From Thraustochytrium aureum (Eukaryota), in the NCBI GenBank assembly GCA_012862495.1, contig BLSG01000174.1, positions 7,890 through 61,695 on the forward strand: DNA of 53,806 nucleotides. The letters are read 5' to 3'. Shown here piece by piece: positions 1 through 53,806 of the stretch; position 1 is the first letter of the stretch; the number at the start of each line of letters is the position of its first letter. A program made the position numbers and the translations under genes. The notes beneath the pieces are model-generated. The model did not search any database, was not told the DNA's origin, and saw only the letters and a list, made by a program, of their open reading frames with translations.

Positions 1-1642
1 GGAGAGTCCCACACCGGGAGACGCCGCGTCTGGCGCGCCGTCGGCCGCCCCAGTCTCAAAACTGCCTTCGACCCGCGCGCCGAGCTCGGCACCAAAGGGG
101 GGGCGACGGTGGCGACGGCAGCGCAGCGGGCAAGGCCGACCCAGACGAGGTCGGCGTGAACGGGGAGTTTTGCGAGGCCGAGTTTGTGAGGTTCCCTCCG
201 ATGGACGGCTTCATAGGCTCGAGCTACCTTTTCGCAGGTCTTGGCCTGTTCTTCAGCTGCGCAGGCATCGCCTTCATGATTGTCTTTCGCAACAAGCCCC
301 GTGCTTCTCATGTCCCAGCGGGTGCTCCTCACAATGTTCTGCGTGGGGTTGGCGATCACAAACCTCTCGCTAATTGTTCGCGTCCGCGGGGTGCAGGCCC
401 CGTCGAGCGGGCGCTGCGTGGCCAGCTCGACGCTCCTCTATTTCGGCCTCACGCTGGCGGTGTCATGCCTCTCAGTCAAGGAGTGGCGATCCTGGCGCGT
501 GTACACGCGCACCATGCAGATGCGGCAAATCAAGCTCGACAACCGCGCCCTTTTGGGCTACATAGCGCTCACCAACCTTGTGACGGTGGTGCTAGTGGTC
601 GTGTGGATGGCGGTTTTCCCGCCCACTGTTGACGTCTGCGGCGGCTTTCGCTGTTCGTACCCGAGCGCAGTGCTCTCCTACCTGGTGTTCTGCTACGTCG
701 TGATTCTCACGGTGGTGGCGATCGTGCTGGCCTACATGTCGCGCGACGTCCCTTCAGTGGGTGGCGAGTCGGCCGGCATTCTCATCACGGCGTCCTTTTC
801 TTTTTTTGCCATAGTTCTCGTCGGGATCATCTCCATCTCGGGCACGGTGACCCTCCAAATAGAGACGTGGCTGCTCTGCTTTGCAGTGTTTTGGTGCAGC
901 ATGATGGCGCTGTGCCTGATCGTCTTCAAAAAGTGGTTTTGGTTCCGCCACTCCTCGCAGGAGCTCCAGGCGCTCTATTTGCGCACGGATAGATCGTCAG
1001 GCCCGTTTGGCCGCGACAGCCGAGCCACCTATACAGCTCCGAACTTGCTGCACGGCCAGCCCTTCTCTGGGCAGAGCTCGACGCGCGGCATCTCCACTGG
1101 CGACCCGCAGCAGGTCAACATGTCCGACTACGCGGCGCCGCCCTCCTCGAGGTTACCAAAGCCGTTCAAGTCGAGGCCTCACACGACAAACACGACCGCG
1201 TCCAACACGGCCTCCACTTCCTCCTCTGCCCGAGGCCTTCAACCCTGCAGCAGATATTATCGCGACGGACCTCGACACGGGCAACAAGGTTGTGACGGAC
1301 GGGGCACGCCAAAAGGCTGGTATTGTGCTTCCCTCGCTGCCGCTCGAGCCAGCTGCTGCTGCTGCTGCTTCTGAGAGCGGCGCTTTGCCTCAAGCTAGCG
1401 CTCGCGCAGCACCTGTAGCGCAGCCAGAGGGCGGGGCCTCGCCTCGTGGCGAAAGCAGCGGCGCTGTAGATAGCGCCGCGCTCCAAGCCGCCCTGGACGC
1501 GCATCGCTCTCGGGGTTTCAAGATTGGCCAAGAGGGCGACTGGGAGGAGTTTGTCGACCGTGAAACCGGCGAGTCGTTTTGGCTTGATACAAGAACGGGC
1601 CTCAGGGCATTTCAGCCGCCGACTGGGCTGGCTTTAGTGTAG
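1..1642 (+). CDS. Class C (GABA-B/mGlu-like) GPCR-type 7TM protein with C-terminal WW domain; 5' partial, two apparent frameshifts
   Basis: Joining ORFs 156.. and 280.. at the C-run 297-300 gives FRNKP|VLLMSQRVLLTMFCVG. A TM3-end motif (KEWRSWRVY) and a pre-TM6 motif (GGESAGI) resemble 7tm_3, with about 7 hydrophobic segments. The frame of ORF 1007..1642 ends in a WW-like motif, GDWEEFVDRETGESFWLDTRTGLRAFQPP. Confidence 0.7.
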
Positions 1643-1896
1643 CATGTTGGCCTATTGCAACCGAAAGTCGGGTCTTGTTTTGCCTTTTCTCGCAAGCCGA
1701 GGTTCGCGTCACTGGTTTCGTCTCGCTTCTCGTGCCCTTCGTTAGCAACCGCGTGCAAGCGATGAGCGCGAGCCGCGGCGCGAGCAACGGCGGTCGTCTT
1801 GGGTTGACACAGGGGCGGCCCTCAAACAGCTGTCGTCTGGGGGTGGCCTTCTCGTAGCATGTTGGCCTTGTCGACTCGTACGCCAAGGGCGCTGTA

Positions 1897-4136
1897 TCAG
1901 GTAGACGTCGAAGTTCGCCGTCTCATTCTTGGCGCCCGCAGTGCCGAACTTGGCCCTATTGGAACAATCTCTGCGACTTGCCCCTTCGCGATCAAATCTC
2001 TCAGAAGAGTCTTCTCGTCCGCCAGCTGGGTCTTCTCGTCCGCCAGCTCCGCAAGAAGGTCCTCAAAATCGGCATTGTGGAACCCAGCAGAGTGGTCAGC
2101 TTGTCAGCCTCTGCGACGTTTCCCCAGCGCTCCTTGTCGGCCTCGGGCTCTTTGGCCAGAGCCTGGTCGAGCTGCCCATCGAGCCTGACGCGGTCCCCTC
2201 TTCACCTTTTCAGCACGGCCAATGCGGCCTTCGCCGCGGCTGGGCCCGCAATGGCTTGAGAGCGACACTTCACCGCGGTCGACTCGGGNNNNNNNNNNNN
2301 NNNNNNNNNNNNNNNNNNNNNNNNNNNNNNNNNNNNNNNNNNNNNNNNNNNNNNNNNNNNNNNNNNNNNNNNNNNNNNNNNNNNNNNNNNNNNNNNNNNN
2401 NNNNNNNNNNNNNNNNNNNNNNNNNNNNNNNNNNNNNNNNNNNNNNNNNNNNNNNNNNNNNNNNNNNNNNNNNNNNNNNNNNNNNNNNNNNNNNNNNNNN
2501 NNNNNNNNNNNNNNNNNNNNNNNNNNNNNNNNNNNNNNNNNNNNNNNNNNNNNNNNNNNNNNNNNNNNNNNNNNNNNNNNNNNNNNNNNNNNNNNNNNNN
2601 NNNNNNNNNNNNNNNNNNNNNNNNNNNNNNNNNNNNNNNNNNNNNNNNNNNNNNNNNNNNNNNNNNNNNNNNNGTCGCCCAAGCGGCGAGATGCCGTCTT
2701 CGCGCTCAAGCCCTTCGCCGCGGGCGACGCCATCTCGATATCGATAATCCCGCTCTGGCTGTCAATGTGCAGCCGCGACACTGTGCTTGCCGCTCCGGGG
2801 CCAACAAGCGTATTGCCTGGGATGCTAAACCTGGACACCTTTCCTGAGCTTGACATGATGCCAGGGGTCGAGCTGGGCCCATTCCGTGGCGGCCCAGCCC
2901 GCGCGTACCTTGGCGAGCCGGGCAGTCTCGGCGTTGCGACTTCGACAAAGTCCAGGCGGCGTGCGATGCCATTACCAGACATTTCTTCCATGTCGTGCTC
3001 GCTGGCGCCGAGGCGCGAATCTTCGTCCTCAATAAGAGGACTTGGGATCCGCTCCGCCGAGCGGCGCCGCCCCGCGCGCTCTCTACTCGTGCGCGGTTTT
3101 TGCCCGGTTGAAGGCGCGTATCGCGAGCTCGATGTCCTGGCCTCCGACTTCCAAAGGCGCTCCTCCCGGGCCGCAACTTGGCGACGCAGCGTACGAATGA
3201 AGAGCGCCGTGTCGGCGCTGGAGGCGGCCCTACGCTGGACCTCGTCAGACGGGGCATGCGGCGCCGGGGTCCAGCTTGAAGGGGCAGGGGCCGCCTCGCC
3301 CCGCGCACCGACGAACGGCGGCGGAGGCGCATGGGCGCTCCCGGGGCTAGCTCCGTTCCCAACGAGAGGCGAGCGCAGCTCGTAGGCCTGCGCCAGCATT
3401 CGCTCGGCCACGGCGCGCTTGCTGCGCTCCTCTTCGAGCTCGCGCGTCATTGTTTCAAGCCGCGTTGGCGACAAGCCGTCCGCTTCGCCCTCGTCGGGCT
3501 TGGGGTTTCCCTCATCGTGGGCGCCATCCAGTGACCCAGGCGCTCGCTGTCTGCGGTGGTCTTAAGCTCGCCGCCAGCCTTTCCCGCGAACTCTGCCGAG
3601 GTTTCCGCCTCAACGAGTCCAGCCTCTACGGTTTTCAGTTCTGTCCGCAAGCGCCTAATTTCGTCTTCCTGTTCCTCCTTGGCCTGCAAGAGCTCGTGGA
3701 TAGACGCCTTGAGCTCTTCGTTCACTTTGCTGACGCCGTGGAAAAACTGCTCCATACGTGCTGCCTTGCTCTGCGCGAGCTCAAGGGCCGTTGCCAGGTC
3801 GAGCCGGCTTTCGTCCTCGTCCACCGCTGCGGCAGCGCCCTGTCCGCTCTGCCGGTCGGCAGTACCGTCGCGGCTCGCCTCATCGTCCTCCCTTTCGCCT
3901 CCGGGGAGCCGCACGGCGCTGCCAGTCGCGCCAGTCCTGTCGTCGTTGTCGTCGTCGTCGTCGTTGCGCAGTGCGCGGCCGCCATGGCGCGCCGGTTTCC
4001 CTACGTCCTCAATCTGCCCCGCAGGGGCTGCGGCCGCTTCGCGCAGGATGCGCTGCGCGGCGTCCACATCGCGCAGCGCGGCTGCGACGTCGTCCTCCAG
4101 ATCGCCATCCAACGCGCCCGCGGGCCGCCGCTCCAT
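1897..4136 (-). CDS. Hypothetical coiled-coil protein, interrupted by a gap and frameshifts
   Basis: ATG at 4136 (MERRPAG). Heptad-rich segments (ELKASIHELLQAKEEQEDEIRRLRTELK; LTRELEEERSKR). Past the gap the frame reads DLLAELADEKTQLADEKTLLRDLI and stops at TGA 1897-1899. Confidence 0.55.
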
Positions 4137-4546
4137 CGCCCTCTGGCCGCCGCCGCCTCCTCCTCCAACACCTGTTCTGCTCGCGCGGAGACAGAACAAC
4201 GAGTCGTTCCTCAATTCCGCGCGAATCGCCAAACGCCGCGACTTTTGAAAGCGATTCGCGATTCGCGATCTTCTGTTCTCGGCGGTTGTGCGGTGGTTGG
4301 TTGTGAGGAGAGAAACTGGGGCGAGGAAAAAACCGGTCTCAGAGGAGGCGACGCGCTGCCCTCACAAAACCCACTCGAAGTCTGTCGCCGCTCTGGGCGA
4401 GGTGGAGGGAACAGAAAGTGTTCGTCCGGATTCGCCTCCTGGCGCACGAGTGCCTCGCCGTCGTTTGAGAGGGGGTGTGAGCGCTAGCCTCGTTTTTGCA
4501 GGCATTGGTTTTCGCCACGTGAGCGATTTTGATTTTCGCCAAGTAC

Positions 4547-4845
4547 TTTTTATTTATTTGGTTTTTTTATTTATTTGGGTTTATTTATTTGGGGTTTATT
4601 TACCGTATTTGGGGTTTTTTTTTTTGGGGTTTGTTTTGTTTGTTTTGTTTTTTTTGTTTTTTTGTTTTTTTGNNNNNNNNNNNNNNNNNNNNNNNNNNNN
4701 NNNNNNNNNNNNNNNNNNNNNNNNNNNNNNNNNNNNNNNNNNNNNNNNNNNNNNNNNNNNNNNNNNNNNNNNNNNNNNNNNNNNNNNNNNNNNNNNNNNN
4801 NNNNNNNNNNNNNNNNNNTTTTTTTGTTTTTTTTTTTTGTTGCAG
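4547..4845. repeat. T-rich low-complexity tract flanking a gap; possible 5'UTR intron with polypyrimidine-CAG acceptor
   Basis: (TTTG/TTTA)n on both sides of the N-run, ending in ttttgttgcag at ~4845. A GTGAGC donor-like site lies at ~4519. Confidence 0.4.
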
Positions 4846-5140
4846 GATGGATGATGATGGTGTATTTCGGGGTCGAGCAGACGCAGCAGAGTTGGGCGGA
4901 CGCGGGCGCGGGCGCGCGGAGTCGAGCAGGGCAGCTGCGGGCGGGACAGATTCGACGTGGAGAGACCGAGAGTACTGGTCCTCCAACTCCGCTGCCGTGG
5001 CCTGGCACCTGGCGCGCACGCGGGGCTGGGGCTGGTCGTGTGCTGCCAGCCGGACGCGGACGCACGAGCTGCTGGCGGGCGGGCGGGCGGGCTCTGCGGA
5101 GCGGCCTGGTGCATGAACAGGCGAGAGCGGAGCGGGAAAG

Positions 5141-6871
5141 ATGCCTAGGGGGCAGGCGGAAGCGGTGGCGTTTAATGATGTGTATCGAGAGATCGAGGTG
5201 ATCGGCCGAGGGTCGTTCGGCGAGGTCGTCAAGGTCAAGCGGCGAGCGGACGGCAAGCAGTTGGTGTGCAAGGTGCTAAGGTACGGCTCGATGAAGGAGA
5301 AAGAGAGGCAGCTGGTCGTCTCGGAGGTCAACATCCTGCGAGGCTTGCGGCACGCCAACATAGTGCGATACTACGACCGCGTCATCGACAAGCGCGCCTC
5401 AAAACTGTACATTGTCATGGAATACTGCGAGGGCGGCGACCTCGGCAAGCACATCAAGCGGCGCCGGGAGGAGCGCAACCTGTTCGACGAGTCGAGGATC
5501 TGGCGCGCTCTTGCGCAACTTCTCCTTGCCTTCGAGGAGTGCCACATGCACCGCGAGGGCGGCGTGCTTCGCCCCATCTTGCACCGCGACGTCAAACCGT
5601 GCAACATCTTCCTCGACGCCACGGGCAACATCAAGGTGGGCGACTTTGGCCTCGCCAAGGAGCTCGGCGCCGAGGACCAGTTCGCGACCACCAACGTCGG
5701 CACCCCGTACTACATGTCGCCCGAGCTCATCAACGGCAGGCGGTACAACGAAAAGTCGGACATCTGGTCCCTCGGCTGCCTCGTCTACGAGATGGCCAGC
5801 CTGCGCCCCCCTTTCAAGGCCCTCGATGTGTTTTCCCTCAGCAAAAAGATCTCCGTGGGCAAGTTTGCCCGCATCCCTGCTCGGTACTCGGATGACCTCC
5901 AGCGAGTGATCGAGGGCATGCTCACCGTTAGCCCCTCGAAGCGGCCCTCCGTCGCGCAGCTCATGGCGCACCCGCGCCTAGCTCGCCTCCTGGCGCCGCG
6001 CGACGGATCCCGCGGGAGCTTTGCTGTCACACCCTCTGGCTGCCAGCCCGCGGGCCAGCCTGCGGGGGCCGCAGAGGAGCAACTTGCCAAGCAAGTCAGC
6101 GACATTAAACTCAGGGAGGAAGCGGTCGTGCGTCGCGAGCGCGCGCTGGAGCTCAAAGAGCAAGACCTCCGCTTTCGAGAGAAGCTGCTGGACCGTCGCG
6201 AGCGCGAGCTTGAACGCAAAGCCAAAACATACCAAGCCTCGGCCGCTGGAGCGGCCTCGCCAACATCGAGCGGCTCCTCGGCGACGGCCTTGACGAGGCC
6301 CTCCCTTCGCTCGCCGTGCACAGAGACGGCCCAGGCCTCCCGTCAGCTCGGAGCATCAAACCAGAGAAGAAACAGTGCCGGGCGGCAGCCGGCGGCCGAG
6401 GACACGTCAGGCCCGGAGGACGACGCCGCTAGCGGGGGCTCAAACTTGCGATCCGGGTCGCCCGGCGCTTCTACTCCAAGGTCAGTTTCAACGGCGGGGT
6501 CAAAGCCCTCCTCTGCGCAGAGCAAACGGGCCGCAAGGGCACAGTCCGTGGACGAAATATTGCAAGCCGCAAAACGCATTACAGCCAGCAACCCGCGCTT
6601 CCGCGGCATAGAAAACGTATCGCCAACGGGCGGCGCCCGTGCGGTCGCAAGCAAGGTGTTTCGCGACCCCGCCGCCGTCTACTGCAAGCGGGCCGGGTCT
6701 CCTGTAGACGCGCCGACGTGGAAGCCGCGCGCGGTTCTGGAACCCCGCACAAACGATTCGGCCTGGCTCAAGCGCGAGTACCTTGCGCGCAACAAGGACC
6801 GCGTCTCCGTTCCTTCGCCCAGGTACGGCGCCCTCGCCTCCCCAGCGATCACCCCGAAACACTTCCGCTAA
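5141..6871 (+). CDS. NEK: NIMA-related Ser/Thr kinase (NEK2-like) with coiled-coil and disordered tail
   Basis: Kinase motifs GRGSFG, EVNILRGLRHANIVRYY, LYIVMEYCEGGDL, HRDVKPCN, DFG, GTPYYMSPE and YNEKSDIWSLGC, followed by a coiled coil (REEAVVRRERALELKEQDL). Confidence 0.95.
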   Translation: MPRGQAEAVAFNDVYREIEVIGRGSFGEVVKVKRRADGKQLVCKVLRYGSMKEKERQLVVSEVNILRGLRHANIVRYYDRVIDKRASKLYIVMEYCEGGDLGKHIKRRREERNLFDESRIWRALAQLLLAFEECHMHREGGVLRPILHRDVKPCNIFLDATGNIKVGDFGLAKELGAEDQFATTNVGTPYYMSPELINGRRYNEKSDIWSLGCLVYEMASLRPPFKALDVFSLSKKISVGKFARIPARYSDDLQRVIEGMLTVSPSKRPSVAQLMAHPRLARLLAPRDGSRGSFAVTPSGCQPAGQPAGAAEEQLAKQVSDIKLREEAVVRRERALELKEQDLRFREKLLDRRERELERKAKTYQASAAGAASPTSSGSSATALTRPSLRSPCTETAQASRQLGASNQRRNSAGRQPAAEDTSGPEDDAASGGSNLRSGSPGASTPRSVSTAGSKPSSAQSKRAARAQSVDEILQAAKRITASNPRFRGIENVSPTGGARAVASKVFRDPAAVYCKRAGSPVDAPTWKPRAVLEPRTNDSAWLKREYLARNKDRVSVPSPRYGALASPAITPKHFR

Positions 6872-7018
6872 ACCAAGCCCCACTGCGGGCAAGCGGTTCG
6901 CGACACTCTCCCGCGGCGGCCGACCAGCTCCAGCTAGCCGAGAGAGGCGAGAGCACGAGCTAGCTTCTTATCCAAGTTACTCAACGAGATTTCTTCGAAA
7001 TGACACAGCTTTTCCCTG

Positions 7019-8212
7019 CTACACGCACAGCGCCATCATCTGCGTTCGCTCCGCGCTGTATACGTCAATGAGCCGGGAGCTGCCGCCCGCCGCTAGTACC
7101 CCCGTGTCGGCGTCGTGCGCGAGAGCGTAGATGGCAGGACTTGACGCGGGCGAGCTCACAACGTGCTCTGTTCCATTCCGCGTCCAATACTCGACACAGG
7201 ACCCCTCCCCGGCGACGGCAAGGCTCGCACCGGCAAAGGCCAAAGCCTGCACGCGTCGGACGGTGCGGCACTGCTGCGTCATTGTCACTACTCTAGATGC
7301 GATGTGGCACAACGAGAGCTGCCCGCGCCCGCGCCGCGACCCGCCGATCGCCAGCCAGTTGCCGTCCTCGGAGAGGCTCAGCGCGGCCGCCGCGTCTCCG
7401 ACCTCAAGGGTGGCGATGCACCGGTCTCCTCGCTGGCGAACGTCCCAAAACTTGCACGTGCCGTCCTCTGACCCCGTCGCAATGAGGCCAGAGCGCTCCA
7501 CGGCAGCCACTGCGACGAGGTAGTCGCTGTGGCCCGACAGGGTCGTCACGACACTCTGCGTTGGTACGTCGAAGAGGTATGCGTTGCCGTCCCCTGCAGC
7601 TGCGACCAGCTTGGCCCCGTTCTCGAGGACAGCCAATCCGTTCGACTCCGCCACGGGCGATCGCGACCCGCGCGAGCCTTGCAGCTGCGGCACGCGGAGC
7701 TCGCCGACCGGCTTTGCAGGCGCCTCGTTTTCCTCCCAGGGCGAAGCCCAGACCCTGATCTCCTCGTCTGCGCCAGTAAACACACGGTCGCCGCTCACGA
7801 CCACGTCATAGACCGGGTTGTCGTGCGCCTGTATGCACGTCGTCTTGACGCGCCACGGTGTTGGCCGTTCGGCGTCGTCGCTGTCGTCGCTCCCCTCCGC
7901 CGCGTCCGCTTCGGCCATCGACTCGGGCAGCTCCACCTCCATTGCCACTTGCCGCAGCTCGTCGGGCCGCTCCTTCCCAGCGCGCTCGCGCACTGGCGCG
8001 GCAGCGGCCAGGTCGAGCGTCGCCTGGCCCAATTTGGCGAGATCCATTTCCCAGGCGACCAACTCGCCGCTCGACGACCCGCTCAAGAGGACGCCGGGCC
8101 GCGCGACGAGGCCAAAGACCCACATGGCGCCGACCACTCCGTCCTGCACCGTGCGCAGGCACGCGTCCCGCTGCCGGAGGCGCAGCGTAAGTACGCGTTG
8201 GGAGTCTGGCAA
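7019..8212 (-). CDS. THOC6: WD40 protein, THO complex subunit 6; true start probably further upstream (possible intron)
   Basis: ESNGLAV..AAAGDGNAYLFD..LSGHSDYLVAV..ATGSEDGTCKFWDVR and EDGNWLAIGG resemble the THOC6 pattern. There is no in-frame ATG near the 5' end. Confidence 0.75.
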   Translation of the reverse strand: MPDSQRVLTLRLRQRDACLRTVQDGVVGAMWVFGLVARPGVLLSGSSSGELVAWEMDLAKLGQATLDLAAAAPVRERAGKERPDELRQVAMEVELPESMAEADAAEGSDDSDDAERPTPWRVKTTCIQAHDNPVYDVVVSGDRVFTGADEEIRVWASPWEENEAPAKPVGELRVPQLQGSRGSRSPVAESNGLAVLENGAKLVAAAGDGNAYLFDVPTQSVVTTLSGHSDYLVAVAAVERSGLIATGSEDGTCKFWDVRQRGDRCIATLEVGDAAAALSLSEDGNWLAIGGSRRGRGQLSLCHIASRVVTMTQQCRTVRRVQALAFAGASLAVAGEGSCVEYWTRNGTEHVVSSPASSPAIYALAHDADTGVLAAGGSSRLIDVYSAERTQMMALCV

Positions 8213-8618
8213 TAGCGCCGCCTCGACCTCGTCAACTTCGTCATGCTACTTACCTACTTGGACGCGGACGGACGCCGTCCGAGGAGGCCAGTGCCACAAT
8301 GGACGGATGAAAATGGGCCGATGCGAGCGGGCAGGCAGGCCCAGTCGGTGCTGGGAGGACCACGGCGGCTGCTTGGCCGTGCCGGCGCCCGGTTTTCGGT
8401 CGACGAGCGTGGCCGGCGAGAGACACCACAAGCCCGAGTTGGCCTTGAGTTGCTCTTGGCTTGCGAGCGAGCGCTGGCTGTGGCGGAAGAATGGCCGCTC
8501 CGTCTTTGGGGCTGCCGTAGCGCAACTGGCCGCGCCCGTCTGAGTGAAGTCGTGGGTGGAAGCACCGTGAGCGAGTGCAAACAACTGTTGATTGATCAAT
8601 CAAGAACACGTCAAAGTT

Positions 8619-11600
8619 TTAACGCTGGCCCAGGTTGCCCCGCGGCAGCCGGGCCCATAATGAAACGCCAATCTCGAGCGCGCAACGTGAGCAGCAATGA
8701 GGAGGCATACTAGTCGACGATTGCAATTCTTGTCGCACGGATGCCACCACTTCGAGACGCAGTTGACCTTCGAGGCGCCGGTGACGCGCAGGCTGCGTTC
8801 CTCGCGCCAACGTAGGTGCCTCAACGTCTTGCACTGTGCGGAGCGCCGTACCCAATAGAGCCAACGCGGCAAGCGACTTTGGCAGAGTTGAAGCGCTGCA
8901 AGGCTGCTCGCGGCCCCCCACAGGGCTTGTTGGGGACATGAAAGCTGAAAGTGTCGTCGATGACGGGTGCGTGACGAGCAGCGACGAGGGCACCGCCGCG
9001 ACCTTGCGCGATGCCAGCGGCACCAAGTTCGGAAGCGAGGCCGGGGTCAAGACCTCGAGCTCAGCGGTCCTCGCTGACGGTACGTTGCAACCGCGAGCGC
9101 CGTGCGCCGCGTCAAGGCTGGGCAGAGGCCGCGCGAGATCATACTCGGCCTGGAGCTGGAAGAGAGGCGACCAAGCGTTGCGGTTCACCAAACGACGAAC
9201 GAGGAGCCACAAAAGGTCGTCTCGCGACTGCCCTCGCACTGTGCTCGGCAGCGCAGCGACAACTCCAAGAAGGCGCGACAAGCAGTGTATATGACCCATG
9301 TCCCGCGAGCAGGCGCCGGGACCCTGTGCCGCGCCGAGATCCTCCACCAACGTCGCGACGGCTTGCGTCCCAGCTAAAGCAGCCAGATACGGCCTTAGAT
9401 GCTCTTGGGCTTGGCGCTGGATGGCAATGTGGTCGATTCGCCCACTGGCGATTGTGGCGGCACGACGCAGCAAGCCCTTCCAGTATCCAGTTGACGCAGC
9501 TTGCTTGGACTTGAGGTGACGATAGAACGGCCCAGCGACTTGCCCCACAGCGACAAGGAACGCCGTTCTGAACATGTCGACCCAGCGGTCGCTGGGCCGG
9601 CGGAAGGGCAGTGTATGCACCTTGGCGAATCGCAGCGTCAAGGGCCGCCCAGCGGCACGCACAGCAGCCAGCGTTTCGGCAAAGCTCAGGTTGCTGGTGC
9701 ACACGTCGTTGATGGCGACCACAACGCTGCCGCTCGGGATGACGAGGACGTCGGCCGAGTCGACGGCAGCGGCCGCAAACCAGCCCTCCGACGGGCACCT
9801 CCACGGCTTGAGCGAAAAGGGCAGCAGCCCAGATCCAAACGTTATGGTGAGCTCGTCGCCAGGGCCGAATGGCACGGGGTGAACCACGAATTGCGCTGGA
9901 AGCCTCTCGGCGCTTGCCTGCGCCGAGTCGCGCTGTACTCGCTGCATCTCGGTCTCGCATCGTTGTGTGTGCGTTACACGCGCGTCGCGGCTCTCGAGGA
10001 TGTATGAGGGAAGACAAATGCAGGCGGTAGGCCGCCGAAGCCGACCCTGCGTGGCTGGTGCGAGGACTGCCTCAAGCGCAGATTCTTGCGCTGATGTCAG
10101 GTCGCCAAGACCTAGGCGCGCGCCGTCGAGAGAGCTTGACTGCCAGCCCCCCCTGTCAGCCCCAAGTCCTTGTCGCGCATCGTCAAACTCTGCGCAAACA
10201 TTCAAATCAGCCTCCGAGAGCGGCGACGAAGCTTCTGGTCCAAAATCTGAAGACGGGGTCGTGCTACTCGGTGGCGCGATCGAGACCCCCGCGCATGCGG
10301 CTCGGCGCAGAGAGCGCTCAACGTTTCGGAGCAAAGGCTTGACGATTTGCGCGGGCAGCTCTGGCAAGGAGGATGAACCAAGGCCGGCGTCCTGCTGAGC
10401 CCGAGGAAGGCAAACTTCTATGGGGGCCACCACTCTGTTGAAATCCAGGTGCACGAGCACGCAGCTGGCCAGCGCGTCTGAGCTCGTCGCCTGCTGCAGC
10501 GCCTCCGTCTGCACGCCGATAAGGAACGCGCCGGGCGAGTCGAGGAAAGCGAGGAGCGAGCTCGGCAAGTAGGGCACGTAGGTGTGGTTCCACCGAAACG
10601 GCAGCAACAGCGCGCAAAGGGCCTCGGCGCACTGCACAATCCGGGTCGCGTCGTGCGCGTGGAGCAGCACGCGCTGGTCCAAGAGCATCCCGTTGACAAT
10701 CGTCAAGATGTTGTCGGCGCTGAGGCTGCCAACAAGGGCCTGCATACACGCCTCGTCGACATGCGGCAAGCACGCCTCCGTTGGTCGGACGTAGCTCATG
10801 GTCCGCTCGCGGTTGCCAGCGTGCAGCTCTCGCTGGCGCCGCGGGCTATTGACCTCCATAAGCCGATCCGTCTCTCGCGCGACGCGCTCGCACTTTTGCA
10901 GCCCATCTGCGCCGCACTTACGGAGCAGAAACATGGCCTCCCGCTCAGATTCATCAGGATCCTTCGCCTCAATCTCAACGTCGAACTCGCCAACCTCAGG
11001 AGAGCCCAGCGCGTTCTCGCCGCTAGTATACTCAATATCTGTGCTTTCGTCGCCGTTATTTGCGCGCGACATCGCCAGCCGGCCAAGAGCTGAGCGCCTC
11101 TGTGGAGAATGGCGCTCCGGCGCGGCGCGTTGCTCGCAATCCTCCCAAGAATTGCTTCGCAGCGGCGCTGGCGTGCTGTCCAAGACCCTAACGCGCACTT
11201 GGCACCCCGGCGGTGGCAGAGGCGTCAGACGTACCATCTCTGTTGCGAGCTTGTCAAAGCTCCCGTTGTGCGCTCGGAAGGCGTCTCGCAACGCGTCGAG
11301 CATGCCCCAGAGGAACGTAAAGTAGGGCCAGTGGGTCAGCAGGCAAACCGTACTTTCCTCTTCCTCGTCGGCGCCGAGTGAGAGCGCTAGCCCAAACTTG
11401 TGCACGCCATGGGAGTCCGTCAGCACGAAACTGTGCCTTTTCGCGTGCTCGTCCTGCTCTTGCGAGTCCGGAAAGCAAAACAGCCCAGTTTGAGACGGCC
11501 AGGGATCGTCAGGACGGTCTACCTGCGGAAAGCGCCATTTTACGGCCACGCCGTCGGGATCTGATGGCCCGACGAGGCGTTCGCCCTTGCAGAGGGTGCG

Positions 11601-11831
11601 AGAGGCCACCGCAACATAGTCGATCAACCTTGCGTGGCTTCCAGCAGCGCGCACCGGAGAGGTGCGACACTCGGAGCTCGTCGCGGCCCTTTGCACTGCC
11701 ATCGACCGCCATTTCGGCAAGAGCTGGCCCGAGTTGGCTTCAGTTCCTGCGGCCTTGCCCGCTGGCGCGGTTGGCTCTGTGGTTGCCCTCTTGGGCCGTG
11801 CTTCACGCTGCAAGGTCTCGTCAAGCACCAT
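8619..11831 (-). CDS. DENN-domain protein (putative Rab GEF) with internal PDZ-like domain
   Basis: uDENN: WRFPQVD..LFCFP..HSFVLTDSHG. cDENN: LLDQRVLLHA..ALCALLLPFRWNHTYVPYLP..LDSPGAFLIG..VLVHLD. dDENN-like: FRTAFL..TQAVATLVE. ATG at 11831 (MVLDETL). Confidence 0.88.
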   Translation of the reverse strand: MVLDETLQREARPKRATTEPTAPAGKAAGTEANSGQLLPKWRSMAVQRAATSSECRTSPVRAAGSHARLIDYVAVASRTLCKGERLVGPSDPDGVAVKWRFPQVDRPDDPWPSQTGLFCFPDSQEQDEHAKRHSFVLTDSHGVHKFGLALSLGADEEEESTVCLLTHWPYFTFLWGMLDALRDAFRAHNGSFDKLATEMVRLTPLPPPGCQVRVRVLDSTPAPLRSNSWEDCEQRAAPERHSPQRRSALGRLAMSRANNGDESTDIEYTSGENALGSPEVGEFDVEIEAKDPDESEREAMFLLRKCGADGLQKCERVARETDRLMEVNSPRRQRELHAGNRERTMSYVRPTEACLPHVDEACMQALVGSLSADNILTIVNGMLLDQRVLLHAHDATRIVQCAEALCALLLPFRWNHTYVPYLPSSLLAFLDSPGAFLIGVQTEALQQATSSDALASCVLVHLDFNRVVAPIEVCLPRAQQDAGLGSSSLPELPAQIVKPLLRNVERSLRRAACAGVSIAPPSSTTPSSDFGPEASSPLSEADLNVCAEFDDARQGLGADRGGWQSSSLDGARLGLGDLTSAQESALEAVLAPATQGRLRRPTACICLPSYILESRDARVTHTQRCETEMQRVQRDSAQASAERLPAQFVVHPVPFGPGDELTITFGSGLLPFSLKPWRCPSEGWFAAAAVDSADVLVIPSGSVVVAINDVCTSNLSFAETLAAVRAAGRPLTLRFAKVHTLPFRRPSDRWVDMFRTAFLVAVGQVAGPFYRHLKSKQAASTGYWKGLLRRAATIASGRIDHIAIQRQAQEHLRPYLAALAGTQAVATLVEDLGAAQGPGACSRDMGHIHCLSRLLGVVAALPSTVRGQSRDDLLWLLVRRLVNRNAWSPLFQLQAEYDLARPLPSLDAAHGARGCNVPSARTAELEVLTPASLPNLVPLASRKVAAVPSSLLVTHPSSTTLSAFMSPTSPVGGREQPCSASTLPKSLAALALLGTALRTVQDVEAPTLARGTQPARHRRLEGQLRLEVVASVRQELQSSTSMPPHCCSRCALEIGVSLWARLPRGNLGQR

Positions 11832-12870
11832 GGACCTCCACCGCGTATGGCTCGCCCCACGCTCTCTCCGACCGTCGGGCCCGTCGAGCTCGCTCGCACG
11901 CTGCGCATTTCTCTCGCAGCCCAGCGCGCTCTGGGCACAAGGTGTTAGCCCGCTTGCGCGTGAAGCGGGGCGGGGCGGCCGGCGTGTCCTTGCCGGTGCT
12001 GCTGGAGCTGCTGATGGCGTCGCGAATCGGGGTTCACCCGGCAGTGGTGGGGATCGGGTTGCGATTCGAATGGAGCTGCTGTGTCTTCTTTCGCCGTGTT
12101 GGTTCAGCGGTTGGCTGGCGAATGAAATGGTCGCCACATCGCGCTCGCAACGGCCCCAACACCTTTTTGATGGCGCGCCCAATTTATGCATGTAATGAAA
12201 CTCTTATCAATATTTTACTGCACAGATCTACTGGAAGTCCGTCCCAAACCGGTTGGAGAGGCTTCAGTAAATGGCGCAGAATGTACAAGACCGAACAGTA
12301 CTTCGGCCGACCAACCGTTGGGCCGTTCGCGCGCTGCTTGCGACGGCACGGCGCGGGCGGCTGCGCGGATCGAGGCGGTTGCGGGTCGGCTCGCACGCGC
12401 TGCTGCAGTGTTTGTCGAGACTCCAAGTTGCAACCGGTAGGTGGAGCGAGCACCACCTCGACAGAAACTGGTTTGGCAGTTGATCTGTTCTGATGGACAC
12501 AGCCATGGTGATTGATACTGGGCGAACTACGAACGGGGAAGAGCCTCGGGCAGTCTGTGACGGGACGGGCATCTCTGCGTGCGACGGAGGCCGCGTGCTG
12601 AAGAGCCCCCAGAACGCTACTACCTACCACATCTCTCGAGCGAGCGAGCTAAAGCGCTACGTGCCGGACTCGCAGCAAATCTCTGAAGATGGCCAAGTCG
12701 CCACCGGAGGGCACGGCCTGACACGAAACGTGAGTACTCGAGTACTTACGTGACAAACATGTTGGACGAAGATGATTTTTTGAGATTCGGGCTGCGCCAG
12801 GCCCAAACCATGACCGACGTGACCGAGCCGACAGGAAGAATCCTGGCGCCGCAGCGCTGCACAAAGCGAG

Positions 12871-14881
12871 TCAGGAATTGCGCCGCGATCGGACTGCAAT
12901 CGACGCAGCTACCAGGATCGCCGCGACCGACCCAAGCCCTCGCGCGACGGTGCGCACAAGCCGCGGGACAGACGGGCTGTGGTCGAGGTGCTCAACCACT
13001 TGACGAGGCGGAGGCGCGGAGGCCCGGAGCAGTACTTTGCGGCGCTGGGCGGCCATGGCTGAGCGGAGCGTGTCGATCATTTCGTGGGCCTCATCAAACA
13101 GGTTGGTCGACTCGGTGGGGTCGTTGTCGAGATCAAAAAGCTGAAACTCGCTGCTCAGCGGGGAGGAGCGCGTGAGCACAGTTCCAACTGGGCCGAGGTG
13201 CGCCAGCACAGAGTTGGACGAGTCGAGTATGGTGTACGTGTGGTTGATGTGCGGCGACGACCACTGCGCCGGGTCGTCAAAGAACTCGACCAACTTGAAG
13301 CGGCGGCCGTCCGAGTGGCGGTAAATGAGTGCCTGAACCGAGTTGCCCGTCCACGGCGCGTCAAAGAAGTGCAGCGGCAAAAACCAGCTCGCCAGCCCGC
13401 CCATGAGCCTGCGCAGCCCGCGAACCTGCTTTTCGCCGTAAAAGGGATTGTCACGTGAGAGAAAATAGACCGCCTCAGGTTCTGTCGCCGCGCCCGGCTG
13501 GGTCGCGTTCAGAATCACTGCTGAAAAGTCGCTCCCGGGCAGAGGGCGCACTTGCCCGTGCGTCTCCTCGAGGCGCTTTCTTGCTGCTTGCTGGTCGATG
13601 CCTGCGATCCCGAGCATGGTCGGGAGGAGGTCAAGGTGACTCGTGGGCGAGTTGAGGCAGGCGCTCCGTTGGGGAACAGACGCGGGTTTGAGATGACGAG
13701 CGGCACCCGCACAGTCTCTTCATAAGCATTGTGCCACTTCTCGATGGCGCCACCGTGAGAGCCGAGGAGCTCGCCGTGGTCGCTCGTAAAAATGATGACG
13801 GTGTTGCGAAAGAAGCGCGACTCGCGGAGCGCGTCGACGATGCGCTCGATGTGGCGGTCGACCACCTTTTGGAGGTAGTAGTAGAAGCAGGTCTCGTCGC
13901 GTTGTGACCAGAAGAGCCGCCGTTGCGCCAGGCTAAAGACTTGGTTCACAGCTGCTACGTACTCGCGAAAAAGGCTGGTGTGCTGGCGAGGTCTTCCTTT
14001 GCGGTTGGCGGTGGCGCGATGTTCTTAGGGCAGGTCCCGTCGTCTGTGGCCTCCTGGAAGAGCGCCCACAAGGAGGCTTGGAAAAGGCAGATGTCGTGTG
14101 GGTTCACAAGGTTGACGGCCACAAGCCAGGGGCGTTCGTCGTCGTCGTCATCGTCGTCGTCGTCGTCGTCGTCTCGTGTGCGGGCGCGCGGTAGCTCTGC
14201 TCTCTTGCGTAGCCACTCGACCACTTCGTCCGCGGCTTCGACGTCCCGCACTGTGCCTGTATTGTCAAAGTCTGTGCCGTGCGGCTCGGGGCCGCTCCAG
14301 CTATCAAAGCCAAACTTGCCAAGTTTGTTAGCGGCACGGTACCTGTTGCGGAGTTCAGTGTCTACGTTGCCGTCAGCGTCGCGCACCACCTTGGCGCGGC
14401 CGTCGACGCTGATGTCCTCGCTCGAGACGTGCCACTTGCCGAAATAGTGCGTATCGTACCCGCCCTGGCGAAAGTAGTCGCCCATCGTAGGGACCCACTT
14501 GGGCGCTAGCCAGGTGGCGCCCTCGTCGTCGGCCTGCTTGGCGAGCCCGGTCGTCGAATCAACGCCGTGCATGTCGACGTGATGCCCAGTGTACAAGCAG
14601 GCCCGCGACGCTGTGCAGGCCGCGCTCGCAATGTAGTGGTTGTCAAACACGACGCCATGTTCGGCAATCTTGCGACGTCCGGCAAAGTACTTGTCGCGGA
14701 ACTCGCGCAGCTCCTCCTGCTCCCACCGCGGCGCAGCGCGTTCCTGGTCGGTCACAATCAACAGAACATTTGGCCGTTCAAGCGGAGCTGCGCCGTCGCC
14801 CAGCGCCGCGGAGATGACGACCAGGAGAGCGCCCGCCGCAACGGCAGCCCGCCTCGCCCTTTCTCGTCCTTTGCGCGCCAT
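12871..14881 (-). CDS. Formylglycine-dependent (S1) sulfatase with N-terminal signal/anchor; two apparent frameshifts (~13960, ~13650)
   Basis: RPNVLLIVTDQ, the active-site motif CTASRACLYTG, GYDTHYFGKWH, NPHD, NTVIIFTSDHGE, YEETVRVPL and LFDLDNDPTESTNL are spread over three consecutive frames. Contains a poly-Asp tract. Confidence 0.9.
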
Positions 14882-15194
14882 CGCGCGCAGTTGACCCCTG
14901 GCCGCCGCAATGTCGAAGCGACGTGGCGCTTCCCACTGCCGCGCTCCCGGATCTCTTTCACCGACAAGCTGGCCGCGCGCGCTCAACGCTCAGGCAAGCT
15001 GCGGTCTCCTGCTGCAACGAGAGCTCCGAGTCGAGCGCCTTCGTTCACCAGTGCACCTCGACTTGCGCGTCCCTGTCCCCGCAAAGTCACTCTCGTAACC
15101 GTGGGACCCACTGAAGACGAGATTCTTGAGTGCTGTAGAATGAAAGGACAGCGGGAACCCGCGCAAATAACGATTCCGTAACGGCAAAATGTCG

Positions 15195-15243
15195 TGCCGG
15201 AATGCCACGAGGCTGTCGGATGCCGGAATGCCACGAGGCTGTC
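15195..15243. repeat. Short tandem duplication (~26 bp unit, 2 copies)
   Basis: tgccggaatgccacgaggctgtc occurs twice in tandem, upstream of the sulfatase. Confidence 0.8.
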
Positions 15244-16619
15244 CGAGGCAGGCCGGCCCGGGATCGAGAGGGCGTCCAAAATTGCTCCCGTGCTCTACAC
15301 GTGCGGGTGGGACGCACTGGCTGCGTACGCGGAGTTCATGGAGTCTTGAAGCAAGATCCGGATTTGGTGCAACCCATCGGTGGTGCAACCTCTGGGTGGT
15401 CGGCCTCTGGCTCCCCGCGGTGGAGACCGGAGGCGTTGCCAACCTTCCTGAGTCTTGCAGAGTTTTTTGCCATCCATGGCATCCATGCGGCCAACATGCG
15501 GCTACGCGACGCATCATCACCCAGGTCGACACGAAATGTCGTGGAAGCGTGACGACCGAAGATGATATTTCGGAAGCCTCGACACGGAGTCCGTTGCCCT
15601 GGCTGCCGCCGAATGCGCTGTAGATCGCGCAGCGCGGCAGCCGACGCCAGCAACGCCCTCCCTGTAGACGGATCCCAAGAGGTGATGCGCGCCATGCCAA
15701 CGCTTGCTTGCCGAGCTGCGCGCTGCAGATTCCTGCCAGTAACGCTGGCATCTCGCAGCCGCTGGTCTCTCTCTTCTCTAGCTAGTGCTCTAGCCCAAGA
15801 GAGGTCTGGCGCGAGCATCTACCGAGTCGAATGAGGTCTGAACCTGCTCGCGCGGTTGGACAAGCTCCTCCTCCTCCTCCTCCTCCTCCTCGTCGTTGCG
15901 GCCAATCTGCGACGCGGAGCGAACCCACAACCAGCCGCTGCGCNNNNNNNNNNNNNNNNNNNNNNNNNNNNNNNNNNNNNNNNNNNNNNNNNNNNNNNNN
16001 NNNNNNNNNNNNNNNNNNNNNNNNNNNNNNNNNNNNNNNNNNNNNNNNNNNNNNNNNNNNNNNNNNNNNNNNNNNNNNNNNNNNNNNNNNNNNNNNNNNN
16101 NNNNNNNNNNNNNNNNNNNNNNNNNNNNNNNNNNNNNNNNNNNNNNNNNNNNNNNNNNNNNNNNNNNNNNNNNNNNNNNNNNNNNNNNNNNNNNNNNNNN
16201 NNNNNNNNNNNNNNNNNNNNNNNNNNNNNNNNNNNNNNNNNNNNNNNNNNNNNNNNNNNNNNNNNNNNNNNNNNNNNNNNNNNNNNNNNNNNNNNNNNNN
16301 NNNNNNNNNNNNNNNNNNNNNNNNNNNNNNNNNNNNNNNNNNNNNNNNNNNNNNNNNNNNNNNNNNNNNNNNNNNNNNNNNNNNNNNNNNNNNNNNNNNN
16401 NNNNNNNNNNNNNNNNNNNNNNNNNNNNNNNNNNNNNNNNNNNNNNNNNNNNNNNNNNNNNNNNNNNNNNNNNNNNNNNNNNNNNNNNNNNNNNNNNNNN
16501 NNNNNNNNNNNNNNNNNNNNNNNNNNNNNNNNNNNNNNNNNNNNNNNNNNNNNNNNNNNNNNNNNNNNNNNNNNNNNNNNNNNNNNNNNNNNNNNNNNNN
16601 NNNNNNNNNNNNNNNNNNN

Positions 16620-17020
16620 CTGCTCCCGAAAGGCCCACCAAGCGCGCAGTGGTGCGCGCCCTGGTCGAATCGATCAACAGCGGAATCCAGCCCCTGCAAA
16701 ACTTTGCAGTCCTCGGCAAAGTGGAGGCCATCGGTGGCAGCAAGCTCGAGTGGGCCCACGACATGATCGACGCCGGGTTCGAGGCCCTTGAGCGCTCCCT
16801 CGAGCGCGTGCCGGGCCGAACTGAGCAGGACAAGTACTGCGTGGGCGACACGGTCACCCTCGCCGACCTTGCGCTTGTGCCGCAGGTCTACAATGCGAAC
16901 CGGTTCAACGTGGACATGACGAAATTCCCAATCATCAGCAAGGTGGAGGCCAACCTGCGCGAGCTCGAGCCCTTCATGCGGGCGCACCCGGACGTTCAGC
17001 CTGACGCAGCGGCGATTTAG
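16620..17020 (+). CDS. GSTZ1: Glutathione S-transferase zeta / maleylacetoacetate isomerase, C-terminal part (5' end in gap)
   Basis: KRAVVRALVESINSGIQPLQN (zeta-class GIQPLQN motif), YCVGDTVTLADLALVPQVYNANRF and AHPDVQPD. Confidence 0.92.
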
Positions 17021-17291
17021 CTACCATCGTCGTCGTCAAGATCGGCACCGTGCGGCATGCAGCTCATCTTTTTTTTAAAAAGCGAAACAGAGTTCCACCT
17101 CGCTCAGTCTCAAGAACGAAGAGGCGGCTGCAAGTTCGGCTGCAGACAATGCAGAGCCAAGTTGTTTACGGTCTTCCTTGTGCTATCTGGGTCGCGCGAG
17201 AGACTGCAACGCGCGAGAGACTGCAACACGCATAGACCCGGTCTTTTTAGCCACGGCCCGCGAGCCCTCCGGTCTCGCACAGCGCCAGGGT

Positions 17292-18350
17292 TTACTCGAT
17301 GATAGGGTCAACAAGCCACGAAGCCTTGCCCTTGAGCTTGGCGGCGACGAGCTTGGCCTTGGCAGCGAGGTTTTCTTTGGTGAAGCCAAAGTGCTCGTAG
17401 AGCGCGGGGCCGGGGCCAGAGGCGCCAAAGGTGTCCATGCCAATCTGGTAGTGGCTGTACTTTTGCCAGCCGAGCTTGGAGGCGGCCTCCACCGAGACCA
17501 CGGGCACGCCCTCCGGGAAGACAGACTTTTTGTACTCGACCGACTGCTTGTCAAAGAGCTCCGCGCAGGGCATGCTGACGACGCTGGCGGTGACACCGTC
17601 GGCTTTCATCAAGTTGGCAGCCTCAATGGCGATGTGCACCTCGCTGCCGGTCGCAACAAAGGTCACGTCAGGGCTGTCGGCCGGAAACACAATGTAGGCG
17701 CCCATGGCAACCTTGTCCACGTCCGAGTGCTCGAGGTTGGGCAGGCCCTGGCGAGTAAGAGCGAAGACGGACGGAGCGGTGGACATGTTGATGGCCACCT
17801 TGTACGAGCCCGACACCTCGTTGGCGTCCGCGGGGCGAAAGACGAACATGTTGGGGATCGAGCGCAGCGTGGCCAGCATGCCCCCGGCTGGTGCGTGGGG
17901 CCGTCCTCGCCGAGCCCGATCGAGTCGTGCGTCATGATGTAAAGCACGCGAAACTCCGAGAGGGCCGAGAGGCGCATCGCGCCGAGCGCGTAGCCCGCAA
18001 AGTTGAGGAAGGTCGCTCCGAACGGGATGACCCCGCCGTAGGCGGCGAGGCCGTTGCAGATGCGGACATGCCATGCTCGCGCACGCCAAAGCGCAAGTAG
18101 CGGCCCTCGGGCGAGGCGGCCTGAAAGTCGTGCGAGCACTTGAGGGCCGTGAGGTTGGAGCCCGTGAGGTCTGCGCTGCCGCCGATGATCTCGGGCAGCA
18201 CCTCGGCGCATGCGTTGAGGACGATGCCCGAGCTCTGGCGCGTCGCGAGCGCCTTGTCGGCTGGGGTCCACTTGGGCAGCTTGTCGGCCCAGTTCTCCGG
18301 CAGCTCGCCGCGGATCACGCGGCGCTCAAACTCTGCGGCCTTCTCGGGAA
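17292..18350 (-). CDS. TKT: Transketolase, C-terminal half (5' end in gap, two frameshifts)
   Basis: [28 protein letters not shown], the transketolase signature [33 protein letters not shown] and FGASGP. Confidence 0.96.
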
Positions 18351-18351
18351 A

Positions 18352-18389
18352 ATAACTTCGTATAATGTATGCTATACGAAGTTATTACG
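18352..18389 (+). other. loxP: loxP site within a Roche 454 Titanium paired-end linker remnant (assembly artefact)
   Basis: Exact ATAACTTCGTATA-ATGTATGC-TATACGAAGTTAT (18352-18385) followed by TACG, as in the Titanium linker. It sits at a contig end and truncates TKT. Confidence 0.97.
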
Positions 18390-19241
18390 NNNNNNNNNNN
18401 NNNNNNNNNNNNNNNNNNNNNNNNNNNNNNNNNNNNNNNNNNNNNNNNNNNNNNNNNNNNNNNNNNNNNNNNNNNNNNNNNNNNNNNNNNNNNNNNNNNN
18501 NNNNNNNNNNNNNNNNNNNNNNNNNNNNNNNNNNNNNNNNNNNNNNNNNNNNNNNNNNNNNNNNNNNNNNNNNNNNNNNNNNNNNNNNNNNNNNNNNNNN
18601 NNNNNNNNNNNNNNNNNNNNNNNNNNNNNNNNNNNNNNNNNNNNNNNNNNNNNNNNNNNNNNNNNNNNNNNNNNNNNNNNNNNNNNNNNNNNNNNNNNNN
18701 NNNNNNNNNNNNNNNNNNNNNNNNNNNNNNNNNNNNNNNNNNNNNNNNNNNNNNNNNNNNNNNNNNNNNNNNNNNNNNNNNNNNNNNNNNNNNNNNNNNN
18801 NNNNNNNNNNNNNNNNNNNNNNNNNNNNNNNNNNNNNNNNNNNNNNNNNNNNNNNNNNNNNNNNNNNNNNNNNNNNNNNNNNNNNNNNNNNNNNNNNNNN
18901 NNNNNNNNNNNNNNNNNNNNNNNNNNNNNNNNNNNNNNNNNNNNNNNNNNNNNNNNNNNNNNNNNNNNNNNNNNNNNNNNNNNNNNNNNNNNNNNNNNNN
19001 NNNNNNNNNNNNNNNNNNNNNNNNNNNNNNNNNNNNNNNNNNNNNNNNNNNNNNNNNNNNNNNNNNNNNNNNNNNNNNNNNNNNNNNNNNNNNNNNNNNN
19101 NNNNNNTACTATCTTCTGTCGTGCGACGAAGAGGTTGGTTGGCCTCTCTGTTGTGGCGGAGGGACTCGAGTGCTGCCGGCTCGGAGCAACAGTGTTTGAT
19201 TTCAATCAACGCAAGATCAATCGGGCGACTCGTGTGGCTTG

Positions 19242-19292
19242 GCTGGGTTTTCGCCTGCGCCTGGGTTTTCGCCAGTGCGCCTGGGTTTCGCC
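19242..19292. repeat. Three short direct repeats (ctgggttttcgcc) upstream of TKT
   Basis: ctgggttttcgcc twice plus ctgggtttcgcc, at ~18-20 bp spacing. Confidence 0.6.
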
Positions 19293-19554
19293 GGCGCAGG
19301 AGCTGTTGTTTGTGCGTGGCGCGGGACGGCCGCTTGTGCGACGCGGGATTTGATCGCGTGCGACGCACGATGCGACGCAGGATCGGGCGCAGGATTCGAG
19401 CAAGCTGCGCGCACAAGGGCGGCCAGCAAGCGCTGGCAGCGTGAAACGGAGGTGATACGCCTTTGGTCATTTGGTGGTGGCTGTATCTATCTATCTATCT
19501 GAGTATGTTCATCTTGATTGAAATCATTGCATCGCGTGTGGGCGGCTCGCCGTG

Positions 19555-22500
19555 CTAGGCCTTCTGCGTGTCGCGGATGATCATCTGGGCCGACCAGACA
19601 GAGTCGAAGAGCTCCCAGGCCGTGAGCGTGCTGAGCACGACTTCAAAGGCGTTGTCGCGCTTGATAAAATCAAAGGTGGAGCTGCCCGCGAGGCCTGTGG
19701 TCGTCTGCTTGAGGTCCGCAGGCTTGGCGCCGCCGAACCGGCGCGAGACGCGGCGCCCCAAGCTCTTTCCCTCCTTCTCGAGCTTGGACTTGGACATCTT
19801 CATCCAAAANNNNNNNNNNNNNNNNNNNNNNNNNNNNNNNNNNNNNNNNNNNNNNNNNNNNNNNNNNNNNNNNNNNNNNNNNNNNNNNNNNNNNNNNNNN
19901 NNNNNNNNNNNNNNNNNNNNNNNNNNNNNNNNNNNNNNNNNNNNNNNNNNNNNNNNNNNNNNNNNNNNNNNNNNNNNNNNNNNNNNNNNNNNNNNNNNNN
20001 NNNNNNNNNNNNNNNNNNNNNNNNNNNNNNNNNNNNNNNNNNNNNNNNNNNNNNNNNNNNNNNNNNNNNNNNNNNNNNNNNNNNNNNNNNNNNNNNNNNN
20101 NNNNNNNNNNNNNNNNNNNNNNNNNNNNNNNNNNNNNNNNNNNNNNNNNNNNNNNNNNNNNNNNNNNNNNNNNNNNNNNNNNNNNNNNNNNNNNNNNNNN
20201 NNNNNNNNNNNNNNNNNNNNNNNNNNNNNNNNNNNNNNNNNNNNNNNNNNNNNNNNNNNNNNNNNNNGTCGGCCCGGATGGCGTTGAAGAGCGTCTTGCC
20301 GTACGCGGGCGCGCGCTTGCAAATGTCGCAGTAGCGCTGGCGCAGCGCCGAGTCGCCGTCGCTGCCGAGGTCGACCATGTTGGCAATCGTCTTGGCCCAG
20401 ACCTGCACCGGCTTCTCGTCCAACGAAGCGCGCGGGATGTGGCGGCTGAGGCCCCGCTTGACGAGGTCATTCTCGTCCTCCAGGTCGAGGTCCTCGCCCG
20501 CCTCGAGCGCGAGAGAGATGGCGGCAAGCTCGGCAATGTCGTGGTCCGAGGTGATCACGATCGACCCGTTCTCCACGTCGTGTTGCAGCTGCTGGAACAG
20601 GTGCAAGTCGGCCTTGCCCTTGGTGGGCAAGAAGCGGCGCTTGAACACAAAGGTGGGCTCCCGGTGCTGCTTGGCCATCCGCGAAAAGACATCGCCAAGA
20701 AACGTCCAGTTCGGCAGGCTCCAGGCGATGCGCGGCGCGGGCCCGGTCGTCCTCTTCGCGTCCTTCGAGCGCAGCAGCTTGCCGGCGGCTCGCGCCACGG
20801 TGATCGGGAGCAGCAGGCCGGCGGGCTTGGCTCCGTTCGGGGCGAGGTTGCGCTTGGCGTTGTTGTCATACACCGGCTCCGCGCCGTACTGCTCGACCAG
20901 CTTCTCGAAGAGCTCGTCGTCGCGGCCCTGCCAGTGGGAGACGTACACCTCGACGTGCTTGAGCTTGGCGGGGTTCCAGAACTTGTAAAAGCGCACGAGG
21001 CGGTCGCGCAGCCCGTCGTTGTTGGTCTCCGCGCCGTCCTTGACGAAAATGGACCAGGCTTGCCGCTTGACCGCGTCGAGGATGCCGGTGGACTGGCGGA
21101 CCAGCTTGGTGACCACGTCGAGGCGCATGTCAGGCGACACGGGCAGCGTGACCACGGAGCCGTCGATGATCTGGATGCTAGCCAGCACCGGGGGTCGCTT
21201 CAGGTAGTGCCCGAGCTCCTCGAGGCTCGGCTTGTACTTGCAGGGGCCCATCTCAATCGTCGGTCCGAGCTGCGCCAAGCAGAGTCGCGCGTAGTTGCCC
21301 ACCAGGCTGGGCCGCGTCCGGTGCTCAAGCAGAAAGTACAGCAGGTACTTTTCAAACATCTCGGTCGGCGGAAAGTACTTTGTGCACGCGCACATGAGCA
21401 GCCAGGCGCGGTCCTCGCTCGCCTTCGAGTTGTTGCCCCGCAAGTGCTTGCAGAGCTGGATGTAGATCTCGTCTCCGACGCGCGGGTCGCAGAGGCCGCT
21501 GACGACGATGAACTGGGCCAGCCCAGCCGTGTTGGTGGACAGGGCGTCACCGCAGTACTGGAGCACGGCGCGGTTGCAGCGGACGGCGATGATGTTTTGG
21601 TCCTCGTCCACCTCGTGCAGCGACTTGGGGATGGGCGAGCGCTGGCTCCAGAGCTTGAGCGCGGCCTGCTGCTCCCGCTCGTCGTACGGGAACGATTCAG
21701 TGTAGTCGTCGTCGTCGCGGATCCTGTAGTAGTTGGTGAGCTCGTACAGCGAGGTGTGCTCGGCGTCCTCGAGCTTGGCGTGAAACTCCTTCGAGTCCAT
21801 CTTGTCGAGCCTCTCGCGCTCGAGGTCCTCCTGCTCCGAGGCAGTGGCGTAGCGCAGCAAGCTCATGCGCTTCTCGCGCATTTTGCGCTCGTCGATGCGG
21901 CTGAGCGCCATCTTGATCTTCTCCAAGGCACGGACCTCCTCGGCGACGCGCTGCGCGTTGGCCGTGACCATGCTCAGCGCCTGCGCCGCCAGGAGCGCGC
22001 GAAGCAAGGCGCTGTACGTGTTCTCCTCGAGGGCCTCCTCCAGCATGTCTTGAACCTCGAGCTGCTTGGTCATTCGGGCCAAAAAGTCTGCCGCACTGCG
22101 CACCTCCGGCTCGTTGAGCGGGGTGAGCTCGTTCTCTTCGGCCTCCGTCAGCGCGTCTTGAAGCGGCTCCAGGTCGCTCTCTACGATGCCGTCCAGGCTG
22201 CGACTCTTGGTCGCAAGGACGCCGACCTCGACCTTGAGCCGGTCGAGGAGGCCCTGTCGCATCTCGAGGCGGCGCCGGAGCTCCATGGCCGCCTCGACCA
22301 CCTCGCCCTTGGCCCCGAGCTCCTCAATCCGAATGCGGAGCGCGTTGAGCGCGTCAAGGTCGCGGGCGTCCATCGCAGCGCGGAGCTCCTCGTCGAGGTC
22401 CTCGAGCGCCTTCTTGCGCGCCTCGGACTCTTGGATGATCTTTTTCGTGATGCGCTGCGCCTTGACCACGGACGGGTGGTCTCCCGCGCCGAGGTCGACC

Positions 22501-25500
22501 AGGGCCTGGACCAGCTCAGACATGGCGTCGATGTCCTTGCGGCGCATCGCGTCCTCCAGCTTTTCGATGAGCGCGGCCTGTTCCTGCAGGCGGTCCAGCA
22601 AGGCACGCGCTGTGCGCGCCTCAGTCGAGCCCGCGAGCCCGAGCTCTTCCGCGTTTTCAAGGGCGGACTCGAGGCTGCGGATGTCGCGCGACTCGATCGC
22701 GCTGCGCAGGGCGTCAATGGCGTCCTTCTCCTCGTGGACCGCTTGACGATTGCCTTGGCCTCCTTGACCACGTCGTGGGAGGCCGAGACCCATCGTTTCT
22801 GCGGTGGCGATGAGGCTCGGGAGAGCGCCGACGTCCTTGGCGTCAACCGCTGTGCGAAGCATCTCGAGGTGCTTTTCCTCCTCCTTGATCTCCCCGAGGA
22901 TCCGGCGCGCACGGTCTAGGAGCGTGGTGTGCTTGCCAGCGTTGGGCAGGCCCGCGGCGAAGGGAATGGCCGTCTCGAGCAGGCGCCGGTTGCGCTCCCG
23001 GATGCCGCGCTCGAGGTCCTCGAACGCAGTCTTGGTGCGCACATACTTGCTGCGCGCCAGAAAGCGCCGGGTCTGGCGCTGCAGGAGGACCGTGACGTCC
23101 CAGAGCGCCTCTTCGCGGGCCTTGGAGAGCTCGTCGAACTGGGCGGCGCGCATAAAGACTTTGCTCTTGCCCTTTTGCCACTCGGCTCCCTTGAGCAGGC
23201 CGTCCGCGACGAGCTTGTCCAGGAGGTCGTCGAGGTCCTTGGCCTCGGGGTGAATGCAGCAAAACATCTGGAAGAAATCAGCGTGGTCCTTGCGCACCGG
23301 GTACCCCATCTGCCGGATGCGGCACACCTCGAGCAGGCCGGCGTAGCGGAGCTGGTCGAGCACGAGAGGCTCCTCGAACACGGAGGGTTTCTTGAGCGCG
23401 TTCGGCTTGATCGTTCGCACAAAGTGCGGCTCTGTGGCGCTGAGGCGGACCATGAGCGTGTCGAGCTGCTCCTGAAACTTGCGGCCCAGCGTTTTGCGGT
23501 TGCCGCCGTTCTTCTGGCGCTTGACTTCGCGGACCTCGTTCTCGTTCTCGGCCGCGAAGAGCTCGCTGACGAGCTCGATCGACGAGCCCGCCACGACGTC
23601 GAGTAGGTCAGTGCGCAGCACGTCTCGGTTCTTCTCGAGAAAGCCGGTCACGTTGTACATGACCTCGCCGGCAAAGTGGACGATGATGAAGGCGTTGCGG
23701 GCGCCCTCGTTGTTGCGCATCACCTTGACGCCTGGCTCCTTGAGGAACACCTTGGTGTCCAAGGGGCGGCCAGTGCCCAGCAGCGAGGTGGTCGTCATGT
23801 TGTTTCCCGTCGCGCGGCGCAGCATCTGCGGCGTGAACGACTTTTTGCGGGCGGGCGCGGGGCCCGAGCTCGACCCGTTGCTGGAGACGCCGGCCTTGGC
23901 GGCCATCTGCTTGGCGGTCTGGAGCACCTTGGCCAGGAAGCCGTCGTCCGTGCCGCGGAGCAGGTTGACTTCGTCGTCGCAGATTGCAAAGATGCCGTTG
24001 CTCTTGTGGTCGATCGTGTCGATGACGCCTTGGTTGTCGGAAAAGCCGATCTGCGACACGTCGATCTCCTCGGCTGCGTAGAGCGCCTGCTCGAGCTTGA
24101 AGATGTGGTTGTTGAAAAACCCCTGGAGCTTCTCGTTGCAGTAGTTGATGCAGAGCTGCTCGAACGAGTTGTGCCCAAATGACTCGAACCCAAAGATGTC
24201 GAGGACGGCAATTTTACGCGTCTGCTTCCCATCGGCCTTCCTGAGCGCAAGGTTGACGCGGTGTGTGAGCCAGTTGAAGAGCCGCGAGTAGGTGTGCTTG
24301 GCCAGCGCGTCGCGAGACTCGGTGGCCTCCCGGACGTTGTGCTTTTGGATGACCCGCTCCGCCTTGTTGGAGATGTCGCGGTTCAGGAGGCCGTGCGAGA
24401 GCGCGTCGGCGTCGACCCCGAGCATGTCCGCCGCGTCCTGGAGTGGCCCCTTGTTGATGATGCCGGCAAAGTCGGTGTTGCCCTGCGGCTCAAATTCGAT
24501 ATTGCCAAGGTGGAGGATGCCAGCCAAGACGCGGTTCACCGCGTCCTGGTCCTTCTGGTCGAGCCTGAGCAGGCGCATCGAGCTTACTGTGGCCTCCCAC
24601 TCGATTGCGTCCTCGACGTTTTCGATCTGAGTCGAGTCTTTGGTCGACTGGTTGAGATAGTAGTATTGCGTCGCCTCATCGAGGCGCAGGTTCTTCTTCA
24701 TGTCGGCGTCCTCCGCAGCGGCAGCGCAAAGCTGATAAAAGACGTGGTACGACCTCTCGCCCTCGAGGTGGCGGACCACGCGGCTCTTCTCGAGGAGGTA
24801 GTTTGTGATCTCGCCGCCGACCACCGTGTTGGTGTTGCGGTCAAAGATGACGTCGATGAGCTTGCCGAACCGAGACGAGTTGTCGTTGCGCACCGTCTTG
24901 GCATTTCCAAAGGCTTCCATGAGCGGGTTTACGCCCAGGATCTGCTCACGAAGCGGCACGGTGTACTCGCGCCCACCGGAGGGACCGCCCTGGTCGGAGC
25001 TCATGCTGCTTGGGCCGTCGCTTCGGTTGCGCCGGCTCCGCTCTGCAATGTACTGCAGGAAAAGCTTGGTTGCCTCGGTCTTGCCGGCCCCGCTCTCGCC
25101 TGTGATGATGCAGCTCTGGTCGTTGTTGTACGTCGTAAGCTGGTAGAAGGCGTCCTCTGCGACGCCGTAGATGTGCGGCTGCATCTCGGACACGTTACTG
25201 CCCGAGCCGATGAAGTCGTCCATGATCGCGGGTCCGAACAGCTCGGGCAGGTACTTGTATGGGTTGACCGAGATCAGGATTGTCCCGATGTTGGTGAAAA
25301 TCTCGTCCTTCTCGTACCGCAACCGCAAGTTGTGCAAGAGCGACGCATCGTCGAGCTGCTTGAGTAAGACCATATCAGGCCACCTGCGCAGGCTCTGCGG
25401 GTCCATGACCTGTGTGTTTGCGCTCTGCTTCGCCGTGATGCGCACCAGCCGGTCCTCGGCAACGAGCAACACCGCGCCAGGTTTGCCCTTCTCGAACGAG

Positions 25501-25577
25501 GACGTCACCTTTGCCGCCACAAAGCAGTGGTCATCGTCCGGGAGAAACACATACGTGTCCTTCTCAAACACGGGCAT
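19555..25577 (-). CDS. Unconventional myosin: motor, IQ, helical-repeat tail, MyTH4 and FERM-like domains (gap near C-terminus)
   Basis: GESGAGKT, NDNSSRFGK, DIFGFE, FEQLCINYCNEKLQ, HFAG and PHFVRTIKPN. IQ-like LQRQTRRFLAR. MyTH4-like DEIYIQLCKHL..RAWLLMCAC..FPP. The frame past the gap ends in TAG at 19555. Confidence 0.95.
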
Positions 25578-27361
25578 TCTGCCTCGTTGCGCGTCGCGCG
25601 CCTGGCCGGCTTCGGGTCAAAGGCCNNNNNNNNNNNNNNNNNNNNNNNNNNNNNNNNNNNNNNNNNNNNNNNNNNNNNNNNNNNNNNNNNNNNNNNNNNN
25701 NNNNNNNNNNNNNNNNNNNNNNNNNNNNNNNNNNNNNNNNNNNNNNNNNNNNNNNNNNNNNNNNNNNNNNNNNNNNNNNNNNNNNNNNNNNNNNNNNNNN
25801 NNNNNNNNNNNNNNNNNNNNNNNNNNNNNNNNNNNNNNNNNNNNNNNNNNNNNNNNNNNNNNNNNNNNNNNNNNNNNNNNNNNNCTGCTGCTGCTGNGCC
25901 CGGGTGTCGTACTTGCTTGGTGGTCTGCTGACCGCGTGGAGCTCCGGGAAGGAGAAATGCACTCTATCAATTCGTTTGTGCACGCCACGCCTGAAGAGGA
26001 GGCAGGAGGTGAAGGCAAAGGTGGAGAGGCTTGCTCCTTGTCGCTGTCCTTCAGACCATGCACCCGCCGGCAAACAGCGCTCCACGAGCATAGTTCGTCG
26101 GCGCCGCCCGCCTCACGACCGCTGCGAGCGAACGGAGGTGGAGGCGCTGCACTTCGCAGGGCCCAGAGAGTAAAAAAGTCAGAGTGGGTTTTAGGCTTGT
26201 GCATTGACCGCGATGACCAACACCGGCGGCCGCAACGCACAAGTCGGACCGATTGATGAGCTGCGGCAAAGGCTCGGCGTGATGCGCGGCGCTGTCAAGC
26301 CGGCCAGCGCTTGAGCCGATGGCGGCCGCGCTTGATTGCCCGCCCTTTCCAGCCCTCCGCGCGCCGCAAGCGTTGAATGGGAGTTTCTCGCCGCGGAGCG
26401 CTGAGGGTTGCCAGTGCAGAGACGGCAAGGCTTGAAAGGGACGAGCAAGGAGGGGCGCCGCGCTGCGAGAGGAAAACGAGTGCAACCTCGAGAGCATGCG
26501 AGCGAGCGAGCGAGCGAGCGAGGGAACGAACCTCACGGCTTGGGCAGGATTGGAGCGCGTGAAGGCGGAGGACGGGCAGGAGTGGGCATGGCCACCATGC
26601 GGGCAACACGCATGAGCTCGCCAGCCAAAGGCGGTACCTATCCACCGTGAGCCGCGCCCGGCGCGCCGGCCCATGCATCTACCAGTCTCGCCCTTTTGCC
26701 AAAACCGCAGGTCCGTTTCGACAGACTTGGAAGTGTGAAGGCTGTCCAAAGAGCGAGCGAGAGTGTGCGTCGTTTGTGAGGTGGGACCTTTGAAGAAAAC
26801 GAATCTACGCGTGAGAGGCAAGAACGAGTCGCAGTTCAACTCTTTCCGAGCCGCCTTTCAGTGAATAGCGCCGCTCTTGAGCCAAGAGGAGAAGCGCCGG
26901 CCATGGCCCTCACAAGCGCTTGTGAGGCACGCACTGTCATGGGGTGTGCACCCGGAAGGGGGTCAAGTGATGAGGAAAGACATCAAGATGTCCTTGGGCC
27001 TACTGTTCCTTTGGCCTATGTACTTTGCATACACACGAGTTCGTGTTGCGGCGAACCGAGTCTCGTGCGGGCGCCCGCGCGAGCAAATCAACTCGCGACG
27101 GAACGTCGGACCCACCCGCGAGGCGCGCCCTGCTCTTGTCCGCTTCTCTGCCGTCGCCTTGGCTCGGAGCGGCGTGGTCAGAGTCAGAGCGCCCCCCAAG
27201 ACGTGCGCGCGCGGTAGCCGGGCGTGTAGATCCCCGCTTGGCAGACTTTCTCAAGGCGGCTCGCAACAGCGCACCCCGGAAGGATGCGGTTCATCACTTT
27301 ATATGAGACCGATTGGCCGTCGTGAAAGCCGTCTTGGTCAACATCGTCGGCTTCGTCCAGC

Positions 27362-28732
27362 TCACCTTCGCCCTTGACGACCGGCCGCTCGCCCCTGGCC
27401 CTCCTCGCTGGCCCTTGCTTGCTCTTCGGCACCGTCTTCCGCGGAGCCCTGCGCAGGGCAGCGCCCGCTGTGCTCTGCAGTGCCGCAACTTGAGCCACCT
27501 TGCCGCGTTGCGGCTGGTCCCGCGGGTGGCGCTCGCTGATCGAGCTGTCGAACAGCGCAATCATGCAGGTCCTCGCCGTGAAGGTCTTGGCCGCAGCCCC
27601 GCCGAATCGAGGCAAGACACCGAGCGTCGTCGTGTAGGTCGCGCGAAGGGAGGCGGCCCTCGGGCGGCAAGTCCCTGGCAAGAATGTGCGACAGCGTTAC
27701 GTTTGCGTTGGCGTACGACTCGCGCAGCGAGTAAGTGGGGCCTTCGGGACGAGGCTTGCCTTGCTCGAGCATGGAAAAGTAAAGCGTGGGCCGCGTCAGG
27801 TTCGAGCCGTTTGCAGACCCACGGTGGATCGTGCGCGAGTCGTAGATGGCAAGCGAGCCCTGCGGAACTGCGAGTCGCAAGAAGGGAGCCGAGAGCAGCA
27901 TCTCTTGCTCGTCGTCGCTGAGAAAGTGGTAGTGCGTGTGCGTCCCCGGGTAGACGTCGAACGGCGCCACGTTCTCGCCGACATCATCTAGGTAGATGAA
28001 CGCCGAGAAGAGCCGCGCCTCGTCGGTGAGCTGCGACACGTCCTCCATCCCCACGTCCCCGTGGAAATTCTGCCCCGGGGCGCCAGGGTAGGTCGTCAGC
28101 GACGAGAATTCCGTGAGCAAGGCGTCCGGCCCAAGCGTCGCTACGAGCGCCGGCTCGAGGAGCTGTACTGCGTGGCGGAGCATCTCGAACATCGCCCCGT
28201 GCAGCGGGAGCGGGTAGTCCTTCCGGTAACGGCGTTCGGCGATGCGGCCAAAGTTGACCCAGGGGTCGAGAATCTCCTCGTTCACCAGGGCGGCCACGTG
28301 GCGGCACTGCGCCGCGCTGAATACCGCGGGGAGAATGACAACGCCATGGGAGTTCAAACGCTCTGCGATTGCCTTCCAAGTCGCTTTGCCGAGCCGGCCC
28401 GTGAGCTTTTCTTCTGGGAGCAGGTGGACGCTCGCGAGCTCCAAGGCGACACCTGTTGCGCTGTGCTCGCGGTCCCAGGTGGTGTTGTCAAATCCGAGGG
28501 CCCCTTGCACGTCCTTGGCCATCAAAAGCTCACTCACTTTGTTTCGCATGAAGACCTGTCCCACTTTGGCCGCCTCCTCTGCGCTCAGGAGCGAAAACGT
28601 CTCCCGCATGAGCTTGCCGCGCATGGCCTCGCCGCTCTCCGTCTGCAGCAGCCTTAGCTGCGCCACGAGCGCTGCGTTGAGCGCCAGGGACGCAGCGCAG
28701 GTCGCCGCAACAAGCTTGGCCAAGCCGCCCAT
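27362..28732 (-). CDS. PhyH-family Fe(II)/2-oxoglutarate dioxygenase with N-terminal signal/anchor; 3' end uncertain
   Basis: LNSHGVVILPAVFS, PGAPGQNFHGD (HxD), FIYLDDV, VYPGTH, GSLAIYDSRTIHRGSAN and RPTLY. Hydrophobic N-terminus MGGLAKLVAATCAASLALNAALV. Confidence 0.85.
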   Translation of the reverse strand: MGGLAKLVAATCAASLALNAALVAQLRLLQTESGEAMRGKLMRETFSLLSAEEAAKVGQVFMRNKVSELLMAKDVQGALGFDNTTWDREHSATGVALELASVHLLPEEKLTGRLGKATWKAIAERLNSHGVVILPAVFSAAQCRHVAALVNEEILDPWVNFGRIAERRYRKDYPLPLHGAMFEMLRHAVQLLEPALVATLGPDALLTEFSSLTTYPGAPGQNFHGDVGMEDVSQLTDEARLFSAFIYLDDVGENVAPFDVYPGTHTHYHFLSDDEQEMLLSAPFLRLAVPQGSLAIYDSRTIHRGSANGSNLTRPTLYFSMLEQGKPRPEGPTYSLRESYANANVTLSHILARDLPPEGRLPSRDLHDDARCLASIRRGCGQDLHGEDLHDCAVRQLDQRAPPAGPAATRQGGSSCGTAEHSGRCPAQGSAEDGAEEQARASEEGQGRAAGRQGRR

Positions 28733-29392
28733 TCCGCCACAGCTCTGCCAGCCCAGCCAAGAGCTTCTCAGGTTGGCCAGTGCGCCAGTACGGGCGCAGC
28801 CGGCACCAGCTTTTCGNNNNNNNNNNNNNNNNNNNNNNNNNNNNNNNNNNNNNNNNNNNNNNNNNNNNNNNNNNNNNNNNNNNNNNNNNNNNNNNNNNNN
28901 NNNNNNNNNNNNNNNNNNNNNNNNNNNNNNNNNNNNNNNNNNNNNNNNNNNNNNNNNNNNNNNNNNNNNNNNNNNNNNNNNNNNNNNNNNNNNNNNNNNN
29001 NNNNNNNNNNNNNNNNNNNNNNNNNNNNNNNNNNNNNNNNNTTGCAGCTTCGAGTCTGTCCCTTGCAGAACAGAAAGCAACGGGCCGAAACGAACAGGAC
29101 AGAAACGTGAGTAACAGCAACTCGCAAGCCAAGCCATTGCAATGATGCCGCAGCAAGCGACGCAGACGATGCTGGCCAGGGCGTCAAAAGCGCAGGGTCT
29201 GGGGAAGGCGTGGCGCGATGGGGAGTAGAGGACGGCGGTCTCGAAGGAAAATAATAGGAGTACTGCAGAGAGTGCAAGCAAAACATTCTCAGTTGTCGGG
29301 TGCCGGCCGAGCCCACCGCGGCACCACGATCGCGCCTGGTGGCCGTGCCGCAAGGAGACAGGACGTGTGTTCTGTTGGGTAAAAGGCGGGCA

Positions 29393-32029
29393 TCATGCCT
29401 TTGGCGGCAGGATGTTGGCGGACGCTTTGAGCCAAAAGTTGAGCATGAGCGAGGCCTCGCTGTTGTAGACAACGTGCCACCACTCGTCCGGGTTGTAGAG
29501 CATCTCGCCGGGACCCACGTCCAAGATGATCGACTCGGGCAGACCCATTTTGAAGGCCGGGAGCTGCTTGGCGCGTTCCTTGTTGTAGTCGTTCGGGTCA
29601 ATGAGCTGCGCCCAAATCACAACCCCGGCCTTCTTGCCGTACATGAACGGCCGGTTTCGCGGCGGGAAGAGGTGCCACCGCTTTGAACCAAGCACCTGGT
29701 AGGCCAAGTTGCCCTTGTTGGTGTGGTCGCAGTGAAGCGAGGAGAGCGAGCCCTTGGGCCCGAGCCACATGGAGGGACGCTGGAACGAGCTCTGGCGAAC
29801 CCACTCCGGGTACCTAAAGTCGTACTCCTCCATAGCCGCCTTGTCAAGCTTGTTGTTGCCAGCGTAGACCGGGAGCGCGTTGGGGTCATGCGGCGGAGCC
29901 TCGTTCGTCTCGCGGAAGGAGCCGTCGGCTGTCTTGGCCACGATGTTGGCGTTCTGCAGGTAATCGGGCAACGCCTGGCGCTCGAACTTGCGCGTTCTGA
30001 CGGTGGAATAGTTTTTGCGCACCACGAGCTCGGTCTCCTTGTTGTTGTTGAGGAACGTGACCCAATCGCCCTCCCAGATCTTGTGTTCGCTCGTGAGCGT
30101 GATCTTGTGAGGGGACTGCCGCTTTGTGAAATAGGTCGCGATCGTCTGAAAGTTGATCCGGTTCGAGGGCACATTGCCGATGGAGCAAAAGCAGCTCGAG
30201 CAGGCCGTGGGAGAGGAGCAGATGTGGCCGCCCTTGTCGGTGCCTTGCGCTGACGCAACGATCTCGTTCTTGAACACCGAGTTGAGCACCGCATTGCCCA
30301 GGAAAAGAGCCGTCAGGCTGCTACTGCCAGGGCGGGCAGTGTTCGCAGGGGCTCCCAAAGTTGGAGCAAACATGTCGAGCGCGGAGAGAGAGACGTGATT
30401 ATAGAGCTGGATCGGCGCGGGCGGCTCAGTGGCCATATCGTCAGGGCTGATGCTGCCGACGGCCATGGCTCGCGCATTCTTATACCCATGCTGGCGCAGG
30501 ATGCGGACCGCCTTGTTGGCGTTTGCGCCGCTCGAGCAGAACACCACAATCTTCGTGTCCAAGTGCAGGTTTGGCGCCCAGCCGTTCTGCATCTTTAAGA
30601 GCGGCAAATGGACCGAGTACCGGTTGAAGTATTGCAGCTGCTTTTCCTCGAACGGCTTGTTGTCATTGCGCACATCGACCAAGACGTATTTGGCGGCCTG
30701 CTGCTTGAGCTCGTTGATCTTGATCGTGAACCGTTGCGCATCGGCAGACGCCTCGGCGGCGCCCGCTCCTGCAGACCCTTTCAGGCCTGCACCGGCGGCC
30801 CCTTTCAGACCCGCACCGGCGGCTCCTTTCAGGCCGGCGAGCGCGGCGCCCTTCGGCCCAGGAAGCGCCCGCCGGACGAAGAGCGCGTTTTGCTTTTCGG
30901 CGAGGACGCGGCGGATCTCTTTCGCGGTGGCTTCGTTCGTCTTTATCGCCGAGGTGCTTTGCTCGAGGTCGAAGAAGGGCTGCGTGGTCCACACCACGTT
31001 GACGCTTTCGACAGCTAGCCGGCTGCCGAGGCGCAAGAGCAGGCGCGCGAAGCCGATCTCGCGGCCCTTGTCAGCGCTCCAGTTGACCACGATCGTAACA
31101 GCAACATTGGGCGCGTGCGCCTTGCTTTCGACGAATTCGGCGAGCCGCTCTTCAAGCGCCTCCTGCGCCTGCAAGCCGAGAGGCTGCGGGACCTCGAGGT
31201 GGTGAAACAGGTCGCTCATTTGCGCTGCCTCGGCAAAAGCCGAGCCCGTGTCGCCGTCCAGGAAAACCACGAGGCGCTGGAGGGCCTGGTCGTCCCTCAC
31301 CCACAACTCGTCGCCCGTAAACTGGTACAGCCAGCAGTTGTGCGGGTTCCAGACCAGGCCAGGGCTGCCGTCCTCGCCGAGCGCTCCCGTTGCCGTCCAA
31401 GCCCCTCCCGCGTAAAACACCTTGTTGGCTTGCTTGACAGAGCAGTGGCGGAGCGCGGGGCACGTGTGCCCAACCATGGCCTTGAACTCTTCAAGAGTGA
31501 AGAAGGGCGTCGACGCGTCGATGCCCCACTCGCGCTGGACCTGGGCTCGGCGCGTGGGCGCCTCGGCGAGCATCTCGTCCCAGTTAACCACAGACCGTGC
31601 CGCCTCGCTGCGGCTCTTGTCATTCGTCTCCACCAGGATGGCTTTTGGCGCGCCGTCCTCGGGGCCGCTGTCGCGCGCGGCCAAGCTGGCACGCTGCGCC
31701 TCCAGCGCAGCCTCGGCAAGCCGCAGTTCCTCTGCGGCTTGCGCGTTTTCCATGTGATCGGCTTCCGCATCTTGGCTCTCCTGGTGAGTCAGGGGCTGGC
31801 CATTCAAGATTTCCTGGGTCTCTGCGTCGTCCACGGCAGCCGCCTCCTCAGCGGGCGAGCTGCTCTTGCTTCGCAGAGCGCTGCTCCGCTGCGCGGCGAG
31901 TCTGATCTCGTCGGCCTTTTGGGCGAGCCATCCACGCCGCGCCGAGGTCCCGTCGTGATTCATCGAGTCCATGGTAAACCTGTGCAGCAAGACCATGGCG
32001 AGAGTCCCAAGAACCATGCAAATCACCAT
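29393..32029 (-). CDS. Multidomain membrane-anchored protein: TM, SGNH/TBL-like region, rhodanese, JmjC (cupin_8) hydroxylase
   Basis: JmjC: MWLGPKGSLSSLHCD..LAYQVLGSKRWHLFPP..VGPGEMLYNPDEWWHVV. Rhodanese: VLVDVR..KIVVFCSSGANANKAVRILRQHGYKN. N-terminal hydrophobic helix. The start may extend into the gap. Confidence 0.85.
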   Translation of the reverse strand: MVICMVLGTLAMVLLHRFTMDSMNHDGTSARRGWLAQKADEIRLAAQRSSALRSKSSSPAEEAAAVDDAETQEILNGQPLTHQESQDAEADHMENAQAAEELRLAEAALEAQRASLAARDSGPEDGAPKAILVETNDKSRSEAARSVVNWDEMLAEAPTRRAQVQREWGIDASTPFFTLEEFKAMVGHTCPALRHCSVKQANKVFYAGGAWTATGALGEDGSPGLVWNPHNCWLYQFTGDELWVRDDQALQRLVVFLDGDTGSAFAEAAQMSDLFHHLEVPQPLGLQAQEALEERLAEFVESKAHAPNVAVTIVVNWSADKGREIGFARLLLRLGSRLAVESVNVVWTTQPFFDLEQSTSAIKTNEATAKEIRRVLAEKQNALFVRRALPGPKGAALAGLKGAAGAGLKGAAGAGLKGSAGAGAAEASADAQRFTIKINELKQQAAKYVLVDVRNDNKPFEEKQLQYFNRYSVHLPLLKMQNGWAPNLHLDTKIVVFCSSGANANKAVRILRQHGYKNARAMAVGSISPDDMATEPPAPIQLYNHVSLSALDMFAPTLGAPANTARPGSSSLTALFLGNAVLNSVFKNEIVASAQGTDKGGHICSSPTACSSCFCSIGNVPSNRINFQTIATYFTKRQSPHKITLTSEHKIWEGDWVTFLNNNKETELVVRKNYSTVRTRKFERQALPDYLQNANIVAKTADGSFRETNEAPPHDPNALPVYAGNNKLDKAAMEEYDFRYPEWVRQSSFQRPSMWLGPKGSLSSLHCDHTNKGNLAYQVLGSKRWHLFPPRNRPFMYGKKAGVVIWAQLIDPNDYNKERAKQLPAFKMGLPESIILDVGPGEMLYNPDEWWHVVYNSEASLMLNFWLKASANILPPKA
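30765..30860 (-). repeat. In-frame 24-bp coding repeat (AAGAGLKG, about 3-4 copies)
   Basis: GAALAGLKG AAGAGLKG AAGAGLKG SAGAG linker just before the rhodanese domain. Confidence 0.85.
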
Positions 32030-32906
32030 GCCGCGCCTTGTGNNNNNNNNNNNNNNNNNNNNNNNNNNNNNNNNNNNNNNNNNNNNNNNNNNNNNNNNNN
32101 NNNNNNNNNNNNNNNNNNNNNNNNNNNNNNNNNNNNNNNNNNNNNNNNNNNNNNNNNNNNNNNNNNNNNNNNNNNNNNNNNNNNNNNNNNNNNNNNNNNN
32201 NNNNNNNNNNNNNNNNNNTTTTTCTCGCTGGGGTCCTCTTCGTCCGAAGGGGACGACCGCGGCGACTGGGGCGGCGAGTCGCTGCTCAGCAGGCTCCCAG
32301 ACGACGCCGCGCGGGCCGACCCCAAGCGCTTGTACATGGTCGTCGCCATCCTCGGGCCCTCAAGTGACGCAGCTGGCAGCTGGCAGTGGCGCTGCACAGC
32401 GAAGCGGCACGAGCAGCAGCCGGAAAGTACTGCTCCTCGACGGCCTTCGCAGCCCTCTCCGACCTCGAGCGCAGCCTCGGTGCCTCGCCGCAAGGGTGTC
32501 TGCTCGACCAGGTGCAAGAGACAACCGAGCACCATCGCAACTGGGAGCCGACCGTTCCACCGAGTCTGATAATGTGCAGTAGAAACTGTTTCCACGCAGA
32601 GGTCCCAAGGAACGCGGGGAACGAGAGCGCCTTTCGTACAAGACAGGTTTGCGGTTTGCCTGCCACATTGCCTCCAGGAGTCATCACTGATCACAGAGGT
32701 CACAGGTCGCATCGAACGAGCGTCACAACGCAGGCCGCATCGAACGCATTGTTTGGACGCGGGCCGCCGCCTGGCAGGGGCACCGTGGCGTGCATACATG
32801 CATTCATGTTGCATTCATGCATGCCGCGGCGAAAGCAACTGGAAGCAACGTTGCGTGATCTCAGCGGGGCTCGAGTAGGGTCCAAACGGGTCAGCACCTG
32901 CAAATG

Positions 32907-34343
32907 CTACCCTAGAAGAACAGAACTCGTGGGTAGAGGAAGTGGGCTACAAGCAGTAGGCCTACCTGAAGGTGGTGTCGTCCCTTGGCTGGGACTCCAC
33001 AAAAACAGCGCGGCCATCGCCAACGGCAGGAGAACAGATCTGGGCTTCGCCGAGCCGTCGTCCGATCGGAACAGATCAACCGCGGGAACTTGTACGCGTG
33101 TCGGACAGCGCCGCGCCGCACAGCAAAGCGACGTCCGTCGTGTACCACTGAGCCAACAAAAAGTAGGCAGACAGCACCACCGTCGCATCGTACGGGTCCG
33201 GGACGATGAAGGCCGCAGTGTTTGCCACCAGGAAGAGGAACAATTTGGCCAACCCAAAAACGATCGACCCATCGGTAAAAAAGATGTCCGCTCCGAGCCA
33301 ACCCAGCGCCACGGACAACACCGGCAAAACGTTGCGGTCGGCCGGCATGCGAGTGCCCTCGGAAAGCACCACCAACTCGCCCCTGGTCTCCAACAACGCA
33401 CGCCTCCTTTCGTAGTCCATTCGTCCCGACCGATTCAGAGTACAAGGTGAAAAAAATCAAGGCGCTGGAACCGCTCGCTCTTATCTATTGTCACGCTCTC
33501 TTGCGTTGCGGCGCTGGTCAAAGCGCGCAGGAGCGCCCTCACGTCGGCGTTGTTCTGGAACTCCTTTTGGAGTCGCCGCTCCTCGAAGATCTGGGCTCGC
33601 TCGATGTCAGACTCGCGCCGCGCGGCTTTCTTTAGCATGTACTCGCGCACCGCAGACGCCAGTTGCTTCATGACCTCTGGTGACATGGCGCTGAAGCCAA
33701 CGATTTCGGCGATGCGGTCGTCTCGTTGTCGTTCATGAGGACCGCGCCAGACGCAAAGGACGGCAGCGTCAGGAAGAGGTCGATCCCATCACCTGCGAGC
33801 CTAAACGACCACGACGCGTCCGCATCCTCGTCAGACATAGTCGAAGGCGTTCCTTCCCGGAAGGCTCGCGACGTAGCGTATCCTCCGGCCCAGGGCGCCA
33901 AAGAGCACGGTCAGTGCAAAGCACGACCAGACCACAACCGGCTTGGAGTCAAAGCAGAAGTGCGCGACGACCAACGCAGTTGCCGACACTACCAACAGGG
34001 CCCGGAACACCCACAATGGCACGCAATACCAGTCCAGGTAGTAGTGCGCCCTTTCCATCGCACCGATCTGCCCGCGCGCCTGTCCGTGCGCCAAGTCGAG
34101 CGGCGTTTTGCCACGCCCATCGGGCGACGCGGCACAGTGACGAACCACTCGTTCACCATGTCCCCCAACTGTAACCAAGCAATCAGCTTTCTCTGTAGAG
34201 TACCGGTCCTCTACCGGTCCTCTACCGATATCCTTTTGTTGATGGGTTTCACACCAGCAAAAGCGGAATGCACCGCCGGCGCAGGGCGCGTCACGCGATT
34301 TGCCGAGGTACTTAGTGTCTGCCATAGGACGGCCGCCCCTCAT
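32907..34343 (-). CDS. Hypothetical multi-pass membrane protein, fragmented across several frames
   Basis: Consecutive minus-strand ORF pieces with TM-like segments (VFRALLVVSATALVVAHFCF; VLSVALGWLGADIFF..LAKLFLFLVANTAAF) and a charged helical loop (KKAARRESDIERAQIFEERRLQKEF). Confidence 0.45.
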
Positions 34344-35244
34344 AGTGCAGGTTGGCGCTCGTTTCTACCAACTCCACGGGGGTGTGGGGCCGGCCTCGAA
34401 TCTACCTACAGCAGCGTCTTTTCGCCGCGCGAGCTCCTCTCGCGAATGATGGCCAGGCGCGCTCGAGCTANNNNNNNNNNNNNNNNNNNNNNNNNNNNNN
34501 NNNNNNNNNNNNNNNNNNNNNNNNNNNNNNNNNNNNNNNNNNNNNNNNNNNNNNNNNNNNNNNNNNNNNNNNNNNNNNNNNNNNNNNNNNNNNNNNNNNN
34601 NNNNNNNNNNNNNNNNNNNNNNNNNNNNNNNNNNNNNNNNNNNNNNNNNNNNNNNNNNNNNNNNNNNNNNNNNNNNNNNNNNNNNNNNNNNNNNNNNNNN
34701 NNNNNNNNNNNNNNNNNNNNNNNNNNNNNNNNNNNNNNNNNNNNNGCTGCTTTGACAACAGCCTGCGTCCCGATCAGCCAGCCACCGGAGGTGAGCGCAT
34801 GGGCACTTACTCACAGTTCGAGGTTGAGGCAACATCAATTCGACCCTTACTTTTTCTTTCAAGAAATGCTACAAAGAAAGGCCCGGAAAACGAGATCGCA
34901 GTGCGCGACCAACGACACACGTCTCGGCGCAGCGGCGCAAACGACAAAACCTTAGCAGCCGCAACCACAGTGCCGAGCACCAGAGCTTTTGAAACCAAAT
35001 TGGACCTCGTCTCGCGCGCCTACATCGCCAAAACCTCGAGCACGAACGACAAACGCATCGTCGTTGCGCGCACGTAAGCTTTAACGGGGCAATCAGGCGT
35101 TGAGCTCCACGAGCCTTGACGATGCGGCCAGACGGTGTCGCCCTCCGGGCGGCCTCGCGCGCCATCCCGTCAGGGCCCCGGAGTTCTGGCGCAGTCCGTC
35201 CGCCAACCTCACAAGGGTTTGAAAGCCAAACCCAAGAAGCGACC

Positions 35245-37344
35245 TTACAAGCGGAACACGTTGCCGCTCAGCTTCTTCTTCCAATCGGCCTGGCGCGCGA
35301 CCTCGGCCGGAAGCCCCAGGATTGCTGCACGAGCTCGCAAGTGGTTGCGCAGCGCGAGCAGGACAAAGACGATGTGCGTCTGCGCCATCACGAAACGCAG
35401 CAGCAGGGCCCTGATCTCCGCCAGCGACACAGGGGCCTCGGCCACCTCCCCTGCACCTGCAAACAAAAGCTCGGACATCAGGCCCTGCGCAGTGTAGATC
35501 AAGTCTATACTGTACAGCGTGGAGCCAATCCAAAAGTCGCGCCATGCGAACTCGGGGTAGACCGGGAACCTGGAAAAAAGCACGAGCATGTGCGAGAGCT
35601 CGAGGGAGAGCAACACGGTCCGCGGCTCGTAGGCCTCGCCAAGCTGGATCGCGCAAGCACATCTGAGCGCCAAGTAGAGCAGAAAGAAGGCCCCCAGGCG
35701 CCACGAGTCGATCGAGGCCGTTGAGAGCAGCTGCGCCTTGGAGCGGCGCAAGTTCCAGTCCTGATTGTACGGCCACCGCACGAAAGAGTTTACCTCGTGC
35801 ACGCCCGGCCCGCAATCGGTCATCGCTGTCGCGATGGGCTCGCAATCCGTGTGGCGCGAGTCGCCAGCCACCGCAAGGCCGTCGCCGTTTCCGGACGGCA
35901 TGAGGTGGTCGCCGCAGCGGATCGGCCCCACGCACCGCACGGGGACCTGCCCAATAAAAGCCACCAAGCGGCCCTCGGCCTCTTTGCCGCCGAGCGGCAC
36001 GCCGGCCGCAACCGAAGGGGTCGTCGAGACGACCATGATCGGGCCCGCCCCCGAGGTGTCGAGCGTCAGCCGCTGCTCGGGCGAGCGCAGCTGCACAACG
36101 TGACCGGCTCGGATGTCCTCTTTACTATCGAGGCACGGGAACCACTCTGCATAGTCTGCAGCGTTGGGCGGCGTGATAATCTGGCCGTGGATCCCACCGT
36201 CCACCGTCAGTTTGCCGCGCACGTGGAGGTTTCTTGCCGAAAGGTCGCCGTTGACCACACAGTCCCCGTTCACCGAGATGCTGTGGTCAAAGATGACCGA
36301 GCCCGCAACCTGCCTTGGTGCGGCGAGTGCGCTCTGCTCGACGGCGGGCAGGGCGCCTGGCGCCGCACCCTCGTTTGACCCGTCCGAGCGCGGGGAGGGC
36401 GCCTGGTTCTCGCGGCTCGCCCCGTCCTCCTGCGAGTCGGTCTCGGATGTGTCAGAGAGGCTCCCACGGGAAACAGACGACGCGCAGGAGGTTGACGACG
36501 AGGAAAAGGAGCCGCAAGCCAACGTGTCTGGCGCGGCCGGGGCCTCGGCGGCGCGGCGCCTCTTTTTCACAGTGTGAACTTGCCCGAGTTCAGGCGCTGG
36601 CCAGAATTGCACCATCGATGGTGCGCCGAAGACGATGTGGCTGCGGCAGTCAAACTTGCTGACCGCCGTCTCGCTCGTGGGTCGCTGGATGAGCGTGTAC
36701 CACCTGCCTGCGAACCCGTGCTCGGCGGTGGACTTTGGGTTGCGGGCCTTGCGCGTCATGTTGCGGGCGACGACGCCCTTGCGCAGTCCGTGCCGCGGCG
36801 ACCACCACAGCTCGCCGTTCGAGAACCCCTGGTACTTGACCGCGATGAGGGACTCGGGGCTGCCGAGGCGCCGCTCCTTTTCAGTCTCCGACAGCGTGTG
36901 CTTCAGCGTCGGGGTCACGAAAAAGCACCTCGTCGTTGGCGAGATCGGCGACGCTTGCGGCCTCTGCGGGAGTCTAGAGTCAAAGTCGCCCGCTTCGGCG
37001 CGCTCCAGCAGCTCGATAACGTGCTCGAAAGTGAGCCTTGCGACGCCCGCGTCCGGGTCGCGGACGCCGCACCAGGCGTCGTTGTCCTCCTCCCCGCTCG
37101 CGTCAAACTTGGCCTCGAAAACCTCCTCTTCCGGCTCGGCGGCGCTGTCCAGTCCTCGGATGTCGCGCTTGCCGACACCGGCTGCAAGGTCCTCTGAGAA
37201 CAGGTCCATCATCATCATCATGCCTTCGTCGCCAAAGTCCTCGGCGTGCAGCCCTGCGGTTTGCTTTTCGAGCCCTTCCAGTTTGACGTCCACCTCGCGC
37301 CCGCCGCGCTCCCTGAACGCGGGCTCGCCTTGCGCAGGCCACAT
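35245..37344 (-). CDS. Putative self-cleaving membrane-tethered regulator: globular N-domain, NLS, beta-repeat, Peptidase G2-like intramolecular chaperone, 3-4 TM helices (699 aa)
   Basis: Uninterrupted frame from ATG 37344 (MWPAQG). KKRRR at 36567-36553. ISVNGDCVVNGDLSARNLHVRGKLTVDGGIHG precedes ADYAEWF (36159-36139), followed by VVSTTP and VAFIGQVPVRCVGPIRCGDHLMPS. The C-terminus is hydrophobic. Confidence 0.8.
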   Translation of the reverse strand: MWPAQGEPAFRERGGREVDVKLEGLEKQTAGLHAEDFGDEGMMMMMDLFSEDLAAGVGKRDIRGLDSAAEPEEEVFEAKFDASGEEDNDAWCGVRDPDAGVARLTFEHVIELLERAEAGDFDSRLPQRPQASPISPTTRCFFVTPTLKHTLSETEKERRLGSPESLIAVKYQGFSNGELWWSPRHGLRKGVVARNMTRKARNPKSTAEHGFAGRWYTLIQRPTSETAVSKFDCRSHIVFGAPSMVQFWPAPELGQVHTVKKRRRAAEAPAAPDTLACGSFSSSSTSCASSVSRGSLSDTSETDSQEDGASRENQAPSPRSDGSNEGAAPGALPAVEQSALAAPRQVAGSVIFDHSISVNGDCVVNGDLSARNLHVRGKLTVDGGIHGQIITPPNAADYAEWFPCLDSKEDIRAGHVVQLRSPEQRLTLDTSGAGPIMVVSTTPSVAAGVPLGGKEAEGRLVAFIGQVPVRCVGPIRCGDHLMPSGNGDGLAVAGDSRHTDCEPIATAMTDCGPGVHEVNSFVRWPYNQDWNLRRSKAQLLSTASIDSWRLGAFFLLYLALRCACAIQLGEAYEPRTVLLSLELSHMLVLFSRFPVYPEFAWRDFWIGSTLYSIDLIYTAQGLMSELLFAGAGEVAEAPVSLAEIRALLLRFVMAQTHIVFVLLALRNHLRARAAILGLPAEVARQADWKKKLSGNVFRL

Positions 37345-37395
37345 TTTCGTCGTCGCGCAGTCGGCCGGCTGGGACTGGAGGGTGGGAGGCTTGGG

Positions 37396-37447
37396 GGCTG
37401 GCCGGCTGGCTGGCCGACTGACCGGCTGGCTGGCTGGCCGACTGACC

Positions 37448-37481
<34 letters not shown>

Positions 37482-37530
37482 CTGGTTGGCTCGCTGGCTG
37501 GCTGGCCGGCTGGCTCGCTGGCTGGCTCGC
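37396..37530. repeat. Imperfect (GCTG/CAGC)n tetranucleotide microsatellite
   Basis: Run of ggctggctggct... just upstream of the 37344 ATG. It accounts for the spurious ASQP repeats in the ORF track. Confidence 0.9.
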
Positions 37531-37901
37531 CGCGTCTGGAACTGCTGCTGCCCGGTTCGGTCTCTGTCGCAGGATTGGGAGACTGGNNNNNNNNNNNNNN
37601 NNNNNNNNNNNNNNNNNNNNNNNNNNNNNNNNNNNNNNNNNNNNNNNNNNNNNNNNNNNNNNNNNNNNNNNNNNNNNNNNNNNNNNNNNNNNNNNNNNNN
37701 NGGCCGGCTGGCAGGCAGCGGGGGTGTGCCGCTGCGCCCTGGTGAGAGAGTCGCCAGGCTGAATGGTCGCTTGCGCCACTTTGTTGTTCTCCGTGTACCA
37801 GGAAGGAGGCCCTGAGGAGGCCCGTGTTTCTGCAAGTCTCCTACCTACACGTGCTTTTTCAGCACCTGCTCTGCACGAAACAAAGCACGGACAGCGTGAG
37901 G

Positions 37902-38036
37902 GAAAACAAAAAAGAAAAAGAAAAAGAAAGAAAAAGAAAAAGAAAAAAAGAACCAGACAGAGGGGGGTGAGTAGGGAGAAGACAGAGAGAGAGAGACACA
38001 CAGAGAGAGAGCCTGAGAGAGCCCGAGAGAGAGAGT
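37902..38036. repeat. Purine-rich (GAAAA)n/(GA)n low-complexity tract
   Basis: gaaaaagaaaaaga... and gagagaga runs; this is a polypyrimidine tract on the minus strand. Confidence 0.85.
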
Positions 38037-39020
38037 ATCGTGTTTGAAAGAGAAAAACCGGCGGGGACATCCGTTTCCTCCCCCCCCTCCCCTCACGAAC
38101 GCACGCGCCCTCACACCCTCTCAAGAGGAGGAGGACGAAACCGGGAAAAGTGAGCGAAAATCTCACCGGTGCTTGTGAGGGCGCGTTCTTGAGCACGAAT
38201 TGGACGGCAGACGCAATTCTCGCCTGTCCGCCGAGTTCAAGTTGGCTCGGACGCGAGGAGGAGCGAGAGCGTACTTGCGGAGGACCGCGAAACGTGCGCC
38301 GACCAATCGCTCGCGCTCACTGAGTGAGTGAGGCTCGCGCAGCTCAGCTCCCGCGCAGCCTGTGCGGCAGGCATCCTTGGCGGCATCGCGATCGGAAGGA
38401 GCACCAAGCGAGCAAGCAAGGAAGCGCAAGCGAGCAGGCAAGGACTCGGAAGCGAGCAGGCAAGCAAGCAGACGGGCGCCCCGCCAGCTTGGTTGGACTC
38501 GAAGCTCGGCGATCGATCGATCGAAACCTTGGAAAGACGCGAGCTGGAGTGTGTCCCTGCTCATGTTTGGCGCGCGCGCGCAAGTGGCTGGAGCTTGCTT
38601 GCTTGCAGCGCACGGCTGGCCTGCTGCAGCGCTCGTGTGAGAGCAAGCGCGGCGCGCACTCTCGTCGGGACGACAAGGACCGCCATCCTGCCTCCTGCGC
38701 GGGCACCAAGATCGCGCGAGTCGTCAGCCCAAGCGAGAGCTTCGTGGAGGCTCAAATGCCCGCTCGGTGCAGGCAAGAGGCAAGCCTCCTTGGTGCAGGC
38801 TGCTGGCGAACGAACACGTCGAGCAGAATCCGTCAGGGGCGAATGCGCATGTCGTATGCCAGCGCCTTGAGCGAAACGAGACCACACCAACAAGCGCAGC
38901 ACATGCACCACGAGCCAAGCACTGGAAGTACCCGAAATGGTGCGGCTGCTGGGCTGCTGGTGAGCCATGGTGCGCCTGCCAGGGCTTGAGGCGAGGCGCA
39001 GGTCGACCGGCTGGCACAGC

Positions 39021-42000
39021 ATGGCGCGGCTGGCCTGTGCACTTGCGCACGGCCTGGCACTTGTTGCAGCGATCGAGACTGGCACGCGACTTGCCGACGT
39101 GCACGCGTGCAGCCGACTCGACACAGAGCTGCACGAAGGCGACGCGAGGCCGCGCGAAGGGCGGTTTGAAGCCGCCGGCGTGGGCCTCGGCGTGTGGGAC
39201 GTTGTCATGGAGCACATTGAGCTTGAGGGGCGCGGCGGCAACGCGAACGCCTTCGTTTGTGACGCGGAGCAAGCCAAGTCTGGTGCAAGCTTTCGCGGGG
39301 TGGCCTGCTCCAGCGGGTTTGGCGAAGACAAGCCGAGCGGAAGATTCCTTCTCGCAAGTGGCATGTCTCTACGGGTTGCCCCAGATAGGCTGAGGCACGT
39401 CCTCACGCTCCAAGTCCTGTGCGCCGACAGCCCGTGCTCTGACGCGGACGAAGTTCGTCTTTCAGCAACGTTTCGGCGCGATGAGGTGGAGGCCAGCCTC
39501 GTCGTTGCCCGCGCAATACTCTCCCAGTTGAACGCAAGATCCTGCGCAGGCCAACGTTGGAATACGCTTCGCTTTGACTTGCTTCAGGCCGTCGACTTTA
39601 TAGATGAGCAGGCACGCAGCGGCGCGTTGCTCGTCCGACTTGAACTCGCTGGGCCTGCCGGACGGCTATTGGGCTGGGACAATATCGAGTTTGTGGACCC
39701 GCGCTTGATCAGTAGCGACGCTGCTGGGCCGCAACCTGTGCGCGCACCAACGCGTGAGCCTACGCGTGGCCCAACGGCGAGGCCAACTCCCGACCCCACG
39801 CGGGGCCCCACGCGCGACCCCACGTCGAGGCCAACGCCAGAANNNNNNNNNNNNNNNNNNNNNNNNNNNNNNNNNNNNNNNNNNNNNNNNNNNNNNNNNN
39901 NNNNNNNNNNNNNNNNNNNNNNNNNNNNNNNNNNNNNNNNNNNNNNNNNNNNNNNNNNNNNNNNNNNNNNNNNNNNNNNNNNNNNNNNNNNNNNNNNNNN
40001 NNNNNNNNNNNNNNNNNNNNNNNNNNNNNNNNNNNNNNNNNNNNNNNNNNNNNNNNNNNNNNNNNNNNNNNNNNNNNNNNNNNNNNNNNNNNNNTCCAAC
40101 GCGTGCGCCATCTCGCGAGCCGACTAGGAGACCGAGTCTTGACCCGACGGCGCAGACAACTCTGGAGCCGCTGCCAGGTCCGACGCCCAAGCCGGGCCTC
40201 GAACCAACGCCCATGCCGACTCCCGAGCCAAGTCGCAACCAACCCCACGATTGACCGAGCCAGAACCAACACCCTACCCAACGCGAAGGCAGCCGACCAA
40301 AGCACCAACGAGAGCGCCAACTCAGAAACCGTCTATGCCACCAACAACCCGTCAACCGACTGGATTGCCTACGCGCAAACCCACGACGCTGCCATCGCGG
40401 CCGCCTTCACCGGCGCCGTTCGCGTCGCCGACAACGAGCCGACCAAGTCGTCAACCCTGGGGGTCGTCGACGCACTCGCCAGCTCTCTCGCCGTCGGGCG
40501 GTCCATCCCGAACGCCCGCAGCCGCACCAACTCGAGCGACTTTGACCCAATCTCCAGCAGTCTCGCCCTCAGCTTCGCCGTTGGCAAGCTTCCTTCAACA
40601 GCCAGCAACGCCGCCGATCTCGGCCGGCGCGAGGACGCTCCCGCCGATTGTCGACCTCGACTCGTTAGGCGAAGAACGCCGCAAAATGCCGTGGATCGCG
40701 GTGGTCGGCGTTGGCGCCGCACTGGCGGCCGTCCTGCTGTTTGTATCCGCCTTGGTCTGCGGCGGTGTCAGACAAGAGCTGATCGGCAACAAGAGTTTGG
40801 AGCGCCTTCTGGCTCTCCAGGCCATCGCATCGATTGCAGCTTCCGGGTGGGGCGCGTTCGTTGCGACCTCCATTCCCGCGACGCGAGCTGCAAAGTGGGG
40901 CGCCTATGTCGCCGCGTCAAACGCGACGCTGTCCACACTCACCAGCAACGCCGAGGCGGTCGAAGCTCTCCTGGGAAGCCTCTCAACACCGATGGCGCTT
41001 CGGAGCTTTGAGCGAACGATCGCGTGGCCACAGGCGCAGCAAGTGGAGCGAGTTTCGGCCTTTCGACGTACCACCCTGCCGGACCTCTCGCTGGAGCGCC
41101 TTGAACAGCACTTTGTCCTCTCGAATGCCGGGGACGCAGACTTGTCAACGCGTGGGCTCGGCAGCGATGAGGCCTTCGTTGGGCCCTTCACTTTCCACTC
41201 TGCCTCGTTCGTCCCGCCGAGCGTGGAACGACAAGCTGTGCAGTACACCCAAGCCTCGGCAGGAGCGGCAGCGGCAACTGGCTCGGTGTCGTTGTTGGTT
41301 GCATGCTGTCTGTCGAGGCGGCGCGGGTGGCGGCTTGCGGTAGTGGCTTTGGCTGCCGGGTCCCTCGGTCTCGCATGCGTCGCCTGGACGAAGGTGCAAG
41401 CGGCTGCGCGTCCGCACTATCGCATGTACATTGAAGGCGGAGGCGCTCGGTGGGTCAGAGCCACCGCGATTCACCCAAGCTCGCTTGTCGCGGGCCCAGG
41501 TCCACGGGCGGGCTTTGCGCTCGCGCTGCCCTTTGACGGCGGAACGGTCTGCTACACTGAAATGGGATTTGCTCAAGTCAAAGCGCAGTCTCGTGCCGTA
41601 ATCCGCGACTCGAGCTGCATCTTCGACGAGCAACTCGTTCTGAACGCGACGACAAGATGCGCAAAGTACAGTTGCGAGAGACCTCAGCATTGGGTCACGG
41701 TAACTGACCCGTTCTCGCGTCAACTGTTCGGCTACGAGGCGCTCCAGAACGAGATGCTCTTCGGCGTGGCGCCAGCCCTGCTGTGGTTTGCAGCAGGGAG
41801 CCTAGTTGCAGCATGCCTCGCGTACCACGTTGCTAGCACGGAGCTTTCGCACACTCGCGCGTTTCAAGCCAAAGTTCAGGCCGCCGAGAGGAGCGACGAG
41901 GTGGAACCAACACCAACGCGGTCAACGTTTAGATCCGATATCCTGCTGCGGCTTTCGCGCGCCCGCCGCTCCACGGCCGGGGAGCGGCGTGGTGAGGTTG

Positions 42001-42170
42001 TTCCTGGGCGGCCCCACGACGGTCTGACTGCGCTGCGCCGTTCGGCAGATCGTCCCGACGCTCTGGACTCACTTGGCCGCACGCCACCTGCCAGGCGTTT
42101 CGGGAGCCAACATTGTAGTAGGACCGATCGCCATTGGGCGAGAGCCCCGCAATCAAAGCTATGGAAATGA
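39021..42170 (+). CDS. Cell-surface protein: signal peptide, globular domain, Pro/Thr (PTxxPT) stalk, multi-TM C-terminal region (gap and frameshift)
   Basis: Signal-like start MARLACALAHGLALVAA; PTREPTRGPTARPT repeats on both sides of the gap; TM segments WIAVVGVGAALAAVLLFVSALV, LAVVALAAGSLGLACVAW and ALLWFAAGSLVAACLAY. Confidence 0.7.
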
Positions 42171-42265
42171 TTTTGAGGAAACCATTCTTTCCTCGCGCAA
42201 AACGTGCCTTGTCGAGCACCCAGCAGCGCAAGGGTCTAGCTACTAGTAGAGTGCTTGCCTTCGCG

Positions 42266-42433
42266 AAATCGCAAGAGGAAATCGCAAGAGGAAATCGCAA
42301 GAGGAAATCGCAAGAGGAAGTCGCAAGACGAAATCGCAAGTCCAAATCGCAAGACCAAATCGCAAGACCAAATCGCAAGTCAAATCGCAAGACCAAATCG
42401 CAAGACCAAATCGCAAGTCAAATCGCAAGAGGA
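42266..42433. repeat. Minisatellite, ~13-bp unit AAATCGCAAG(AGG/ACC/TC), about 13 copies
   Basis: Direct tandem repeat visible between two convergent stop codons. Confidence 0.95.
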
Positions 42434-42474
42434 AAGGATACTGATGTGCGCTCTGGGACAAAGTACTTGCTCTG

Positions 42475-44899
42475 CTAGATCTTTGCGTCCACGTCAACGG
42501 CGACAGCCGCGGGGACCTCCGACAAGTCGCTGCCCTTCGCAGCCTCCGTGGCGAAAACGGGGTTTTCAGACTCCTTGCCCAACGCACCGCCGCCCAGAAT
42601 CCGCGACCGCAGCACCAAAATCGCCGCAGCAGCGAGAACGAGCACCCCGCCTGCCGCTCCGCCTGCAATCGCTCCAACAGGAACCCCGGACTCTTCAGCT
42701 CGAGCGGCTCCAGCAGGCCCGTCGTCGTCCCCACCCGGCTGAGTGCTCACTTCTGATGGGGACGAGGTAGGCGAAGCACTGGGCGACGACGAAGTCGGGT
42801 TTAGCGTCGCGCTGCAGATTCCTGAGGGCGATGTCTCGATACTGGTCAAAAGGCTGCTGAAGAGCGCGTCCGCCGCGCTCGGGAACACGCCGGCGTACAT
42901 GGGGAAGATCTCGTTCACGAGCGACGCCGCGAGCACCACAAGGCCATCTTGCAAGCCGACGAGCTCAAACCTGGCGTTCTCGGCCTCGAGAAAAGCCGCT
43001 GTCACGTTGGCGTAGATGCTGTAAAGCGCGCAAGTGAGAAAGTCGGGCTGGTCGGTCGCGAGATTGGCGACAGCTCCCCGGTGGTACCCGAGCAGCAGTC
43101 CTGCCTGGGACGCAAAGCTGTCCCACGCGAGCACAATCGCAAGTCGCTCGAGGAAATCCAGCTGCACAGGTGGTCTGCCCGCTGTGGCGTTGACGAAAAC
43201 GGTGGCTTTTACGGCCAGCTCGACGGTGATCCCGACGTTCCCGAAGTCAACGGTCGGCAGCAAAAGTGTGTGGGAGCCTGCAGTGCCCAGCTGCCAGAGC
43301 TTGGCCAAGTCTGGGGAACCAGAGAGAGACACGTCGACGAGCTGCAAACCGACCATTGCGTCGTTGCCCAGCGGAATCTCCAGGCGCAGCGCTTGGCCCA
43401 GCAGCGTGGTGGCCAAGCCCACAATGTCGGCAGGCGACGAGCCGTCCAAGAACCCCAGGTCCAAGCCGAGCAACTCTTCGAGAAAACCGATTAGCTCTCG
43501 TGGCAGCGTCAGGGTCGAGTTGGCACTCCCTCCCAGTCCGGGGACGCCGGTCAGGTTCCCAATGTCGCTGAAAGGGTTGGTTACGTTGAGGCCCTGAAAA
43601 AAATCCAACCAAGCCTCAACGCTGTCGGGGATCGCAAATCCGTCAGGGATCGTCAGGTTGAAGGGCAGGTCGGCGTCTCTAGCCCAGAGAGCGACGGATG
43701 CCAAAAGCTTGTCCAGCTCGGCCGTGCCGTTAACGAAACCGAGCAGCTCGCCGACGTCGATGAGCTCAAACGCCTCCAGCGCAGCAGAGGTAGAGTTGGC
43801 GCCCCTCCGAATATCGTCTCAGCAAGCTCGAAAAGGTCTCCTACAGTCACGCCCGCGAGGTCGACCCACTCCGGAACCTCAACGCCAGCTGCGAGGAGCA
43901 AATCGGCGGCAGGCAACTGGGAAAGGCCTGCAACGGAGCTTAGATTGAGCTCTGGCAGGAGGGCGAGGTCGATTGCGCCCAGGCCAGGGAGCTGGGCGAT
44001 TCCATCCGTGGCATTCGAAAGCGCGGCCAGAAGCGAGACTAGCGAGGACTCGCGCAAGCCAGCGACGATGTCACGGACCTCGCGCACGGCGGTCTCTAGC
44101 TTGTCCTGCATGGCGGCGGTTTGGTTGGCCACCTCCTTCCAGTCGATCAGCGCAATCTCGGGGTCCAGGTTGAGCTCGCGCTCTGCCAGCTCCGCAAGGG
44201 CGACAATATCGACGGCACCGCGCTGCACGGCGTTGTTGACCGGGTTGTCGACAATAAGCTCGGCGAGGGTTCCCGTGACGTTGTTGATGGCCTCGCACAT
44301 CGCATCTCGCACGGTGGCCTTGAGCTGGCCCTCGACCAGGTTGATGATCAAAGGCGTCAAGTCAGCTTGGAGGACAACAATCACATTGGAGCCCTCCAGG
44401 CTAACACCGTCCAGGCTGACGAGCTCCTCGCACGTCTGACTGCCGTCGCTTGTACTGCTTGCTGCGCTTGTCGGCCCGGCCGAAGAGAAGTCAGGACTAC
44501 TAGCCACGATGCGAGGTCTGATTGAGACTCCAGGCCCTTTGGCCTCGAGCGAAAGTTGACCGGAAACTGAGCGACGGTGTTCAATAGAAAGTAGTCGTAT
44601 CGGGTACCCACCGTGCACTTGAAATGCAGCTCGTTGACCTCCAAAGCGAGGTCATACTCTTCGTTCGAAACGAGGCTCCCGTTGATCAGCACGCTCTCGA
44701 CGGCGAAAGACGTGCAGCGGAGTGGGTTGATCACCGTGACCGTGCCTAAGCGTAGATCAGCAGAGATCTCCCCCACCTCCACCTCCAACTCGAGCGCACC
44801 AAGCAGTTTATTCAGCTGCGTAAAGTTCGACGCGCCCTGGGCGCCGGCCGCCGCGCCAGCCAAGCAGAGCAGCCCCAAGGCCGCAGTTGCGCGCACCAT
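42475..44899 (-). CDS. Type I membrane glycoprotein with BPI/LBP (TULIP)-like ectodomains; several frameshifts
   Basis: Signal MVRATAALGLLCLAGAAAG; C..LIINLVEGQLKATVRDAMCEAIN resembles the BPI N-terminal Cys/helix pattern; many NxS/T sites; S/P/T stalk; TM VGAIAGGAAGGVLVLAAAAILVL; tail containing NPVF. Confidence 0.65.
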
Positions 44900-45922
44900 T
44901 TCCCTGCTACTCGGCGACGTGGGCTCTCTTCCAAGCAAGGCGCCGCCACCGGCCGTCCAACGCAAGCAGACCACGCCCAAGCGCGTTGTCGGGGGTGGAC
45001 GTCTTGTCTGCCGGGCTTCCGCGGCCCTTCCCGCGCTGCGCAGGCCGATTGCGGTCTGCTCTGTCTGCTCGTGGTCGGAGCCATGCGGACGGACCAATTT
45101 CTCACATCTTGATTGATCAAAGAAACGCAAACTGCACAGACTGCACGCAACACCTGCTCGCAACAACAGGAGGCAACGCAGGAGGTACTCAATCATGANN
45201 NNNNNNNNNNNNNNNNNNNNNNNNNNNNNNNNNNNNNNNNNNNNNNNNNNNNNNNNNNNNNNNNNNNNNNNNNNNNNNNNNNNNNNNNNNNNNNNNNNNN
45301 NNNNNNNNNNNNNNNNNNNNNNNNNNNNNNNNNNNNNNNNNNNNNNNNNNNNNNNNNNNNNNNNNNNNNNNNNNNNNNNNNNNNNNNNNNNNNNNNNNNN
45401 NNNNNNNNNNNNNNNNNNNNNNNNNNNNNNNNNNNNNNNNNNNNNNNNNNNNNNNNNNNNNNNNNNNNNNNNNNNNNNNNNNNNNNNNNNNNNNNNNNNN
45501 NNNNNNNNNNNNNNNNNNNNNNNNNNNNNNNNNNNNNNNNNNNNNNNNNNNNNNNNNNNNNNNNNNNNNNNNNNNNNNNNNNNNNNNNNNNNNNNNNNNN
45601 NNNNNNNNNNNNNNNNNNNNNNNNNNNNNNNNNNNNNNNNNNNNNNNNNNNNNNNNNNNNNNNNNNNNNNNNNNNNNNNNNNNNNNNNNNNNNNNNNNNN
45701 NNNNNNNNNNNNNNNNNNNNNNNNNNNNNNNNNNNNNNNNNNNNNNNNNNNNNNNNNNNNNNNNNNNNNNNNNNNNNNNNNNNNNNNNNNNNNNCTCGCC
45801 TGTTTGCTTGCTCGCTTGCGGCTTGGGCGCGCGCCAAAGCGGGCGCGGCAACCAGGTCTTCCGCCCCGCCTGCCAAGCCCTGGCGCGCCAGGAGGGCGGG
45901 CGCTGCAGGGCCTGGGCAGGAC

Positions 45923-47371
45923 ATGGAGGCCAGGGTGCGGAGCCGGGCAAGCCAGGACGGCGACGTCGTGGGGAAACGGCGCAGCTTGCAGAAGGGCACG
46001 GGCCAGGCCTGGGCGAGCGGGTTGAGCAAGCTAAACAGCGACGTGATGCTGCGCATCGCAGAGTTTGTCGGCTGGTCTGGGCCGCCCGCTTGCCGCAGTC
46101 AAAGGGCAGCGCTTAGAGCCCTGGACACGGGCCTGATCAACTGCCTTCGCGTTCAAGCGCCCCCTCCGCTTGGCGGGGACCCTTTGGGTCCAGGCCCAGG
46201 CGGAACAGGCCAAGGCTGCGACGAGCAAGAACGTTGGGGCGTGGCCATGAGCGAGCTTTGCGAGAACGACGAGCGCCTGCGGGGGATCTGGCTCGTGAAC
46301 GCGCCTGGGCCCAACTCTCTTCCCGTCCTCGAGGCAATCCGGAGGCGCAGCAACGTGCTTGGCCCGCGCGCAACCCTTGTGGGGCGCCTCGCACTGGAGG
46401 CGTGCCCGGTACCTTGCGAGCAGGGGCGTGCCGTGTTTGGCGAGCTGATCCGGAGCAACGCGCTGGTCGAGCTCTGCCTCCACCAGGTGTCCATGCGAGC
46501 AGTTGGCGCAGTGTGGCTCGGGGAGGCCTTTCCAGACAACACGAGCCTGCGGCGGCTCAGCGTGCGCGCAAGTCAGCTCTCCCTGGAAGACTGCCGCGCC
46601 ATCGCCAAGGGCCTCGCCAGGGTGCCGCTGCGAGACCTTGACCTCTCGTACAACAGGATCGAAGATGGGGGCGCCAGAATTGTTGCGGCGCTCCTCGAGC
46701 GGTCTGGCGGGACGCTTCGCACGCTCAATCTGTCGTACTGCAAGGTTGGAGCCGCCGGCGCTGTTGAGCTGGCGCGCGCTTGGCTGCTCCGGGCGTCGCC
46801 TTGCGAGACCTGTCGGCCTCGTACAACTGCTTTGGTGACGCCGGCGCGGCTGCCTTGGCGGTCGCGCTCAGGAGCAACTCATCCCTAACTAGGATCGACC
46901 TCGTGGACAGTCATTTCAGTGACGCCGGGTCGGCAGCGATTCTAGCGGCCATTGAGCCCAGCTCTCTGCGCGTCGTGTCGCTCGGGCGGAACATGATGCG
47001 AACCCGCGCTGCGGCTGCTTCGCTTGGCTCGGCGATCTCCCCCAAGAGCTCGCTCCGCGCGTTGGCCCTGCCGGGGTGCTGTTTGGCGTCTTCAGCGGCA
47101 ACCGCGTTGGCGTCGGCGCTGCGCGAGCCGGGCTGCCATGGTGGAGTTCCTCGACTTGTCGCACAACTCGCTCTACGTTGCAGACGTGGTCAGCTTGCTA
47201 GCCGCGTTCCAATCTGCGCCGCGCCTGGCCCGCGTCCGACTCTCTGCCAGTTGCGTTCCGGAATCGCGCCATCAGGTTCGCGCGGCTCTTGCCGCTTTGC
47301 GCGCCGAGCGTCCAGGTCTCGCCCTCGAGCTGGTGCGGCGCCAGAGCGCCTATGCGGCCGACTCTGGCTGA
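45923..47371 (+). CDS. Ribonuclease-inhibitor-type LRR protein with F-box-like N-terminal motif; frameshifts at ~46775 and ~47135
   Basis: LRDLDLSYNRIEDGGA, LRTLNLSYCKVGAAGA, LRDLSASYNCFGDAGA, NSSLTRIDL and FLDLSHNSL; F-box-like LSKLNSDVMLRIAEFV. Confidence 0.8.
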
Positions 47372-48147
47372 CGGCGCTGGAGGGGGTGGCGCCTACTAGC
47401 AACCGCACGTCGCAGGTGTGCCATTTTAATTAATCGAACTTGTCCGCGGCTTGGGCTCCGGTCCCGCGCTCCTGGCAGCATAGCAAACACAGTCTTCTGC
47501 TGGCTTTTGATTTGATTGATTTCTTGAAAGAGAATTCAAATGGTTTCTGGGACACGGTGGTGTCTCGCGCGCAGCCTGCGCACGCGCGCCGTCCAGGCGC
47601 ATCGAGACCCCGTGGCAGCGAGCTGTCGCCAAGTGATGAGAACAAAAGCGAATCGCGGCCGCGGGCCGAGGCCATGCGCGCTGCACCCCCAAAAGCCAAC
47701 CACGACCTGGCGACTCTACAAAGTCCAAATCTCAATGAAATCCGTTGAATCGTTTTCCGACCTGAAAACGAAAGGACGTGTGCTGACGTTGAGCAAACCG
47801 CGACGAGGCTAGCGCAGAGCCTGCGTGACGTAAGCGAGACACGATCGTGAAAGCTTCGGAAAATCGACATGGGGCGCCAAACTGCGCTTCAAGGCAGCAG
47901 GCCTCGTATGCGTCTCTGCTATTACTCTCGAGCACATCGACAAAAAGCGCAGCCGCCGTCTCGCGCGCCGACGCGCTGCTGGCCGCGCTCGAGCACAGAC
48001 AGGGCCAGACCCGAACGGCCCGATCCGCGACGAGACAGCCTGCGGCGCTCCGGGACCGCAAGGCCGGGCCAGGTCAGAGTGGGACAGAAGGCGCGGTCGG
48101 CCATTCAGGAGCCTGGTTGCGTCCGCGCACGTGCCTGCGACGACGCC

Positions 48148-49813
48148 ATGCGGGGAGGCGCGCGACGCAGACGGCCGCGCTTGGCGCTGGCCGGAGCGCT
48201 CGCTGGCATCGCAGCGATGGATCTCGTGGGCGGCGCGACGGCCAGCGACGGCAGGCTGAATGTCATGCTGGTCATCGTGGACGACCTCAGCGCAAACGCC
48301 GCCTACGAGGCGGACGTCGGGCTGGAGGAGCGCTCCTTCGAGCAGCTAGGCAAGCAAGCGGTCGTATTCGACCGCGCGTTTGCGAGCGTGGCGCTTTGCG
48401 NNNNNNNNNNNNNNNNNNNNNNNNNNNNNNNNNNNNNNNNNNNNNNNNNNNNNNNNNNNNNNNNNNNNNNNNNNNNNNNNNNNNNNNNNNNNNNNNNNNN
48501 NNNNNNNNNNNNNNNNNNNNNNNNNNNNNNNNNNNNNNNNNNNNNNNNNNNNNNNNNNNNNNNNNNNNNNNNNNNNNNNNNNNNNNNNNNNNNNNNNNNN
48601 NNNNNNNNNNNNNNNNCTCAAAGCACGAGCTTGTGGAGCTGAGGAAATCGCTAAGCCTTCCGCGCTGGTTCGCCGAGAACGGGTACGAGGTGCGCGCAGT
48701 GTCCAAGGTGTTTCACGAGCCCAAGAGCACGCGACAAGAGTTTGGGAGCCCAGCAGCCCACGCAAACTTTCCCGTCCATCTCGACCAAAAGTGCACGCTT
48801 GGGACAAACGTATACTGCTCAGTGGCCCGCAAGGTACAAACGACGGACTGGGAAGCCATGGAGTACGCCGTGAGCGCGCTGGACGAGTTTGCAAGCCTGC
48901 CGTCAGACAAGCGGTTCTTTCTGACGCTGGGCCTGCGCCGCCCCCACCTCAACTTTCGCGTCCCGCTCAACTTTATGGAGTCCATTCCAGACTCGTCGGT
49001 CACGCTCCCTGACTTGAGCGAGCCGCCGGGCCGGCCGTGGCAAGCGCGCAATCCGATCCCCAAGCAGCTTGCGGACGCTGTGGACCTGCGAAAGCGCGGG
49101 TTCGTCTCCAACTACGCCCTGGGCGGCAACGCGGCAGAGTTCGTCCGCCGCGGTTACCTCGCTAGCGTACGGCTCGCGGACATCGTGCTTGGCCTCATCC
49201 TGAACAAGCTGGACGCGACAGGTCGCTCTAAGGACACGCTTCTTGTGGTCATGTCGGACCACGGCTATCTGCTGGGCGAATCGGGCCGCTGGGGCAAGGG
49301 GACGACGCACGATATCGCCCTCAAGGTTCCCCTGTACATTCGCGACCCGCGCACGGACCTCGCGCCGGGGACGCACGTCGAGGGGCCCTTTGATCTGACC
49401 AACCTGTACCCAACAGTAGCCGACCTGGCCGGGATCCCGCTCAACGCTTCGACCGCGCGTTGGGGCAAGCTGGACGGGCGGAGTCAGGCGCACCTCTTGC
49501 GGCCGAACCAGCCGATCTCCAGTGCCACGTTGGACGTGCAAGCCCGCTTCGCCGACATGGCTGGGCACGAGTGGGCGTTTCCTGCTGATGCTGCCTTTGC
49601 TGAGTGGGCCGTGTGCGTGACAAAGAACGAGCCGGTGCTCTGCCCGGACAAGGCTATTGAGAGCCTCAAATTCGACTACATCGGTCATTCCGTGCGCACG
49701 ACAAGGTTCAGATTCACGGAGTGGCGCCCGTGGAATGCTGTGCAGGGCGAGTCGGACTGGAACGCGCCGGCCTCCTCGATCGCCTACGAGCTGTACGACC
49801 ACCACCCCGACTC
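48148..49813 (+). CDS. Sulfatase, iduronate-2-sulfatase-like (gaps inside and at 3' end)
   Basis: LNVMLVIVDDL; FDRAFASVALC (catalytic Cys at the gap edge); KVFH; FFLTLGLRRPH; SDHGYLLGE..WGK; GHSVRT.RFRFTEW; ELYDH. Confidence 0.9.
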
Positions 49814-52506
49814 NNNNNNNNNNNNNNNNNNNNNNNNNNNNNNNNNNNNNNNNNNNNNNNNNNNNNNNNNNNNNNNNNNNNNNNNNNNNNNNNNNNNNNN
49901 NNNNNNNNNNNNNNNNNNNNNNNNNNNNNNNNNNNNNNNNNNNNNNNNNNNNNNNNNNNNNNNNNNNNNNNNNNNNNNNNNNNNNNNNNNNNNNNNNNNN
50001 NNNNNNNNNNNNNNNNNNNNNNNNNNNNNNNNNNNNNNNNNNNNNNNNNNNNNNNNNNNNNNNNNNNNNNNNNNNNNNNNNNNNNNNNNNNNNNNNNNNN
50101 NNNNNNNNNNNNNNNNNNNNNNNNNNNNNNNNNNNNNNNNNNNNNNNNNNNNNNNNNNNNNNNNNNNNNNNNNNNNNNNNNNNNNNNNNNNNNNNNNNNN
50201 NNNNNNNNNNNNNNNNNNNNNNNNNNNNNNNNNNNNNNNNNNNNNNNNNNNNNNNNNNNNNNNNNNNNNNNNNNNNNNNNNNNNNNNNNNNNNNNNNNNN
50301 NNNNNNNNNNNNNNNNNNNNNNNNNNNNNNNNNNNNNNNNNNNNNNNNNNNNNNNNNNNNNNNNNNNNNNNNNNNNNNNNNNNNNNNNNNNNNNNNNNNN
50401 NNNNNNNNNNNNNNNNNNNNNNNNNNNNNNNNNNNNNNNNNNNNNNNNNNNNNNNNNNNNNNNNNNNNNNNNNNNNNNNNNNNNNNNNNNNNNNNNNNNN
50501 NNNNNNNNNNNNNNNNNNNNNNNNNNNNNNNNNNNNNNNNNNNNNNNNNNNNNNNNNNNNNNNNNNNNNNNNNNNNNNNNNNNNNNNNNNNNNNNNNNNN
50601 NNNNNNNNNNNNNNNNNNNNNNNNNNNNNNNNNNNNNNNNNNNNNNNNNNNNNNNNNNNNNNNNNNNNNNNNNNNNNNNGCGAGCGAGCTCGGGCGTGCG
50701 CAGTCGTGCAGCGCCCCTCACCTCGTCGGAGCGCGGGCGATACCGGTACGGCAGTGGTGGTACTTACGTAGCACGGGGCGCGAATCGTGAGATTCTCAGC
50801 AGATCGATCGTTCGTCCCACTTCATGAGGGGCGCAAGCGCGTCGGATCCTCCGCCGCCAGCACGCCTGCTGGCGCCTTGCTTGCCGGCTCCAAAATGGAC
50901 GCCCCTCACGTCAGCCAGTCACACTCCCTCACGCGGCAATTGAATTCGGCTCCTCGACGTCCTTCCTCCATGCAACCCCGAGGTTTCCAGGGGCTGGCAG
51001 CGAGCGCTGCTGCAGCGACGCACGCGCTCCCAGCCAGCCAAGCCGGCCTCCCCCCTCCGCAGCCCTGGCGTCGTCGTGCGTCCGCTGCCTGACGCCGTGC
51101 GACGAGCGCCAGCGCCCATCAGAAGAGCAGCAAAGCGAGCTCCGCCGGCATCCGCGAAGCTGCGGCGCGGCAACTCGCGCCTTCGAAAGAAAGCGAGCAA
51201 ACCAGAGAAAGCAGCCTGTTTTTGTTGTTGGCGAGCGCTTTCTTTCCGCCCTCCTGGACGGGGTGGGTCCTGAAAGCAACTCGACTCGGAGTGCGCTGAG
51301 GCTGTTCTCGCCGCTCTGCTGCGTGGGAAGCGAGTGAGGTCGGCCCATCATCACCGGCGGGCTTTTTGTGAGCAGGTTGGCGCGCTTTCCTTCGCGTTGA
51401 CTTCCGAGTCCTCCCTTGATGTCTCGCGGCGCTCTTACTCTCGCGAGCAGAGCGCTACTCAACTCAGGACTCGCGCACGCAGGGAGCAGTGCGTGCTCCC
51501 AGANNNNNNNNNNNNNNNNNNNNNNNNNNNNNNNNNNNNNNNNNNNNNNNNNNNNNNNNNNNNNNNNNNNNNNNNNNNNNNNNNNNNNNNNNNNNNNNNN
51601 NNNNNNNNNNNNNNNNNNNNNNNNNNNNNNNNNNNNNNNNNNNNNNNNNNNNNNNNNNNNNNNNNNNNNNNNNNNNNNNNNNNNNNNNNNNNNNNNNNNN
51701 NNNNNNNNNNNNNNNNNNNNNNNNNNNNNNNNNNNNNNNNNNNNNNNNNNNNNNNNNNNNNNNNNNNNNNNNNNNNNNNNNNNNNNNNNNNNNNNNNNNN
51801 NNNNNNNNNNNNNNNNNNNNNNNNNNNNNNNNNNNNNNNNNNNNNNNNNNNNNNNNNNNNNNNNNNNNNNNNNNNNNNNNNNNNNNNNNNNNNNNNNNNN
51901 NNNNNNNNNNNNNNNNNNNNNNNNNNNNNNNNNNNNNNNNNNNNNNNNNNNNNNNNNNNNNNNNNNNNNNNNNNNNNNNNNNNNNNNNNNNNNNNNNNNN
52001 NNNNNNNNNNNNNNNNNNNNNNNNNNNNNNNNNNNNNNNNNNNNNNNNNNNNNNNNNNNNNNNNNNNNNNNNNNNNNNNNNNNNNNNNNNNNNNNNNNNN
52101 NNNNNNNNNNNNNNNNNNNNNNNNNNNNNNNNNNNNNNNNNNNNNNNNNNNNNNNNNNNNNNNNNNNNNNNNNNNNNNNNNNNNNNNNNNNNNNNNNNNN
52201 NNNNNNNNNNNNNNNNNNNNNNNNNNNNNNNNNNNNNNNNNNNNNNNNNNNNNNNNNNNNNNNNNNNNNNNNNNNNNNNNNNNNNNNNNNNNNNNNNNNN
52301 NNNNNNNNNNNNNNNNNNNNNNNNNNNNNNNNNNNNNNNNNNNNNNNNNNNNNNNNNNNNNNNNNNNNNNNNNNNNNNNNNNNNNNNNNNNNNNNNNNNN
52401 NNNNNNNNNNNNNNNNNNNNNNNNNNNNTTCAGCGCGCCAGCCCCGCCCTCTGCGCGCGCTGCTGCCTGCAGCGGGGGCGGCGGCGGCGGCGGCGGCGGC
52501 TCGCAG

Positions 52507-53806
52507 ATGGAGCACGATCCGAGCGCTGTGAGCGCGCAGGCCAACCTGCATTCGCCAGATGGCGGCATGGCCGAAAGTTTCCAGGACGAGAACGTGCCGG
52601 AGAATGTGGCGCAAAGCAAGGGACTCCCCCAACCCAAGCAAGGCGGCCGCGACGGGGCAGGTCGCGACCCTGCACCAGCTGCTGGCGGCACAAGCAGCAG
52701 CAGCAGCAGTAGTAGCAGCAGCCCTCTGCAGTGGTCGCAAAGGCGGCGCGTGAGGCGCGCCTCTTCCGCGTCCTGCGTCCAGTTCGGCCCTGGGTTTTCT
52801 ACCGAGGGCGAGAGCGAGGTGAGCAGCGGGCCAGAGCCCACAGTTGAAGCGGCGTTTTCGCCTCACAACTCGACGCGCCACGTCAAGCACGGGCGAACCA
52901 AGTCGGAAATGGGCGGCGTGTTTGCTCTCGGGACCCCGCCCGCTCGGACCACTCTCTCAAGAAGCGGTGCGCGCAAGTCGCGGCCGCCGCACAGTGCGCC
53001 CGGCTCGCCGGCGTCAGTTTCGGCCGAGTCGGACGCGGCGTCCCTCTCTTCGGGCCCCAACTCGGTCAACTCGTGCTTGAAGGCAGACTCGCCCAAGCCC
53101 GAGCAAGTGGCTAGCGACGAGACGCGCTACTTCGGCAACGAAGACATGTCCCTCCTTACGAAGGGGTTCACCGCTATGAAATCGCCGCGCGCCGCGGCCG
53201 CAGCCGGGGAGGCCTCGGCGGAGCCAAGTCTGCTGTTTACCGCTAGTGCCCACTTGGGCTTGACGGGCGCAGCTTTGCTGCCGCCGTCGCCGCTAGGCCT
53301 CTCTGCCCCAACAGCAACGCCGCCCCCGCGGCTCAAGGAGGCCAAGGTGGCCCGGCGAAGGCGCGCCGAGCACTTCATGCAGCAGGGGAGGCCCACCACA
53401 GCGCCGATCGTGGGCTCTGGCGCTTTCTCGCCGCCTGCCCCGAAGGCCCGCGGCGTGGGCGGCGGCGCAAGTGGCTCGGACTCGCTTGCGCAGAATCCGT
53501 TTCTCTCAGCACCTGGCGCGGTGAGGTCGCCAGTGTTCCCCTCGTCAGCGGGCGGGTTCGGGGCGCGAAAGTCGCTTGCCCCGCCCCGGATCGTGACGTC
53601 GTTGCCGCGCAGCGCGAGTGGGTCGTTCTCGGCTCTCGGAGGGACGCCCGACCTGCGGCATCGCGGCGAGCAGTTACTGAGCCCTGGTGCGAGCTCGGCC
53701 GGGTCGCGGTCCGCCTCGCCTCCGTCCGCCTCGTCGCCGCTTTACGGGTCGAGTTCTGGGCCAAGTGCTGCCCCGGGAGACAAGGGGTTACTCGCTGAGC
53801 CTGTTG
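52507..53806 (+). CDS. Ser/Pro-rich disordered N-terminus of an unknown protein, open to the window end
   Basis: Manual translation from ATG 52507 (MEHDPSAVSAQ..MAESFQDENVPEN..) has no stop in about 430 codons. It is absent from the ORF track, presumably because it lacks a stop. Confidence 0.65.
   Translation, partial: MEHDPSAVSAQANLHSPDGGMAESFQDENVPENVAQSKGLPQPKQGGRDGAGRDPAPAAGGTSSSSSSSSSSPLQWSQRRRVRRASSASCVQFGPGFSTEGESEVSSGPEPTVEAAFSPHNSTRHVKHGRTKSEMGGVFALGTPPARTTLSRSGARKSRPPHSAPGSPASVSAESDAASLSSGPNSVNSCLKADSPKPEQVASDETRYFGNEDMSLLTKGFTAMKSPRAAAAAGEASAEPSLLFTASAHLGLTGAALLPPSPLGLSAPTATPPPRLKEAKVARRRRAEHFMQQGRPTTAPIVGSGAFSPPAPKARGVGGGASGSDSLAQNPFLSAPGAVRSPVFPSSAGGFGARKSLAPPRIVTSLPRSASGSFSALGGTPDLRHRGEQLLSPGASSAGSRSASPPSASSPLYGSSSGPSAAPGDKGLLAEPV

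Follow-up and report, generated by a model that had tools for sequence, protein, structure and literature searches.

A candidate self-cleaving, membrane-tethered transcription factor built on a Peptidase_G2-type chaperone in Thraustochytrium aureum

The window, a stretch of 53,806 nucleotides of Thraustochytrium aureum contig BLSG01000174.1, carries on its reverse strand a stop-free reading frame of 699 residues (Table 1), which the initial annotation had proposed to encode a membrane transcription factor analogous to MYRF that releases itself by means of a phage chaperone. The stretch is eukaryotic, as judged from the neighbouring genes, which encode a kinase, a WD40 protein, a DENN protein and a myosin with MyTH4 (nine ORFs of the window were scanned). 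For two further neighbours on the reverse strand, a rhodanese and JmjC/Cupin_8 fusion (29393-32029) and a PhyH-family dioxygenase (27362-29137), no link to the 699-residue protein was seen. Among contigs from three public runs of one study, a single gap-free contig spans 35181-37391, and no joints are listed over the ORF in any of the three. Within the ORF, 16 of the 21 variants in these contigs are synonymous as compared to 25% expected (p=1e-6), and the reading frame is therefore under purifying selection; both indels fall outside it. Run coverage of the ORF is continuous and that of a control stretch patchy (6, 24 and 17 of 30 bins); our guess is that the runs represent RNA, and the continuous coverage falls short of proof of transcription. 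The start codon is placed either at M1 or in the M42-M46 run, and an in-frame extension upstream crosses a microsatellite and an N gap. This (GGCT/GGCC)-type microsatellite, at window positions 37390-37545, is located immediately 5' of the start codon and ahead of the N gap, with the contigs ending at 37391. Elsewhere in the window, a short element (12570-12613) is deeply covered in each of the three runs, with several loose ends, and is probably a repeat common to many transcripts or loci.

Table 1. Features of the 699-residue protein, with window positions, strand and the basis for each assignment.
Feature	Residues	Position	Strand	Basis
Whole ORF, intronless reading	1-699	35245..37344	-	Translation; gap-free contig; 16/21 variants synonymous
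Acidic, poorly conserved N-terminal region	1-100	37045..37344	-	27% D+E, net charge -17; unaligned in relatives
NAC/WOPR/Ssr4-like alpha+beta domain	100-252	36589..37047	-	
KKRRR, candidate nuclear localisation signal	260-264	36553..36567	-	Sequence; basic runs in relatives
Ser-rich linker	265-345	36310..36552	-	Length varies among relatives
(V/L)xVxG beta-strand repeats, predicted triple-beta-helix stalk	346-395	36160..36309	-	Sequence, weak alignment, model
A396, D397-Y-A-E400: predicted scissile bond A396/D397 and predicted catalytic glutamate	396-400	36145..36159	-	gp12 register
Peptidase_G2 / gp12 D4-type chaperone	397-525	35770..36156	-	Profile, structure, cleavage register
Helix after chaperone, leading into hydrophobic tail	528-543	35716..35763	-	Model secondary structure
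Hydrophobic tail: two clear and two marginal candidate membrane helices	550-665	35350..35697	-	Kyte-Doolittle

A homologue search recovered 44 relatives at E<=0.001 among 7992 candidates scored, the best being 39-43% identical over 86-95% of the length. Named sources among the relatives include Hondaea fermentalgiana, Mucochytrium quahogii, Aplanochytrium, Aureococcus anophagefferens and Aureoumbra lagunensis, which we take to be Labyrinthulomycetes and Pelagophyceae, with Hondaea and Mucochytrium contributing the rows nearest to the 699-residue protein in the tree. The Hondaea homologue P0002 is named 'F-box/WD repeat-containing protein 7', apparently via a WD-like N-terminal fragment, and is probably a fused gene model with a misleading name. 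Scanning 1.84 billion representatives with HMMER yielded 1873 matches at E<=0.001, the best 150 of which were taken. Both the N-terminal domain (N-domain) and the Peptidase_G2 (G2) domain were detected in 55 of 172 proteins using profiles built from the same proteins, and the N-domain precedes G2 in all 55, the domain order that the initial annotation had suggested looking for in protist proteomes; 7 of 45 metagenome loci likewise hold both in this order. Judged from these sequences, the architecture is conserved in stramenopiles. A homologue search limited to proteins of 1783-5000 residues retrieved none, and one with residues 100-252 alone likewise came back empty, missing even relatives already known, so that both results are uninformative on the wider distribution of the N-domain. 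A second, soluble architecture was also observed (P0075-P0078, P0081, P0089, P0092, P0094 and P0138), in which the NAC-like domain seen here is followed by a middle part that is short or rich in Q/H/P and by some 200 residues of a conserved domain, the latter without Pfam or PDB sequence match; a PAS identity was considered for this C-terminal domain, however the likeness is by eye only and was unconfirmed by scans. Two Hondaea members of this architecture, with consecutive accessions and contigs of equal length, are probably a tandem pair.

Turning to the N-terminal half, the acidic start described earlier is evident from the composition (Table 1), and may represent an activation region. The globular domain of some 150 residues was recovered at about residues 100-252, with a model pLDDT of 95. 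Its closest solved folds are NAC, Ssr4 and WOPR, supporting the transcription-factor part of the reading, and the model displays the helix and sheet shared by the NAC/WOPR/CG-1/Ssr4 subgroup of the WRKY-GCM1 clan. Compared to the plant NAC ORE1, 113 of 153 residues can be aligned, both proteins having a helix followed by a twisted antiparallel sheet, and the identity to folds of this subgroup is 9-14%. At the sequence level, 53 members matched a total of 39 Pfam families at E<=10, with NAM (PF02365), CG-1 and WOPR not among the best 25 of these, and the sole Pfam match of the domain in the window is LGFP (E 0.09). A search of PDB sequences with the N-domain alignment profile brought up no DNA-binding protein, the ESM Atlas gave no usable match for residues 95-260, and Foldseek against viral models returned nothing at E<=0.001. 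The top viral model, a weak match, is PV1 of European wheat striate mosaic virus (E 0.11, probability 0.96, TM 0.53). A conserved N176-x-x-x-W180 can be likened, by eye only, to DxxxW, given as a motif of the WOPR recognition loop in the relevant section of PMC9252788. Basic residues are conserved at R128, R194, R198, R201, R221 and R234, and the modelled fold is predicted to be a DNA-binding domain of a family absent from Pfam.

It is conceivable that a self-cleaved trimer is released, but that its NAC-like domain, rather than recognizing specific DNA sequences, is a module for binding chromatin, RNA or protein, a role proposed for Ssr4. We consider this improbable, as NAC ranks above Ssr4 in the fold comparison, several arginines of the domain are near-invariant in both architectures, and the acidic or Q/H/P-rich flanks and basic runs that are typical of transcription factors are present. 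Among the basic runs is KKRRR, found from residue 260 as previously pointed out; a run of at least four K/R ahead of the G2 domain occurs in 33 of 55 relatives, against 2.9 expected by shuffling. The serine-rich linker is also borne out, residues 253-345 being 25% S+T.

The beta repeats are located at about residues 346-395, in agreement with the initial annotation, and contain conserved glycines (G360, G377, G383 and G387). They align weakly (E 1.1) with the stretch ahead of the Dpo31 chaperone, and model residues 387-396 align with gp12 683-691. Directly after follow the two motifs by which the chaperone had been recognized, ADYAEWF at 396 and GQVPV at 465. The assignment to Peptidase_G2 (PF11962) holds on profile, structure and cleavage register, but the 699-residue protein alone scores 17.9 bits, below the curated cut-off of 25 bits. 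Among 35 eukaryote-type relatives 23 match the family at E<=0.5 and two pass the cut-off, P0061 with 26.1 bits. The proposed check against PF11962 and PF13884 thus gave a sub-cut-off G2 profile match, and no Peptidase_S74 Pfam row in the protein or its relatives, the domain there being G2-type and starting with D-Y-A-E. A phmmer search of PDB sequences with the single protein returned nothing, gp12 being reached by the family profile only; with HHalign, the match to gp12 is weak for a eukaryote-only alignment (probability 36%, E 4e-4) and stronger with bacterial relatives included (probability 90%, E 2e-6). The fold of the modelled domain is that of gp12 D4, and MYRF and endoNF chaperone entries are absent among the fold matches listed. 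In both alignment and structure comparison D397 corresponds to gp12 D692 and E400 to gp12 E695, and the D and E of the D-x-A-E motif are found in 59 of 59 aligned rows. The cleavage suggested near this motif would accordingly, by register only, fall where the gp12 fragment begins.

Could the G2 domain only trimerise, or cleave without release, the factor being freed by an outside protease or signal? Plant membrane-bound NACs are freed by outside proteases, whereas a chaperone is built into the protein studied here. Plant NACs are also described, in the portion of the literature consulted, in a membrane-anchored form (NTM1). The tandem beta-tulip fold includes non-cleaving decoration proteins, release of gp12 is reported, in the source as consulted, to be ATP-dependent, and the G2 domain here is without the roughly 45-residue insert of gp12. 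The exact D-x-A-E register at the start of the gp12 fragment speaks against such a role, as does the structural comparison, with gp12 D4 ranking about 3 Z units above the decoration proteins, and we regard it as unlikely that cleavage or release falls to another factor.

Of the three to four hydrophobic helices noted at the C-terminus, two are clear and two marginal: only two 19-residue windows reach a Kyte-Doolittle (KD) value of at least 1.6, at 550 (1.86) and 647 (2.06), while those at 577 (1.46) and 605 (0.75 here, 1.31 averaged over 11 close relatives) remain below. In the 699-residue protein no window exceeds KD 1.25 ahead of residue 520, hence nothing resembles a signal peptide and a cytosolic location of the N-terminal part is probable. 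It is very improbable that the helices instead form a soluble helical domain, or that the N-terminal part is exposed to the lumen or at the cell surface, leaving no membrane-released nuclear factor: only two segments reach KD 1.6 and close bacterial G2 proteins look secreted, carrying hydrophobic leaders at their N-termini, but the head stays at or below KD 1.25, pelagophyte-type relatives have 3-5 segments at KD 2-3, stronger than here, and among 45 relatives with a tail of at least 80 residues a KD>=1.6 window occurs after G2 in 41 and before it in two. The tail-less P0011, P0013 and P0020 were considered as natural soluble forms, but at least P0013 is a truncated record, the tail being present in a 623-residue member of its cluster. 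Downstream of G2 the relatives have exchanged parts: P0063 carries Cys-rich repeats there, P0070 a PLAC8-like part and P0106 a long multi-helix tail. Three bacterial-looking proteins (P0087, P0134 and P0169) combine G2 with a stretch resembling a coiled coil and a hydrophobic anchor at the C-terminus, so that G2 with a membrane anchor exists beyond the family; they are not sister to it in the tree.

In a FastTree phylogeny of 157 G2 regions, all 54 rows with both domains fall in one 70-row clade (support 0.89), the 16 further rows, without detected N-domain, being mostly fragments. IQ-TREE (LG+G4, 148 columns, 28 two-domain and 28 G2-only rows) split off the two-domain rows at 98/95 in an unrooted tree. 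On this sampling the clade is set apart from bacterial-type G2 proteins, which fits a single fusion event. Among the named G2-only proteins, those of Verrucomicrobiota and Bacteroidota come nearest. Searched by tblastn, 50,697 phage records contained no match to the G2 region, viral contigs yielded 0 relatives out of 52 pattern matches, PHROGs a weak match (E 0.013) and NCBIfam none. This makes a route via bacteria just as likely as one directly from a phage, and of the suggestion that a eukaryote recruited a phage chaperone, the phage-type domain stands while the direct donor may have been a bacterium.

Self-cleaving membrane-bound transcription factors are represented by MYRF in animals and MrfA in Dictyostelium, as outlined in the parts consulted of PMC3742443, PMC8326128 and PMC3828593. 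Insofar as these parts describe them, the 699-residue protein has in common with both a DNA-binding-type domain, a linker, a beta-helical stalk, a phage-type intramolecular chaperone, a helix and a membrane anchor, together with a cut at the first chaperone residue, only predicted here; as the MYRF chaperone is without a loop of its phage relative, so is the G2 domain without the gp12 insert. The logic of MYRF and MrfA with a different chaperone is thus retained from the initial annotation, the order being the same (55/55) and the hydrophobic tail recurrent (41/45). In contrast to MYRF and MrfA, the chaperone is G2/gp12-type with D-x-A-E rather than a Ser-Lys dyad domain, the N-domain is of a NAC-like instead of the Ndt80 type (NDT80 gave no Pfam row at E<=1, and the single globular domain ahead of the linker is modelled with a NAC-like fold), there are several candidate tail helices, and the distribution is stramenopile. 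As both the Ndt80-type domain and the Ser-Lys chaperone are absent, it lies outside the MYRF/MrfA family. Relative to D4 of phi29 gp12 and of Carin-1 Dpo31 (PF11962), the domain is about 45 residues shorter and followed by a hydrophobic tail, whereas theirs ends the chain; its upstream cargo is of the nuclear type instead of a tailspike enzyme.

Aggregated, these features make a membrane-tethered transcription factor probable, one that would trimerise, cut itself at A396/D397 and release its N-terminal half, for which entry into the nucleus is predicted. The analysis shows the reading frame, the order of the domains, the fold and register of G2, the invariance of D397 and E400 and the conservation in stramenopiles, while self-cleavage, assembly into a trimer, topology in the membrane, import into the nucleus and binding to DNA are inferred, the dynamic steps from gp12, Dpo31 and MYRF. 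The tail would insert into a membrane, probably that of the ER, with residues 1-545 in the cytosol, and three G2 domains would assemble, winding the beta repeats into a triple-stranded stalk. E400 would then promote the cut ahead of D397, so that a trimer of 396-residue chains could proceed to the nucleus and DNA, while G2 and the tail would stay in the membrane. Held together by the stalk on flexible linkers and imported via KKRRR, the three NAC-like domains may bind repeated DNA sites with avidity, the acidic N-terminus serving in activation, and the variable multi-helix tail may set the timing of cleavage or release.

In the full-text literature available without subscription, neither a eukaryotic G2 protein nor the N-domain and G2 architecture was found among the matches listed, and of the papers containing a G2 term none is, by title, on either. 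A 2026 survey of membrane-bound regulators (PMC13294678) is vertebrate-centred in the portion consulted, the main text containing neither 'peptidase' nor 'stramenopil'. We lean, by a narrow balance, towards an independently built, MYRF-like self-releasing trimeric factor in stramenopiles, combining a second phage-type glutamate chaperone, possibly ATP-gated, with an undescribed NAC-fold DNA-binding family and a variable multi-helix membrane sensor, and stemming from one early fusion kept in labyrinthulomycetes and pelagophytes. The reuse of a phage chaperone to let a membrane transcription factor release itself has its textbook example in MYRF and MrfA; another instance, in which chaperone and DNA-binding fold are both unrelated to theirs, would, if true, point to a repeatable design rather than a one-off. 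It would also allow one to ask why such factors pass through a membrane, which the MrfA paper, in the sections consulted, leaves open (PMC3828593). Moreover, it would add a candidate stramenopile transcription factor family missed by Pfam and extend the NAC-like fold beyond plants and fungi, and a short glutamate-type self-cleaving trimerisation module from a eukaryote could serve protein engineering. A further G2-only protein, P0140, adjoins the two-domain clade on a long branch and shows by eye an N-terminal CxxC...CxxC, a short heptad repeat preceding DLAE, a run of basic residues and repeats resembling IQ motifs, without Pfam match; it is possibly another eukaryotic use of G2.
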